Source of the DNA: a bacterium
GTDB lineage: Bacteria; Electryoneota; JAOADG01
NCBI GenBank assembly: GCA_963681965.1
Contig: OY820579.1
Coordinates: forward strand, 3,840,001 to 3,904,000
Reading direction: 5' to 3'
Length of the DNA stretch: 64,000 bases
This document shows, in pieces, positions 1-64,000 of the stretch. The notes under the pieces are model-generated. The model worked only from the letters and a program-made list of their open reading frames with translations, did no database searches and was not told the origin of the DNA. Both the position numbers and the translations under genes were made by a program. How positions within the stretch are numbered: the stretch's first letter is position 1; each line of letters begins with the position of its first letter.

Positions 1-1082
1 GTGCAACCGATTTTACTGTCAGTACTTATATCGGAGGTTCCTCTTATGATGGTATATATTCAATTTTTCGCGACGATCATTCAATAATTGTCACTGGAGA
101 AACCAGTAGTAATGATTACCCAGTCACATCCTCGGCATTTGATACTTCGTACAATCGGATTAGCAATGATACGATGGATTGTTTCGTTTCGCGCTTCGAT
201 CTTGCCGGTGATCATTTACTAGCGAGTAGTTTTTTAGGTGGAAATGGAAATGATATCGGTTACAGTGTAATTAGCGATCATAATGGCAATCCATTCGTAG
301 CAGGATTCACAACAAGTCCTAGCTTTCCGGTTACGTCAGGTGCTATGGATACTTCCTATAGCGATTTTTCGGGTTTTATTACAAAATTCGATACAACTTT
401 ACATGCTTTAGAATTTAGCACTTTTTTATGTGGCGCAGGAGGTACTTCGATAGTGAATGACCAACGTGATGGGCTGTTTATAACTGGTGGTGCAGTTTCG
501 TCATTTGTCACCACAGAGGGAAGTTTCCAACCAAATTATAATGGTGGTATCAGGGATTGCTTCATCGCACATCTTGACTCGACTGGTAGCAGAATGATAT
601 ATACTTCATTCTTAGGTGGTTCTTCTACCGATGGTGGTACATCAATTGCTTATCTTGGAAATGGTAATCTCGTTATCGGGGGACTAACGAGTAGCAACAA
701 CTTTCCAGTTTCAAGCAGTGCATTCGATACTAGTTATAATGGAGGCACTAGAGATGCTTTTATTTCCTATTTACATTTCGATACGCTAGAAGTATTACCC
801 ATTTCCAATATCCTTCCGTCTTATTATCGTCTAGAGCAAAATTACCCGAATCCCTTCAACTCCACCACCTCACTCTCCTACACTCTCCCAATCTCATCTC
901 ACGTTGATCTTCGTCTCTACGACCTGATGGGGCGCGAAGTTACTACGCTGGTGCAACGCGAACAAATTGCCGGAACCTATCGCGTGTTGCTCGATGGTTC
1001 GCACTTGGCGAGTGGAACCTATTTCGTGCGATTGCAAGCGGGTGCGTTTTCGAAAACTCAGAAGATTGTGCTGTTGAAATAA
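1..1082 (+). CDS. Secreted beta-propeller (SBBP-repeat) protein with T9SS-like C-terminal sorting domain; 5' end lies upstream of the window
   Basis: Frame is open from base 3 (ATDFTVSTYIGGSSYD...). Repeated (S/T)FLGG..D.G.. / G.T.S.nFPV...AFDTSYN units; C-terminal LEQNYPNPFNSTT...LYDLMGREV...SGTYFVRL...KIVLLK. Confidence 0.85.
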   Translation, partial: ATDFTVSTYIGGSSYDGIYSIFRDDHSIIVTGETSSNDYPVTSSAFDTSYNRISNDTMDCFVSRFDLAGDHLLASSFLGGNGNDIGYSVISDHNGNPFVAGFTTSPSFPVTSGAMDTSYSDFSGFITKFDTTLHALEFSTFLCGAGGTSIVNDQRDGLFITGGAVSSFVTTEGSFQPNYNGGIRDCFIAHLDSTGSRMIYTSFLGGSSTDGGTSIAYLGNGNLVIGGLTSSNNFPVSSSAFDTSYNGGTRDAFISYLHFDTLEVLPISNILPSYYRLEQNYPNPFNSTTSLSYTLPISSHVDLRLYDLMGREVTTLVQREQIAGTYRVLLDGSHLASGTYFVRLQAGAFSKTQKIVLLK

Positions 1083-1095
1083 TTCATATTGTGAA

Positions 1096-1390
1096 GTAGG
1101 GGAGGGCTCGTGAGCCCTCCCGCATATTTTTTGGTAGGGGCGGTTCGCGAACCGCCCGTATCGCCTGAAGGTTGCACAAATTTAAATTATATGCACGGGA
1201 TATAACAGCATTATTTTAATTGTGAATCCGATTACGATCGTTTATCTAGATCAGACACGGGCGGTTCGCGAACCGCCCCTACCAAAAGATAGATTGCCAC
1301 GTCCGAAGCTCGCGTCGTCCTCGCAACGACATATCAGGATACAGGAATCAAGATACAAGATATGGTCAGAACAAGTTCTGACCTACGGAT
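1096..1390. repeat. REP-like palindrome cluster, including an inverted pair of GTAGGGGCGGTTCGCGAACCGCCC
   Basis: GTAG-tagged hairpins at ~1096, ~1135 and (inverted) ~1259-1281; GATTGCC...CCTCGCAACGACA at ~1293-1332; GGTCAGAACAAGTTCTGACCTAC at ~1364. Confidence 0.85.
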
Positions 1391-1485
1391 AAGAAGGTAG
1401 GCGCCCCTACGATCAGATCCGAATGATCTCACAGCAGCATTCTCAACCCACCCACCAAAAATTTTATCGACCACCGCCAAATCGA

Positions 1486-1514
1486 TTGACAAAATCGGAT
1501 TCGGGATATATATT
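1486..1514 (+). promoter_or_regulatory. sigma70-type promoter of the padR operon
   Basis: TTGACA-17 bp-TATATT, 32 bp upstream of the ATG at 1547. Confidence 0.7.
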
Positions 1515-1546
1515 TATTCTTAGTTACAGAAGATATAGGATATGCG

Positions 1547-1873
1547 ATGGAACTGTTGTCCCGGGTCGAGGAATTGTTGCTGTTGTCCGTGATCGAATTG
1601 CGCGAAAATGCTTACGGTGTCACGTTGCGTGAGAAATTAAACGACACTGTCGGTAAAATTCATGCGCTCGCAGTGGTGTATGTTTCGCTCGATCGGCTGG
1701 TGGCACGCGGCTTGCTGGACACCGTCATGACTGCGCCGGAACCGGTGCGCGGCGGTCGTGCCAAACGCACCTACCGGATCACAGCCGATGGTTTGAAGGT
1801 GTTGAACGAGCATTACGAATTGCAGCAGAAGATCTGGAAAAATGCACCCGCGCTACTCGGAATCAGCGGATGA
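1547..1873 (+). CDS. PadR-family transcriptional regulator
   Basis: EELLLL...NAYGV.L...VYVSLDRL...GGRAKRTY.IT..G; ATGA overlap with the next gene. Confidence 0.85.
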   Translation: MELLSRVEELLLLSVIELRENAYGVTLREKLNDTVGKIHALAVVYVSLDRLVARGLLDTVMTAPEPVRGGRAKRTYRITADGLKVLNEHYELQQKIWKNAPALLGISG

Positions 1874-3231
1874 ATCCCGACCACCACTCCCCGCATCGCG
1901 GACCGTGGAAGTTGCCCGGGATCGGTGAGAAACTGCTGCTGTTCCTGCTTCCGGTAGAATTGCAGGATGAAATCATCGGCGATCTGACCGAGATATTTCA
2001 GCACGATGTCGGTAGTGAAAATGTCGGACGCGCTCAACAGAATTTCTGGTGGGAATTTATTCAGATGATTCCGTTTCTGCTCCGGAAATTCACTCACAAA
2101 CTGTTATTGAAGAGGTCGACTATGCAGCTCTTCCCGCCGAATATGGCACCATCCCGCAAGCGACGAATCATCGCCGCTCCGATCGTTTATTTACTGATGT
2201 TGTCGGTCACACTGGCAATGACATTTTGGTTCGTGAGTTGGATCGATACTCTGCTCGATTACTCGGAGGATCTGCCGAATCGGGCAACTGCGATGCAGCT
2301 CTGCTATCAACTAGCCGATGCGAATAATCCCGAGAAAGCGCCTGCGATTGCGCCCTATTTTCGCGAATTCATTGCCGATTCAACGATCCGCTCGACGGAA
2401 GTACCTCGGTTTCCGGCGCCTTATTCCAAGTTCCTGCATCCATTCTATGGTTACCGGTTCCATGGCAAACTGGTGATAAAATCGCCGACGCTGCCGCTGG
2501 ACAGCATCCCGACTGCCCTGATCGAACGTACGTTAAATGAATGGGGACAAGTACCACTGTCCGATATGCGAAAACAAATCGTCAACATCCTCAACCGGAA
2601 AGTACGAAATAAAACCAATCTAGATTCCACCCGGATCCTCGAACAGCAATTACAAAAAATGTATCGGAATCCCAGATACAATCCACGGTTCGATTCGTTG
2701 TGGCTGCTGCGAATGAGTACGCTCCCTACCAGCGACACGACTTATTTTCACGGACTGCTGACCAATCGACGGTTATCGCTGGAATTACTGCCGGAAATCT
2801 GGAAGCTGCCAACGAATTGGTGGAATCCCATGTTCCATTTTCTGGCTTCGCCTCCGGATGCGAAAGACGTGCTGGAGAAGGCTTCAGCGGAACAATTTGC
2901 GCTGCTTGCCATTCAGGATGGAAAGATCGTCTATCAGCGCGGCGATTCGATCCATTATCCGAAACGAGTGTACACTTTAAACGCGAATAAATTAACTCGA
3001 TTTGGCGAACAGCATCCCGAAATCGTGGTGTTTCGCTACGATAAAATGAATCCTGCGAAGTTCATTCACAAATACATTTTCAAAATTGTGCGGATTCAAT
3101 GGTATGCATTCCTTGCGATTATCGTATCGGCGCTGGCGTTGGTGCATTATCGCGGCTACAACTCGCGGGCAAAACGTCGCGCCAAGGAACAGGAGTGGGA
3201 AAATGAGCATCGCAATCCTCCTCCATCCTGA
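1870..3231 (+). CDS. Membrane protein with N-terminal permease-prefix-like domain, two TM helices and a large extracytoplasmic loop
   Basis: N-terminal LP.IGEKLL.FLLP....DEIIGDL.E.F, a motif typical of genes following PadR; hydrophobic stretches near aa 100-125 and 405-428. Confidence 0.65.
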   Translation: MNPDHHSPHRGPWKLPGIGEKLLLFLLPVELQDEIIGDLTEIFQHDVGSENVGRAQQNFWWEFIQMIPFLLRKFTHKLLLKRSTMQLFPPNMAPSRKRRIIAAPIVYLLMLSVTLAMTFWFVSWIDTLLDYSEDLPNRATAMQLCYQLADANNPEKAPAIAPYFREFIADSTIRSTEVPRFPAPYSKFLHPFYGYRFHGKLVIKSPTLPLDSIPTALIERTLNEWGQVPLSDMRKQIVNILNRKVRNKTNLDSTRILEQQLQKMYRNPRYNPRFDSLWLLRMSTLPTSDTTYFHGLLTNRRLSLELLPEIWKLPTNWWNPMFHFLASPPDAKDVLEKASAEQFALLAIQDGKIVYQRGDSIHYPKRVYTLNANKLTRFGEQHPEIVVFRYDKMNPAKFIHKYIFKIVRIQWYAFLAIIVSALALVHYRGYNSRAKRRAKEQEWENEHRNPPPS

Positions 3232-3254
3232 GGTTACTCCATTTATGTTCGACG

Positions 3255-3297
3255 ATGACAATTTCATGACAACTTCCCTCTCGATCGGTTGTATCTT
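3255..3297 (+). promoter_or_regulatory. Putative OmpR-family binding site (11-bp tandem repeat) with a -10 element upstream of the histidine kinase
   Basis: ATGACAATTTC ATGACAACTTC (3255-3276), then TATCTT at 3292-3297. Confidence 0.45.
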
Positions 3298-3321
3298 GCT
3301 GTTAACAATGGTGAGGAAATC

Positions 3322-5007
3322 ATGATCGGCTGGAATAAATTTCTGCGCAACCGGAAATGGTTCGGGAGCATGATCGGTGTCTATGCGATTGTCGTATTTG
3401 GATTTCTGGTCTTTTTCGTAATCTCGATCGTCGTCTGGCAAATGTTCTTCCGCGATACCGACCGAATGCCGATTTCGGGCGAGTGTCGGTACGTCAATCT
3501 CGCGATTGCCAACGAGGCGAATGCAATTCTCCTTCCTCATGTCGATGCACTGAATGCCATGCCCAAAACCATCGTGCGTACCGTTGTCCGGGCGAATACA
3601 CTCGATTCGCTGACATTACTACCCGGTGTCGTCAGTGCGTTCTGCCTCGTCGATGGGAAGCAACTGGAAGCCGATCGTAAATCGCAGCCGTCCGTCTGGT
3701 TGCGCGATTCGCTGACGGCAATGCGAACCGAGTTTTATCGCTATCCCAACGCCAGCACCAAATACCGCTTCTCGAATCGCTGTCGTACGGCGGTGTATCA
3801 CCGGGACGGTAAAAAATACTATTTGATTGCCGATGTGTACGATTCCACCGGTACGAAGTGGTGGAACCAAGAGAAGTGGACGGATGCCGATTCAACGAAA
3901 AAAATCGTTCATAATGCGACCGGCAGGTATTATTTGATCGCACTGTTGGTCGACGAAAATTGGCTTCGAACTGAGCTAGCGCACCATTTCGAGCGGGCAA
4001 TGTCCGGCAACGAGAGCTTCCTGTTCTGGAGCGTGGATACGATACAGGGCGGCGCCGGGATTGTCTCCGATGGCGATACGTTGTGGTGGCACGGTCTCCG
4101 CACAATACAACCGGGAATCGTCACCCACGTCGAGGAATTCGAGTTGTTGTCGAATTCATGGTTTCATCCGCGCACGATCTGGAATATGGGCTTTAAACAA
4201 AAGTCGATTGCACAACGTATGGTCAAGCCGATGCTGGCAGTTATTGTCTACTTGTTGTTCACCGGTGCGATCATCTCGGCGCTGCTGGCGTCGCGAAAAC
4301 TCTGGCTGTCGCGGCAACTGGCGCTCGAACAATTCGCCCACGCGATCAAGACCCCCGTCGCACGGATGCGACTTTCTACCGATATGCTGATCGAACAACG
4401 TGCCGCATCGCCGGAACATGAACAGCAATTGCTCGCATCGCTAAATCGCGAATGCAGCCGACTCGAAATGTCGGTTCAGAATGCCGCGCTGGCACTGGAA
4501 GAAGGGGAACATAAGCTCCACTTCGAACCGGTCGATTTGCGCAAATACCTGACGGAAGTATCGGAGATGTGGTTACCGACTTTCGAGCAAATCCAGATTC
4601 CATTCACTGTGAATATCGCCTCCGATGCGACCGTTCCAATGGATCGCAATCTGTTCGGCATCGCGCTCGACAACATTCTCGATAACGCGTTGCGTCATAC
4701 CCGATTGAATCGCGAAAAAGTATTTTTACCCGGGAAATTACAGGTAATGTTATCGTTGACTCTCACTGGGTCGAATGCGGTGATCGCCGTGACCGACAGC
4801 GGCGCCGGAATCCCGCCACAGGTGCTGAAGACGATCTTCCACCGTTTCGAACGGAGTGGCGATCGCGCATTGTCGGGTGTGAGTGGTCTCGGTATCGGGC
4901 TAGCCATCGCGCAGGAGATCGTGGCATCGCATAAGGGTACGATTGTCGCAGAGAATTGTCCGGAAGGTGGCGCGCGATTTATCATCTCGCTGCCGCTGAA
5001 ATCGTGA
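3322..5007 (+). CDS. Membrane sensor histidine kinase (HisKA + HATPase_c)
   Basis: H-box FAHAIKTP, N-box NILDNALRH, G1 DSGAGI, G2 GLGIGL; two TM helices; GAGGA RBS before ATG 3322. Confidence 0.9.
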   Translation: MIGWNKFLRNRKWFGSMIGVYAIVVFGFLVFFVISIVVWQMFFRDTDRMPISGECRYVNLAIANEANAILLPHVDALNAMPKTIVRTVVRANTLDSLTLLPGVVSAFCLVDGKQLEADRKSQPSVWLRDSLTAMRTEFYRYPNASTKYRFSNRCRTAVYHRDGKKYYLIADVYDSTGTKWWNQEKWTDADSTKKIVHNATGRYYLIALLVDENWLRTELAHHFERAMSGNESFLFWSVDTIQGGAGIVSDGDTLWWHGLRTIQPGIVTHVEEFELLSNSWFHPRTIWNMGFKQKSIAQRMVKPMLAVIVYLLFTGAIISALLASRKLWLSRQLALEQFAHAIKTPVARMRLSTDMLIEQRAASPEHEQQLLASLNRECSRLEMSVQNAALALEEGEHKLHFEPVDLRKYLTEVSEMWLPTFEQIQIPFTVNIASDATVPMDRNLFGIALDNILDNALRHTRLNREKVFLPGKLQVMLSLTLTGSNAVIAVTDSGAGIPPQVLKTIFHRFERSGDRALSGVSGLGIGLAIAQEIVASHKGTIVAENCPEGGARFIISLPLKS

Positions 5008-5020
5008 TGGAGCGCGACCT

Positions 5021-5698
5021 ATGGCGAATATTCTAATTGTCGAAGACGATCCCGAATTGGGACCGCAGCTCCAATACAATATCGAGTTGGAAGGGCATCG
5101 GGCGACACTCGCAACCGATGGTCGGGTGGCACTGCAGTACGTTCGCAAAGGGCAATATCAATTGCTGTTGCTCGATTGGATGATTCCGGGACTTGATGGT
5201 TTGACGGTGCTCTCGCGATTGCGAGCGGATGGAATCGAAATTCCGGTGATAATGTTGACGGCGAAGGGGCGCGAGCAAGACCGGTTGGACGGCTTTCGCG
5301 AAGGGTGCGACGATTATGTCACCAAACCGTTCTCGCTGCTGGAATTGCTCTCGCGGATTCGTGCGGTACTGCGGCGGTCAGGCTATCGCGTCGAACGGCA
5401 AACGTTGCGCTCCGACGATTTATTGATCGATCCGACTGCCTATACTGCGACATTTCGGAATTCTCCACTGGATCTAACGCCGAAAGAATTCGAGTTGCTC
5501 TATCAATTGGTGTCGCATCCCCGGCAGACGCTCTCGCGCAATTATCTACTCGAAGAAGTGTGGGGTGAGAACTGCGATATTACGAATCGCACGATCGACA
5601 ATCATGTTGCAGCGTTGCGCAAGAAACTCGATCTCAATCCGGAGCATCCGTCGCGCATTGCCACAGTTCATAAAGTTGGCTATCGCTGGGACGGGTGA
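5021..5698 (+). CDS. OmpR/PhoB-family response regulator
   Basis: ILIVEDD, LLDWMIPG.DG, MLTAK, DDYVTKPF receiver domain; C-terminal wHTH LTPKEFELL...RTIDNHV..LRKKL...GYR. Confidence 0.95.
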   Translation: MANILIVEDDPELGPQLQYNIELEGHRATLATDGRVALQYVRKGQYQLLLLDWMIPGLDGLTVLSRLRADGIEIPVIMLTAKGREQDRLDGFREGCDDYVTKPFSLLELLSRIRAVLRRSGYRVERQTLRSDDLLIDPTAYTATFRNSPLDLTPKEFELLYQLVSHPRQTLSRNYLLEEVWGENCDITNRTIDNHVAALRKKLDLNPEHPSRIATVHKVGYRWDG

Positions 5699-5715
5699 TC
5701 CATCCGTGAATTTTT

Positions 5716-6383
5716 TTTAGGTCGGAATTTATTCCGACTCTTTCTTACTGTTTTGGGTAGCGGCGGACTTTAGTCCGCTTTCGTTTGCGGTATCTGTTCT
5801 GTTTTCTTTTTTTACCCGCATGCTTCAGCCTGCGTTTCTTTTTTCATCTTTTTCTTTCCCAACACCCACCACCCATTTTTTCAGTAGGGGGCATCCCCGT
5901 ATGCCCCCGCTCATGTAACTGTTTTATCATTCATCTGCGAAAAAGACAAGCGAATAAATGCCCAATCGGAGTTGGGCAGTACTATAAGAAAAACGTTGGC
6001 TGAAGCCTGCGGCTACGCAGAAAGCAAAAAGCGGACTAAAGTCCGCTGCTACTAAATGAAATAAAAATAATCGGGCGGACACGGGGGTCAGTCCCAACTA
6101 AAAAAAGAAAGAGTCGGAATAAATTCCGACTTACGGAAAAGAAGATTCTCGCAGGCTCGGAGGTCTGTGCCACCATAAACAAGACACAAGAGGTGGTCAG
6201 AACAAGTTCCGACTTACGGAAAAGAAGATTCTCGCAGGCTCGGAGGTCTGTGCCACCATAAACAAGACACAAGAGGTGGTCAGAACAAGTTCTGACCTAC
6301 GGAAAAGAAGATTCTCGCAGGCTCGGAGGTCTGTGCCACCATAAACAAGACACAAGAGGTGGTCAGAACAAGTTCTGACCTAC
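5716..6383. repeat. Mosaic REP cluster including three ~83-bp tandem units
   Basis: GTCGGAATTTATTCCGAC, GCGGACTTTAGTCCGC, TGCCCAATCGGAGTTGGGCA, and tandem CGCAGGCTCGGAGGTCTGTG + GGTCAGAACAAGTTCTGACCTAC units at ~6131-6383. Confidence 0.85.
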
Positions 6384-6435
6384 AGTAAAACGATCGTTCT
6401 ATTTTTTACCAAGCACTAAGTACCATTCACCACCC

Positions 6436-6747
6436 CTACTCCAACATCGTCCGCATCTGATCGATGTATTGCAGATATGCCTTGCGTCCCACGAGTGTCA
6501 TTTCATACATCGTGTGCGGTTTCCGCTCGATGAATTCCTTCTTCACGGTGATGTATCCTGCCGACTCCAATTTCATCATGTGCGACGAGAGATTTCCCTG
6601 CGTCATCCCGGTTTGATTCATCAGAAAAACGAAATCGGCGCGCTTCACGACCGACAACACCTTCATTATCAAGAATCGTGCAGGCTCGTGAATGATGCGA
6701 TCGAGTTGCGGGAACCCGCCCGGATCGGGCAATTCGGGAGCTTTCAT
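6436..6747 (-). CDS. Winged-helix transcriptional regulator (ArsR/MarR-like, HTH_34 type)
   Basis: LDRIIHEPARF.IM..L....ADFVFL...TGMT.GNLSSH..KLE.AGYI...K.F..RKP.T.Y..T..G. Confidence 0.85.
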   Translation of the reverse strand: MKAPELPDPGGFPQLDRIIHEPARFLIMKVLSVVKRADFVFLMNQTGMTQGNLSSHMMKLESAGYITVKKEFIERKPHTMYEMTLVGRKAYLQYIDQMRTMLE

Positions 6748-7955
6748 GTTTCCTCCCCCAATTCCGGAACCGGTGTGTGCATGAATGCGATCGCACGTTT
6801 CAAACCGAGCACGAATGCCAGCGCCGCAGTGATTACCGACGCTGCTTCCAGCGGTAATTGAAATGCCCGCAATGCCAGATACAATGCACCGATCGAGATC
6901 AATGGCAGAGAAATTCGATCGATTTTAGTAACGCGATTTGCAACAATCATCTCGATTGCAGTAAATGCGACGATAACAACATCGAGATAAGATGATATTA
7001 GTTGCGATGTACTTTGCGATACATTTTGCGGAAGTGTGATAATAATAAAGTAGGGCAACATAAATGCCGGTGCCAACCACGCTGACCCGCGAGATTGATC
7101 GATCTTAGCCGCTTTTTCGTACAATGCAATCGTCATTTTTCGACGCGTAACAAAATATCTCCAGCACGAAGGAATCGTAACCATAGCGATAATGGAAACT
7201 CCCGATTTCCACGATAATTCCCAAAATCGTGCACCGATCGTGATGTATAATCCTGCGATGATGAATTCGATAAATCCATCCGAAAGATAATATTTCAAAA
7301 GCGCAAGCTGACGCTCTTCAGTAGGAGCAAATTCGGCTGCTACCGGTGGATGGATCGGATCTCCCTGCGGTACGTCGATCTTCGGATGCCGCTTCAGATA
7401 ACGCCACAACAAAATTCCACCCGAAATTGCCAGAATACCACCGGTGAAAAAGAAACTACCGAGAAACATCTTCTCATAATACAGTGCGATGTACCAATAA
7501 ACCGCATTGATCGCGGCAAACCAATAGAACCGTTTTGCCCGCCGGAAAATCGCAACGCAAATCATCAACGCGACGGTCTCCATTCCACCAAAAAATGCGA
7601 TTTCAGTTTGACCGTCACCGAGCCAGTGTAGTTGGTACTCCTGATTGATTACCAGTAAGCCGAGAATTGCCCACCAGCAGGCTCCATAGGTCAATGTGTG
7701 GAAGAGCGAATTCCGCTTGATCCATTTCGAAAAATCCGGACTGAATTCGACCAACCCAAAGCGCGGCAACCGCACCCATTTCTGCCACATCAGGATCGGA
7801 ACCAACAATAACATCGGTACAATCGCTCCGACTAATTTATTCACCATAATGCAGAGCGGCATGACGATCATCCAGAGCCCGATGCATAATTCGATATGTC
7901 CGTCAGTTACATATTCACGATAAATTTTGTATTCGGTCTCGAGTTCCCGTTTCAT
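6744..7955 (-). CDS. Polytopic membrane protein, paralog 4 of 4 (403 aa; start reassigned to MKRELETEY)
   Basis: ATG at 7955 overlaps the upstream TGA (ATGA); two internal repeats starting DGHIE / DGFIE; mostly hydrophobic. Confidence 0.8.
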   Translation of the reverse strand: MKRELETEYKIYREYVTDGHIELCIGLWMIVMPLCIMVNKLVGAIVPMLLLVPILMWQKWVRLPRFGLVEFSPDFSKWIKRNSLFHTLTYGACWWAILGLLVINQEYQLHWLGDGQTEIAFFGGMETVALMICVAIFRRAKRFYWFAAINAVYWYIALYYEKMFLGSFFFTGGILAISGGILLWRYLKRHPKIDVPQGDPIHPPVAAEFAPTEERQLALLKYYLSDGFIEFIIAGLYITIGARFWELSWKSGVSIIAMVTIPSCWRYFVTRRKMTIALYEKAAKIDQSRGSAWLAPAFMLPYFIIITLPQNVSQSTSQLISSYLDVVIVAFTAIEMIVANRVTKIDRISLPLISIGALYLALRAFQLPLEAASVITAALAFVLGLKRAIAFMHTPVPELGEET

Positions 7956-9205
7956 TTCGCTACCTCTTCCACCGGTTCGACGATCGGATCGAATTGCAGC
8001 GGAGTGCGAAGAAACCGAATCGCTTTCAATACACCGAATGAAAACATCGTCAATCCGGAAATGATCGACGCATCGGCAGACGATACTTTGCAAAATCGTA
8101 ACACCAGATAGAGGGCACCAGTACCGATCAATTGAATTAGGTCGCTGCGACTTCGGGATTTTCCAAGCACAATCAAGCCGAATGCAACGATACACCCAAC
8201 CCACAATAAATCGATCGATCCATCGAGCACTGGTGGTATAAATTTTGGTTGATAGCGCGGGACATACCAAAACATGAGGAGTGGAAGAAAAGCAAACATT
8301 TGGTATGGCGAAATATTCGCAGCGCTGACTTCTTCGGCAAATCTAAAATTCTCATTTTTGATTTTCCGCCTGATAACGTACGAATTCCAGAGATTCGAAA
8401 TAATGAGACATCCTGCGAAACAAGAAGTAAACGTAATATTCGAAGAATAGTCCCAATTCGGTTTCCAGATTTCCTGACCAATAATCAAGAACAATAGAGC
8501 ACAACTGAAATCATTTACACCGGTTGATAAATAGGTTGAACTAATCCTCTTTGCAGTATCGATCCGTCTGTCGAATGCCGCATCGGCTGCGGGATGCGGT
8601 GGCTCTTCAACAACTGCCATCGGTTTAGGATAACGATTCAGAAATTGCCTGACTTTGAATCCACCATAGAGAATAAGTGCCAGACTCAGCATCAGGAATG
8701 GATAGGCAGGATGAATTAATTTCCACGACACCATTCCCCAACCGAGTGTATTGATCGCGGCAAACAAGTAGTGCTGCGGTGCTTTCCGGGTGATCGCGAT
8801 TACGATCAACCAGAGATCGATCAGCAGACATACTTCCCAAACAATGTTGGTCTCTTGCGGCGGAATCCAAACGGTGAGATCGTTCTGCCGAAACATCAAG
8901 AGATAGTGCAACGCGACGAACAGCGCAATGAAGATGAAATTCACGACAACAAATTTGAGTAATTCGCGATCGATCATTGGCTGACTGAATTCCACCTGTC
9001 CTTTGCGGGGAATCACGATGCGCTCCCGCCATTCTTGAATTGGGATCAAGATGATTGCCGGAACCAGCCACAAAAATACCTGATTGAATTGAAACAACGT
9101 ACAGCCGCCAAATATCAGCAGTCCTAGCCCGACGAACAATTCGACATGACCGTCGGCGATATATTTGCGATAAGTGTTCCACTCTTTTTTGAGTTCAGTG
9201 TTCAC
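7952..9205 (-). CDS. Polytopic membrane protein, paralog 3 of 4
   Basis: Shares EW..YR.Y..DGH.EL..G.G, PR.G.VEFS, AAIN and FL..YPK with its neighbours; 4-bp overlaps at both ends. Confidence 0.85.
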   Translation of the reverse strand: MNTELKKEWNTYRKYIADGHVELFVGLGLLIFGGCTLFQFNQVFLWLVPAIILIPIQEWRERIVIPRKGQVEFSQPMIDRELLKFVVVNFIFIALFVALHYLLMFRQNDLTVWIPPQETNIVWEVCLLIDLWLIVIAITRKAPQHYLFAAINTLGWGMVSWKLIHPAYPFLMLSLALILYGGFKVRQFLNRYPKPMAVVEEPPHPAADAAFDRRIDTAKRISSTYLSTGVNDFSCALLFLIIGQEIWKPNWDYSSNITFTSCFAGCLIISNLWNSYVIRRKIKNENFRFAEEVSAANISPYQMFAFLPLLMFWYVPRYQPKFIPPVLDGSIDLLWVGCIVAFGLIVLGKSRSRSDLIQLIGTGALYLVLRFCKVSSADASIISGLTMFSFGVLKAIRFLRTPLQFDPIVEPVEEVAK

Positions 9206-10455
9206 GGTTTCACCACCCCTTCGTTGGATAAGTCCGGTACGCGAACGAATATTGCGGGCAGCTTGTTGAATTCCAGCACGCGCAATACCCCCAGAATCAC
9301 TGACAACACGCCGGCAATTGCGACATCAAGAAGAACCGGTACTCCGCACAATCGCAGTACAACATATAAGACGATGACACCGATCATTTTCACTGAAAAG
9401 AGTTTAATTCTGCCGAACCAACCAAAGACGATGGTCGGTAACGTCGCCCCGCCAAGGATGATAAGATCGTAATAGGGAAACAAGTTGGTGGCGTGTTCGT
9501 GCGGCAATCGATCTTCCATGGCACTAAATATCATCACCGGGAGGAAGATTGCGAGATACAGCCAATACGGATTTCGCTCGTAAATCGCACGCACCGATTT
9601 CGCCAAACCTGCCGCTGAAAATTTACGATTCATGGCATAGCTGAACCACAGAGCGGTGGCAATCAGAATGACACCAAAACTAACTGTCGAAATCCAATCG
9701 ATGCTGGAGGTATAATTCGTGGGGATAAGTCGAATAAAAATGCTCACCATGATAAATTCAATCACTCCGGTCATCAGCGAATAGTTGCCCCACTCAATCT
9801 GCTCCCGGTCGATCGCGGCAATCTCTTCCGGTGAATAGTCGTGGTCAGTTTCACTACCCGCTACTTTCACGCGCGGATGTTTGCGCAGAAAGTCGATCAC
9901 CTTGTATCCGCCGGCAACTGCGAGTATCGCGCCGATACCCATGAAACCGATCACGAAGTTGATTTTGAATAGCACCAGGGAAATCCACCACAAGGTGTTC
10001 ACACCCGCCAGCAGATAATGCATTTTCGCGCGACGGAAAATAGCGGTACCCAGAAAAAATAAATTAGTCGGTACCGCAAATAGCAGCGCGATTCCGGCTT
10101 CGTCGTTCATCCACCGATCGAGCCAATCGCTGATCGCCATCATGCCGAACAAAAAAATGAAGTAACAGAATCCCGTTGCAAACAACTGGATAAAGCTTCT
10201 CGCGATAATACTTCCCAACAATTCAGAGCTATATTCGACCTGACCGACACGCGGTACGCGTACCAATTTGTGCCAGAGCACCGGCATCAACACCATCAGC
10301 AGCACAATCGCAACTTTCAAGTACAGATATCCTTCGACACTGAGCATCACGACCGTAAAGAACAGCAATATTCCGATTCCGATGGTGAGTTCGATATGTC
10401 CATTCGCGGAATAATCGCGGTAGATCTTCCACTCTTTTTCCAGTTCGGGTTTCAT
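9202..10455 (-). CDS. Polytopic membrane protein, paralog 2 of 4
   Basis: KEWKIYRDYSANGHIEL.IG.G, PRVGQVEYS, FLRKHP; 4-bp overlaps at both ends. Confidence 0.85.
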   Translation of the reverse strand: MKPELEKEWKIYRDYSANGHIELTIGIGILLFFTVVMLSVEGYLYLKVAIVLLMVLMPVLWHKLVRVPRVGQVEYSSELLGSIIARSFIQLFATGFCYFIFLFGMMAISDWLDRWMNDEAGIALLFAVPTNLFFLGTAIFRRAKMHYLLAGVNTLWWISLVLFKINFVIGFMGIGAILAVAGGYKVIDFLRKHPRVKVAGSETDHDYSPEEIAAIDREQIEWGNYSLMTGVIEFIMVSIFIRLIPTNYTSSIDWISTVSFGVILIATALWFSYAMNRKFSAAGLAKSVRAIYERNPYWLYLAIFLPVMIFSAMEDRLPHEHATNLFPYYDLIILGGATLPTIVFGWFGRIKLFSVKMIGVIVLYVVLRLCGVPVLLDVAIAGVLSVILGVLRVLEFNKLPAIFVRVPDLSNEGVVKP

Positions 10456-11696
10456 TGCACAGTTCCTTCCGCAGTTTGGATCGGTGGTTCAAGTTGCAGC
10501 GGTTTTCGGATAAATCGGGTGGCACGGTAGATGCCCAACGTTAGCGGATAGATTGCGGTAATCCATGCCACTGTCGGCTGCGGCAGCGGCGTGACGCGCA
10601 GAATCAGATAGAGCACGACCGAACCGAGTAAGAGTGGAGAGAAGCGTACTACACGCTCGAAATAATTGATTGCAGTCTGGACGATCGCACAATAACCGAT
10701 CACGATCAAATCGAAATATGTGTGAAATTGCATCGATGAACCAGACAAGCTGTTGTGCGGCTGATTCATCAGGAGAATCAAAGGAAACATCAATACCATA
10801 TTGAACAGCGGCGAAGTATTTCTCTTCTCAACTGCGCGAGCGATGTGCAATTGCTCGGTATTCATTCGAAAATATGTCGCCCACGATTTCCATCCGAACG
10901 GGAGAAGCAGCGACCAGATCAACATCCAGAATAGGGGTAGATCGAAGCTTCCGAGCAGAAGCGGGATCAAACAATAACCGCAAGCGATCAAAAACTCTTC
11001 GGCACCGGTGGCGAGGTAATGACGATAGATTGCTTGCTCATATTCCGTTCTGGCAGTGAATGCTTGATCGACTGACGGCGACACCGGTTCCTGCACTGCT
11101 GCCGGATGCTTCGGGTAGCGCCGGAAAAACAGGATCACCAGCGTTCCGCCGATTGTAGTCAATAGCACACCCAGCGCGGCAAAGACCCAGAGCTGATCGA
11201 GATTCCATTGCAACACAGTCCACCACACGATGACATTGACGGCGGCAATGACGTAGTGACGTTTCACCTGAGTGACGAAAGCACCTCCGAGCATGACGAA
11301 GGTGAAAATCAAACCGAGGAAGATGGTCATCACCGGTTCGGTCCCGGCAAACCAGTGTGGAATACGATCGCGAAGTTGATGGAGTACGATCACTGTCAGC
11401 ACGACAGTTCCGACGAAACCGGCAATTGCCCACCAGAGTCGTCGGTAGAGTTGATGGATGAGTGCAGGATGAAATTCGACATGACCTCGACGCGGCATCA
11501 CGACGATGCGGTGCCAGAGCAGCGCCGGAATGGCAATCAGACCGAGCACGATCATCAGAATTTCCATTTCACAATGCCAATATCCACCGATCGCGCATGC
11601 CATCATTCCGATGCCGATGAACAATTCGAGATGCCCGTCATTACGATATTCGCGGAAAGTATTCCATTCTTTCGATGTGCATTGCAGGTTGTCCAT
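10452..11696 (-). CDS. Polytopic membrane protein, paralog 1 of 4
   Basis: KEWNTFREYRNDGHLELFIGIG, PRRGHVEF, FFRRYPK; GGAG RBS upstream. Confidence 0.85.
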   Translation of the reverse strand: MDNLQCTSKEWNTFREYRNDGHLELFIGIGMMACAIGGYWHCEMEILMIVLGLIAIPALLWHRIVVMPRRGHVEFHPALIHQLYRRLWWAIAGFVGTVVLTVIVLHQLRDRIPHWFAGTEPVMTIFLGLIFTFVMLGGAFVTQVKRHYVIAAVNVIVWWTVLQWNLDQLWVFAALGVLLTTIGGTLVILFFRRYPKHPAAVQEPVSPSVDQAFTARTEYEQAIYRHYLATGAEEFLIACGYCLIPLLLGSFDLPLFWMLIWSLLLPFGWKSWATYFRMNTEQLHIARAVEKRNTSPLFNMVLMFPLILLMNQPHNSLSGSSMQFHTYFDLIVIGYCAIVQTAINYFERVVRFSPLLLGSVVLYLILRVTPLPQPTVAWITAIYPLTLGIYRATRFIRKPLQLEPPIQTAEGTVQ

Positions 11697-11712
11697 TTTA
11701 TCTCCGCAGATT

Positions 11713-11769
11713 AGTCTGTGCTACAAACCATTCTGTAAAGAATCTACTCGATCGCAAGTATTTTGTCAA
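11713..11769 (-). promoter_or_regulatory. sigma70-type promoter plus downstream imperfect palindrome (candidate operator)
   Basis: Minus strand TTGACA (11769-11764)-17 bp-TAGATT (11746-11741); GGTTTG-N5-CAGACT at 11713-11729, between the predicted TSS and the RBS. Confidence 0.65.
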
Positions 11770-11821
11770 GCACAATTGCTCTCATTTGTTAATTATTTAG
11801 TATTATAGCTGTTACAGAGAG

Positions 11822-12480
11822 CGGGTGGTAGGTGATGGGTCGTGGGTGATGGGTAATGGGTGGTAGGTGGTAGGTATTGGGTGGTGGGTTGGAAGGTAAA
11901 AAGAAGGTAGCTGCGGACTAAAAAAAGAGTCCGCGTATTTGTCCAATGTAGCCGCAGGCTTATGGATTTTAACTATTTATCTTTACATCTTTGGTAGGGG
12001 CGGTTCGCGAACCGCCCGTGTCTGGTGCATTAGCTAAAGTAGGGGCTTATGGCAACCGTGAAGCTCTCACTGAACGTACTACACCCGCATCTTTTGATTC
12101 AAAGTTTCAATCTTTGAATTCTTCCAATTCAACTGTTTCGGGCGGACGCGTAAGAACGCCCCTACCAAAAACACACTGATTTATCGATTCGGTCTTCAAT
12201 CCGCAATTCTTGAAAATGAAACAGAGAATGGAATAAAGTCCAACGCTACAGCGATGTTAATCTATTTAGTTAAAAGCCATTAGACTGCGATTGTTTTGTA
12301 GTACTGCCCAACTCCGATTGGGCATTGATTCATTTTTTTTTCGTGCAGTTCAATGATAAAACAGATACAAGAAATGGTCAGAACAAGTTCTGACCTACTG
12401 AAAAGATGGGTAGTAGGGAATAGGTATTGGGTGTTGGGAAAAGATAAAAAAGAATGCCGATTCGGAGATCGACAATACTG
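11822..12480. repeat. G-rich heptamer tandem repeat plus composite REP element
   Basis: About 10 GGTNNTR heptamers at 11822-11892; nested inverted REP pairs at 11948-12290; further REPs to 12480. Confidence 0.8.
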
Positions 12481-12631
12481 TTCTTAACCAAGCACTAGTA
12501 TTCCATTGTGGACAATCGGTGGATAACTCGCGATCTTTATGTCGCCTTTAGGAGTCAGCCAAATTTCACCATTTTCGCGAACGAAATAACAATCACTAAC
12601 GATAAGAAAATGCAATGGTAAAAGATTTTAC

Positions 12632-12660
12632 TTGACTTTTGCCTAAAAATGTATTATATT
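12632..12660 (+). promoter_or_regulatory. sigma70-type promoter upstream of the ssb-like gene
   Basis: TTGACT-17 bp-TATATT. Confidence 0.6.
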
Positions 12661-12860
12661 ATATACATGATAGGGTGTAGGTATTGGGTGGTAGGTGGTG
12701 GGGAAAAGAAATAAATGATCATGACTTCCCGCTTAACAGTGAATCCCCTTCTTCAAACATTACCAATCTGCCAACTCCGTCGCTTGCTGCTACAATCTCT
12801 GACCGACAAAGACTCTTTTATAAAAAATCTCACCGCATCATCCTCGAAAGGAATCCAACC

Positions 12861-13199
12861 ATGCCCGATATCAATGAATGGTGGCTGCAAGGTCGCATCG
12901 GCGCGATCTCGCCACTTCAATCCGGCGCCGAAACCAGCTACTGTAAAGTCTCACTCGCCACCTCGACCCGTCACGACAACGAAGGAAAACCGACCGACGA
13001 ATGGCACGACCTGCTGCTGTTCCGCCGCTTGGCGGAAAAATTTCACACCCACGCACAAATCGGTCAAACCGTCCGCTTCAAAGGATATCTCCACCGCTAC
13101 CAGCGCAAGCATCCCGCCCGTACAACCGAACAACAACTGATCGTCACCTGGTTCGCCTTCGATACCACCAAACGGAGTGAAACCGACCCTGCAGGATGA
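12861..13199 (+). CDS. Short single-stranded DNA-binding (SSB/PriB-like OB-fold) protein, 112 aa
   Basis: N...L.GRIG, ..SLATS, EWH.L.LF.RLAE......IG..V..KG.L; AAGGA RBS before ATG 12861. Confidence 0.75.
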   Translation: MPDINEWWLQGRIGAISPLQSGAETSYCKVSLATSTRHDNEGKPTDEWHDLLLFRRLAEKFHTHAQIGQTVRFKGYLHRYQRKHPARTTEQQLIVTWFAFDTTKRSETDPAG

Positions 13200-13334
13200 C
13201 CTCGCCTCCGCCACACGGTCAATTCCCCCGACCGCTGCAACTTTCTTTCGAAAATTGTCGTTACGAGTTCTTTTTGAAAACGAATTGAGTTATTTTACGA
13301 AACGACTCAACTTCACCTTCTATCCGGAGCACCG

Positions 13335-15713
13335 ATGATCCACTCTCGCCACGTTCGTACCGGTTTCTTACTGATCGCATCGATCTCATGCTGGCTGCTG
13401 TTCGCTAGTTGTCGCGATGCCGATACTACAGCACCCACTTCGAATGGTGGACCTGTAGTAACACTGCAACAGATCACCGGCATTTGGATTCACATCGCAA
13501 CCGCCATCGCACCTAACAACGGAGCGACGACCACCAATCTGCTAGAGACCTTCGAGTATCTGACTATCGCATCCGATCGCTGCACTTTTTCGACCGGTTC
13601 ATACAATGACTACTACCCCATCGGGAAAACGCGGTGGCTTTACAACAACCTTTTTATCTTCAATTTCAGTAATTACTATCCATCGTTCAGCCATAGCGAT
13701 TCGATGTACATGTCGGTACAACTTACTGGCAATGTAATGCGCACGGAGTGGACTCCGATCGGTCAATCGACGAACACCAAGTACGCCGATCTCTGGATTC
13801 GGTCAAATGCCCTTGACCAAATCATTCTAGGTGTAACCCGATCGAGTAATTATTCGGCTCTTTCCAATCGATCGATCTACAATTTCAGCAGCGGTTACAA
13901 CGACAGTGTCGCAACCTCCGACCAATACGGGTTCTTTTCGATCCAGACGCTTCAATCGTATCCCGACGTCGGCATCATTAACGGCAGTTCCAGACGTCAC
14001 GGGGTATACCGGTCGATAAGCAGCATTAATTCATGCAGATTGATCGATATCGCAATCAATACCGGATCGATCGTCGGAACGATTTCTCCGGTATACTCGA
14101 AGTTCGGACGATCGGTAACCATATCCACGATACCCAAGACCGATTCGATCACCTTATCGCGGAATGAGACACAATCGGGAAATTATCAATTACTCAATAT
14201 TCCCTCGGGATCATTCGAAGTCGTGGTTTCGGGTTTCGGTTTCGAAACGAATCGACAAGCGGTGACCTTGCCCGACAATCAAACCGATACCGTCAATTTT
14301 ACGATGCGCCCGTCTCCTTACGGTGCACTGAAAATCGTAGCGACCGATTCCCTTTCCGGTAACGGAATCCACTTGCAGAACGTCGATATGCACTTTGCGA
14401 TCGGTTCGAATTATGTCAGCTTGTACAATACCGACAGTATCGCTTATGTCGATTCGATTCCCAGCGGCACGCTACAAATTAATGCGTACACTTCCGGGTA
14501 TAATTCGAAGACTTACTCTGCAACAATTCTCGCCGGAGATACCACCACTTTAAATGTTATTCTGAATCACTCCTATTGCAGATTGACTGGTGTGCTCAAC
14601 GATGAGTTAACCGATCAACCGGTTGCCAGCGCCCGCGTTGTTCTTCTCGGAACAAGCGATTCAACGGATACCGATAGCGACGGCAACTTTCAGTTCGATC
14701 GCGTAGAAACCGGAGAGCGATTTCTTCGAGTCGAAAAAGCTGGGTACGTGACGGATTCGATTCTGATTAATTGTTATGGTAATGGTACTTATCACATAAC
14801 GGCAACGATCAATCCACTGATCTGTTTCGATCGGGCAGCGCTGCAAGGACACAGCGATCAAGTCAACTGTGTTGCCTTCAACCGGCAGAGTACGATGTTG
14901 GCAAGTGGCAGCGACGATAATCGAATTTTGATCTGGTCGACGTCCACTCATGCACTGTTGCAAACAATCGCTAGCGATGCATACGAAGTCACCTGTTTAT
15001 CATTCACCGCCGATGGCAACTTCCTTGCCGCGGGAACCTGGAACGGCAGTGTGAAATTATGGCGCGTGTCCGACGGTGCCTTGATTCGGACTTTCCCGCA
15101 GCAACCGTCGCGGATCACCGATCTGGCAATCGATCCGACCGATACTCGACTCGCAGTGGTTGCCTATACTTCCGATTCGCTCAAGTTTTACCGTCTTGCC
15201 GATGGGACACTTGATCGGGCAGTTCACTCCGAATCGAATTTGCATTCGGTCCAATTCAATCCTTCCGGCACCCGCGTGATCTGCACCTCGAATACGACCG
15301 TTCCGATCTTTCGGGTCGACGACGGATCGAATTATTACACGTTCTCGGATCTATATCCGATAGCTGCTACCTACTCGACATCGGGTACAAAATTGGCAAT
15401 TGCATCCAATACCGATCATCGAATCAAGATTTATCGCAGCATCGATCTTACTTCATTGAATACGATTTCACTTTCCTCAAATCAATTGCTCGCGTATAAA
15501 GCATTGACGTTCCATCCCAATGGTAAAGTGATTGGCGCGATCAGCGAAGGGTCGTTATTGTTCTGGGAGTGTTCCGATAATTCTGCGTTGTACCAGACGG
15601 TTGAATCCGGCAGCAACGGTCTGACCTCACTCGCTATCAGTCCCGATGGCGGGTATGTCGCAGCAGGTGGCAGTGACAACTCGGTCTGGATCTGGAAGAG
15701 TCACGGAGAATAG
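13335..15713 (+). CDS. Lipoprotein with carboxypeptidase-regulatory-like Ig domains and C-terminal WD40 propeller
   Basis: Lipobox LFASC; TDSDGNF.F / V.K.GY repeats; GHSDQVNCVAFN...LASGSDDN.I.IW and further WD repeats. Confidence 0.85.
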   Translation: MIHSRHVRTGFLLIASISCWLLFASCRDADTTAPTSNGGPVVTLQQITGIWIHIATAIAPNNGATTTNLLETFEYLTIASDRCTFSTGSYNDYYPIGKTRWLYNNLFIFNFSNYYPSFSHSDSMYMSVQLTGNVMRTEWTPIGQSTNTKYADLWIRSNALDQIILGVTRSSNYSALSNRSIYNFSSGYNDSVATSDQYGFFSIQTLQSYPDVGIINGSSRRHGVYRSISSINSCRLIDIAINTGSIVGTISPVYSKFGRSVTISTIPKTDSITLSRNETQSGNYQLLNIPSGSFEVVVSGFGFETNRQAVTLPDNQTDTVNFTMRPSPYGALKIVATDSLSGNGIHLQNVDMHFAIGSNYVSLYNTDSIAYVDSIPSGTLQINAYTSGYNSKTYSATILAGDTTTLNVILNHSYCRLTGVLNDELTDQPVASARVVLLGTSDSTDTDSDGNFQFDRVETGERFLRVEKAGYVTDSILINCYGNGTYHITATINPLICFDRAALQGHSDQVNCVAFNRQSTMLASGSDDNRILIWSTSTHALLQTIASDAYEVTCLSFTADGNFLAAGTWNGSVKLWRVSDGALIRTFPQQPSRITDLAIDPTDTRLAVVAYTSDSLKFYRLADGTLDRAVHSESNLHSVQFNPSGTRVICTSNTTVPIFRVDDGSNYYTFSDLYPIAATYSTSGTKLAIASNTDHRIKIYRSIDLTSLNTISLSSNQLLAYKALTFHPNGKVIGAISEGSLLFWECSDNSALYQTVESGSNGLTSLAISPDGGYVAAGGSDNSVWIWKSHGE

Positions 15714-15759
15714 TACCGGGTAATTTTTTTGAAGATCGGTCGCATCGAACTAATTTTTT

Positions 15760-16254
15760 GTAGGTCAGAACTTGTTCTGACCACCGTTCGCGACAAGAAT
15801 AGAATAGATGGACGCAGGCTATTAGATGGGTAGTAGATAGTAGGTGGTAGGTGGTAGGAAAACGATGGGTAGCGGCGGACTTCAGTCCGCTAATATTTAA
15901 ATTTTTTTGAAGACGCAGGCTGATGGCTTTTAATTATTTATCTATACATCTTTGGTAGGGGCGGTTCGCGAACCGCCCGTGTCTGGTGCATTAGCCACAG
16001 TAGGACTAATGGCAACCGCGAAGCGCTCAGAGAAGGTAAAATGCCCGCATCGTTTGATTCAATTTTTCAATCTTCGTATGCTGCCAATTCAACTGTTACG
16101 GGCGGTTCGCGAACCGCCCCTACCATAAACACACTGACTTGCCTTTCGGTCTTCTATCTGCAATTCTTGAAAAATGAAACAGAGAATGGACTAAAGTCCA
16201 ACGTTACATCGAAGTTAATCTATTTAGTTGTAAAGCCATAAGCCTGCGGCTACA
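15760..16254. repeat. REP cluster containing the second copy of the ~340-bp composite element
   Basis: 15914-16254 aligns by eye along its length with 11948-12290. Confidence 0.8.
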
Positions 16255-16333
16255 AAGGATGTAGAAACAGGATCTGGACGAAGATCACAGCGACAACATG
16301 AACAATTCAATTCGATCTTAGAGCGGAGCAACC

Positions 16334-18709
16334 ATGATCGTGCGAAATCGCTTCAACTATCTGATACCGATCCTAACCGTGGTGGTTATGCTGCTTTGTG
16401 TCAGTGGTTGTATGAAGGACGACACCGACACCGTCAGCACCCCCATTACCCCGGTTGTTCCCGCGCAATTGCGCGGAACTTGGTTGCACGTTGCAACCGC
16501 CACAATGTCGATGAACACCGTCGTCAGTTGCAGTCTTATCGCCACCACCGGCATGATGCAAATCTATGGTAATCTGTCGATATACGCTTCGAAGAGCAAT
16601 GAATTCGCCATGAATGGGATTTACGGCTCTGGCTATTTACGTTACATCTCGGGTAACCGTTATCTCGCATTCTTCTATACTCGCAGCAATTCGAGGCGAT
16701 CTGGTTCCCGACTCGACACACTGCAACTGGAAGTCCAACTTGACGGCGATATCCTCCGGACGATCTGGAGCTATCCGTTGCAGCACAGCCTCAATACCAA
16801 CTCTTATGTCGATCTCTGGATCAATAACAGTACTTCCTCCAGTTACATTGCCGGCGTAACACGATTCGGCAACGGCTCGCCCCTCGCCAATCTTCCGATC
16901 TTAGGCGATCGCGGCAGCGGTTACGATAGTATCGCACAGTCGGATCGCTACGGTTTTTTTACACTCTCGAACAGCGCTCAAATCGTGGGCGTGAAAACCA
17001 ATCGGTCCGGCGAAGAACGAGTGGGTACTTTCCTGCCATCGCAACAAAATCTTGTCCGGCTGAGCGAAATTGTTTACCACGGCGGTTCGCTTACCGGCAA
17101 GATCACACCGGGATATGTTCTTTTCTATACTCAGCAGGCGAAACTCACCATTTCTCCGACTAACAGAACCGTGTATGCCGATACCTCCGGAAATTTTTTC
17201 TTACGGAACCTTCAGAATCGCGATTATTCACTCAAGATCACTCAGTTCGGATGCCGCGATACAGTCATACCTATTACGATCTCGGACAATCGGATCGATA
17301 CGATGAATATTTCGCTTACAAGGATACCGGTTGGCAGTTTGCGGATATCGGTCGTCAACGATATCGGTACTCCGCTAACCCATATCGATCTCGAAATTGT
17401 CTCGTATTACCCATATTTCTACAATGCCGATAGCGTACTTCAAGTCGATTCACTCCCGATCGGACGATATTCGATTCGTGTGGGTGTCCCCGGTTTTCCA
17501 ATCTACTCCGATTCGGTAACAATCAACGGCAACGCGACCACTTCACTGACTATTCGAAAGCCACGTCAATACACGAAAGTTATCGGAGAAGTTACCGACT
17601 GGCTGACGGACCAGCCGATCCCGAATGTTCTGGTAACCAGTACCGGAACAAATCAGCGAACATTTACCGATACTGACGGTCAGTACATTCTGGACAACGT
17701 CTTGACCGGTTCGCAAAGTTTCTTCTTTTCAAAGAATGGCAGTTACTCTTCCGATACCGTTAGTCAAATGGTCTGGGGCAATAACTCGAATACTCAACTT
17801 AATGTTCAACTAAAGCCGCAGCTAGTTGGTGGAATGACGATGCTGTCGGGACACACCGATCTGGTAACTGACGTCAAGTATAGCCACTCCGGCTCGATGC
17901 TGGCGAGCAGCAGTAACGACGGCACGGTCAAACTTTGGTCGACTTATAGTGGTGCATTATTGCGCACGCTTCCGGCAAACGGGCACGAAGTCACTTGTGT
18001 TGCTTTCAGTGCCACCGATAAGTACGTCGCAGCCGGAACGTGGGACGATAGTGTCCGGATCTGGCGGACGTCAGATGGCGAATTGGTGCATACCATTCTG
18101 ATGAGAACGAATTCACTGGCATTCAATCCGAATGGATCGCAACTGATTTTGGTCAACGATCGAGGTATTTCTGCGCGGCGTACCGATGATTGGTCTGAAT
18201 ACTATAGCATCGATTTCTACGATAATTTACCGGTTTGTTTCAATCCTTCCGGTTCGCAGTTTCTCAGTCCACACGATCATCAATTATCGATATTTAACAG
18301 CAGCGATATGAGTTACTATTCATTCGGTAATTACTGGCATAATCCTACAGCCGCCGGTTTCAATAGTACCGGATCGTTGGTTGGCGTCATCTACGACCAA
18401 ATTCTAAGAATATATATTTATGGTAATGAGTCAGAGTATCAAGAAATTCATTATCCATATTCGGATGAATTTTCGATCACGGCAATGTCGTTTTTCCCCA
18501 ATGTCGATCTGGTTGCAAGCACTACCAGTACCGGGAAAATACTCTTCTGGGATGTGATCCATAATTGGGATGAGATCCATAATAATATCTATCAATCGCT
18601 CAATACCGATACGGATTGCCTGACATCGCTCGCGATCAGTCCTACCGGTCATCAAATGGCTGCGTGCGGAGCAGACAATCGGATTCGGATCTGGCAGTGT
18701 TTCCCATAG
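16334..18709 (+). CDS. Paralogous WD40 lipoprotein
   Basis: Lipobox VSGC; colinear with 13335-15713 (G.W.H.ATA, Y.DLWI, GVTR, SD.YGFF, LTDQP, AAGTW, LTSLAISP). Confidence 0.85.
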   Translation: MIVRNRFNYLIPILTVVVMLLCVSGCMKDDTDTVSTPITPVVPAQLRGTWLHVATATMSMNTVVSCSLIATTGMMQIYGNLSIYASKSNEFAMNGIYGSGYLRYISGNRYLAFFYTRSNSRRSGSRLDTLQLEVQLDGDILRTIWSYPLQHSLNTNSYVDLWINNSTSSSYIAGVTRFGNGSPLANLPILGDRGSGYDSIAQSDRYGFFTLSNSAQIVGVKTNRSGEERVGTFLPSQQNLVRLSEIVYHGGSLTGKITPGYVLFYTQQAKLTISPTNRTVYADTSGNFFLRNLQNRDYSLKITQFGCRDTVIPITISDNRIDTMNISLTRIPVGSLRISVVNDIGTPLTHIDLEIVSYYPYFYNADSVLQVDSLPIGRYSIRVGVPGFPIYSDSVTINGNATTSLTIRKPRQYTKVIGEVTDWLTDQPIPNVLVTSTGTNQRTFTDTDGQYILDNVLTGSQSFFFSKNGSYSSDTVSQMVWGNNSNTQLNVQLKPQLVGGMTMLSGHTDLVTDVKYSHSGSMLASSSNDGTVKLWSTYSGALLRTLPANGHEVTCVAFSATDKYVAAGTWDDSVRIWRTSDGELVHTILMRTNSLAFNPNGSQLILVNDRGISARRTDDWSEYYSIDFYDNLPVCFNPSGSQFLSPHDHQLSIFNSSDMSYYSFGNYWHNPTAAGFNSTGSLVGVIYDQILRIYIYGNESEYQEIHYPYSDEFSITAMSFFPNVDLVASTTSTGKILFWDVIHNWDEIHNNIYQSLNTDTDCLTSLAISPTGHQMAACGADNRIRIWQCFP

Positions 18710-18729
18710 ATTTTTGTGGATAGATGGAG

Positions 18730-19565
18730 TTCGGTAGTACTGCGGTTTTAAAACGGCGAGCATCTTCTTTTCCGTAGGTCAGAACTTGTTCTGACCATTT
18801 CTAGTATCTGTTTTTTTATCTTTTCCTAACACCCAATACCTACCCCCAACTCACTTACAATGCGTCAGGCGCTGCCTGCCGCTTGGGGTGTATGCGATAC
18901 GCCCCTACGGAAAAAATGCAGACTCGGAAATTTGCGACTCACTTCTTTTCCGTAGGTCAGAACTTGTTCTGACCACCTCCTGTGTCTTGTCTTTGGTGGC
19001 GCAGGCCTCCGAGCCTGCGATTCTCTTCTTTTCCGTAGGTCAGAACTTGTTCTGACCACCTCCTGTGTCTTGTCTTTGGTGGCGCAGGCCTCCGAGCCTG
19101 CGATTCGCTTCTTTTCCGTAGGTCAGAACTTGTTCTGACCATTTCTGGTATCTGTTTTTTTATCTTTTCCTAACACCCAATACCTACCCCCAACTCACTT
19201 ACAATGCGTCAGGCGCTGCCTGCCGCTTGGGGCGTATGCGATACGCCCCTACGGAAAAGATGCAGACTCGGAAATTTGCGACTCACTTCTTTTCCGTAGG
19301 TCAGAACTTGTTCTGACCATTTCTAGTATCTGATTTTTTATCTTTTCGCACCACCCAACCCCTACTCTCCATCTTCCATACACGGCGTCAGGCGCTGCCT
19401 GCCGCTTGGGCGTGCCATACGCCCCTACTGTGGCTGAAGCACCAGACACGGGCGGTTCGCGAACCGCCCCTACCTTATGATACAAGATTCAAGAAGAAAA
19501 AAACGCAGGCTAATGCCTGCGGCTACAAAGAAAACAGGAAGCGGACTAAAGTCCGCCGCTACCAA
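18730..19565. repeat. Mosaic REP cluster with internal tandem duplications
   Basis: Five GTAGGTCAGAACTTGTTCTGACC copies; ~18770-18960 is repeated at ~19115-19320. Confidence 0.85.
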
Positions 19566-19589
19566 TAAAACCCAGAGATCATTCCCGAC

Positions 19590-21767
19590 TTACACCACAA
19601 TGCGGTAGACGACTTTCAACAATACGGTCGCATCGCGATTCGCCCAGCGCTCCATCGTGTTGCGGCGATGATTGTATGCGAGATAAATATCGCTGCCCAA
19701 CTGCGGCATCCAATGCAACCGGTAATTCACGATCAGATCGTTGTCCTGATTGTTCCATTGCGAATAAATTGCTGCCTGTAGCAACGTCGTAAACGAATAA
19801 TTGAGATCGAGCCCAAGCGAGGTCGCAATCGCGCGATCCGCACCGATCCGGATATCGTACCGGTCGATGTCGGTTGCCATAATGAAATGATTGTTCCACT
19901 GAGCTGCAGTATGTAGATAGAATTCGCGCTGTTGACCGGTATAGTAGCCACTTAACGAATACCGCGCATACCCATAATAATCGCGGCTGTGACTGGTACC
20001 GATTTCAATCTGGTGATCGGTGAAATTGTAATCCCCCTGCTTGATGACGACGTCGCTCGCAACCGGAAAATCGTAATCGATCCGGTCGAATGTCGATGTC
20101 GCCGTATAGCCGAAATAATCGCCGGAGGTGGTCGTGATCCCGACCGGCGAAAACGAGTATTTACGCGATGTCAGCCGGTTATCGATATCGGTGACATATT
20201 CCATCGCCATCGGGACGACGGTAATATTGTCGATGCCGTGGCTGCGCGGATAAAAGCGATAGGTCAGATTGGCGGCGCCAAACGTGCCGGGGCGCGTGAC
20301 ATATCCCAATTCCGGATTGAAGTTGCGCTCGATTTTACTGATCCCGATGCGCGCATTCAGTTTCGGATTGGGATATGCGATAAACGAATAGAACGAGCGA
20401 TTCAAGCGATTGGGCAACTCCGGTGTCGTCGTTTCGGTGTAGGAACTGCCGATCATCAGCATATTGCGACCGATCAGATTGGGAAACTGAAACAGCGCAT
20501 CGCCGCCATAGGTGCGGCTCGCGCGATTCGTCTGCTCCTTGTCGGTGGCGATCATTCCGAAATACGACGATCCGAAAATATTGCGCTTCAATCGCAGTAC
20601 CGAAAAATTCGTTGTCGGAATATTGTCGACTTTATCGGTCTGCATTGAAAATGCACCGACATCGAAACTCCCGACGGTACCGACTACCCGCGCACCGCCG
20701 ATAATCGGTACCGTTTTCCCGCGCGCAATGCCAATTCGACGACTGTAAAACATACTCGCTGTGGTGGGAGTGAGATATGAGAATGTACCGGCACTTTCGA
20801 GAAAGAATTCGCGCCGCTCATTATTGAAAATCGGGTAGCGGGTGAGATTGATGACGGTGCGATCCTCTTCGATCTGCGCATAATCGGGATTGACGGTCAG
20901 ATCGAGTGTCAACGAAGACGTGAGCGGCGCTTTCAAATCGAATCCGGTTTTAGTCAATGTGGTGTTGTGTCCATCGAACGACTCGTAGGGATTCTGAATC
21001 GGATATTGCCGCGTGATTCCGGCAACACCGAACGGTTTGATTTCAATGTTGCTGCCACGATGAATATTCTTTAGACCGCGCAATTCACCATTCTTCGAGA
21101 CCATCGTCGCTTCGGTCAGTCGCGGGATCGGTGCCCAGAAAGCGAATTCGCGACGACGCTGCACGTCACGCTCGAAATTAACTCCCCAGACCTGAATCGA
21201 ATCGTCGGTGAACCGCAACGATGAAAAGGGAATCTCCATTTCGATATACCAGCCATGTGCATCTTTGGTCGATCGGACATCCCAGACGCCATTCCAAGTC
21301 GGATTGAAGTTATTGCCGTCATTCGACGCCATCGCATCGTACCGCGCGCCATTGGCATTGGTGCCGAAGTAGTAGCAATTGCGGTGATCGTGATAGGTAT
21401 CGAGCGAGATCACAAAACAATCTTCGGCACTGGCATCGAAATCGCGTTCCATGCGGTAGCCGACGACCTGCTCGGGGTGCGTGTCGAAACACCAGGCGCC
21501 GACAAATAGCGCACTGGCGGTATAGATCAAGCGCACTTCGGTTCGCTCGGTTTCCGGTTTGTAATCGTCCGGCTCGCGTTGGATGAAATCGATCGCTGGT
21601 GCGGCAAGTTGCCATTCCGATTCATCTAGTCGTCCATCCAATTTCGGTGCATGATCGACCCGAACGGCAGTGACCACCTTCGGGCAGGTTCCCGCGAGGA
21701 GCGGTTGTGCGAAAATCGTGCTGAACAGGAATAGGGCGATCGGTGCGTAACCGCTGCGGAAATTCAT
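19590..21767 (-). CDS. CBM9-like sugar-binding domain + DUF5916 outer-membrane protein (725 aa)
   Basis: P.LDG.LDE.EW..A, FIQREP, DLTVNPDYAQIE.D, E.REFFLE, FYSRRIG; GGAGGAG RBS before ATG 21767. Confidence 0.85.
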   Translation of the reverse strand: MNFRSGYAPIALFLFSTIFAQPLLAGTCPKVVTAVRVDHAPKLDGRLDESEWQLAAPAIDFIQREPDDYKPETERTEVRLIYTASALFVGAWCFDTHPEQVVGYRMERDFDASAEDCFVISLDTYHDHRNCYYFGTNANGARYDAMASNDGNNFNPTWNGVWDVRSTKDAHGWYIEMEIPFSSLRFTDDSIQVWGVNFERDVQRRREFAFWAPIPRLTEATMVSKNGELRGLKNIHRGSNIEIKPFGVAGITRQYPIQNPYESFDGHNTTLTKTGFDLKAPLTSSLTLDLTVNPDYAQIEEDRTVINLTRYPIFNNERREFFLESAGTFSYLTPTTASMFYSRRIGIARGKTVPIIGGARVVGTVGSFDVGAFSMQTDKVDNIPTTNFSVLRLKRNIFGSSYFGMIATDKEQTNRASRTYGGDALFQFPNLIGRNMLMIGSSYTETTTPELPNRLNRSFYSFIAYPNPKLNARIGISKIERNFNPELGYVTRPGTFGAANLTYRFYPRSHGIDNITVVPMAMEYVTDIDNRLTSRKYSFSPVGITTTSGDYFGYTATSTFDRIDYDFPVASDVVIKQGDYNFTDHQIEIGTSHSRDYYGYARYSLSGYYTGQQREFYLHTAAQWNNHFIMATDIDRYDIRIGADRAIATSLGLDLNYSFTTLLQAAIYSQWNNQDNDLIVNYRLHWMPQLGSDIYLAYNHRRNTMERWANRDATVLLKVVYRIVV

Positions 21768-21951
21768 CTCTCCTCCGGAATCGTAGTGTGATGAAAGATA
21801 GGAAGGGAATAATTCGCGAGACAGATTTGGGATTTTTTCATTTCTGGACAAATGCATCATTCTGCGACACCGGAGTGCAAATTTGAACGCTGGACCGGAT
21901 TTTCGGGTGGATTCTGTTTCAATTTGCGACACTGTTTAGGGGAGCCATTTT

Positions 21952-22866
21952 GGTAGCGGCGGACTTTAGTTCGCGTATTTGTCCAATGTAACCGTAGGCT
22001 TCAGCCTGCGTATTTTTTTCGTAGGGGCGTATGGCATACGCCCAAGCGGCAGGCAGCGCCTGACGTATAAGTGGTAGGGAATAGGTGGTCTGTGGTGAGA
22101 AAAGAGAAAAAAGAATGCCGATTCGGAGATCGGCAGTACTGCCCAACTCCGATTGGGCATTTTTTTCTATCGCGGATGAATGATATGACAGATACAAGAA
22201 CGGGGGCATGCGGGGATGTTCCCCTACTCAGGATACAGGATACATAAAACAGGATACAAGAACGGGCGGGCGCGGGGAACCGCCCCTACTCAGGATACAG
22301 GATACATAAACAGGATACAAGAACTGGCGGGCGCAGGGACCCGCCCCTACTATAGGATTCAAGATAAAAAGATACAAGAAATGGTCAGAACAAGTTCTGA
22401 CCTACGGAAAAAAAGTGAATCGCAGGCTCGGAGGTCTGCGATTTTTTTTTCGTAGGGGCGTATGGCATACGCCCAAGCGGCAGGCAGCGCCTGACGTATA
22501 AAACAGGTGGTAGGGAATAGGTGGTGGGTGGTGAGAAAAGAGAAAAAAGAATGCCGATTCGGAGATCGGCAGTACTGCCCAACTCCGATTGGGCATTTTT
22601 TTCTATCGCGGATGAATGATGTGACAGATACCAGAACGGGGGCATGCGGGGATGTTCCCCTACTCAGGATACAGGATACATAAAACAGGATACAAGAACG
22701 GGCGGGCGCGGGGACCCGCCCCTACTATAGGATTCAAGATAGAAAGATACAAGAAATGGTCAGAACAAGTTCTGACCTACGGAAAAAAAGTGAATCGCAG
22801 GCTCGGAGGCCTGCGCCACCAAAGATAAAATAAAAAAAAGGTAGTCGGAATAAATTCCGACATACT
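21952..22866. repeat. Mosaic REP cluster with a ~430-bp tandem duplication
   Basis: ~22012-22440 is repeated at ~22443-22815; CAGGATA heptamers link the hairpins. Confidence 0.85.
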
Positions 22867-23036
22867 GAAATAACGCAAATCGCCATTCATTCGTGTGACC
22901 TCGATCATCACAACTGCAGATTTCACCTAACGTCGAACTAGGAATGCGTCAAAATTATGGGTATTTTTAAGTTCAGCTTTTTCTTAGCTTCGAATTGCGC
23001 TGATCCCCGACCCTTTTCTTCATTACGAGGTAATTC

Positions 23037-24653
23037 ATGAAACAACTTTTACTCATTCTGATGCTGGTTATCGTTGCGATTTCCGGCTGTAACAAAGACG
23101 ATACGAATAAACCAACCAATTCATCGCCGGCTGTTCCCTCCAATCCCACACCAGCCGACAGTGCCATCAATCAAGCGACATCGTTGTCGCTGCAATGGAA
23201 TTGTACCGATGCGGACAACGACACGCTGCACTACGATGTCTATTTCGGTACCGACAATCCTCCTGCAACCCGCGTGGCAACTGCGATTACCGCTAGATCG
23301 TTCGCTTGCAACACTCTGGCAACATCGACAACCTACTATTGGAAAGTACTTGCCGACGACGATAACAACACCGTGGTATCGGGTCCCGTGTGGCGCTTCA
23401 CCACCAGTGCGACGGGAATTCCACTGCCAACGGCACCAACCTCGTTGACAGCAACCGTAGTAAGTTCCTCCTCAATCCGGGTCGATTGGACCGACAACGC
23501 CTCCAACGAATCCGGCTTCGTAATCGAGAGTAAAACCGGTGCTGCCGCATTCGCGACCCTCGGAACGGTCGGCAGCAATATCGTCACCTATACTGCCACC
23601 GGATTGCAGCCATCGACGCTGTACTATTTCCGGGTCAAAGCCCAGAACTCGACCGGTAGCTCCGGCTATTCCAACGAAGCAAGTGCCACCACCAGTGCCG
23701 GTAGCGGCAACATCATCAGCGGTAAGATTTTCAAATTGGCGGACTCGACCGGATTGGCAGGCGCGACGGTTCAGAACCAGACGAGTGTCAGTACGACCAC
23801 CGACGCCAATGGTAACTATTCACTATCGGTTCCCGTCGGCGTGAATACGGTGACGGCATCGAAGAGTGGTTACGTTACCGCGCAGGCGATCTGTTTCGTC
23901 ACCACCAATCAGACGACGAATCAGAATATCTTCCTCGCCGCGACCGGAGCTGCCGCCGGGACGGTATCGGGCGTCGTCAGCAGCGCCATCAATGGCTCCG
24001 TAATTGCCAACGCGAAAGTGATTCTGGAAGGCGGCGATTCGGTGACAACGAATAGCAGCGGTCAATACACGATCACGGTCGCTGCCGGTACACACGGTCT
24101 GCGCGCTCGCGCAACCGGATATGTCGAAAGCAACACCACTATTTTGCGGGTCATGTCGGGTCAGACGACGACTTGGAATTTCCAGCTATCACCAGTGATG
24201 GCAGCCTCCGGTCGGATGCGGTTTGTCTTGTCGTGGAGTTCCAATCCGCGCGATCTCGACAGTTATTTAAAGACCCCGACGACATACAACACCGATGGTG
24301 AAGTTTATTACGGAGCCAAAGGCGACTCCATAAATTCACCGTGGGTACGCCTGGACAACGACGTGCAGAACGGCAATGGTCCGGAAACGATCACGGTCTA
24401 TCAATGGACGACGGGTACTTACAAATATTTCATCCATCAATGGTCGTCCGACAGCACGCTGACCGGCAGCCGGGCAGTAGTGAATATTTACGGTACGACC
24501 GGTTTGCTCCAGCAGCTCAATGTGCCGACAGGCGGCGGCACCGAGCGCTACTGGTACGTCTGCGATATCAACGGCAGTACCGGTGCGATCACGATCGTCA
24601 ATCGACTGGTTGCTGCTTCGCCGGGATCGACGGCATCGAAAAAAGCGAAGTAA
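23037..24653 (+). CDS. Lipoprotein with Fn3 domains, carboxypeptidase-regulatory-like domains and a YfaP/DUF2135-like C-terminal domain
   Basis: Lipobox ISGC; YDVYFGT..., WTDNASNE.GF, Y.FRV.A.N; C-terminal VLSW...RDLDS.L...LDND...GPETIT. Confidence 0.8.
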   Translation: MKQLLLILMLVIVAISGCNKDDTNKPTNSSPAVPSNPTPADSAINQATSLSLQWNCTDADNDTLHYDVYFGTDNPPATRVATAITARSFACNTLATSTTYYWKVLADDDNNTVVSGPVWRFTTSATGIPLPTAPTSLTATVVSSSSIRVDWTDNASNESGFVIESKTGAAAFATLGTVGSNIVTYTATGLQPSTLYYFRVKAQNSTGSSGYSNEASATTSAGSGNIISGKIFKLADSTGLAGATVQNQTSVSTTTDANGNYSLSVPVGVNTVTASKSGYVTAQAICFVTTNQTTNQNIFLAATGAAAGTVSGVVSSAINGSVIANAKVILEGGDSVTTNSSGQYTITVAAGTHGLRARATGYVESNTTILRVMSGQTTTWNFQLSPVMAASGRMRFVLSWSSNPRDLDSYLKTPTTYNTDGEVYYGAKGDSINSPWVRLDNDVQNGNGPETITVYQWTTGTYKYFIHQWSSDSTLTGSRAVVNIYGTTGLLQQLNVPTGGGTERYWYVCDINGSTGAITIVNRLVAASPGSTASKKAK

Positions 24654-24678
24654 TCTGTTCAAAAATATTTGTGATGAC

Positions 24679-24709
24679 AAAAACCCACCGGGAAGCCGGT
24701 GGGTTTTTT
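24679..24709 (+). terminator. Rho-independent terminator
   Basis: AAAAACCCACCGG-GAAG-CCGGTGGGTTTTTT. Confidence 0.85.
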
Positions 24710-25082
24710 GATGTGCGGGATCGCTTACGTGCTAGGAAGTATCAACAACTTCTCGGAGCAATTCTGGGGGTTGTTGTTTATATTAGAGTAATTGTCGTTT
24801 CAATAAATTTTTGATACAACCGTTTTTTACTTGCATGATGTTGTTGTCTATTTGTATTTTTTATTTCGAAGGTCGATGCGATAACTATGCGTATGTAGCC
24901 GCTTGATAACCGAATGCCCAGCACGAAATGATTTTTTTGACGCTGCTTTTATAACATTCAGAATGTGACTTCAGTGGTGCTATTAACTTATCTGCAAGTG
25001 CACCGACAGTTTCAAGCTCGCCTTTGCGTTAGTACTCGAAAAGTGGGTCTGTGATTTAGTCAGCATACTATAGGGGTACATC

Positions 25083-28000
25083 ATGAATCGATGGAATACG
25101 TTTCTAACGGTAATCACAATTACGATTGTGGTTCAAACTGCTTTATCGCAGACCTTTCCAAAAACATTTGGGTTTACGGGCGACCAGCAGGGTAACGAGA
25201 TTCAACCAACACGCGATGGTGGCTACATAATCGTTGCAGGGAACACCCAAAATGCTGTTGGCGGAGCGGATATCTGGTTAATACGTCTTAACTCATCTTT
25301 TGATACTGTTTGGACTCGAGCAATTGATCTCGGGTATAACGAAGGAAGCAGTTCAATTAAACAGACACAAGACGGTGGGTTTATTCTCTGTGGCGGCATC
25401 AGTTATGGTGGAGTACAAGTCCAAACTTTGCTTGTTAAAACTGATTCTTTAGGAAGAGTACAATGGAATCGTCAGTGGGGTGGATCATATGAAGACGCTT
25501 CAGTCAATGTCCAACTAACACTCGACCACGGATATATCTCTACAGGTTTTACGCGAACTCCAGCTCATCCTGCAATGTTCTACATTTGGAAAACCGATTC
25601 AATGGGAAATGAACAATGGTTAAAACGTTACGGATCGGTTGGATATGAAGAAAATCAGGGGGCTTATGTATGCCAAACTTCAGATGGTAATTACATCGCG
25701 ACAGGATATTTCGGATCTCCTAGTAATCGAGTTGCGCTGATTAAGCTTAACTCAGTAGGAGATACGCTGTGGATTAGAAATTTCGGACTTGGTTTACTCG
25801 GTAACTGGGCAAATGGAATTTGTGTAAAAGAAACTGCTGACCACGGTTACATTTTAAGTGGTTCGACACATACTGGCAGTGGTAATGGTTTTCTCATTAA
25901 AACGGATTCTTTGGGTAATCAACAATGGATAAGATCATATGGAGGTACTGCTGATGAATTCATTACAGGAATCAGGCAACTTCAAGACGGCAATTACTTA
26001 GTTGTAGGTCAAACAACATCTTATGGTTATGGCGGTAGCGATATTTGGCTTTTGAAAATCAATTCAGTTGGTGATACAATTTGGACACGAACGTATGGTG
26101 GTTCTGGTAACGAATCAACCGGAGAGCGCGACTTATCAGTAACATCAGACAGTTGCTATCTGATCGTAGGGACAACAGCATCTTGGGGTGCAGGTGGAAA
26201 TGATGCTCTTTTACTCAAAGTTGATGGTAACGGCAACATCGTGAATCGCTCGATCTCAATCTTTCGACCTATCGGTGGTGAATCCTTCCGAATCGGCACT
26301 ACCGACACAATCCGTTGGTCAAGCTTCGGAATATCGGGAAATGTCAACATCGAGCTAAACCGCAACTATCCTTCAGCATCTTGGGAAACACTTTTTGCTA
26401 ACACAACGAATGACGGTCAGGAAATGTGGAACGTTACAGGTCCCGTCTCTCCAACAGCACGTTTAAGGATACTCTCGGTGAATTATCCAACGATTGCAGA
26501 CACTTCGGATGCAAATTTTAGAATTCATTCCTCAAGCAACTCACCTCAATATTCACTTTCGTTTAACGGCACAAATAGTTACTCAGAAATCTCCACAACT
26601 ATTCTTCCTACTGGTGGGTCTTCACGTTCGATTGAACTTTGGGTCAAGACTGATCAAACAAGCCACAACGGATATGGGTTTAATCCTATAGTTAGTTATG
26701 GTATCCAGTCAGCTGGACAAGCCATGATGATTGGAATCGATTATGGTAATCTCGTGCTTTCTTGGACTGGTTATGATTATCGTCCTGGATTCTTTTTAGC
26801 TGATGGTCGATGGCACTTCGTATGTGCTACATATCAAAGTGGTATTTCATATTTATACGTTGATGGAGCGCTTATTGGGTCTGTATCTCGAACGATAAAT
26901 ACGGTGTCATCACCACTTCGATTGGGGGCAGATGTCGCTCTTTACCAAACGAATTTCAACGGGCTAATTGATGAAGTAAGAATATGGAATACACTCAGGT
27001 CGATTTCAGATATTCAGAATGACATGTATGCCAATCTTACTGGAGTTGAAACGGGACTTTTGGGTTCTTGGCGACTTAATGAAGGTGCAGGAACGACTAT
27101 CTATAACGACGTACAAAATGGAGCTTTAGGTGTTACTTACAATACGACTTGGTCATCGAACTTCCCATCGAAACTAACACTGACTCGACCCAATGGCGGC
27201 GAATCCTTCCGCATCGGCACACAAGACACAATCCGTTGGTCAAGCTTCGGAATATCGGGAAATGTCAACATCGAACTGAACCGCAACTATCCTTCAGCAT
27301 CTTGGGAAACCCTGTTTGCCAGTACCCCAAATGATGGTCAAGAAATGTGGACTGTTGCTGGTCCTGTCTCTTCTACAACACGTTTACGAATACTCTCGGT
27401 GAATTATCCAACGATTGCAGACACATCAAATGCGAATTTTCGCATCCATTCGATGGGTAGTGTCAATACATCTTCGTTATCATTTAACGGTACTAACAAT
27501 TCTGTAGAAATTGTAAATCCAAATTTACCAATTGGTAATTCTCCTAGAACAGTCGAATTTTGGATGAAGTCAAACCAGCTAAATGCAGCTACTATCCTGC
27601 TTTGGGGAACAGGAGGAAATTCACAGTTATTTGGAATTAACGTAGGCGGAGGATTGAATGGTTTTGGTGCTGGGACAATCGTTTTCTGGGGATTTTTCAA
27701 TGATTATGGATCTCCTTTGTTTATTGCTGATAGTGCTTGGCACCATGTTGCTGTTACTTATGATGGGGTAAGTCTTAGAATAATTGTCGATAATGTCGCT
27801 GACACACCGACTGTTCGTGCATTAAACACTGGCGCGTCCTCATTAGTAATCGGAGCAGATGCTCCAGGAAATACAGGTTATCGCGGTAAGATATCTGAAT
27901 TACGAATTTGGAATTATGCTCGGACATTACCTCAAATCCAATCCGCAATGTATTCTTCTCTTACCGGAACTGAAACCGGACTCGTCGGATTGTGGCGCCT

Positions 28001-29687
28001 CAATGAAGGATCCGGAACAACCGCCTTCAACGATGTCCCCGGTAGTGCAAATGGCACAATTAACGGGGCTGCCTGGAGTACCGATGTTCCAACTCCTCCT
28101 TCATTTCATCTCACTCGTCCCAATGGTGGAGAAACCTTTGTATTGGGGGTTCCCGATACCATCCGTTGGTCATCCGTTGGCTTGTCGGGAAACGTCACGA
28201 TCAAACTAAATCGAAGTTATCCGAATGGTGCATGGACTACATTAAATACCACCACACCAGTTTCACAGGGTTATCTGGTCTGGACACCCACCGCGCCACC
28301 GACAAGCAGTTCGCGGATAGCGATTATTCCGCAAGGTGACTCGACAAAAGCCGATACTTCGGATGCCAATTTTACCAGCCAGAATAAACTAATCGTCCTT
28401 TCCCATGAGTATGGCGGTGAAGTGATACCACTTGGCGTATCCGATACGATCCGGTGGACATCGAATTACGCAACGAACATTTCTATTTCGATCAGCCGCA
28501 ATGGCATGACGTACGATTCACTTTCTCCCATCGTCGAGAACCTGAATGTAACTGCTGGAAACGGTTCGTTCATCTGGACACCACTGGGTACCGGTTCGAC
28601 TGTCGCTCGCATCTATATCATCGACAACACCTATTTTAACGAGTACTGGTCAACGAACAGCTTTGCTCTAGTGTCTCCTATATTGTCGGTGCGTGGTTCG
28701 CCAGTCAGCTTTGCGGGTACGAAGCCACATCAAACCGATTCGCTGCTGATCAGTATCAAACAATTGCAAGGGCAATCTTTCACCTATTTAACCGTGACTG
28801 GTTCCAACAGTGGAATATTCACCAGACGAATCGTCGACACCGATTCCAATACGCTGGCAGGCGATTCTCTGAAGATCTGGGTCAAGTTCACACCTGATAG
28901 CATTCTGACTTATCGCGACACACTCCGGTTGACTATTCAAACACCATACCAACCGTTAACAATCCCACTTACCGGCCTCGGTCTAGGAACATACATCTAT
29001 CCTCATGCAACGACGTTGATCTTCCCCAATCAAATTGAACCGACCCGACGTGACTCGCTATCGTTAATACTGAATGTACAAGGTAATCGAACTTTGGCGA
29101 ATGGAACCTGGATCACAATTCCATCGGGATTACCATTCAGTTCACCGGTATTGTCAAATGTTCCATTCGGTCAGAATGATACCGTCAAAGTATACTTCAA
29201 TCCCTCTGCACAAGGAACCTACAGTGGCATAATAGGATTAGTATCGAATGCAGTGAATGCCGATACGATTAAAATCACTGTTTCAGGTACTTCGCATTAC
29301 GTTCCTGCGGCACCGGGTCATTTGGTGGTAACGACCCTTGGTGAAAACGCAAATCTGACTTGGAATGTGGTCGATACTTCCCTGGGTGGTGTCCCATTGT
29401 CCGTCCAACGATATTTAGTTTATTTCCGAAGTCAGACAACCTATCCGTGGGAATTCCTTGCTGGTACAATCGGAGCAACAGCGACGTCCCATACCCATTC
29501 ATTAGTAGTTACTCATAGCCCTTCAATGTATTATCAAGTAACAGCATGGCTAGGTACTGGATCAACAGATTCTTTTGATCGAATCATTCGCTCAATTCCG
29601 GTTGGGACACCAAAAGAAGAAGTGGAACGACAGTTGTCAATCATTGATGGAATGCAATCGGAAGCTAATGAAATAGAATTAAAGTAG
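25083..29687 (+). CDS. 1534-aa secreted modular protein: beta-propeller, PNGGE-type Ig repeats, two LamG/ConA-like domains, ASH/Ig-like domains, Fn3-like C-terminus
   Basis: Signal peptide; repeated QT.DGG.I..G / L.KTD..G...W.R.YGG; R.P.GGE...G..DTIRW x4; WH.V..TY and G.I.E.RIWN LamG motifs. Confidence 0.85.
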   Translation: MNRWNTFLTVITITIVVQTALSQTFPKTFGFTGDQQGNEIQPTRDGGYIIVAGNTQNAVGGADIWLIRLNSSFDTVWTRAIDLGYNEGSSSIKQTQDGGFILCGGISYGGVQVQTLLVKTDSLGRVQWNRQWGGSYEDASVNVQLTLDHGYISTGFTRTPAHPAMFYIWKTDSMGNEQWLKRYGSVGYEENQGAYVCQTSDGNYIATGYFGSPSNRVALIKLNSVGDTLWIRNFGLGLLGNWANGICVKETADHGYILSGSTHTGSGNGFLIKTDSLGNQQWIRSYGGTADEFITGIRQLQDGNYLVVGQTTSYGYGGSDIWLLKINSVGDTIWTRTYGGSGNESTGERDLSVTSDSCYLIVGTTASWGAGGNDALLLKVDGNGNIVNRSISIFRPIGGESFRIGTTDTIRWSSFGISGNVNIELNRNYPSASWETLFANTTNDGQEMWNVTGPVSPTARLRILSVNYPTIADTSDANFRIHSSSNSPQYSLSFNGTNSYSEISTTILPTGGSSRSIELWVKTDQTSHNGYGFNPIVSYGIQSAGQAMMIGIDYGNLVLSWTGYDYRPGFFLADGRWHFVCATYQSGISYLYVDGALIGSVSRTINTVSSPLRLGADVALYQTNFNGLIDEVRIWNTLRSISDIQNDMYANLTGVETGLLGSWRLNEGAGTTIYNDVQNGALGVTYNTTWSSNFPSKLTLTRPNGGESFRIGTQDTIRWSSFGISGNVNIELNRNYPSASWETLFASTPNDGQEMWTVAGPVSSTTRLRILSVNYPTIADTSNANFRIHSMGSVNTSSLSFNGTNNSVEIVNPNLPIGNSPRTVEFWMKSNQLNAATILLWGTGGNSQLFGINVGGGLNGFGAGTIVFWGFFNDYGSPLFIADSAWHHVAVTYDGVSLRIIVDNVADTPTVRALNTGASSLVIGADAPGNTGYRGKISELRIWNYARTLPQIQSAMYSSLTGTETGLVGLWRLNEGSGTTAFNDVPGSANGTINGAAWSTDVPTPPSFHLTRPNGGETFVLGVPDTIRWSSVGLSGNVTIKLNRSYPNGAWTTLNTTTPVSQGYLVWTPTAPPTSSSRIAIIPQGDSTKADTSDANFTSQNKLIVLSHEYGGEVIPLGVSDTIRWTSNYATNISISISRNGMTYDSLSPIVENLNVTAGNGSFIWTPLGTGSTVARIYIIDNTYFNEYWSTNSFALVSPILSVRGSPVSFAGTKPHQTDSLLISIKQLQGQSFTYLTVTGSNSGIFTRRIVDTDSNTLAGDSLKIWVKFTPDSILTYRDTLRLTIQTPYQPLTIPLTGLGLGTYIYPHATTLIFPNQIEPTRRDSLSLILNVQGNRTLANGTWITIPSGLPFSSPVLSNVPFGQNDTVKVYFNPSAQGTYSGIIGLVSNAVNADTIKITVSGTSHYVPAAPGHLVVTTLGENANLTWNVVDTSLGGVPLSVQRYLVYFRSQTTYPWEFLAGTIGATATSHTHSLVVTHSPSMYYQVTAWLGTGSTDSFDRIIRSIPVGTPKEEVERQLSIIDGMQSEANEIELK

Positions 29688-29947
29688 CCATTCTAAACAC
29701 TTGTAGATCTTCTCAAGATCCTTAAGGGAATTCTCTAGTATTACCTTGTTTATTAATATGATTTTATCGGTTCTACTTCTTTGAGACCGCTCCACTTGCC
29801 CGCTTGCAAAAAATTTCGCAAATTTAGGGTTAGTTGAAATAAGACGGTTCACGAATGGCCGGACAGACCGTGGATCCATTCCCGTTATTTTCATTACCCG
29901 ACGCAGCTTGTATCAAGCATGCCAACGCAAGCAAGGAGATTCCAATC

Positions 29948-31438
29948 GTGGCAGAAAAATTCCAGAACTTTATCGATGGCGAATGGTGTGATGCGAAATC
30001 CGGCAACACCTTCGAAAACCGCAATCCCGCCGACTGGTCCGACTTGATCGGAACCTTCCCGAAGAGTAGCGCCGAAGAAGTCGACCGTGCCATCACCGCC
30101 GCCAAGCGCGCATTCAACGAATGGCGTCTGATGCCGGCACCGGCACGCGGCAATATTCTGAAAAAAGTCGGCGACCTCATGACCGAACGGAAAGAGTTCC
30201 TCGCCCGCGAAATGACCCGCGAAATGGGTAAAGTGTTGAAGGAAACCCGCGGCGACGTGCAGGAAGGGATCGATACCGCCTACTATGCCGCCAGCGAAAC
30301 CCGCCGTCTGTTCGGTCTCAATGCCCCCTCCGAATTGCCGAACAAATACAATCTGTCGATGCGACAGCCGCTTGGCGTCGTCGGTGTCATCACCCCCTGG
30401 AATTTCCCGATGGCAATTCCGACCTGGAAAATTTTCCCGGCATTGGCATGCGGTAACACCGTCGTGTTCAAGCCCGCATCCGATACGCCGCGCACTGCGA
30501 CTGAACTAGTGAAGATTCTCGCCGAAGCCGGTGTGCCGAAAGGCGTGATCAATATCGTCCACGGCGGCGGTTCAGTAGTCGGTAATGCGATCGTGAACGA
30601 TCCGCGCGTCGCCGCAATCACCTTTACCGGTGGCAGCGATGTCGGCAAGAGCATCAACGAGAAAGCCGGCAAGACGCTCAAGCGCGTATCGCTCGAGCTC
30701 GGCGGCAAGAACGCCGTGATCGTGATGAATGACGCCGATCTCGACCTCGCACTCGAAGCCGTGCTGTGGGGTGCGTTCGGTACGACCGGACAGCGTTGCA
30801 CCGCGACCTCGCGGGTGATCATTCAGTCGGGCGTGCACGACAAATTCCTCAAGATGGTGGTCGATGCGGCGAACAAACTGAAGCTCGGCAATGGTCTCGA
30901 CGAGAGCAATCAGGTCGGTCCGTGTGTCAGCGAAGCGCAGCGCGAATCGGTTCATGCCTATACCTTGATCGGTTTGAACGAAGATAAGGCGAAGCTCGAA
31001 TGCGGCGGCGAAGCGGCGCTCGGCGGCGATTTGGACAAGGGTTGGTTCTACAAACCGACGATTTTCTCCGGCATCAAACCGGGTATGCGACTCGAGCAGG
31101 AAGAAGTGTTCGGACCGGTATTGTCCGTGATCAAATCGGAAACATTGGAAGAGTCGATCAAGATTCTGAATGACACCGTGTACGGTCTGTCCAGCTCGAT
31201 TTTCACGCGCGACGTGAATGCGGCGATGACGGCGATCCGCGATATCGAAGCGGGGATTGTGTACATCAACGGCGCTACGATCGGTGCCGAAGCGCACATG
31301 CCGTTCGGCGGCGTGAAGGAAACCGGCAATGGTCACCGTGAAGGTGGCTGGACGGTATACGACTTCTTCTCCGAGTGGAAGACCGTGTATATCGATTTCT
31401 CCGGCAAACTGCAGAAGGCGCAGATCGATAACAACTAG
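29948..31438 (+). CDS. NAD(P)-dependent aldehyde dehydrogenase family protein (496 aa, GTG start)
   Basis: ITPWNFP, KPAS, FTGG, LELGGKN (catalytic Glu), GQRCTA (catalytic Cys), EEVFGP, PFGG.K.TG; AAGGAG RBS. Confidence 0.95.
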   Translation: MAEKFQNFIDGEWCDAKSGNTFENRNPADWSDLIGTFPKSSAEEVDRAITAAKRAFNEWRLMPAPARGNILKKVGDLMTERKEFLAREMTREMGKVLKETRGDVQEGIDTAYYAASETRRLFGLNAPSELPNKYNLSMRQPLGVVGVITPWNFPMAIPTWKIFPALACGNTVVFKPASDTPRTATELVKILAEAGVPKGVINIVHGGGSVVGNAIVNDPRVAAITFTGGSDVGKSINEKAGKTLKRVSLELGGKNAVIVMNDADLDLALEAVLWGAFGTTGQRCTATSRVIIQSGVHDKFLKMVVDAANKLKLGNGLDESNQVGPCVSEAQRESVHAYTLIGLNEDKAKLECGGEAALGGDLDKGWFYKPTIFSGIKPGMRLEQEEVFGPVLSVIKSETLEESIKILNDTVYGLSSSIFTRDVNAAMTAIRDIEAGIVYINGATIGAEAHMPFGGVKETGNGHREGGWTVYDFFSEWKTVYIDFSGKLQKAQIDNN

Positions 31439-31477
31439 GTGGTAGGTTGTAGGTCGTAGGTTTTAGGTGGTAAAATG

Positions 31478-31510
31478 ACCCCCCGCTTCGGATAGAGGCG
31501 GGGGGTTTTT
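31478..31510 (+). terminator. Rho-independent terminator
   Basis: ACCCCCCGCTTC...GAGGCGGGGGGTTTTT. Confidence 0.8.
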
Positions 31511-32422
31511 GATTTATTTTTGTTTCGATATTCCGACTCTGAATTGTATCGCGACGACAGATCTAGAAACGGGATAGTTATATACTCGCAAAGCTACACC
31601 AATTTGTCGTTGCGAGGAACGAAGGGCGTCCGCCGGCTGGCGGATGCGACCGAAGTGACGAAGCAATCTATTTTTTCATAAAACGACAAATCAAGATAAA
31701 AAAGATACCAGAAGATTACCTTCGGTGAGCCCTTAGGGGTTGCTTCGTCTCTTCGCTACGGAAGTGCTGCGCACGTTCCTACGCTGCGTTCCTCGCAACG
31801 ATAGAACAGGATACAGGATTTTAAAAAAAAAGATACCCGAAGATTGCTTCGTCATTCCACTTCGTAAATGCTCCGCATGTTACTTCGTTCCATTCCTCGC
31901 AACGACAGATCAGGATACAAGATATAAAAAGATACACAAGATTACCTTCGGTGAGCCCTTCGGGGTTGCTTCGTCTCTTCGCTACGGAAGTGCTGCGCAC
32001 GTTCCTACGCTGCGTTCCTCGCAACGACAGAACAGGATACAGGATTTTAAAAAAAAAGATACCCGAAGATTGCTTCGTCATTCCACTTCGTAAATGCTTC
32101 GCATATTACTTCGTTCCATTCCTCGCAACGACAAATCAAGATAAATGATAAAAAAAAGAACGGGCGCCCGCGGGGAGACGCCCCTACTGGCGTATAGTTT
32201 TCGCAACGACAAATCACGATATCAGACGAACATGAAAGAGAAAACCGAGCGGGAGGTCCCAGAGGGCCTCCCCTACTAAAGAATACCGAACGGGAGGGCG
32301 TGGGAGCCCTCCCCTACTTTGATAATGATGGATGCATGACTTGCCGCGGTAAAAAAAATCGACTACTGCGATTGTGTCTAAGTATAGCGGAACTCAAGAG
32401 ATGGGTCATCCGTTACAGAGCT

Positions 32423-32459
32423 ATCGACTGCGCGGGTTGGCGAAGATCGCACGCCAGTT
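32423..32459 (+). ncRNA. Candidate cis-regulatory RNA (pseudoknot; possibly sul1-motif-like) in the zf-TFIIB leader; second copy at 34255-34291
   Basis: ATCGACTGCGCGGGTTGGCGAAGATCGCACGCCAGTT: TGGCG/CGCCA stem, and loop CGCA can pair with upstream TGCG. Family name is from recollection only. Confidence 0.35.
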
Positions 32460-32479
32460 GGTTTTGATGGAGCTGAAAA

Positions 32480-32788
32480 ATGGATTGTCCACGCTGTACC
32501 AATGTCAACCTGGTCGTATCGGATCGCGCCGGAATCGAAATCGACTATTGCCCCACCTGCCGCGGAATCTGGCTGGATCGCGGCGAATTGGATAAAATTA
32601 TCGAACGGTCTCAGAGTTATGCCGCCATGGCACCGACCGCGGTAAATCATCCGCCTTCGCGCGAAGACTACCGCTACGAGGAACACGGTCACGATAAGCA
32701 TCGCGATCACGATTCACACGGATATTCCGGTCACGATTCGTACAAACACGGTCGTCGCAAATCGTGGCTGCAGGAACTGTTCGACTAA
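32480..32788 (+). CDS. zf-TFIIB zinc-ribbon protein with His-rich tail, copy 1
   Basis: CPRC...GIEIDYCPTCRGIWLDRGELDKII...RRKSWLQELFD; GGAG RBS. Confidence 0.9.
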   Translation: MDCPRCTNVNLVVSDRAGIEIDYCPTCRGIWLDRGELDKIIERSQSYAAMAPTAVNHPPSREDYRYEEHGHDKHRDHDSHGYSGHDSYKHGRRKSWLQELFD

Positions 32789-32817
32789 CCGATCCAATCG
32801 CTGTGGAAATTGAAATG

Positions 32818-32843
32818 AGGTGGATGAAAATCCACCTTTTTTT
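32818..32843 (+). terminator. Rho-independent terminator (duplicate at 34650-34675)
   Basis: AGGTGGAT-GAAA-ATCCACCTTTTTTT. Confidence 0.85.
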
Positions 32844-33429
32844 CGTATGGGCGTATGGCATACGCCCTTTTCCGATCAAGATGCTCATATCAAAAAAAGT
32901 AGGTTGCCACACTTCGCCAGCCTTTGGTTGTCTTCGTTCGCAACGACAGATCAGGATACAGGAATTAAGAGATACCCGAAGATTACCTTCAGTGAGCCCT
33001 TCGGGGTTGCTTCGTCTCTTCGCTACGGAAGTGCTGCGCACGTTCCTACGCTGCGTTCCTCGCAACGACAGAACAGGATACAGGATTTAAAAAAAAAAGA
33101 TACCCGAAGATTGCTTCGTTATTCCACTTCGTAAATGCTTCGCATGTTACTTCGTTCCATTCCTCGCAACGACAAATCAAGATAAATGATAAAAAAAAGA
33201 ACGGGCGCCCGCAGGGAGGCGCCCCTACTGTTGCAAAGTTGGCGCAACGACAAATCAGGATACAAGACACCGGATTTAAAGCATTAACCACGGAGAGCAT
33301 CTACGAAGGAACAATAAGACGCAAAGTGGCACCAACTTGTCGTTGCGAGGAATGAAGCGAAGGATCGTCAGCCACAGGATGACAGCCGTAGCGAAGAGAC
33401 GAAGCAATCTTCAGGTAATCTTTATTATT

Positions 33430-33459
33430 ATTGCATACAGAACCACTATGCAATATAAT
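33430..33459 (+). promoter_or_regulatory. sigma70 promoter of the GIY-YIG gene with overlapping inverted repeat; probably a leaderless transcript
   Basis: TTGCAT-17 bp-TATAAT ending 6 nt before ATG 33466; ATTGCATA-N9-TATGCAAT spans the spacer. Confidence 0.7.
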
Positions 33460-33465
33460 AAAATC

Positions 33466-33756
33466 ATGAAAACGTATTATGTCTACTTCATCACCAATCA
33501 TACGAACACAGTCCTCTATGTCGGTGTGACCAGCAACCTCGCACGTCGCTTGCAGGAGCATCGATTAGGCGTTGCAATGGGGTTTTCAAAGCGGTACCGA
33601 TTGACAAAGTTGGTCTATGTCGAGCAGACGACTGATCCGTCAGCGGCAATTGCGCGCGAGAAAACGATTAAAGGATACTCCCGGGCGCGGAAAGACGAAT
33701 TGGTGAATGCACAGAATCCAGAATGGAAAGATATCTCGGATCAGATTCCACTGTAG
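33466..33756 (+). CDS. Small GIY-YIG nuclease family protein (UPF0213-like), 96 aa
   Basis: YYVYFITN...VLYVGVTSNL.RR..EH....GFSKRY..TKLVY.E......AIAREK.IK...R..K..L....NPEW.D. Confidence 0.9.
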   Translation: MKTYYVYFITNHTNTVLYVGVTSNLARRLQEHRLGVAMGFSKRYRLTKLVYVEQTTDPSAAIAREKTIKGYSRARKDELVNAQNPEWKDISDQIPL

Positions 33757-34311
33757 AAAAACGATACCCGAAGATTACCTTCGGTGAGCCCTTCGGGGTT
33801 GCTTCGTCTCTTCGCTACGGAAGTGCTGCGCACGTTCCTACGCTGCGTTCCTCGCAACGACAGATCAGGATACAGGATAAAAAAAAAAGGATACCCGAAG
33901 ATTGCTTCGTCATTCCACTTCGTAAATGCTTCGCATGTTACTTCGTTCCATTCCTCGCAACGACAAATCAAGATAAATGATAAAAAAAAGAACGGGCGCC
34001 CGCAGGGAGGCGCCCCTACTGTTGCAAAGTTTTCGCAACGACAAATCACGATATCAGACGAACATGAAAGAGAAAACCGAGCGGGAGGTCCCAGAGGACC
34101 TCCCCTACTAAAGAATACCGAACGGGAGGGCGTGGGAGCCCTCCCCTACTTTGATAATGATGGATGCATGACTTGCCGCGGTAAAAAAAATCGACTACTG
34201 CGATTGTGTCTAAGTATAGCGGAACTCAAGAGATGGGTCATCCGTTACAAATCTATCGACTGCGCGGGTTGGCGAAGATCGCACGCCAGTTGGTTTTGAT
34301 GGAGCTGAAAA

Positions 34312-34620
34312 ATGGATTGTCCACGCTGTACCAATGTCAACCTGGTCGTATCGGATCGCGCCGGAATCGAAATCGACTATTGCCCCACCTGCCGCGGAAT
34401 CTGGCTGGATCGCGGCGAATTGGATAAAATTATCGAACGGTCTCAGAGTTATGCCGCCATGGCACCGACCGCGGTAAATCATCCGCCTTCGCGCGAAGAC
34501 TACCGCTACGAGGAACACGGTCACGATAAGCATCGCGATCACGATTCACACGGATATTCCGGTCACGATTCGTACAAACACGGTCGTCGCAAATCATGGC
34601 TGCAGGAGTTGTTCGACTAG
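34312..34620 (+). CDS. zf-TFIIB zinc-ribbon protein, copy 2 (identical protein)
   Basis: Same 102-aa translation as 32480-32788, offset by 1832 bp. Confidence 0.9.
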   Translation: MDCPRCTNVNLVVSDRAGIEIDYCPTCRGIWLDRGELDKIIERSQSYAAMAPTAVNHPPSREDYRYEEHGHDKHRDHDSHGYSGHDSYKHGRRKSWLQELFD

Positions 34621-35650
34621 TCGATCCAATCGCTGTGGAAATTGAAATGAGGTGGATGAAAATCCACCTTTTTTTCGTATGGGCAAATCAGGATACAGGA
34701 GATAAAAAGATACAATCATAATAGCTTCACAAATTTGTCGTTGCGAGGAACGAAGGGCGCAACCGTGTGCGCCCGAAGAGACGAAGCAATCTATTTTTTT
34801 CATGAAACGACAAATCAAGATAAAAAAAGATACCCGAAGATTGCTTCGTCTCTTCGCTGCGGAAGTGCTACGCACGTTCCTACGCTGCGTTCCTCGCAAC
34901 GACAGAACAGGATATAAGATATAAGATACCCGAAGATTACTTTCGGTGAGCCCTTAGGGGTTGCTTCGTCTCTTCGCTACGGAAGTGCTGCGCACGTTCC
35001 TACGCTGCGTTCCTCGCAACGACAAATCAAGATAAATGATAAAAAAAAGAACGGGCGCCCGCGGGGAGGCGCCCCTACTGGCGTATAGTTTTCGCAACGA
35101 CAAATCAGGATAAAAGATGATGGCGACTCTAAAGAGCCACCTCCAGTCGTAGGGGCGTATGGCATACGCCCTTTTCCGATCAAGATGCTCATATCAAAAA
35201 AAAGTAGGTTGCCACACTTCGCCAGCCTTTGGTTGTCTTCGTTCGCAACGACAGAACAGGATACAGGACATAAAAGATACCTGAAGATTACCTTCGGTGA
35301 GCCCTTAGGGGTTGCTTCGTCTCTTCGCTACGGAAGTGCTGCGCACGTTCCTACGCTGCGTTCCTCGCAACGACGAATCAAGATAAATGATAAAAAAAAG
35401 ATCGGGCGCCCGCAGAGAGGCGCCCCTACTTCCGAAATGTTTACCCAACGACAGATCAGGATATAGGAATAGGGCGGCACTAAAGTGCTACCTCCGATCG
35501 AACAAGCGAACAGCTCTTCGCGCTGAAAGACAATCGCAGGCTCGGAGGTCTGCGCCACCGAAAAGATGGGGATTGGGTGGTAGGTGTTGGGCAGTTGGAA
35601 AAAGATGAGTTGCGGCAAAATTTGGAATCGCCAGAGGGATTCACTTATCT

Positions 35651-35682
35651 TATATCTAACTGATATATATCACTCTGATAGA
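35651..35682. promoter_or_regulatory. Tandem palindromic operator candidates upstream of padR
   Basis: TATATC-N5-GATATA (35651-35667) overlapping TATATC-N5-GATAGA (35666-35682), next to the RBS. Confidence 0.6.
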
Positions 35683-35689
35683 GGTCAAG

Positions 35690-36262
35690 ATGAAACGCGA
35701 GAATATGACCCGATTCGCAATCCTCGGTTTGATATCGAAACAACCGATGAGCGGTTTCGATATCAAGAAAGCCGTCGATCAAGGGATCGGCTATTTCTGG
35801 AACGAGAGCTACGGTCAACTCTACCCCATCCTCAAGACACTCGCCGCCGAAGGATTGGTCGAGATGGCGATCGAACAGACCAGCGGGAAACCGGATCGTC
35901 ACGTCTACTCGATCACTTCTACCGGCTTGCAAGAATTGCGCTCATGGCTGATGCGACCGGTGGAAGCGCAACGTGTTCGCAATACGCTGCTGCTGCGACT
36001 GTTCTTCGGCGACAATGTGCCGACCACTGTCAGTATCCAACAAATCGAAGGAGTGTGCAATTTCAGTCGCGGATTACTCGCACAATTCGAGCAGCTGGAA
36101 CCGATCTTCAAACAACGTCCCGCATTCGAATACATCACCCTGATGTTCGGAATGACCTACCACAAAACCATTGTGGAATGGGGCGAGCAGGCGATTCAAC
36201 TATTGCAGCAACAACCATCGACAAAGTCGAACAAGAAACAGCGATCAGGACGAAAATCATGA
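35690..36262 (+). CDS. PadR-family regulator with C-terminal virulence-activator-alpha-like domain
   Basis: AILGLI...PMSGFDI......YFWNES.GQLYP.LK.L..EG.....GKPDR.VYSIT..G...L..W......LLRLFF. Confidence 0.9.
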   Translation: MKRENMTRFAILGLISKQPMSGFDIKKAVDQGIGYFWNESYGQLYPILKTLAAEGLVEMAIEQTSGKPDRHVYSITSTGLQELRSWLMRPVEAQRVRNTLLLRLFFGDNVPTTVSIQQIEGVCNFSRGLLAQFEQLEPIFKQRPAFEYITLMFGMTYHKTIVEWGEQAIQLLQQQPSTKSNKKQRSGRKS

Positions 36263-38589
36263 AGTGGAAGATTCTTTTGAACACAATTCTAGTGTTCGCA
36301 TTCGCAATTGGCGCAGAATCCGGATATACCGCACCGACCGGAAGTCTGCATGGCACGGTCCAAGACCGTCAGACACTGGAAGCGATTCCCGGTGTGACAG
36401 TGCTAGTAATCGATGCGAAAACCGGCGCAAAAGCCGATACCGATGGGAAATTTTCCATCGCAGATATCCCCGTCGGCGTGTGGAGTGTTCGGATCAGCGC
36501 AATCGGTTACGAGACCATGATCCGCAGCGATCTTCAGATCTCAGCGGGACGCAACGCCTTTCTCGCGGTACAACTGGAACCGAAAGCACAGCAGGCAGCC
36601 GAGATGACGGTCGTAGCAGACCAATTTCAACAGGCGCCGGAAATGACGACATCGAGCCAGCGGATGTCGCAAGAGGAGATTCGCCGTGCACCGGGTGGTC
36701 GCGAAGATGTGACCCGCGCCTTAAAAATTATTCCCGGTGTACAGAGTAGTGTCGACGAGCGCAACGATTTGATCGTGCGCGGTGGTTCGCCGTCGGAAGT
36801 GTTGTTCCGGATCGATGGGATCGAATTCTCGAATCCGACGCACTTCGGTACGCAAGGGTCGTCGGGTGGTATCTTCTCGATGCTGAATAACGATTTCATT
36901 CAGGATGTGAACTTTCTCACCGGCGGTTTTCCGGCACGGTTCGGCGACAAGAGTTCGGCAGTGGTGGATGTGGCGTATCGCGAAGGGAGTCCTAAATTCA
37001 CCGGGAATGCGTATTTCGGATTTGGCGGTGCCGGTTTCAGTATGGAAGGACCACTCGATGCGGAAAAGAAAGGCTCTTATCTGTTCAGTGTGCGCCGGAG
37101 TTATTTCGATGCCGTGGTGAAGTCGATGGATTATGGTGCCGTTCCTACGCTGGCGGATCTGCAGTTTAAAATCGCTTATGCGTTGACGCCGCTCGATCGT
37201 TTGGTCGTGTTGGGAATCGGCGGGACATCGCGAATTCATTACGAACAGAAGATGTCGAACACCAAAGAGCCGGGTACCGATATGATTGAAAGCGGCAACG
37301 AGAGCGGTGTTGCCGGGATTAGTCTCACGCATTTGATTCCCAAATTGGGATTCACGCGAATCATCGTCTCGCACGATCGGGGACGGTATACCAATCGGAT
37401 CGATACGGTCGAGTCGATTGCGAATCCGGTATATCACAGGAGTTTCTACAACAATTCGCAGGAGAGTCAGACGGAGCTTCGGAACGAATGGAATCTCCGG
37501 TTGAACGAGAAGGTGGAATGGAATAGCGGGATTCAATTCAAACGTCTTTATGATCATCTCAATTACGAGCAGTTCGAACGGACCGTGTCGGAAGCGGTTC
37601 CACCGTTGCCGGATGTGGTTTCGTATCGCTCGACCGACCGGATCGATTGGTCGAATAAAATGGGGGTGTATTCCGCATTCACTTTGCAACCGCGGTTGGA
37701 GTGGGTTGTCAATATCGGCGGTCGATTCGATTATTTTCAGGCGACGAAGCAACAGGAATTTTCGCCGCGCCTCAGTTTGAGTTATCGACCGACCGGACAT
37801 TCGCGAATCACCGCATCCTACGGCATTTTCCAGCAAACGCCTCCGTTGGTCTTGATTGGTTCGAATCCGGAAAACTGCAAGTTGCAGAATATTCGCGCGG
37901 AACATTATGTGCTGGGTTTCGAACAGATTTTCGATGGATCGACGAAATTCTCGATCGAGACTTATCACAAGCAATATACGCACGTTCCGACCTATCGCGA
38001 CGAGAAACAGTGGGTGAGTCTGTTGTCGATGGGCGATGAATTCGAGGGGATGTATTCGTTCGATGCACTGGTCTCGAAGGGCACCGGACGGAGCGATGGA
38101 ATCGAAGTGATGGTGCAGAAGAAAGCGATGCAGGGTTTCTACGGGATTGTGTCCGGCACCTATTCGCGGACATTTTTCACACCATTCGACGGGAAAGAAC
38201 GACCGAGTAAATTCGACAATCCCTTGCTGTTCCAAATTGTCGGTGGTTGGAAACCGAATGCGAAACACGAACTGAGTGCGAAGTGGACCTATGCGAGTGG
38301 CGCGCCGTATACGCCGATCGACGAAGTTGCTTCGGCGCGATTGAATTACGAGATCAGCGACACCAGCCGGATCAATGCTGTCAGACAGCCGCCGTATCAC
38401 CGGCTCGACGTACGGTACGATTACCGTACTTTCTTCACGGGATGGAATCTCGTGAGTTGGATTTCACTCGAAAATGTGTATGATCGTCAAAATCTGCAAG
38501 CGAAATTGTGGAACCGCAAGAACGGGAAATTGGAGAACAAATATCAGATGGGAATCTTGCCGGTATTCGGTGTGACGGTAGAATGGTAA
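36259..38589 (+). CDS. TonB-dependent receptor with N-terminal carboxypeptidase-regulatory-like domain (776 aa)
   Basis: Start at 36259 overlaps the padR stop; plug motifs IPGV....D.RNDLIVRGG.P.E, GGFPA.FGD..S.V; barrel YHRLDVR.DY, ENVY; C-terminal aromatic residue (VEW). Confidence 0.9.
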   Translation: MKWKILLNTILVFAFAIGAESGYTAPTGSLHGTVQDRQTLEAIPGVTVLVIDAKTGAKADTDGKFSIADIPVGVWSVRISAIGYETMIRSDLQISAGRNAFLAVQLEPKAQQAAEMTVVADQFQQAPEMTTSSQRMSQEEIRRAPGGREDVTRALKIIPGVQSSVDERNDLIVRGGSPSEVLFRIDGIEFSNPTHFGTQGSSGGIFSMLNNDFIQDVNFLTGGFPARFGDKSSAVVDVAYREGSPKFTGNAYFGFGGAGFSMEGPLDAEKKGSYLFSVRRSYFDAVVKSMDYGAVPTLADLQFKIAYALTPLDRLVVLGIGGTSRIHYEQKMSNTKEPGTDMIESGNESGVAGISLTHLIPKLGFTRIIVSHDRGRYTNRIDTVESIANPVYHRSFYNNSQESQTELRNEWNLRLNEKVEWNSGIQFKRLYDHLNYEQFERTVSEAVPPLPDVVSYRSTDRIDWSNKMGVYSAFTLQPRLEWVVNIGGRFDYFQATKQQEFSPRLSLSYRPTGHSRITASYGIFQQTPPLVLIGSNPENCKLQNIRAEHYVLGFEQIFDGSTKFSIETYHKQYTHVPTYRDEKQWVSLLSMGDEFEGMYSFDALVSKGTGRSDGIEVMVQKKAMQGFYGIVSGTYSRTFFTPFDGKERPSKFDNPLLFQIVGGWKPNAKHELSAKWTYASGAPYTPIDEVASARLNYEISDTSRINAVRQPPYHRLDVRYDYRTFFTGWNLVSWISLENVYDRQNLQAKLWNRKNGKLENKYQMGILPVFGVTVEW

Positions 38590-38831
38590 TTATTGACACA
38601 AAGTCTTAACTCACTGAGTTATTGAATGTTAATCATTTGGTATTCTTCACAAATTCTTTTCGAATGGTTCGATTCATCGATTTGAAATTTGATTAGTTAC
38701 AAACATCGGATGCTTCGATCATTCTTGATTGATGACGGTAGTGCAAGACTTTGTAAAGAAAGTGAATAATTACACTTGATCTCTTGGAACAATTACTCGA
38801 TATAAGACTAACGTGACTTAACTGGGAGATC

Positions 38832-39383
38832 ATGATGGCACAATTTGTAGCGTTACAGCAGAATGTCGAAGTCAATGGGCAAACCGTTTTATCCGTCGTG
38901 AATGGGATGGGTGCATTTGAGTTTGCTGCGAAACAGTTATTGAAAAAGAACGGAATTCCCGATCCTCAACCGGACAACTGGTATCTCCAACAAGCTTGGT
39001 TGGACGCATTCAAGGAAATTCACGATAAGTTAGGCGCGAATACCCTGTTTCAGATCGGTTTGAAAATTCCTCAAAGTGCGAAGTTCCCTCCGGAAATCGA
39101 TGACATCGAGAAGGCGTTGTCGGCAATCGATATTGCATATCATATGAATCATCGCAATGGCGAGATCGGTCATTATAATTATTCCAAAGTGACAGCCGAA
39201 TCGGCAAAGATGGTATGCAACAATCCTTACCCGTGCGATTTCGATCGCGGAATTATTGCCGCAATGGCACAACGCTTCAAACCGACGGGATCGGATGTAA
39301 TGTTAATGCATGACGATACCGCACCTTGCCGGAAAAAAGGCGGCGATTCGTGTACATATCATATCGCATGGAAAAATTTGTAA
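38832..39383 (+). CDS. Stand-alone V4R-like ligand-binding protein
   Basis: Y..NH..GEIG.Y, NPYPCDFD.GII, H....CRKKG..SC.Y...W Cys/His pattern. Confidence 0.65.
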   Translation: MMAQFVALQQNVEVNGQTVLSVVNGMGAFEFAAKQLLKKNGIPDPQPDNWYLQQAWLDAFKEIHDKLGANTLFQIGLKIPQSAKFPPEIDDIEKALSAIDIAYHMNHRNGEIGHYNYSKVTAESAKMVCNNPYPCDFDRGIIAAMAQRFKPTGSDVMLMHDDTAPCRKKGGDSCTYHIAWKNL

Positions 39384-39402
39384 TGCTACGAGACGAGTAG
39401 AG

Positions 39403-39430
39403 AAAAGCGGGATGATGTCCCGCTTTTTTT
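39403..39430. terminator. Bidirectional terminator between convergent genes
   Basis: AAAAGCGGGAT-GA-TGTCCCGCTTTTTTT. Confidence 0.8.
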
Positions 39431-39452
39431 CGTTCGGTCGGATGAATTGTGT

Positions 39453-40193
39453 TCAGCAATTCCCTCGAACTAGTGCAACCCAAGCGAGATATTTGATCCA
39501 AGGGACGTGGGCGATCGCGCGATCGATCGTCCACGCGACCCGGAAACACGGTTTGCGGAGGAATCGCGGAACGCAGACCACCAGCGGTGCAGTATAACTG
39601 TAAAAGTCGATCTGAACTTGCTTGAACGTGCTCGCAATCAGTCGGAAATCATCCAATAGAAACGGATGTTCGTCGGGTGAGCGGAGTTGCGGAGTGACAG
39701 ATCGGTAGAGTTTCAAAATCGGATTCATTCCCAGCGGTTCACTGAATAGTAGGGTGCCACCCGGTTTTAATACACGTTGGATTTCCGGAAGGGCGCGTGC
39801 CAGAACCAGATGATGGAGGATTCCCGATCCGAATACAAAATCGAAACTGTTGTCCGGGAAATCGAGTTGTTCGGCACTCATTTCGAGAAAGGTGATTCGT
39901 TCCGGCGATAGATCGGCATGGACGGTCCGCGCCTGTTCGATGGCAGTGCTAGAGATATCGATTGCCGTGACGCACGCACCCGATTCGACCAGCATCCGCG
40001 AAAATAAATCTTGACCGCAACCGAGTTGCAACACTTTTTTTCCGGCACCGAATTCCAGCATCCATGCAATGAAGCGATCGTGCATCGGTTCATTGGCAGC
40101 ATGGAATCGTTCGACCGTTCTCCGGTTTCCGGCGGCATATTCGCGATCGAAAAATTCCTTTTCGCGCGCAGTGGAATTTGTTTGATCCGTCAT
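39453..40193 (-). CDS. Class I SAM-dependent methyltransferase
   Basis: KVLQLGCG, V.AIDIS, AE.LDFPDNSFD.V, LHHL, RVLKPGG. Confidence 0.9.
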   Translation of the reverse strand: MTDQTNSTAREKEFFDREYAAGNRRTVERFHAANEPMHDRFIAWMLEFGAGKKVLQLGCGQDLFSRMLVESGACVTAIDISSTAIEQARTVHADLSPERITFLEMSAEQLDFPDNSFDFVFGSGILHHLVLARALPEIQRVLKPGGTLLFSEPLGMNPILKLYRSVTPQLRSPDEHPFLLDDFRLIASTFKQVQIDFYSYTAPLVVCVPRFLRKPCFRVAWTIDRAIAHVPWIKYLAWVALVRGNC

Positions 40194-40507
40194 TGAATAT
40201 TTTTAGACAATCTTTCTCGAATAGTGTTGCGGGTGGAATAGGGTCTCACGCATACTGAAAGATACACGGTGAGTGACTGTACGACAAGACGGCGTGATCG
40301 ATGTTGGATCGGTTGAGTAGAAAATAACAAAAAAATAAAGAGTCAGGCTAAAGCTTGACCTCCGATATACAAATCGGCATGAGATACGTATTTTTAAGTG
40401 TTATCTTGTCATCGGAACCGACACAGATATTAGCGGGTGGATGCGGGGATCCGCCCTACTTGCGATGACAATTTCCAATTGAGAACCACTATAACTTAAA
40501 AAACAAA

Positions 40508-41842
40508 TTGGGAGCGGGTTTGTTCAAGATCATCCTGCGGTATTTCTCGTCATTCGTGCTGACGATCGCGCTATCGCTACTAAGCGTCGGTGCAGTGATC
40601 GGTGCACTGGCATTCGAATCCGGCATTCACCGGACCCTCTGGTTCGAACTGCTGCTCGGTCTGCTGGCGGTGCAGCTCGTCGTTCTGACTGCGACTCGTC
40701 TTCGCGGAAGCTTGCACCGGTTCTATATCGTGGCAATTCAGTTTGGAATTCTATTGCTGTTCACCGGGTTCGTGCTTCATGTCGCCACCGGTGTCTCCGG
40801 GCAAATGACATTATCGCTTGGTAAATCGGTCGATCGAATATCGTCCACAGAGAATTTCCAACTTGAAATCGAGATGCCGTTTGTCGCATCGGCATTTCTC
40901 CCACTCCAACTGGAACGATTGCCACGCAACCCGAATAGTGCACCGTTCGTCGCCGATTTACCATTTAATCTGGGTAAGATCGCGTTGCTGCAATTCATTC
41001 CCCAGGCAGTCTCGCTCCCCGTTCTGACGAAGAGTGAAGGGGAAGGGCTGCCGGCACTCGATCTTCAAATTTCGAGCAATCAGAAACATGAAAGCCGCAA
41101 ACTATGGAGTGGCGATGCGCGCGATGGTACGTGGCAACACCCCGCGCTCGGTAAAATTCAGGTTATCTATTACGGCAACGACACACCGACGGAGGATCGG
41201 TTCGCAACGAACGATGCCGCACTGCTATTCATTACTACGCCGAATAAAATCTTCCTGCTTCAGCGGACGAATTCGGGGATTCGATTCGATTCATTGACGG
41301 TCGGACAGCAGGCGGAGATCGACGCCACGCATCTGTTTACGATCGACAATCGCGAAAACAACTTGATTGCCAGCGAGATTTTCGAACCGGCACCCAAAGG
41401 ATCGCCGGGTGAGACCGCAATCCAATTTGCACTCATCAAACCGACTGGTGAAGAATCAGACGCAGCTTGGTTGACTGACCAGATGAAAGTCCGGACAGAA
41501 GAACCCAGCGCCGAATTTTCATTGAAACCGGCAAGTCACGAGCTGGGATTCGCGATGGTGTTGCAACCGGGCGGGGATGCTTCAGAGCATTCGGTTCAGA
41601 TGATTGATCCAGATGGGGCGAAATGTGAAATCAAGATTGGTGAAAATCGATCATTCCGGCATCGCGGTTGGAAATTTACCGTCATCGGCAAACCGGACGA
41701 TCGGACAGGATCGATCCATGTGGCAGTGACTCACGATAACCGATCGGATTTATGCTATCTGATCGGGAGTATCGTATTGCTGTTAGGTTTAACCGGATTT
41801 CTATTCAATCCATTTCGCGGATACAAGAGGATGTCGGAATAA
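40508..41842 (+). CDS. Divergent ResB/CcsB-like cytochrome c biogenesis protein
   Basis: Three N-terminal TMs with WF..LL.LL, then G.M.L..G; large periplasmic region; C-terminal I.EN....H.GWKF...V.HD.....Y..G..LL.G TM. Adjacent to the multiheme cluster. Confidence 0.6.
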   Translation: MGAGLFKIILRYFSSFVLTIALSLLSVGAVIGALAFESGIHRTLWFELLLGLLAVQLVVLTATRLRGSLHRFYIVAIQFGILLLFTGFVLHVATGVSGQMTLSLGKSVDRISSTENFQLEIEMPFVASAFLPLQLERLPRNPNSAPFVADLPFNLGKIALLQFIPQAVSLPVLTKSEGEGLPALDLQISSNQKHESRKLWSGDARDGTWQHPALGKIQVIYYGNDTPTEDRFATNDAALLFITTPNKIFLLQRTNSGIRFDSLTVGQQAEIDATHLFTIDNRENNLIASEIFEPAPKGSPGETAIQFALIKPTGEESDAAWLTDQMKVRTEEPSAEFSLKPASHELGFAMVLQPGGDASEHSVQMIDPDGAKCEIKIGENRSFRHRGWKFTVIGKPDDRTGSIHVAVTHDNRSDLCYLIGSIVLLLGLTGFLFNPFRGYKRMSE

Positions 41843-41861
41843 AGGTTTTAGATTAATTATG

Positions 41862-42592
41862 GGTAAGGGCGCTCTTACGCGTCCGCCCGAACCCGATGAT
41901 AATACACAAATATTTACCTTTCGCAAAAAATATTTTTCCTGATTGCGAATAAAATCGATCTTCAACAGACACGGGCGGACGCGGAGGAACGCCCCTACCA
42001 AAAAAAGGAGTCGGAATGAATTCCGACTTACGGAAAAGAAGTGAGTCGCATGCTCGGAGGATTGCTATTTTTTGTAGGGGCGTATCGCATACGCCCCAAG
42101 CGGCAGGCAGCGCCTGACGCATTGAATGGGAGATGAGGGTTAGGGGTTGGGAATTAGGAAATGATTAAAGCATAGATTGCCACGTCCTTCATGCGCCCTG
42201 CGGCGCATTCAGTCCTCGCAATGACAGAACAGGCTACAAGATAAAAAGATAGAAGAATTGGTCAGAACAAGTTCTGACCTACGGATAAGATAGGTATTGG
42301 GTGATAGGTGGTGGGGGTTGGGAAAAGATAAATAAAAGATACAAGAAGTGGTCAGAACAAGTTCTGACCTACGGATAAGATAGGTATTGGGTGATAGGTG
42401 GTGGGGGTTGGGAAAAGATAAATAAAAGATACAAGAAGTGGTCAGAACAAGTTCTGACCTACGGAAAAGAATATTCACGCAGGCTCGGAGGCCTGCGCCA
42501 CCAACAGAATAGGGATTGGGTGTTAGGTGGTGGGTAATAGGAAAAGATAATAAAAGATACGAGAAGAGGTCGGAATAAATTCCGACCTACCG
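41862..42592. repeat. Mosaic REP cluster with two ~91-bp tandem units
   Basis: GGTCAGAACAAGTTCTGACCTAC x3, G-rich heptamers, GTCGGAATAAATTCCGAC and others. Confidence 0.85.
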
Positions 42593-42648
42593 GTTAAAAA
42601 TAAAGCAGAATAATGATGTGCCAGTAATGAACGATACTGTATTACCGA

Positions 42649-43677
42649 TTAGTACTTGATGTATTGGAATACCTGAACGCGCTGATTGTACTGATCGGCG
42701 ATGAACAGACGATCCTTCTTGTCGAATGCCAACCCTGCCGGTAGCGAAAACTGTCCGGGTTCTTTACCGGCAGCTCCGAAATAGAGCAACAGCGTACCAT
42801 CGGATTTAAACACCTGAATATTGTCGAATGCGGCATCGGACACGTACACATTCCCTTCGCTATCGATCGCAATCCCCTTCGGACGATTGAAACTTCCCGG
42901 GACATTGTCCGGCTGACCAAATGAATGCAGATACTTGCCATCCTTATCGAACACTTGAACCCGGAAATTCATCGCATCGACGACAAACAATCGCCCTACT
43001 GTATCGCAAACGACATTGGTCGGAAGATTGAATTGACCATTGTCCATCCCTTTCGAGCCAACCGTTCGCAACAGCTTGCCAGCACGATCGAAGAATTTTA
43101 GATTACAATCTTTAGTATCGACGACGATGAGTTCATGCGACACGGGATTGAATGCGACCCCGGATGGTCGAACAAACGATTTACTGGTTCCGATATCGGT
43201 GACAAAATCGTGTTTGGCATTGTACTTCTTCACCATATTCAATCGGACATCGGTCACGAACACATTGTTGCTGTCGTCGAACGCGATCGCCGCGGGTTCG
43301 ATCAATTGTCCATTACCGCTATTTCCCAAAAATGTCAATGCATCGTTGTTATTTTTCGGATTTTCATCGAACACCAACACGCAGCGGTTACCGGCATCGC
43401 TGACGTAAATCCGTCCGTTTGCGTCGATTGCAACACCGTACGGTTTAATCACTTTCGATACGGTTTCCCGTCCGGCAATGGTCTCTTTCAGCTTGTTGAA
43501 GCTGCCGCTGGTTACATCGGTTCGGTCGGAAATCGATTTCAGATAGCGCAAACGGGGTTGTTCCGGCGGAGACGGGTAGACAATATCCGTTTTCACCGCT
43601 TTACGCGGTGCGCAGCCAAACAGAAATAAACCGAATATGAATACCAATGCGAATTGGGACAGGGTTTTGCGGGTCAT
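42649..43677 (-). CDS. NHL-repeat beta-propeller lipoprotein
   Basis: Lipobox LFGC; YP.PP..PR.RYL; six repeats such as FNRPKGIAIDSEGNVYVSD. Confidence 0.9.
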   Translation of the reverse strand: MTRKTLSQFALVFIFGLFLFGCAPRKAVKTDIVYPSPPEQPRLRYLKSISDRTDVTSGSFNKLKETIAGRETVSKVIKPYGVAIDANGRIYVSDAGNRCVLVFDENPKNNNDALTFLGNSGNGQLIEPAAIAFDDSNNVFVTDVRLNMVKKYNAKHDFVTDIGTSKSFVRPSGVAFNPVSHELIVVDTKDCNLKFFDRAGKLLRTVGSKGMDNGQFNLPTNVVCDTVGRLFVVDAMNFRVQVFDKDGKYLHSFGQPDNVPGSFNRPKGIAIDSEGNVYVSDAAFDNIQVFKSDGTLLLYFGAAGKEPGQFSLPAGLAFDKKDRLFIADQYNQRVQVFQYIKY

Positions 43678-43912
43678 AGCGACCTTTCTCCGAATCGAGA
43701 TTACAGAAATAATAAAATTCTATGTCTAATCATATATACGAAAATTTGACGGGATCCGACAACTGGTTTCGCTGTTTCGAAGTTCGGTGTTTGATCAATG
43801 GTAGTAGTAGTTGACCGATCCATATTCATCTCGATCCGTCTGACATTTTTTGTTGAAGGAAAACGGTGAACGATTCGGTGAACTTGTATCGATTAGAGTG
43901 TCGGAACTACAG

Positions 43913-44012
43913 TTTTCAAGTGTACAGACAAGAGTGTCTGTACCTACAGAATTTCAAGTGTACAGACAAGAGTGTCTGTACCTACAGATACACACGGGGG
44001 TCCGCCCCTACT
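43913..44012. repeat. Two 37-bp tandem GTAG-REP units plus one further REP
   Basis: TTTCAAGTGTACAGACAAGAGTGTCTGTACCTACAGA x2. Confidence 0.8.
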
Positions 44013-44060
44013 ACCGATCGCAACTATTTCCAAGAGATACTATCGAACAAATGACTGAAA

Positions 44061-44095
44061 TAAAAACAAGGTACCGGATTGCCCGATACCTTGTT
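44061..44095 (-). terminator. Rho-independent terminator after the decaheme cytochrome
   Basis: Minus strand AACAAGGTATCGG-GCAAT-CCGGTACCTTGTTTTTA. Confidence 0.75.
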
Positions 44096-44146
44096 CGTCT
44101 TGGATAACACGCCTTAAGACCCCCCGTAAGACGTGGAACTCTTATC

Positions 44147-45709
44147 TTATCGCCATCGCTTGTAGACGACAGTACGACCAAAGTGGTTGTTGCTCTGTGC
44201 GTTTACATAAGTACCACGGAGCGAGTCTTTACCAGTATGGCAATTGACATAGCAATAGTTCACGATGTAATCGGCAATGGTATCGCCATTGGAATTAACA
44301 ATCGCGGTATCGCGAGTCGGTTGTCCCCAGAGACCAGAGGTTCTTGGTGCAATCGGCGGAATATACTTGTTGACCAAGCGATAGTAGCCAAACAATGCCG
44401 AACGTCCAACGACAGTATTTGCACCACTACCGATTCGATAGGTCGAGTCGGGATTGGTCAAGCTGTCGCGCTGCGTCCAACCAGTCTTCATGACGCCATT
44501 GGCATCCAATTCACGACCGGTGTACTTCTTGCTCCAACGTACCAGACCAACGCGACCGGTTAATTCCTGAGCCGCAGTCGGACCACCGTGGGCACCGTGA
44601 CATTCCAAACAGGCTTCCTGTCGTTCCTGCGTATTGCTGGAATTGTAGGTAACGTGCGTGTTATGTCGCGAGAATCGGATCGAGTCATTCTTCAGATAGC
44701 CATTGGGACGGCTGGATGCACTGGTACGATAGTAATACGGATCGTGACAGGCATAGCATACGGCATCGGCGACCAAGTCAAAGTTTGCGCCTTCTTCCTG
44801 ATTCATTCCAGGTACATACGAACGCTTCAACTGCGGATACGATGTCGTGCCGCCTTCGGAAATCGTGTAGCTCAAACCGTGGAGACCATTCGATGCAGTT
44901 GAGTCACCGTGACAGTCAGTACAGTTGATCTTCGACGTGCTGGTCATGGTCGGTGTTGCAGTCGATGCATTCGACCACCACGACGGGGTGACCAACATCT
45001 TATTGGTGACTGCCGCCATCGATTCGACCTTGGCAATAACCGAGTTCTTGCCAATGCCGAGAATCGGGTGATAAGCAGAACGGGTCGTATCGAGACGTGC
45101 CACCATATCGGTATGGCAAGAGAGACACAACGTCGCCTGACGGGTGGCTTTGAAACCATCGTCGTGCTTGTGGCAGTTGGTGCACTTGTCCGAACCAGCA
45201 TGCTGACCTAAGCTAGCAGTGGTCGGGTGTACGCCAGATGCGTTGTTACGGAAGATACTGGTATTGGTATGGCAAGTTTCGCAAACGCCATCGTACGGAA
45301 CGGTGACGCCGGTGGCTTCGTGAATGAAGTCGGCGGAATCGCGGAACGCCATTGCCTTGGAACGACCGTCGGGAAGGACGACTTCGTTCTTCAGATAGTT
45401 ATGCGCGTAGCCGGCTTGATGCTGGTGCGGATTGTGGCAATTCTCGCACATCATCGTGTCGCCTTGCGCGTGGACGGTCGCAGTCGTCGCCACACCGCCA
45501 GCGGCGTGACAAGTCGCGCAAACCACATTCGACAACCAATTTCTTGGTGCCGGAATCGTACCGACTGGCACGTGGCAACTTCCGCAATCCATTGCGTTGG
45601 TTGAATCGTGCGGTGCATCAAGTCGATTCACTTCTGCTAAGGACGCTGGTACGTATACGATCATCGTCAGCGCCGCTGCAATTAGAAACATTCGCGTTAG
45701 AAGCTTCAT
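44147..45709 (-). CDS. Secreted multiheme cytochrome c (9 CXXCH + 1 CX3CH), 520 aa
   Basis: CGSCH, CATCH, CENCH, CETCH, CTNCH, CLSCH, CTDCH, CYACH, CLECH, CYVNCH; signal peptide; CAGGAG RBS before ATG 45709. Confidence 0.9.
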   Translation of the reverse strand: MKLLTRMFLIAAALTMIVYVPASLAEVNRLDAPHDSTNAMDCGSCHVPVGTIPAPRNWLSNVVCATCHAAGGVATTATVHAQGDTMMCENCHNPHQHQAGYAHNYLKNEVVLPDGRSKAMAFRDSADFIHEATGVTVPYDGVCETCHTNTSIFRNNASGVHPTTASLGQHAGSDKCTNCHKHDDGFKATRQATLCLSCHTDMVARLDTTRSAYHPILGIGKNSVIAKVESMAAVTNKMLVTPSWWSNASTATPTMTSTSKINCTDCHGDSTASNGLHGLSYTISEGGTTSYPQLKRSYVPGMNQEEGANFDLVADAVCYACHDPYYYRTSASSRPNGYLKNDSIRFSRHNTHVTYNSSNTQERQEACLECHGAHGGPTAAQELTGRVGLVRWSKKYTGRELDANGVMKTGWTQRDSLTNPDSTYRIGSGANTVVGRSALFGYYRLVNKYIPPIAPRTSGLWGQPTRDTAIVNSNGDTIADYIVNYCYVNCHTGKDSLRGTYVNAQSNNHFGRTVVYKRWR

Positions 45710-45751
45710 TAAATCTGCTCCTGAAAGATTACAATTGATAAAGGTCAATGA

Positions 45752-46990
45752 TTATTTAACAAGAAGCATCTTCTTGGTCAATTCGGTCGCAGTGCCGTTG
45801 CCGGTTGCCGTCAGCTTGCAGAAATACACGCCGCTAGCCGCCGCACCAGTACTGGATTTTTCCGAATTCCAAGTATACTCGTGTTGACCTGCCGAAAGGT
45901 TTCCTTCGACCAAGGTCGCTACTTGCTGTCCCATCGCATTCCAAATCGTAAGCTTCACGTTTTGGTTCTGGCTCAAGGTAAACCGGATGCGGGTGGAAGC
46001 GTTGAACGGGTTCGGGTAGTTGCCGTTCAGCTTAAACTCTTTCGCTACCGGGTCCGAATTCGAGACACTCAAAACGATATCGTTAACGGTAAAGGAGTAG
46101 ATTTGCGAAGTTAGACTCGAAATGGCATACAGGCGATTGCCGACCATTGCGATGTCCATCGGCAGCACAAACAAATTGTGCTGTGCGTCGTCCGAGACGA
46201 TACGACCGAGATACTCGCCTTGTGCGTCGAGCATCTGCAGATCGCTTTGATACAAGTCCGAAATATAAATGCGGTTCAACTGATCAACGGCGATTCCCTG
46301 GGGACGCGTGAACGTTCCATTGAAAACCCATTCGTTGTTCGCATTCTGATAAGTGAAGCGTCCGCTCTGTCGCAGATAACTACCATTGCGGTTGAACATC
46401 TGCACGCGGGCATTGCCCTGATCTACGACGTAGACTTCGGTTTCAGACACATTCATGCAGATCCCGGCGGGGAACATGAACTGACCGTTGCCGCTGCCTG
46501 CACCACCGAAGGCGCCGATGCGGCTACCGTTGTTGCCGTAAATCTTGACTTGGTGTGCTTTCGAATCGGTTACATAAATCGAACCATTCGATGCGACGAC
46601 CATGTCGTTGGGTTTTTCGAATTCGCCGACGCCGTTACCGAGTGAACTGATGAAAACGCCATTGGCATTCAAACGATCGACTTGAGTATCATGTCCGACC
46701 AGCAGATCGCCGTTCGGAAGGACGCCCAAAGCCACCGGTTGATGAATTGCGATTTCACCGATCGACGTGCCGGTGCTCGAAAGAATTCGAATCCGGTCGT
46801 TCGCCGGTTCGGAAACATAAACTGTTCCGTTCGCGGCGACAACCAGTCGCTCCGGTTGGTTTGAACCCTGCCCGTTGATGTCCGGTGCATTAATATTGGC
46901 AGGATAAGCAAACGCGAATTGTGCAAACACGATACCTAACAGCATCATGCTGCCGACGATTATTAAAATCTTGCTATTGCGATTGGCCAT
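45752..46990 (-). CDS. NHL-repeat beta-propeller with T9SS-like C-terminal sorting domain
   Basis: Signal peptide; NHL repeats; C-terminal FKLNGNYPNPFNAST.I.F.L...IWNAMGQQV.TL...ASGVYFCKL...KKMLLVK. Confidence 0.9.
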   Translation of the reverse strand: MANRNSKILIIVGSMMLLGIVFAQFAFAYPANINAPDINGQGSNQPERLVVAANGTVYVSEPANDRIRILSSTGTSIGEIAIHQPVALGVLPNGDLLVGHDTQVDRLNANGVFISSLGNGVGEFEKPNDMVVASNGSIYVTDSKAHQVKIYGNNGSRIGAFGGAGSGNGQFMFPAGICMNVSETEVYVVDQGNARVQMFNRNGSYLRQSGRFTYQNANNEWVFNGTFTRPQGIAVDQLNRIYISDLYQSDLQMLDAQGEYLGRIVSDDAQHNLFVLPMDIAMVGNRLYAISSLTSQIYSFTVNDIVLSVSNSDPVAKEFKLNGNYPNPFNASTRIRFTLSQNQNVKLTIWNAMGQQVATLVEGNLSAGQHEYTWNSEKSSTGAAASGVYFCKLTATGNGTATELTKKMLLVK

Positions 46991-47042
46991 TGTTTTAATC
47001 CTTCGTTGCCGATTTGATATACGACTCCTCGCTATGTTATTG

Positions 47043-47057
47043 GCAAATAGTGTGCCA
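47043..47057 (-). promoter_or_regulatory. sigma54 (-24/-12) promoter
   Basis: Minus strand TGGCACACTATTTGC (GG-N10-GC), 52 bp upstream of the start at 46990. Confidence 0.85.
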
Positions 47058-47271
47058 TGCTCGGTTCTCAGGTTGAGAATTCGGGAAGAGACTTTGGAAA
47101 ACGTGGTACTCTTCGAGTAACTGAATAGATACTTCCGATATCACATTATATAACAATAGGTTATATATAGCAACCAAAAACAGGATTGGGAATACCAGCT
47201 CCCTGAAGCGGGATTAATTGAATGATATACACTACATGATCAAACGATTACATCCCCTCATCTGCGAGATC

Positions 47272-47309
47272 TGAGTGTAGGCGCTCATCGATCTGAGTGA
47301 AATGACGCA
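47272..47309. promoter_or_regulatory. Paired enhancer (UAS) candidates for the sigma54 activator
   Basis: TGAGTGTAGGCGCTCA and TGAGTGAAATGACGCA, starts 22 bp apart; same arrangement at 62276-62313. Confidence 0.7.
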
Positions 47310-47319
47310 ATGGGATTGG

Positions 47320-47985
47320 TGGTGGAGGTTAGGTGATGGGGATTGGGAAAAGACCGGTCGCGGGTGCAAGTGATGGGATCAGAAGGGTAGCGGCGGACTT
47401 TAGTCCGCGTTTTGTTTTCTTTGTAGCCGCAGGCTTTAGCCTGCGTTTTTTCTTGAATCTTGTATCATTCGCCCGATCATTTTTGGACACAAGAGGAGTC
47501 GGAATAAATTCCGACCTACGGAAAAGATAGGTTGTGGGGATTGGGAAAAGAAAAAACAGATAAACGATAGATTGCTTCGTCTCTTCGCTACGGAAGTGCT
47601 GCGCACGTTCCTTCGCTGCGTTCCTCGCAACGACAAAACAGGATACAGAATGCGGGCGGGCACGGGGACCCGCCCCTACTATAGGATACAAGATACAGAA
47701 TACAAGATAAAAAAGAGACAAGAAGTGGTCAGAACAAGTTCTGACCTACGGAAAAGATGGGTGGTGGGGGATAGGGGTTGGGGATTGGGAAAAGAAAAAA
47801 CAGATAAACGATAGATTGCTTCGTCTCTTCGCTACGGAAGTGCTGCGCACGTTCCTTCGCTGCGTTCCTCGCAACGACAAAACAGGATACAGAATGCGAA
47901 CGGGCGCGGGGACCCGCCCCTACTATAGGATACAAGATAAAAAAAGATAAAAAAACGGGCGGACATTGGAGCCCGCCCGTAGTAT
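47320..47985. repeat. Mosaic REP cluster
   Basis: GTAG hairpins plus two GATTGCTTCGTC...CCTCGCAACGACA copies (~47570, ~47814). Confidence 0.85.
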
Positions 47986-48008
47986 CATCGAATTGCGAAG
48001 AAATCCGG

Positions 48009-49400
48009 CTAGACGAGCAAACCGTGTTTCTTCATTTTGTAGCGAATGGTGTCACGCGTGATCGACAGCAACGACGCCGCGCGCGACTGATTGCCGTCGC
48101 AGAGTGCCAGTGCCTTGACAATCGCGATCTTCTCCAATTCTTCAAGCGAAAATCCTTCTTCCGGAAGATAGACTTGAATACCGCTATTGTTATTGGCGAT
48201 AGTACTCGCGGATTTGATCTTATGAAATTCGGACGGGAGATGTTCCTGCCGAATTAGCGAATCGCTTTCCAGAATCAAAACCCGCTCAATCACATTCTTG
48301 AGTTCGCGGACATTGCCGGGCCATTGATAAGAGAGAAACGACGCTTTCGCTTCGTCATCGAGACCAGTGAAATTCTTGGAGAATTCGTTGTTATATACCG
48401 AAATAAAGTGCTGGGTCAATTTTAAAATATCGTCGTGCCGGTCGCGCAATGGCGGCAGGTGGATATTGATGACTTTCAACCGAAAATAGAGATCGCGCCG
48501 GAAGGACCCGTTTTCCATCGCAGCCATCAAGTCGCGATTGGTGGATGCTATCACGCGGACATTCATCTTGATGTCCTGCATCCCGCCCAGCCGTTTGAAC
48601 GAGCGCGTTTCCAGCACCCGCAACAATTTCACCTGCATCTGGGTGCTGATTTCGCCGATTTCATCGAGCAGCAGCGTACCGCCGTCGGCTAATTCGAATT
48701 GACCGCGCTTCATCTGCTTGGCGTCGGTAAATGCCCCTTTTTCGAAGCCGAACAATTCGCTTTCGAGCAGCGTTTCCGGCAGTGCGGCACAGTTGATTGC
48801 CTCAAATGGTTTCTGGAAGCGGCTGGACTCGAAGTGAATGACCCGTGCGACCAGTTCCTTGCCGGTGCCGGATTCCCCTTCGATCAACACGGTGGTAGCT
48901 TCGGAGCTGGTGATTTTGCGAATAATCTCAAAGATATGCCGCATCTGCGGCGAATCGCTGATGATGTTGGAAATGCCGTGGGTATTGCGTAATTCACGCC
49001 GGAGCGACAGTACTTCGTTGTTGATCTTGTTCGCCTTGAGCGCCTTCTCGACGTTCAGCCGGACTTCTTCGAAATCGATCGGTTTGTTGATATAGTCGTA
49101 TGCGCCGATCCGCATGGCTTCCACCGCGGTATCGATCGTTCCGTATGCCGTCATGAAAAACACGATTGTCGACGGGGATTGATGGCGAATAATCTGCAAG
49201 ACTTCCAAACCGCTGGCAGCGGGAAGTTTGTTGTCGAGAAATACCACTTCGGGAAGCAACTTATCGAATTTCTCCAGCCCCTCTTCCCCACTGGCGGCAG
49301 TAATGGTTTCATAGCCAAGCTGTTCGAATTGTTTTGCGAGCGACCAACTAATCAATTTTTCATCGTCGATAATCAGAATCTTTAGTTTAGTTCCGTTCAT
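48009..49400 (-). CDS. NtrC/ZraR-family sigma54-dependent response regulator (463 aa)
   Basis: Receiver ILIIDDE...FLD; Walker A GESGTGKE; ESELFG.EKGAFTDA; LLLDEIGE; WPGNVREL; Fis-type HTH. Confidence 0.95.
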   Translation of the reverse strand: MNGTKLKILIIDDEKLISWSLAKQFEQLGYETITAASGEEGLEKFDKLLPEVVFLDNKLPAASGLEVLQIIRHQSPSTIVFFMTAYGTIDTAVEAMRIGAYDYINKPIDFEEVRLNVEKALKANKINNEVLSLRRELRNTHGISNIISDSPQMRHIFEIIRKITSSEATTVLIEGESGTGKELVARVIHFESSRFQKPFEAINCAALPETLLESELFGFEKGAFTDAKQMKRGQFELADGGTLLLDEIGEISTQMQVKLLRVLETRSFKRLGGMQDIKMNVRVIASTNRDLMAAMENGSFRRDLYFRLKVINIHLPPLRDRHDDILKLTQHFISVYNNEFSKNFTGLDDEAKASFLSYQWPGNVRELKNVIERVLILESDSLIRQEHLPSEFHKIKSASTIANNNSGIQVYLPEEGFSLEELEKIAIVKALALCDGNQSRAASLLSITRDTIRYKMKKHGLLV

Positions 49401-49491
49401 CTTGACGCCTCTCCCGTTCGATTCAACGAAAGAACCAGATTGTAGTTCGTTTGTATTCTCACCGGACGATCGATTGAAACCATCGTGATGA

Positions 49492-51000
49492 TTATGCTTC
49501 ATTGATTTCTTCCATGGTAAGGATCGCATATTCCGGAGCGAATGGGAGCTGAATCGTGAATGTCGAACCGCTGCCCGGTATGCTTTCCACTTTAATGTCT
49601 CCACCGTGACGGCGAATAATTCCGCGACAAATCGCCAATCCGAGACCCGTTCCATTGTGCTTGGTGGTGAAGAACGGTTTGAAAATCAGATCCAATTTTT
49701 CTTCTTCAATTCCGACGCCGGTGTCGGTGACCGATATCTGCATCAACTTGGTCGATAGATTGCAACTCTGCGCCACCGATAATTTTCCACCATTTGGCAT
49801 CGCCTGAATCGCATTCATGATAAAATTCACAAGCACCTGTTGAATTTGTTCCACATCGGCGACTATTTCCGGTGCCTCCGGATCTAATGTTACATCTACT
49901 ACTATATTTACGAGTTTTGCTTTCTGATCTGTTAGTTGCATTGCCTGTGAAATGACCTTATCGATCCGGCAGGGTACCATCCACGGCGGTCGAGGACGGG
50001 AATAAGACAGGAGACTATTGACAGCATTGTCGACTCGGCGGATTTGTCGCAATATTTCTTCAAAAATGGGTTTATTTGCCGAATTTTCGTGAGAATCGTT
50101 CAATAGTACCTGCATCGCGCCCGAGATACCCGCTACCGGGTTTTTGATCTCATGCGCCATTCCGGCAGCTAACTCACCGACATTTGCCAACTTATCCGCA
50201 CGCTGCAACTCGTTGAGGTGGGCGATCCGCAATTCCTCCCGCATCTGATTGAGCCGGTCGATCATCCCGTTGAAGGCGAGTGCCAGCGACCCCATTTCCC
50301 TGGAATCGTCGATCGGGATATGCGATTTAAAATTCCCCTGCTCCACCTCTTTTATTGCGGTATTCATCAATCTGATATTGGTCTGAACAAACCGGAGATG
50401 CACACCGGAAATCACGACAATCAAGGCGGTAATGACAATCAGCGCGACCAGAATATCGTTGCGTTGGTGGATCGATAATTCGCGGCGAATATCGGAAATA
50501 TCCCCTTCGATACTGAGATACCCGATATAAGGGCTGGGATCGTCATGACACGCGATGCAGCGCGGTTCTTTCAGAATTCTCCGCGTCACCGTCATCATAT
50601 CTTTTTTTTCGTCGATAATTTCGTGGGTATTGGGTAGATCCTTGACATTGGAATAGGAGAATTTCGCGATTTGTGGAATGACCATCCCGACATCGGTTTG
50701 ATTGCTGCTATAGCGAACCAACCCTCCGTTAGTAAGAATTCGGATCGATTTGATATGGGTCTGGTGGCGAAGACCATTCAACGAGTTATGAATCTCGGTG
50801 GGATTGTTATTGTTCATGAACAGCATAATACCGTTCATCGTCACCTGCAGCATGGATTCCTGCAGGATCTGGCGCTGGGTAATCAAGCGCTCTTTTTGCG
50901 TTTTGATTGCCACGACACTCACGCCGATAATAGGGAGCAATAGTGCAATCCCCATTGCGACAAAGATTTTTCGCCGTAGGCTAAATCGCTTCGTAGACAT
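49492..51000 (-). CDS. Sensor histidine kinase with periplasmic heme-c motif (CIACH) and HAMP domain
   Basis: Two TMs flanking CIACH; HAMP EMGSLA.AFN.M; [14 protein letters not shown]; NAIQA; DTGVGI; GTGLGL. Confidence 0.92.
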
Positions 51001-51135
51001 TTGTTACAGTCTTATTTTGGGTGAATTAACAGCACAATAGAAAGACATTCGCAAGGATCCCCCCAAGCGGGCACGTCTTTCGGAAGATATAACACGCAGT
51101 TACGTTAGGCAAGAAAAATTACATAAAATACCGGT

Positions 51136-51639
51136 TTATTTATCTTTCGATTTTTCATCATCTTTCGACCAAGACAAGCCATCATAGCTCAATAGCGCAA
51201 AATACAATTTTTGTGATTGATTGTCGGTATGACCCATCATTTTGCTCATTCCAAAATAGGGCATCGTTTTAAACGCCCAGCTATTGTACAGCACGGAATC
51301 GTTCTTGAGCACTGTGACGCGGATCGCGGGATTTTTTTCTTCGCGCGAGAAATTCACCGGTTTTCCCTTGATCATCCAGTGACAATAAAAATCGGATACG
51401 CGAATCGATTGACCGGTTTTTCCGACTGGATATACTTTACCGGGAATCAACGTCATCGGCGGTAACGTATCGCCGTTGCTGGTCAATACGGATATCACCA
51501 CGGATTTTACCAGTGGCAAAGTAGGCGTGTGCTGCACGGAATCGGGATTGACCATACTCGATGGTGGAAATGCGAAAACCGCATTGGACAAAAACAACGC
51601 GAACAGAATTACCAAGACGAAGAGAAAAGATTTTTTCAC
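51136..51639 (-). CDS. Secreted hypothetical protein (DUF2155 / ResB-subdomain-like)
   Basis: Signal peptide; I.V.DF.......NFS.E.KNPA.RV.V......Y..W.F...P pattern. Confidence 0.55.
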   Translation of the reverse strand: MKKSFLFVLVILFALFLSNAVFAFPPSSMVNPDSVQHTPTLPLVKSVVISVLTSNGDTLPPMTLIPGKVYPVGKTGQSIRVSDFYCHWMIKGKPVNFSREEKNPAIRVTVLKNDSVLYNSWAFKTMPYFGMSKMMGHTDNQSQKLYFALLSYDGLSWSKDDEKSKDK

Positions 51640-51699
51640 TGATCCACCATTACTTTCAAAACTGCGCGATATTGCGCAACCGATAAAAAAATAGATACA

Positions 51700-52380
51700 A
51701 GATAGATTGCCACACCCCCTGCGGGGCGGGTTCGCAATGACAGAAAAATAGGTTTCAATGTGGCGGGGCTAAAGCCCCACCTCCAACAAAGGGCAAACGC
51801 CCAGATTGTTGTTATGGTAGGGGCGGTTCGTGAACCGCCCGTGTCCATTCAGGATGCACAAACACCAGCGCGATTGCCACAGCCCATGCGGGTTCGCAAT
51901 GACAGAAAAAAAGAAAAAAGAGCGGGCGGACACGGGGGTCCGCCCCTACTGAATACAGGACACAAGATGAGTCGGAATAAATTCCGACCTACCGAAAAAA
52001 AGTGAATCGCAGGCTCGGAGGCTTGCGCAACCAAGACAGAATCAAGATCACAAGATGAGTCGGAATAAATTCCGACATACCGAAAAAAGTAATCGCAGGC
52101 TCGGAGGCCTGCGCCACCAGGACAGAATCAAGATCACAAGATGAGTCGGAATGAATTCCGACATACCGAAAAAAGTAATCGCAGGCTCGGAGGCCTGCGC
52201 CACCAGGACAGAATCAAGATCACAAGATGAGTCGGAATGAATTCCGACATACCGAAAAAAGTAATCGCAGGCTCGGAGGCCTGCGCCACCAAGACAGAAT
52301 CAAGATCACAAGATGAGTCGGAATAAATTCCGACCTACCGAAAAAAAAGTGAATCGCAAGCTCGGAGGCATGTGCTACAA
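51700..52380. repeat. REP cluster with five ~86-88-bp tandem two-hairpin units (BIME-like)
   Basis: CAAGATGAGTCGGAAT(A/G)AATTCCGAC...CGCAGGCTCGGAGGCCTGCG units starting at ~51963, 52051, 52137, 52223, 52309. Confidence 0.9.
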
Positions 52381-52386
52381 AAAAAA

Positions 52387-54588
52387 CTATCTGACGACTG
52401 CGACTTTCGGATAACTCTTCATCGGGATCGATCCATGTCGCCGATTCGTTTCCGTGCTCGAAGATTGCGTCTCTTCCATCGTGATTTTTCGGAATGAGTA
52501 TTTCATCAGCACCGGTTCTTTCACGACTTCTTTCAGGACGTCTTCCGGCAATTCCAGCGCCGTCTTGAAGTGCTTCGACCACTTCTTGAAATATGCCTTG
52601 TCGAGCAATGGATAGCTTTCCAGCAATTTGCCGTCGGCGGAATACTGCTTCAGCGTGAACAGCAGATCCTTGCTGTTTTCGACATCCATCGGGAAGACGT
52701 AGCGTTGCTGTTTCTTCAGCTTGATCTTCTTCCGCTCGCTCTTCGCGACGACGGTTTCCGGTTTCGTCTTGCCGCTATCTCCCGCTGCAGCACCCTTCAA
52801 GATCAGCGGTTCCGCAACCACTTCCAGATAACCATCGACGGCTTGCGTCGCGTCTTTATTCTGCAACGTGACAGCGACCGAGACATTGTCGGAATCTTCG
52901 CGAATCGTCCAATCCATCATCCGCGCTGGATATGGTTTCGCATCGGTCATCTTCTCCGGTTTCGATGGTCCGTTGGGATGCAAGTGCAAGAACAACTGCG
53001 GCGATTCGAGATGCGATACGCTATTGACCAGCACCCACTGCTCGGCAGCACTCAACAATCCGACACGGTAATCGATCTTGCTGGGATAACTGACATCGAC
53101 TACGAGTGCTTCATTCGCTTTAATTTCGCCAATACCGTCGAGGATCTGACGGACGCTGTTGCCGAGATCCATCAATTCTTCGGCAGTTCGCGGTTTACGG
53201 CAATCAAATTCTTCGAAATACGAAGGTGACGCATACCCGTTTCGCACCACACTCTGGAACATTGAGGCTTTATGATTACCTTCGAGTTCGACGCGACGAT
53301 TCAACTGCTGTCCGGCATCGGTAGCACGTTTATCGTTCGGCACTTCCTTACCGGCAGCACCCATGATCAAGCGGTTTGCCGGAATACCGGATTCGCTGAG
53401 AACCTGTTTGGCAACCGTGAGGGTACGAGCCAAGCTCATTGCCCGGTTGACACTATATCCACCTTCAAAGTCGGTGTGACCGGTGGCGATCATCAAGAGA
53501 TTGCCATTCAAGCGCGACAGATCGTGATTGACTTCGGACAAAACTTTTTGTTCCGAAGAATTCAGGACATAACTGCCGCGATCGAAGAAAAGGCGCGCTT
53601 TGATACTCGGATTGCGCGAAGTCTGAATACTATCGGTCTTGGAAACAACCCCGGCGCCGGTTTCCGCAGGTGGCGGTGTACCTTTGTCCAATTCCATATA
53701 GGACTGATCGGTGTCGGTCGTTGCATCCAGCGGGAATACTAACCCTTCGGCGTGCTTACCATTATAGGAAATCTTTTTCGATTCCGCCGAGAATGAAACA
53801 CCAATGAAATACTGCCAATCGTATGTACTATGCGATACGCCGACACCACCACCCAACGCGAATTGGATATTCGGTTTCCACTGATACTTCAATCCGGTCA
53901 ATGCCGTCACCGAAACCGGTTTATCGAAGATACTGTTTGACGTCGCCAACAGATCGGAGGTGAACATGAACTGACTGGCAATCAAGCGATCCATGCCCGC
54001 GCCGATATTATCGCGGTTTCGCGTCCGCTCGGAAGGGGCGATGAAATGACTGGCATATAGGTGAAGATGATAACCGTTACCGAGCCGGAATGTATTGATC
54101 ACTTGAATGCCCGGAACAGCGCCATCGTGCTTGAAAGTATCGTTTGCGACGGGGCTGCGTTCGACCAATCCGGCAAATGCCATCCGCCAAGTGCTGGTAT
54201 TGGTGCCGATCGGACGATATTTCACCGACAACAGCGTATGCCCCTCGAAATGCGCGGGCGGCGTCTTCGTACCCCAGATACTCGGGAACGAGAAACCGAC
54301 GTCGATATCGGGACTCAAACCAGTCGTGAGAAACAGCGGGGTTTCGCTGTATTGCAGTGAACCGAATGCAAGCGAACGGTAATAGAAACCGGTACCGAAA
54401 CTGCCGGCAGGATACGGATCGGCACTCGGGGCGATAATTGCACCATGCTGTCCGGTAATGGTCTGTGCGAAACTTCCCGACACAAGAGCGATCAACAAGA
54501 AAATGAAAACTACGGTCGGAACACAGTTGGTAACCGACCAGCGAGAACTGTCAGCGCGAAACAAAGTAGATGTGCGTCGACAGATCAT
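52387..54588 (-). CDS. OmpA-family protein: N-terminal predicted beta-barrel, OmpA-like peptidoglycan-binding domain, C-terminal extension
   Basis: LFFDRGS..L, GHTD..G....N..MS..R, G.G...P, NRRVEL; alternating aromatic strands in the N-terminal part; ATGA overlap with the upstream gene. Confidence 0.75.
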   Translation of the reverse strand: MICRRTSTLFRADSSRWSVTNCVPTVVFIFLLIALVSGSFAQTITGQHGAIIAPSADPYPAGSFGTGFYYRSLAFGSLQYSETPLFLTTGLSPDIDVGFSFPSIWGTKTPPAHFEGHTLLSVKYRPIGTNTSTWRMAFAGLVERSPVANDTFKHDGAVPGIQVINTFRLGNGYHLHLYASHFIAPSERTRNRDNIGAGMDRLIASQFMFTSDLLATSNSIFDKPVSVTALTGLKYQWKPNIQFALGGGVGVSHSTYDWQYFIGVSFSAESKKISYNGKHAEGLVFPLDATTDTDQSYMELDKGTPPPAETGAGVVSKTDSIQTSRNPSIKARLFFDRGSYVLNSSEQKVLSEVNHDLSRLNGNLLMIATGHTDFEGGYSVNRAMSLARTLTVAKQVLSESGIPANRLIMGAAGKEVPNDKRATDAGQQLNRRVELEGNHKASMFQSVVRNGYASPSYFEEFDCRKPRTAEELMDLGNSVRQILDGIGEIKANEALVVDVSYPSKIDYRVGLLSAAEQWVLVNSVSHLESPQLFLHLHPNGPSKPEKMTDAKPYPARMMDWTIREDSDNVSVAVTLQNKDATQAVDGYLEVVAEPLILKGAAAGDSGKTKPETVVAKSERKKIKLKKQQRYVFPMDVENSKDLLFTLKQYSADGKLLESYPLLDKAYFKKWSKHFKTALELPEDVLKEVVKEPVLMKYSFRKITMEETQSSSTETNRRHGSIPMKSYPKVAVVR

Positions 54589-55865
54589 TTCTTATGACAC
54601 TCCTGACAAAGCTGCGACATCGAAGCCGCTTTAGTAAACAACTTCGCATTCTCCGTCGCATGGGGATTATGACAAGAGATGCAGGAGAGCTCGCGCTTGG
54701 TGTTGTTAGGATCGCGGACACCGGACAACGGGTGCTTCATCACCGGATGATCTTTGGCGTATTTCGGTTCGTGGCAGGAGAGACACAATTTATTGACATC
54801 GGTGATAAGCAAGCTGAGTTGACTGCTGCTATGCGTAGTATGACACGACATACACTCCCCGCCTTCGAACGGAGCGTGTTTGACCTTGGCTTTGTCGACC
54901 AGATCTTTCAAATCGGAATGACACTCGAAACAAGTTTCCGCGGAATTGCGAGCTTTCGAAACGGGATATCCGGGCACCTTGGGGGTTGAAGCCGAATGAC
55001 AATAGAAACACGTCCAATCGGTTAATGGCGGATGCACACTCTTGCCGACGGTTTCCCACGCATGGCAGGGATAACACATTCGGGTCACGGCGGTGGTAGA
55101 ACCGATTTCGTACGCATTCGGTTGCATCCGGTGACATTCGGCACAGACTTTTTCCGATTCACCGGTATGGAAATTGTTCGCCGTGAAATTATCAATATCC
55201 TCGATATTCGCATCGAAGCTCGGCTTGTAATTGAATGAAACCGTCTTCTCTTCGATGATGCGCCAACCCGCCGCCATGGCACGGATCACGTAATCGTTCC
55301 GTCCCGGTGCCAAATCGATCCGAAAGACGAAGATCCTCCCCATCTTTTCCCGACGGCGTGCTTGCGTCAGATCGATCATTCGACCCTGCAATCCGGAGAC
55401 TTCGAACTTCATTGTAGAGATCGCAGTATCGGCGAGCGCTTTTTCATAAATCTTCAGGAACTCCGGCAACTGAGTGAATTTGCGCAGATCGACCCGATCC
55501 GCCGCCTTGCACTGGGTGTTGAGTATGACTGGTTTCTTGCCGGGATCTTTCGGTTGAATCGTGAGTGTGAAATTCGTGATCAATAAATTCTTGTCGAACA
55601 TCTTCTTGACGATGCGGACAAAATCGTCATTCAGATGATATGAATTCACTTCAAGGGTTTCGCTCTTTTGAATCGCCTGCGTCAATTCGAGAAACATCAC
55701 ACGCAAAGTATCGACTTCACCTACGATATAATGTCGCGGGGTGGTGACGGTGGCTTTATCGGTCGCCGGGAAATAGAGATTGATTGCCGAAGTCGCGCCG
55801 AACACGGCGATCGCGACGATCGACAACACAACCACTACTAACAAACCGATAAGACTACGCTTCAT
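54585..55865 (-). CDS. Octaheme cytochrome c (paired CXXCH type) with heme-free N-terminal region
   Basis: CAECH, CYPCH, CFYCH, CFECH, CMSCH, CLSCH, CISCH, CQECH. Confidence 0.9.
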   Translation of the reverse strand: MKRSLIGLLVVVVLSIVAIAVFGATSAINLYFPATDKATVTTPRHYIVGEVDTLRVMFLELTQAIQKSETLEVNSYHLNDDFVRIVKKMFDKNLLITNFTLTIQPKDPGKKPVILNTQCKAADRVDLRKFTQLPEFLKIYEKALADTAISTMKFEVSGLQGRMIDLTQARRREKMGRIFVFRIDLAPGRNDYVIRAMAAGWRIIEEKTVSFNYKPSFDANIEDIDNFTANNFHTGESEKVCAECHRMQPNAYEIGSTTAVTRMCYPCHAWETVGKSVHPPLTDWTCFYCHSASTPKVPGYPVSKARNSAETCFECHSDLKDLVDKAKVKHAPFEGGECMSCHTTHSSSQLSLLITDVNKLCLSCHEPKYAKDHPVMKHPLSGVRDPNNTKRELSCISCHNPHATENAKLFTKAASMSQLCQECHKK

Positions 55866-55881
55866 TTATTTGTGGATCCCC

Positions 55882-57627
55882 TTAATAATTTGCCGGATCG
55901 TGAGTGTGACTATGACACGTGATGTAGCAACTACCGTGATTGGCACCCTGATCGACGAACTCCAATCGCCCGCTCGGCGCCGGTAAGATCCGGGGATCGG
56001 TAAGATCGAAATTGATCAGGTGGTAATTGCGCGAACCGTGCGAATTGTGACAAGTTTTACACGAAAATTGATTGGTCACGACATGCGCCGAATGATTGGG
56101 AAACCGGCTCAAGGTCGCATTGAATAGCGTTGTCCGGTCATGGCACGAGTAACATAGCGCATAGGTCGAACTACCCTCGGCAGTACCCGAAGTCGCAGTA
56201 TACTGATTCTTCAATAACGGTGTGTAGTCCGATCCATGTGGTCCCTGTGCACCGGACGGATCGTTGTTTCCGTGACAACTGGTGCAATTCATCGTCGATG
56301 TCGCCGTCCATGGAGCTAACAATCCGGGTACAAACGAGTTCGTTCCGGGTGCGACTACCGGATGGAAACTTCGATTCAAAGGATCGAATTCAGTCCGTTT
56401 ATTGATTTCATTCGGCGGCAGATTCTGGGAATCGCCGTGGCACTTCAAACAGATTTGATATTCGTACGTTGCCGGGCTGATCTTGACACCACTGATTGTC
56501 ACTCCCCACTCTTGCCGAAGGGTACCGTTGATTTGTCCAATCGTATCGGTATTGGTAACGGCGTGCGCATTGTGGCAATCGGCGCATTCGACGTGTCGTG
56601 TTACCGTCGGTGACTGTTCGGGTAAATAAGAAGACGGTGGCGGTGTCGAATTCAGCGGACCTTCACCGGCATCGTGAATACCGTTTGTCAGGGCAACGGG
56701 ATGTCGACTCGCTTTATTGAATACCGTCACAATTTCAGTCGCGCCGACGGTTTCCAGCGCCGAATTGCGGTTGCCATCGTGACAGGTGTAGCACAAATTC
56801 TCTTCGGACTGTCGGAGCAAACGCGGAGCCGGCGCACCATGATCGACATGACAACTGCTGCAGGCTTGATCGACCAACTGACGATGCTGCGAACTGGTGG
56901 GGTGGCTGTGTTCGGAAACATTCCAACCCGATTTCACATGGCAAGTGACACACAACGCACCTTGCGCCGGATTCATCACTAGAAATTTGCCTTCGGTATT
57001 GTTATGCGGATCGTGACAACTGCGACATTGAACGACGTTGTGACGATCGAGCTTCACGGCAGAACCAACGGGCGGTGCCGAAATTTCCAAATCCTCGGTA
57101 GACAATTCCATCGAGATCGGGTGATCGTCATACAACACCGATCCAAGATTCGCCGAACCGGGCGGCATCATTCCCAATGCCGTGGTGCCAGTCATGGAAA
57201 TTTGACTCGGTTGACTGAGCACCAGACCCAGTGCGATCGTACCGTCGTGGCACGAGAGACAAATTCGCGAAGAACCTTCGGGCTGACCGACGCTAGCTTG
57301 CATCGATCCGCCGGAAGGATAGGTCGTGTAATAGACGGCAGACAATTCGCGATTCCACAATGGCGCTTCAACCGATGCACTGTGCGGTGTGTGGCAAAAT
57401 ATACAGACTTGACTTTCCTGCGAGGCGCGAATGGTGCCGGGACCGGTGATCGATAAATTGTGCGGAGTATTCGAAATCTGACGATACTGCGGTTGAGCGG
57501 ATGCAGATAAGGCGATGGTTAGAAATAGCATCGAAACGACAAGCGAAAGCCTGTTCCGGATTTCCGAAACAGCTCCAAGATTCAGTGATACATTTCGATA
57601 CGCTTTTTTCATGCTCGCGTTCTGCAC
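55882..57627 (-). CDS. Multiheme cytochrome c (11 CXXCH + 1 CX3CH) with OmcE-like N-terminal tetraheme domain; start uncertain
   Basis: CIFCH, CLSCH, CRSCH, CVTCH, CSSCH, CYTCH, CADCH, CLKCH, CTSCH, CYSCH, CKTCH, CYITCH. Confidence 0.9.
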   Translation of the reverse strand: MQNASMKKAYRNVSLNLGAVSEIRNRLSLVVSMLFLTIALSASAQPQYRQISNTPHNLSITGPGTIRASQESQVCIFCHTPHSASVEAPLWNRELSAVYYTTYPSGGSMQASVGQPEGSSRICLSCHDGTIALGLVLSQPSQISMTGTTALGMMPPGSANLGSVLYDDHPISMELSTEDLEISAPPVGSAVKLDRHNVVQCRSCHDPHNNTEGKFLVMNPAQGALCVTCHVKSGWNVSEHSHPTSSQHRQLVDQACSSCHVDHGAPAPRLLRQSEENLCYTCHDGNRNSALETVGATEIVTVFNKASRHPVALTNGIHDAGEGPLNSTPPPSSYLPEQSPTVTRHVECADCHNAHAVTNTDTIGQINGTLRQEWGVTISGVKISPATYEYQICLKCHGDSQNLPPNEINKRTEFDPLNRSFHPVVAPGTNSFVPGLLAPWTATSTMNCTSCHGNNDPSGAQGPHGSDYTPLLKNQYTATSGTAEGSSTYALCYSCHDRTTLFNATLSRFPNHSAHVVTNQFSCKTCHNSHGSRNYHLINFDLTDPRILPAPSGRLEFVDQGANHGSCYITCHSHTHDPANY

Positions 57628-57652
57628 TACAATCTACTCAGTACATCTCTCA

Positions 57653-58738
57653 CTATTTATTGATTTTCGGGTCTCCCGGTTCGTTCCGGTCGAGATACTG
57701 AAACACTTGGATCATGCCGTGGTACGTATCGGCAAGATAAATTCGATCCTGACGATCGATCCATATTCCGCCCGGAAGATTGAATTTACCCGGCTCCGGA
57801 TTGCCGGTTTCGCCGAAATTCAGCAACAATCTACCGGCATCGTCGAACAATTGCACTGTCCCGAACAAAGCATCGACGACATACAAATGATTTTTCGAAT
57901 CGACGGCTATCCCTTTCGGTCGTGCAAACGATCCGACGGCGTTCCCCGCCTTTCCGATACTCTGTAACATCGAACCGTCGCTGCGTAATTTCTTCACCCG
58001 GAAATTCAGCGCGTCGGTCACCAGCAAAGTATCGCCACTCATCGCAAGGCTGGTAGGGGTATTCAGACCGAGTGTCGAATCGCCGGCTGTGCCAAATCGA
58101 CCGACACACTCGCCACTCAAGCGATACTTACCAATCTTGTTGCCACCGGCATCGGACACAAAGAGCAATTGATTTTTGGCATCCCACGCGATACCGACCG
58201 GTCGACTGCATTCGGGATCGAATTCGCGGATCGGGTCCAGATTGTGCGAATACACGATTACTTTCCGGATCGACGAATCGACGACATAAACGGAATCGTT
58301 GGCTCCGACAGCCATCGAAACCGGCGACACCAGCCGCGCTTTGACGGTGGCATCCTGCATCCGGTAGTGATTCGGTTTCTGATGAAACAGATACAACCGC
58401 CCCGACATATCCGCGACATAAATCGTGCCATCGCTCCCAGTCGCTACTGCAATCGGTTGCTTCAGTTTGCGCAGATTCGATTTACCCAGTAACCGGACGA
58501 ATAAATTCTCTTTGATATCGAGATCTTCCGGGGTCGCAAAGGCGTAGAGATATCGAATTCGCGCGATCGCCGGAGCCGGGGGATAGACCACCGTGCCATT
58601 CGATTTCATCGCTTTGTTCGTGGCATCCGGACTGCAACTGCTGAGAAAGAGCAAAATGACTGCACCGATCGCCGTTATCCCGCAGGAGAACCAGCGTCGA
58701 ACCAATAATCGATCAATTTCCAAACGTCCGTGACGCAT
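57653..58738 (-). CDS. NHL-repeat beta-propeller lipoprotein
   Basis: Lipobox LSSC; YPP.P...RIRYL; FARPKGIAVDS..HLYVVD; paralog of 42649-43677. Confidence 0.9.
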   Translation of the reverse strand: MRHGRLEIDRLLVRRWFSCGITAIGAVILLFLSSCSPDATNKAMKSNGTVVYPPAPAIARIRYLYAFATPEDLDIKENLFVRLLGKSNLRKLKQPIAVATGSDGTIYVADMSGRLYLFHQKPNHYRMQDATVKARLVSPVSMAVGANDSVYVVDSSIRKVIVYSHNLDPIREFDPECSRPVGIAWDAKNQLLFVSDAGGNKIGKYRLSGECVGRFGTAGDSTLGLNTPTSLAMSGDTLLVTDALNFRVKKLRSDGSMLQSIGKAGNAVGSFARPKGIAVDSKNHLYVVDALFGTVQLFDDAGRLLLNFGETGNPEPGKFNLPGGIWIDRQDRIYLADTYHGMIQVFQYLDRNEPGDPKINK

Positions 58739-60431
58739 TTAATAGTACCGTAGTATTTTCTTGTCCGTATTCAATTCGTTTCTCGAATTGCAGGAACAAT
58801 TTGATCTCGCGCAACTGGTAATCAAGATCCGATTCGTAGCGATCGTTCGTACTGGTATATCGCCGATTGTAGATATGCGACGTCACGATCGACCAAGTTA
58901 AGTTGCGAAAGATCCGATATTTCATCGTGTTGGTCCAATTCACTGTTTCGTTGAACTGTGGATCGAACCGTGTTTCGGTAATGAGCGCCGATTCCAATCG
59001 CAAACTGCTGTATGGAAAATAGCTTAAAGTGGTACGATCTTCGATATACCGAAGCTTAGCCGTACCCTCGGCGTCCATCAAAACAATCTGATTCTGCAAC
59101 AGCGTCGGTTCCCAGAACCGATAATTAATCTGATTGGTCAGGCTGTTGACGATCTGATAATAATTGGTTGAATCGAGCCGGTTATAAAGCCCATCGGCGG
59201 AATAGCGATTCGTCCAATTCAATCGGTCGGTAAAGACATGTTTCTTTTCGAATGTCCGGTTGCCACGCAAAGTAAAGCGATCTCGCGACGCGATCGTGGC
59301 ACTATTCACTTCAATGAAAATATTGCCCGAATTGCGCCAGGTATTTACCGAATCGTAGGTCAACTTCATGTATTCCAGACCATTCGACAAATATTTCGTC
59401 GACTCGACGTTCAGCATTGCAGTGGAACGGAGATTCTGACGAAACAGCGTGGTTCGAACGACATAATAATAATATTGATTCAATTCGCGCTTGTAATCGG
59501 CTTCTACTGAATTCGACGAAGTATTGGCGTTATACCCTTCGTACGAGTTGTAGCCGTACAATACCGACAACCGGTCGGCACGGCGGAAATTCCGGATCAA
59601 ACGCAAACTGAAACGACCGGTGCGAAATTCGTCGCGATTATTATAATCGATGTCGGCATCGATCGACGTTGTCCGATCGAACAGCGACGAGCGCCCGTTC
59701 AAAGTAAATTGTTGCGTTCGGGCAATGCCGCCTTCGAATACCCGCTTCCGCTGTTCGTCGCGAAAATATGCCGAGACGTTGGCATTTTCACTGTTCCGCG
59801 AGAACTGCACGGTACTGATATGGGTACCATTCGTACCGTAGCGGTTGTTTTCCGCCGAATTGTATTGATATCCCAGCTGAATTCGCGGCAGTCGGGGAAG
59901 CATCACATACAGATTCGATCCGATCAGATTGTCGTACGATTTATCGGTATACTGCTTGTACACAAATTCGGTCATGGTCCGCTTCGCATTGACGCTGAAC
60001 CAGATATTCCGATATTGAAAGAACCTTGCATTCATATCGAACAGGTCGTAAGACCGTTCGATCGAATTCGTTTTGGAAATGGTCTTGTTCGACTGCCGGT
60101 ACTGCGAGCCGATGTAGTAAGTCATGAATCCCGACGAAAGGTAGTAACCTTTGATCCCGAATTTATAATTCTGGATGTATTCGCTTCCATCGTAATTCGA
60201 GACGCCACTTCCGAGATTTCCCAGCGTCCAATAGCGATATCCGTTTTCGGCATACCCTTGGAACACCGCTTTTGACTGTGCATAAGAGGTTGCTTGACCG
60301 AAACCGATAAGCATAAAAAAGAAAATGATGCCACGAAATACATCGTGGCACCATGACTTAACTCTTCCTCTTGTCGTCAAAGCGATCTGTCCTGTCTGGC
60401 TGTTCGAGTGTAATGCCACCACCCGGTACAC
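58713..60431 (-). CDS. Predicted outer-membrane beta-barrel (porin-like); start uncertain
   Basis: Signal-like segment ending SYA-Q; Tyr/Asn/Ser/Arg-rich alternating strands throughout; ends VLLNASRTFGN. Confidence 0.65.
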   Translation of the reverse strand: MYRVVALHSNSQTGQIALTTRGRVKSWCHDVFRGIIFFFMLIGFGQATSYAQSKAVFQGYAENGYRYWTLGNLGSGVSNYDGSEYIQNYKFGIKGYYLSSGFMTYYIGSQYRQSNKTISKTNSIERSYDLFDMNARFFQYRNIWFSVNAKRTMTEFVYKQYTDKSYDNLIGSNLYVMLPRLPRIQLGYQYNSAENNRYGTNGTHISTVQFSRNSENANVSAYFRDEQRKRVFEGGIARTQQFTLNGRSSLFDRTTSIDADIDYNNRDEFRTGRFSLRLIRNFRRADRLSVLYGYNSYEGYNANTSSNSVEADYKRELNQYYYYVVRTTLFRQNLRSTAMLNVESTKYLSNGLEYMKLTYDSVNTWRNSGNIFIEVNSATIASRDRFTLRGNRTFEKKHVFTDRLNWTNRYSADGLYNRLDSTNYYQIVNSLTNQINYRFWEPTLLQNQIVLMDAEGTAKLRYIEDRTTLSYFPYSSLRLESALITETRFDPQFNETVNWTNTMKYRIFRNLTWSIVTSHIYNRRYTSTNDRYESDLDYQLREIKLFLQFEKRIEYGQENTTVLLNASRTFGN

Positions 60432-60514
60432 TACCTTTTCCCCTCTAATCGCGTTTAAGATACAACCGGGATTAGGTCAAAGGATACCCTTGGACACAAG
60501 ATGCCACAAATAAT

Positions 60515-61249
60515 TTATTTAATGTGGCAAGTCAGACACAAAGCACTGCCGGAATTGCTCATTACCAAGAAGGGAGCAATCGCATTGCTGTGAACGTCGT
60601 GACAAGAGCTGCATTCGAGCTGATCGTGGCTTGCGCCGTACAGCTTGACCGCGCTACCGGCTGCCGGCAAACGCAATCCGCCGTCCGCCAACACCAACGC
60701 GTTGTCGAATCCAAACGAAATCGGGTGATCGTTGGCGAGGTTATTCACGCCAGCGCCACTGCCACCGGGATAATTTTCACCGATATTGGCACCCAGACCG
60801 CGATGATCGGGCATAAACGGCGAACCGGGATAATACACCTGTCCGAGTTGATCGAAGCCACCGACCATCTGAATCGACGGACCGTAATTGTACAGCATCG
60901 AATTCAATGCGGTAACGCCGTCATGGCAGGAAAGGCAGAGCTTGGATTCGCCCTGGGGCTGGTGAGTTGCCGCATCGGCAAACGTTCCTTGGAACGTCGA
61001 GCTGGAATATGCGGTAAAGGTTTGGCTCGATGCATTGCGGTTCCACAGCGGTTTCTGCGAAGCAGAGGCGGCGTGCGGCGTGTGGCAATAGATACAAACC
61101 TGATTACTTGGGTCGTTCCCCGTCCAGTTTCCACCACCCGTAACCGATAGATCGTGCTTGGTTCCAACGATTTGTGCCGAGGCGAAATTCGCCAGCATAA
61201 GGGTGCCGAGGAATACGATGCAAAGGAATGCGAAAGTTTTCGATTTCAT
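60515..61249 (-). CDS. OmcE-like tetraheme cytochrome c (244 aa)
   Basis: Signal peptide; GTKHDLS, QVCIYCHTPH, PLWNR, YSS, LCLSCHDG, NDHPISF, LECSSCHDVH, PFL...GS.LCLTCHIK. Confidence 0.85.
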   Translation of the reverse strand: MKSKTFAFLCIVFLGTLMLANFASAQIVGTKHDLSVTGGGNWTGNDPSNQVCIYCHTPHAASASQKPLWNRNASSQTFTAYSSSTFQGTFADAATHQPQGESKLCLSCHDGVTALNSMLYNYGPSIQMVGGFDQLGQVYYPGSPFMPDHRGLGANIGENYPGGSGAGVNNLANDHPISFGFDNALVLADGGLRLPAAGSAVKLYGASHDQLECSSCHDVHSNAIAPFLVMSNSGSALCLTCHIK

Positions 61250-61337
61250 GACTCTTTCCTGACAATCAAAAATTATTCGATGACGAACTAGTAACTGGTC
61301 ATGGTCAGACTTCGACCGCAACCGGTTCCAACTTGTA

Positions 61338-61985
61338 TTACTTAATATGGCAGGTCAAACAGAGTTGCGAACCTGCTTTTGTTTCATTCAAAAAGGGACG
61401 CATGTTTTCGGTAGCGCCGTACTTGTGTACATCGTGGCAGCTACTGCACTGCAGCATATTGCCGGATTCGAGCGCCCAACTCGGGAGCGATCCGACGGCA
61501 TGAAGACCGTTGTCGGCAGCGGCTGCGGTAGCGTAGTTAATGGAAATCGGGTGATCGTTGGTCAGACCCGCGGCATCGTTCAAATTCGCCGTTCCGGTGA
61601 GGACATCGCCACCGGTCATGGTGGGGGTACCGCTTCGGGAATAAATCAAGGAATTCATTGCGGTGACGCCATCATGGCAGGAGAGGCACATCAGCGATGA
61701 GCCGGTCACGTTGGGAATAACGCCGTTGGGATCGAACGCGTTGATCGTCGGACTGGAATAGACTTGGAACGTCGTGAGCGGCGTACTGCGGTTCCACAAC
61801 GGTTTCACAGTCGCCGACGCGGCGTGCGGGGTATGACAGAAAATACAGACTTGGGTCTGATTCGAATAGTGTGTGTTGGTTCCGGACGTTGCCGACGATA
61901 GATCGTGGGGTGTCCCACTGATCTGGGCAAACGACACCGAGGCAATCAGTAACAATGCGAATAACAATAAGGTAGCAAATTTCAC
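61338..61985 (-). CDS. OmcE-like tetraheme cytochrome c (215 aa, GTG start)
   Basis: GGAGG RBS 6 nt before GTG 61985; GTPHDLS, QVCIFCHTPH, PLWNR, MCLSCHDG, NDHPIS, LQCSSCHDVH, GSQLCLTCHIK. Confidence 0.85.
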   Translation of the reverse strand: MKFATLLLFALLLIASVSFAQISGTPHDLSSATSGTNTHYSNQTQVCIFCHTPHAASATVKPLWNRSTPLTTFQVYSSPTINAFDPNGVIPNVTGSSLMCLSCHDGVTAMNSLIYSRSGTPTMTGGDVLTGTANLNDAAGLTNDHPISINYATAAAADNGLHAVGSLPSWALESGNMLQCSSCHDVHKYGATENMRPFLNETKAGSQLCLTCHIK

Positions 61986-62109
61986 GGTCAACCTCCCGGT
62001 ACAAGCGCACTTCTATTATGGAACCCGCAGCCCGCTCGATATTCAATGGTAATTTCTTACAATTCGACAAGCTACGTAGAAATAACATGGTTATTCAGTG
62101 AATGAATTA

Positions 62110-62124
62110 GCAAGAAGTGTGCCG
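62110..62124 (-). promoter_or_regulatory. sigma54 (-24/-12) promoter of the cytochrome operon
   Basis: Minus strand CGGCACACTTCTTGC(T), GG-N10-GC. Confidence 0.85.
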
Positions 62125-62275
62125 TATCGTCTAAGAGTGTGGCTCAAACCCGGCACTTTCCGAGTAGCAGTATATATCATTATACATATCAATAAGATAA
62201 ACAATAATAGTCAATCAATTCGAGCGATCTGCTCTACGAGTAAAGTACCGAAAATTAAAATCGGAGGAATCGGAC

Positions 62276-62313
62276 TGCGTAATTTGACACAGTGAAGCGA
62301 GTGAATTAGCTCA
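62276..62313. promoter_or_regulatory. Paired enhancer (UAS) candidates
   Basis: TGCGTAATTTGACACA and CGAGTGAATTAGCTCA, starts 22 bp apart. Confidence 0.7.
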
Positions 62314-62515
62314 TTCCGGGGAATCGAACCGGAGTGGTGGGAAGACATAAACCACTCGGTGAGTCTTCTTTAAAATCGCTATTGGGACACGAAAATCGAT
62401 TGATCTGCGGGATTGTTCGATAGTAGATTGGTTAAGACCGGATCTCGAACAGGTTCCGGTTGTGCTTTGAATGATGAATGATGGTTAGGTTGCAAATCAC
62501 TACTGCAGCGAGACG

Positions 62516-63997
62516 ATGATGCTTGATACGATCCCGACGACACCACTCGAATTCCAATTTCCTCGGCTAGCCTTGCGGCTGTTGGCGTTGCGTAATTGTA
62601 TGCGCTGCCTGATCGCGCTCATCCTGATCTTTCCGGGAATTTTGCTCAATCCCCTCAACATTGCCCACGCCGAATGGATTCGACTCGATAGTCTGGGTGC
62701 AATGGGGGATGGGTATGTTGCAACCTGTAATGGTAATGGATTCGCGGCATTCCCTGAAAGTCGCCGTATTGGATTGAACCGTACCGATGGTTGGGTATCT
62801 CTTTACAATTTACAAACCGGACATAGGATATGGACGCAACGAATATTCATACCCATGCCTTCCGATTCGATGGAAGCAGGCGGACCAGAAAAATTGGTTT
62901 CAGTTCTGTTACCAGATACATCGACTCTAGTATTAGTTACCAATAACGCCACGACCAACATTTATTCGAAAATATTTGCTCCCGATGGATCTGTGCGCCG
63001 CGATTGGGACTCGATCGGTGGTGACGAGAATATTTTTAATTTATATTCTCCGGTCTGTGACGATAGCGGACATACGTTTATTGTCTATGGTAGTCGATGC
63101 TTCCGTTTCTCAGTAAATGGCACGATCGATTGGACGGCTAGAATGCCCAATATGGTTATTTTTAATTCTTTTGTGCCTGACCAGTCGGGGGGAGCTTTTG
63201 TTTGGCATATCGACTACACTTCAACACAATATAATCACTACGTCTGTCATGTATTGAACGATGGCAGCGTCATCGGTCCTACTCTGGTTTATGTTACTCC
63301 TCATACGAATAACGGTTATGGCGCGGCTGGGATTACTTATGCCGCAAATACTCGCAGGTTGTTTCTTTATGAAAATTGGGGCTTTGGGGCGCTTAACGCA
63401 GTTGAGGTTGACCCGGATTCGTTAAGGTATATCACCACTTCACAGGTCTATTTTTGTGATGCTGAAGGGGGAGGATCGGATTTTCGTGCAGGAATGGATA
63501 CGACCTGGATTTTATTATCCTATTACCTACCTGACTCTACCGGACAACAACAATGGGTAAATACCCATCTTTACTACTATGCTACTGACGACTCTCTCCG
63601 CACAGCATGGATTTTCCCCGACCGCAATCAGAGCAGGCTTCAGATTCTGACCCAGGGAAACGATATGATTTGCCGGTTCGGGCGTACCGCCTATTACCGT
63701 CGCACCAGTAATTCCAGTATTGCAGCGCGCGATGCTGTCATCACCAAATATTCGCTGGTCTGCTATCCCAATCCGACGAATGGCTCGCTGCTGCTGCGCG
63801 GATTTCCGACAGGGAGTGGTCAAATCCAGCTCTACAATTTATTGGGACAAGCGCTCTATCCGACGATGGCGGTCACCGGATCGAATGCGATCTCCTATCA
63901 ACTTCCTCCGGTGTTGCCGAGTGGTAGTTATTTCATGGTCTATTCGTCATCGAATGGACGAACCAGACTCACTTGCCCCATCACAGTGACGAAATGA
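62516..63997 (+). CDS. Secreted protein with T9SS-like C-terminal sorting domain (true start perhaps 62600)
   Basis: Signal-like MRCLIALILIF...AHA; C-terminal CYPNPTNG...LYNLLGQ...LPSGSYF. Confidence 0.75.
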   Translation: MMLDTIPTTPLEFQFPRLALRLLALRNCMRCLIALILIFPGILLNPLNIAHAEWIRLDSLGAMGDGYVATCNGNGFAAFPESRRIGLNRTDGWVSLYNLQTGHRIWTQRIFIPMPSDSMEAGGPEKLVSVLLPDTSTLVLVTNNATTNIYSKIFAPDGSVRRDWDSIGGDENIFNLYSPVCDDSGHTFIVYGSRCFRFSVNGTIDWTARMPNMVIFNSFVPDQSGGAFVWHIDYTSTQYNHYVCHVLNDGSVIGPTLVYVTPHTNNGYGAAGITYAANTRRLFLYENWGFGALNAVEVDPDSLRYITTSQVYFCDAEGGGSDFRAGMDTTWILLSYYLPDSTGQQQWVNTHLYYYATDDSLRTAWIFPDRNQSRLQILTQGNDMICRFGRTAYYRRTSNSSIAARDAVITKYSLVCYPNPTNGSLLLRGFPTGSGQIQLYNLLGQALYPTMAVTGSNAISYQLPPVLPSGSYFMVYSSSNGRTRLTCPITVTK

Positions 63998-64000
63998 GGC

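Follow-up and report, generated by a model that had tools for sequence, protein, structure and literature searches.

An Ssn-like GIY-YIG nuclease gene bracketed by inverted TGTC-tagged hairpin repeats of a type missed by the published search motif

In REPtrons, a RAYT gene lies between inverted copies of a REP hairpin that fills the genome, and free-standing GIY-YIG homing endonuclease genes insert into their own targets. Small GIY-YIG proteins of the UPF0213/BH0048 type also exist, for which we know of no association with repeats. The closest described system is that of the Ssn proteins, single-strand DNA nucleases that cleave site-specifically and are paired with Ssn-related motifs (SRM), the gene being arranged as NTS-ssnA-NTS (Chenal et al. 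2025, Nat Commun 16:2388, PMC11893778). Enzymes of Neisseria and Wolbachia were tested, and the activity described in the portions of that paper cited here is cleavage of single-stranded DNA beside the motif together with an influence on transformation, and does not extend to transposition; the SsnA protein of N. meningitidis reduces the integration of transforming DNA that bears NTS. In the Discussion of the same paper the NTS-ssnA-NTS arrangement is likened to IS200/IS605 and to REP/RAYT. Another related group, the superfamily of CGTC/TGTC-tagged REPs, is reported, in the portions of the article cited here, without a dedicated transposase (Di Nocera, De Gregorio & Rocco 2013, PMC3733652). 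A literature search joining GIY-YIG with repetitive extragenic palindromic sequences found nothing, and one from 2024 on for Ssn, GIY-YIG and single-stranded hairpins returned only Chenal et al. 2025. Four 11-mers of the repeat class described below gave, among the matches listed, only unrelated primers and probes.

The locus described here was found in a window of 64,000 nt, i.e. the whole stretch of DNA that was analysed, and its features are collected in Table 1. The sequence-only reading of this DNA had noted a 96-aa GIY-YIG gene enclosed by inverted arms of a repeat family, and the gene is confirmed: the reading frame runs from the ATG at 33466 to a TAG codon at 33754-33756, and residues 3-74 of its product match the GIY-YIG family PF01541 (E=2.5e-15) in a Pfam search, with no second domain above the cut-off. 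An NCBIfam search of the protein gave no match above the cut-off. The sole match in a PDB sequence search, which found no Ssn structure, was the UPF0213 protein 1zg2, likewise a small stand-alone domain; the similarity is weak (E=0.009). Homologs from many phyla share 46-56% identity with the protein. Residues Y7, Y18, G20, R28, H32, E65 and N84 are invariant in an alignment of 12 homologous sequences, and we take their catalytic roles to be those of the GIY-YIG superfamily. A promoter had also been proposed inside the arms, but the consensus promoter scan found no sigma-70-like site on the + strand; what can be recognised by eye is a perfect TATAAT, which may represent a -10 box.

The genome encodes a second small GIY-YIG protein (C1:1431258-1431539), 63% identical to the first, which makes the two paralogs old. 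The gene of this paralog is bracketed in the same manner, by a forward repeat that lies 35 nt ahead of the ATG and a reverse one 12 nt past the stop codon.

Table 1. Coordinates of the nuclease cassette and of the associated repeats in the window
Feature	Position	Strand	Details
GIY-YIG nuclease gene, Ssn-like	33466..33756	+	96 aa, single domain; Pfam PF01541
Possible -10 box TATAAT	33454..33459	+	tentative, recognised by eye; 6 nt 5' of ATG
Left arm, long-type TGTC-tagged hairpin repeat, forward	33338..33409	+	T + 71-nt core GTCGTTGCGAGGAA...GACGAAGCAATC
Right arm, long-type repeat, reverse	33797..33862	-	65-nt core + T tag
Second reverse long-type repeat ('unit B'), just beyond right arm	33900..33965	-	
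Gene-less inverted doublet	31605..31803		forward 31605-31668, 45-nt spacer + unit A extension, reverse ending 31803
Gene-less inverted doublet	34736..34904		forward 34736-34791, 47-nt spacer, reverse 34839-34904
Solo repeat, 39 nt	1292..1330	-	repeat catalogue
Solo repeat, 51 nt	42175..42225	-	repeat catalogue; basal ATTGC/GCAAT stem + distal hairpin, fold z -2.2
Solo long-type repeat, 65 nt	47570..47634	-	repeat catalogue
Solo long-type repeat, identical to 47570 copy	47814..47878	-	repeat catalogue
Solo short-type repeat, 37 nt	51705..51741	-	repeat catalogue
Solo short-type repeat, 32 nt	51872..51903	-	repeat catalogue
Repeat-packed intergenic array, 4 kb	31440..35580		15 catalogued family repeats + interleaved GTAG-headed REPs + nuclease cassette

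The arms around the gene are indeed inverted repeats. They are exact reverse complements over 15 nt (33338-33352 / 33848-33862), 100% complementary over 22 nt (33386-33407 / 33799-33820) and 87% complementary over 31 nt (33338-33368 / 33832-33862). With up to 2 mismatches, the arm 15-mer occurs 18 times in the window, compared with a mean of 0.27 and a largest count of 2 in 100 shuffles. Their middle parts differ, which makes the arms distinct members of a single family and not duplicates of the same sequence. The distal hairpin of the left arm is degenerate in this genome, and four changes at 33374-33379 make it perfect in sequencing run X4. The stretch preceding the right arm (33757-33796) is an extension common to the 'unit A' copies.

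Two 'empty versions' of the cassette had been recognised in the sequence-only reading. The part of this claim that stands is the presence of two gene-less inverted pairs with nearly identical spacers of 45 and 47 nt. They are not demonstrable products of excision or deletion, as the inner hairpins of their left arms differ and their spacers agree with the filled element only over the last ~15 nt. All six solo arms reported earlier were recovered in the repeat catalogue, all of them on the - strand. The array that surrounds the cassette contains a 1,832-bp tandem duplication, in which a Zn-ribbon gene is present twice. An Rfam scan of positions 31000-36000, with E values up to 1, gave a chance lncRNA match and no known RNA family.

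The repeats, with the consensus GTCRTTGCGA...GCAAYC and a length of 28-72 nt, extend far beyond the window. The catalogue comprises 138 copies in the 4.24-Mb genome (155 candidates, 17 of which were dropped), and an independent pattern count found 137 copies against 0 for the reversed-pattern control. A T precedes the GTC in 132 of the 138 copies, the GTC itself being fixed by the search pattern. The basal stem of the repeats, RTTGC/GCAAY, has 5 bp; the interior is interrupted and CGAAG-rich, and the distal hairpin is variable. The repeats have the trailer TACTCTTT, and a conserved leader lies upstream of most copies. The long arms, folded as single strands, are not significantly more stable than shuffled sequences (z -0.26 to -0.70), and their minimum-energy folds lack the basal stem; we therefore do not propose that a long-type arm as a whole forms a stable hairpin. 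The genome also carries many GTAG REPs, separate from the TGTC-tagged family, and two matches to PF01797 (Y1-transposase-like) lie elsewhere, at C1:526789-527022 and C1:529738-529974.

The locus resembles the Ssn/SRM system (PMC11893778) in several respects. As in the portions of the paper cited here, a single-domain GIY-YIG protein of ~95 aa is encoded between two oppositely oriented hairpin repeats with a (C/T)GTC tag, which holds for both paralogs, and the repeat is multi-copy, intergenic and found together with the gene, many enzyme/motif pairs being known. The repeats described there differ from those of this genome: the basal stem here is RTTGC/GCAAY (ATTCC/GGAAT in the Neisseria NTS), the interior is interrupted and the length reaches 72 nt. 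The gene and its repeats are very probably a member of the Ssn family with its cognate SRM-type repeats, a placement made by domain, layout and homologs.

The repeats do not fit the degenerate SRM motif, which was built from 29 genomes as a search aid and not as a definition (PMC11893778). The motif had 9 matches in the genome, none of them a member of the family, and 8, 7, 11, 17 and 10 in five dinucleotide shuffles, i.e. there was no enrichment. The 10-mers of the repeat class were absent from the 12 searched of the 14 supplementary files of Chenal et al. 2025. In the same material, Hymenobacter aerophilus DSM 13606 is listed with a cd10448 homolog (Supplementary Data 4) and with a 0.46-fold motif enrichment; the homolog that we retrieved from this strain is 54% identical to the 96-aa protein and is flanked by 37-nt inverted arms of the class described here. 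The gene-repeat pairing is real but already published as Ssn/SRM, and the present locus is a further example of it, whose repeats belong to a type missed by the published search pattern.

Two other groups of repeats invite comparison. The family shares with the CGTC/TGTC-tagged REPs, as characterised in the part of PMC3733652 cited here, a terminal TGTC tag, a stem beginning with A/T pairs and the occurrence of inverted dimers and clusters. Those REPs have a continuous stem of 8-9 bp, a loop of 4-5 nt and a CCA tail, in contrast to the interrupted stem, greater length and different trailer of the repeats in this genome. With REP/RAYT the locus has in common a small gene for a nuclease-type enzyme between inverted hairpin repeats as well as gene-less inverted doublets; the enzyme is, however, a GIY-YIG protein and not an HUH Y1 (IS200/IS605-like) transposase, and the arms are tagged with TGTC and not with GTAG.

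A spacer 4 kb long and filled with repeats, in a genome saturated with hairpins, might contain a nuclease gene merely by chance among generic REP-like sequences. This is extremely improbable in view of the second, similarly bracketed paralog and of the homologs. Tagged hairpins were found on both sides of the gene at 52 of 91 homologous loci from many phyla, compared with 1 of 300 shifted controls, and an exact inverted repeat of at least 12 nt bridged the gene at 48 of the 91 (3 of 300 controls). The geometry is strand-specific: within the first 100 nt the tag motif was sense 30 times and antisense 9 times upstream of the gene, and antisense 41 times and sense 17 times downstream; beyond 500 nt from the gene it occurs approximately once per 8 kb. 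In relatives, the bracket was recognised by eye at 10 of 11 homologous loci. The gene is present in 22 of the 23 related genomes with at least 5 copies of the repeat class, and 6 of the 7 related genomes that lack the gene have 0 copies, although these genomes are not independent samples; the absence of the gene was upheld by profile search in 5 of the 7. Twelve genomes bear the gene and fewer than 5 copies of the repeat class. One relative, G004, carries 22 and 44 repeats of two classes with no gene detectable by profile search.

The type of arm follows the type of protein. The loop motif K-x-G-S-R is present at all 14 loci labelled as TTGC class, and on a quick protein tree (93 columns, most forks open) the TGC label requires 4 changes compared with 17.7 in shuffles, none of 500 being as low. 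Across at least 8 phyla, members of a protein subfamily tend to share the class of their arms. The class with an ATTGC stem and an interrupted interior occurs not only in this genome but also in Cyanobacteriota, Chloroflexota, Bacteroidota and others, and three homologs (L020, L085 and L090; 46-51% identical) have NTS-like arms. The sequence-only reading had considered the nuclease and the repeat family a cognate pair, and had proposed examining the flanks of homologs across genomes, repeat copy number against the presence of the nuclease, and nuclease-repeat co-phylogeny. All three lines of evidence, together with the bracketed paralog, agree with the pairing.

To judge from its homology with the tested enzymes of Neisseria and Wolbachia, the 96-aa protein would act on single-stranded DNA only. 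It would bind the strand reading 5'-TGTCRTTGCGA...GCAAYC-3', and the cut would probably fall a few bases 5' of the TGTC tag, within the conserved leader. This cleavage specificity is inferred, as is any role of the nuclease in the copying of repeats.

Whether the nuclease itself drives the spread of the repeats, as the sequence-only reading had proposed, is a separate question, and we consider a positive answer possible but somewhat doubtful. One explanation is that the nuclease is a mobilising enzyme, with the arm-gene-arm cassette as an autonomous element, the gene-less doublets and solo repeats as its non-autonomous derivatives, and an Ssn protein that nicks single-stranded DNA at the tag, the joining being left to host replication or repair. 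In the relative G037, the copies L097 and L098 are 80% alike over 375 nt, from the TGTCAT of the left arm to the ATGAC of the right arm, and the homology between L102 and L103 stops right after CGCAATGAC; in both pairs of dispersed copies examined (2/2) the homology is thus bounded by the arm tags, as expected of a mobile unit. G037 contains 12 matches to the gene, some with stop codons, and many homologs lie at contig ends. The cassette and the array are absent from the orthologous site, downstream of an aldehyde dehydrogenase gene, in the relatives G001 and G003, in which the downstream synteny is lost. Moreover, there are 11 forward-then-reverse doublets compared with 4 of the opposite geometry, and gene and repeats occur together across genomes.

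On the other hand, several observations speak against mobilisation by the nuclease, which we regard as rather unlikely. GIY-YIG enzymes hydrolyse DNA, and covalent intermediates of the kind by which HUH transposases rejoin it are not known from them. Neither a target-site duplication nor an empty site was seen, and in four sequencing runs (X1, X3, X4 and X5), the contigs of which are broken by the repeats, none spans or skips the cassette, the listed joints lying between repeat units, which is neutral with regard to an empty allele. Neighbouring copies in the genome are mostly tandem (39) and not inverted pairs, as would be the case if recombination or slippage had amplified them, and G004 retains its 66 repeats without the gene. 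Finally, the sole biological role tested in the portions of PMC11893778 cited here is in transformation.

The last point leads to an explanation in which the pairing serves the host. The nuclease would cut motif-bearing single-stranded DNA, such as transforming or conjugative DNA or intermediates of replication and repair, the arms would only regulate or mark the gene, and the repeats would spread by other means. The effect of N. meningitidis SsnA on NTS-bearing DNA is in line with this, and so are the intergenic position of the repeats and their orientation: 87 copies are co-oriented with the lagging-strand template and 51 are not (binomial p=0.003, per copy), although by cluster the ratio is 37:23 with 4 ties, a modest bias that is confounded with gene orientation and could simply follow it. 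The Y1-transposase-like genes and the many GTAG REPs indicate that other copying machinery is available in the genome. This explanation is rather unlikely too, as it accounts neither for the exact end of homology at the arm tags between dispersed gene copies nor for the way in which arm class and protein subfamily travel together through at least 8 phyla.

Much less credible is a homing-type origin, in which the nuclease gene would have inserted into a pre-existing repeat, the repeats being no more than its target. The protein does belong to the GIY-YIG superfamily and its gene is always found among repeats; however, its flanks are two complete inverted repeats and not the halves of a single split one, the 96-aa protein has no DNA-binding extension, and the group I intron endonuclease model TIGR01453 reaches 19.7 bits (cut-off 56). 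We therefore consider this origin very unlikely.

The cassette and its gene-less doublets may either (i) multiply as a selfish unit or (ii) have been co-opted by the cell to act on single-stranded DNA, the situation known from Neisseria transformation. Although this is speculative, Ssn-type nucleases might be the copying enzymes of TGTC/CGTC-tagged hairpin repeats, with the cassette as the minimal autonomous mobile element, bounded by the tags, and the doublets as passengers. The loop of the protein would then read the stem, K-x-G-S-R recognising ATTGC and W-x-R-x-W-K recognising ATTCC. Both the cassette boundaries in G037 and the clustering of arm class with protein subfamily are consistent with this suggestion, which we nevertheless hold to be doubtful.

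A whole class of repeats, with an ATTGC basal stem and an interrupted interior, escapes the published SRM search motif, and therefore the published counts of genomes that carry an Ssn gene without the motif, among them H. aerophilus, are likely too high. The arm class that travels with a protein loop motif offers a testable handle on how a protein of 96 aa reads its site, and the two paralogs, each associated in one genome with a different repeat subtype (long or short), constitute a natural pair for tests of specificity. If the loop does read the stem class, the pairing of the two would be a simple specificity code. The Ssn family, which cuts single-stranded DNA at specific hairpin motifs, may also explain a large and long-orphaned class of bacterial repeats.

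A 4-kb repeat-packed spacer of the genome under study (G000) contains an intact GIY-YIG gene between inverted copies of a tagged repeat. G000 is a single contig (C1) of 4,244,867 bp with 47% G+C, and the window corresponds to C1:3840001-3904000. Its product matched the Pfam family GIY-YIG PF01541 (E=2.5e-15), with no other match above the cut-off. The bracket claimed by the sequence-only reading was recovered exactly: positions 33338-33352 are the reverse complement of 33848-33862, and 33386-33407 that of 33799-33820. The two gene-less inverted pairs and the six solo arm copies that it had listed are all present in the window, which has 18 matches to the arm 15-mer at 2 mismatches or fewer, versus 0.27 expected.

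Coordinates of the features of the repeat-packed spacer and its borders (window positions)
Feature	Position	Remarks
Aldehyde dehydrogenase gene	29855-31438	borders the spacer
Tandem duplication, first copy	31925-33756	period 1,832 bp
GTAG-headed REP	32158-32190	
Zn-ribbon gene, first	32480-32788	102 aa; PF13453, E=9.6e-20; His-rich tail
GTAG-headed REP	33199-33230	
GIY-YIG nuclease gene	33466-33756	ATG to TAG; 96 aa; within the 4-kb spacer
Tandem duplication, second copy	33757-35590	period 1,832 bp
Zn-ribbon gene, second	34312-34620	102 aa, identical to the first
GTAG-headed REP	35058-35080	
Next long gene	from 35584	borders the spacer

The forward arms at 31605, 33338 and 34736, which open the bracket and the doublets, have a common leader of their own (...CAC(C)AAYTT before GTC), unlike the usual leader of the other repeat copies. 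A 430-nt contig over the cassette from one public sequencing run (X4) differs at 33374-33379 (A>G, C>T, an added T, A>C); with this version of the sequence, the inner hairpin of the left arm is no longer degenerate but perfect, as in the copy at C1:2254932.

The nuclease cassette is located between the two Zn-ribbon copies of the tandem duplication, and its right arm doubles as the first unit of the second duplicate. The duplicates differ by a 96-nt stretch (32853-32948 versus 34684/34685) that follows the first Zn-ribbon gene only and consists of half of a GTAG-type REP and a short-type TGTC repeat; one of its ends falls at the tag of the TGTC repeat, adjoining the conserved leader. G000 is full of GTAG-headed REPs of several families and has Y1-transposase-like PF01797 matches at C1:526789-527022 and C1:529738-529974, so that two tagged-repeat systems coexist and interleave in this genome.

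PF01541 matched three times in G000: once in a 682-aa frame, which we take to be UvrC, and in two small genes. The second small gene (C1:1431258-1431539) is a paralog, 63% identical to the nuclease of the window. Short-type repeats bracket it in the same geometry, the forward one 35 nt ahead of the ATG and the reverse one 12 nt past the stop.

The tagged repeats constitute a genome-wide family in G000. Read tag first, the unit is T-GTC-R-TTGCGA ... GCAAYC. A search for GTCRTTGCG followed by GC[AT]AYC within 130 nt gave 155 candidates from 268 seed matches, 138 of which were kept (at most 75 nt, starting with GTCRTTGCGA[AG], folding at -2 kcal/mol or better) and 17 dropped; an independent pattern count found 73+64 copies and none of the backwards pattern. 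The commonest lengths are 65 nt (33 copies), 37 (20), 40 (17), 34 (11), 71 (10) and 36 (10). A long subtype, GAGG...CGAAGCAAYC, has 53 copies and a short one, GAA...GTGGCAAYC, has 52, the remainder being 24 mixed and 9 other copies. The unit extends past its core, with a leader close to TCYTGTATCYTGATYT (about 16 nt) before GTC (T at -1 in 132/138 copies) and the trailer TACTCTTT directly after the core. When short copies are folded as single-stranded DNA, ATTGC pairs with GCAAT in a basal stem and the distal hairpin varies (z -1.2, -2.2); the long arms around the nuclease gene fold no better than shuffles (z -0.26 to -0.70). Neighbouring copies at most 600 nt apart are tandem in 39 cases, forward-then-reverse in 11 and of the opposite geometry in 4. 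The tagged strand is on the lagging-strand template in 87 of the 138 copies (37:23 by cluster, with 4 ties), a possible bias for which gene orientation is a confounder.

Six long-type repeats follow one another head to tail, every 101 nt, at C1:2252401-2252970. Identical or near-identical 71-nt repeats are found at C1:25273, 206796, 1543819, 2086885, 3754098 and, just before the window, 3838618; they share longer identical flanks on both sides and are therefore part of a larger dispersed element.

The Ssn family (CDD cd10448) comprises GIY-YIG proteins with a single domain and about 94 aa, which are site-specific nucleases of single-stranded DNA only (Chenal et al. 2025, PMC11893778). They cut one strand, immediately upstream of a hairpin motif with a defined orientation; its general name is SRM, and that of the Neisseria version NTS. 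According to the same paper, an SRM lies near 71% of the homologs and on both sides of 42%, and the gene is present in 81% of the genomes that exceed 200 SRMs. Its Discussion likens NTS-ssnA-NTS to an insertion sequence and draws comparisons with IS200/IS605 and REP/RAYT. Di Nocera et al. 2013 (PMC3733652) had described CGTC/TGTC-tagged REPs, said to be without a dedicated transposase. The pairing of gene and repeats that the sequence-only reading proposed is thus sound but already in print, and its interpretation of the confirmed bracket is supported in part. Good indirect evidence places the nuclease of the window and its repeats as a probable member of the published Ssn/SRM system. A homolog of Hymenobacter aerophilus DSM 13606 (L015) is 54% identical and has 37-nt inverted arms of the TTGC class, i.e. 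with the RTTGC/GCAAY basal stem; Supplementary Data 4 of PMC11893778 lists a cd10448 homolog for this strain, which may be other than L015 itself. Three further homologs (L020, L085 and L090), 46-51% identical, have arms on their flanks that resemble the published NTS. The residues expected in an active GIY-YIG site are invariant.

The gene and the repeats are linked across genomes. A one-genome-per-species scan returned 595 relatives, and 80 loci with 46-56% identity were kept, from Bacillota, Bacteroidota, Pseudomonadota, Chloroflexota, Cyanobacteriota, Planctomycetota, candidate phyla radiation groups and others. In the full set of 91 loci, the 250-nt flanks of the gene are joined by a perfect inverted repeat (at least 12 nt) at 48 versus 3/300 shifted windows. 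The tag and a matching basal stem stand on both sides, in bracket geometry, at 52/91 loci versus 1/300, and on at least one side at 78/91 versus 54/300; the opposite geometry at the same places on both sides was seen at 20/91. The tag motif is strand-specific and most frequent in the first 100 nt (upstream 30 sense versus 9 antisense, downstream 41 antisense versus 17 sense); past 500 nt it declines to about 1 per 8 kb on each strand.

Within the phylum (40 relatives and G000), a nuclease homolog was found in 34/41 genomes, often at contig ends, and the bracket was seen by eye in 10/11 fetched loci of relatives, L004 being arranged differently. The gene is present in 22 of the 23 genomes with at least 5 TTGC-class copies, G004 being the exception; as related genomes are not independent, these figures are given as counts and not as a test. 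Six of the 7 gene-less genomes have no TTGC-class copies. Protein and 12-sequence profile searches found no Ssn-like gene in G004 (100% complete, 210 contigs), which has 22 TTGC-class and 44 TTCC-class (NTS-like) copies; either its repeats are orphaned or the gene is missing from the assembly. TTGC-class copies number fewer than 5 in twelve genomes with the gene, and several of these carry the NTS-like class instead.

Arm class follows protein subfamily. A K-x-G-S-R loop is encoded at 14/14 loci labelled TTGC class by script, NTS-like TTCC arms go mostly with W-x-R-x-W-K, and the CCY/TCT-GAG classes with G-W-x-R-x-K-K. In a quick tree of 93 rows and 93 columns, which is poorly resolved, the TTGC-class label (20 rows, four added by hand) needs 4 changes versus 17.7 in shuffles (0/500 as low). 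One group of 21 rows holds 16 labelled rows from at least 8 phyla, and the protein of the window and its paralog are sisters (SH-aLRT 94). Since related sequences share labels, co-inheritance of gene and arms is shown, and a recognition code is not proven.

In a related genome, G037, the nuclease gene has 12 matches, some with stop codons; nine further loci were fetched from it. Loci L097 and L098 match over 375 nt at 80% identity, from the left-arm TGTCAT to the right-arm ATGAC, with unrelated DNA outside, and L102 and L103 match over 436 nt at 84% identity, a likeness that ends right after CGCAATGAC. Both pairs examined have unit-like cassette boundaries, in this relative and not in G000, which is a hint of mobility. 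The two paralogs of G000 are old, no target-site duplication was seen, and the public contigs of four runs, broken up by the repeats, show no form without the cassette. The 4-kb array is absent downstream of the orthologous gene in two related genomes, G001 and G003.

By analogy with the published enzymes, the nuclease would bind the tagged strand as single-stranded DNA and would cut a few nt 5' of TGTC, within the conserved leader. Since GIY-YIG enzymes act by hydrolysis, copying, if any, would have to be completed by host replication or repair. That the nuclease copies the repeats is possible and, in our view, less likely than not. That it serves the cell by acting on single-stranded DNA is an equally tentative reading; in N. 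meningitidis, NTS-bearing DNA transforms less well in the presence of the enzyme (PMC11893778). The nuclease may also do both.

The published degenerate SRM motif has 9 sites in G000 versus 8, 7, 11, 17 and 10 in five dinucleotide-preserving shuffles, and none of the 9 is a member of the TGTC-tagged family. The NTS-like pattern GTCRTTCC...GGAAYC is at chance level in G000 (3 matches) and its two nearest relatives (2 and 7), and has hundreds of matches elsewhere in the phylum. TTGC-class 10-mers were absent from all of the 12 supplementary files (of 14) of PMC11893778 that were searched, and occurred in no relevant paper among those listed. For H. aerophilus, Supplementary Data 4 gives 15 SRMs versus 32.4 in shuffles (0.46-fold), which fits the view that the published motif misses the TTGC class. 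Compared with NTS, both sides of the basal stem are changed, from ATTCC/GGAAT to RTTGC/GCAAY, and the interior is interrupted. What G000 adds to the known Ssn/SRM system is a repeat class that escapes the published motif.
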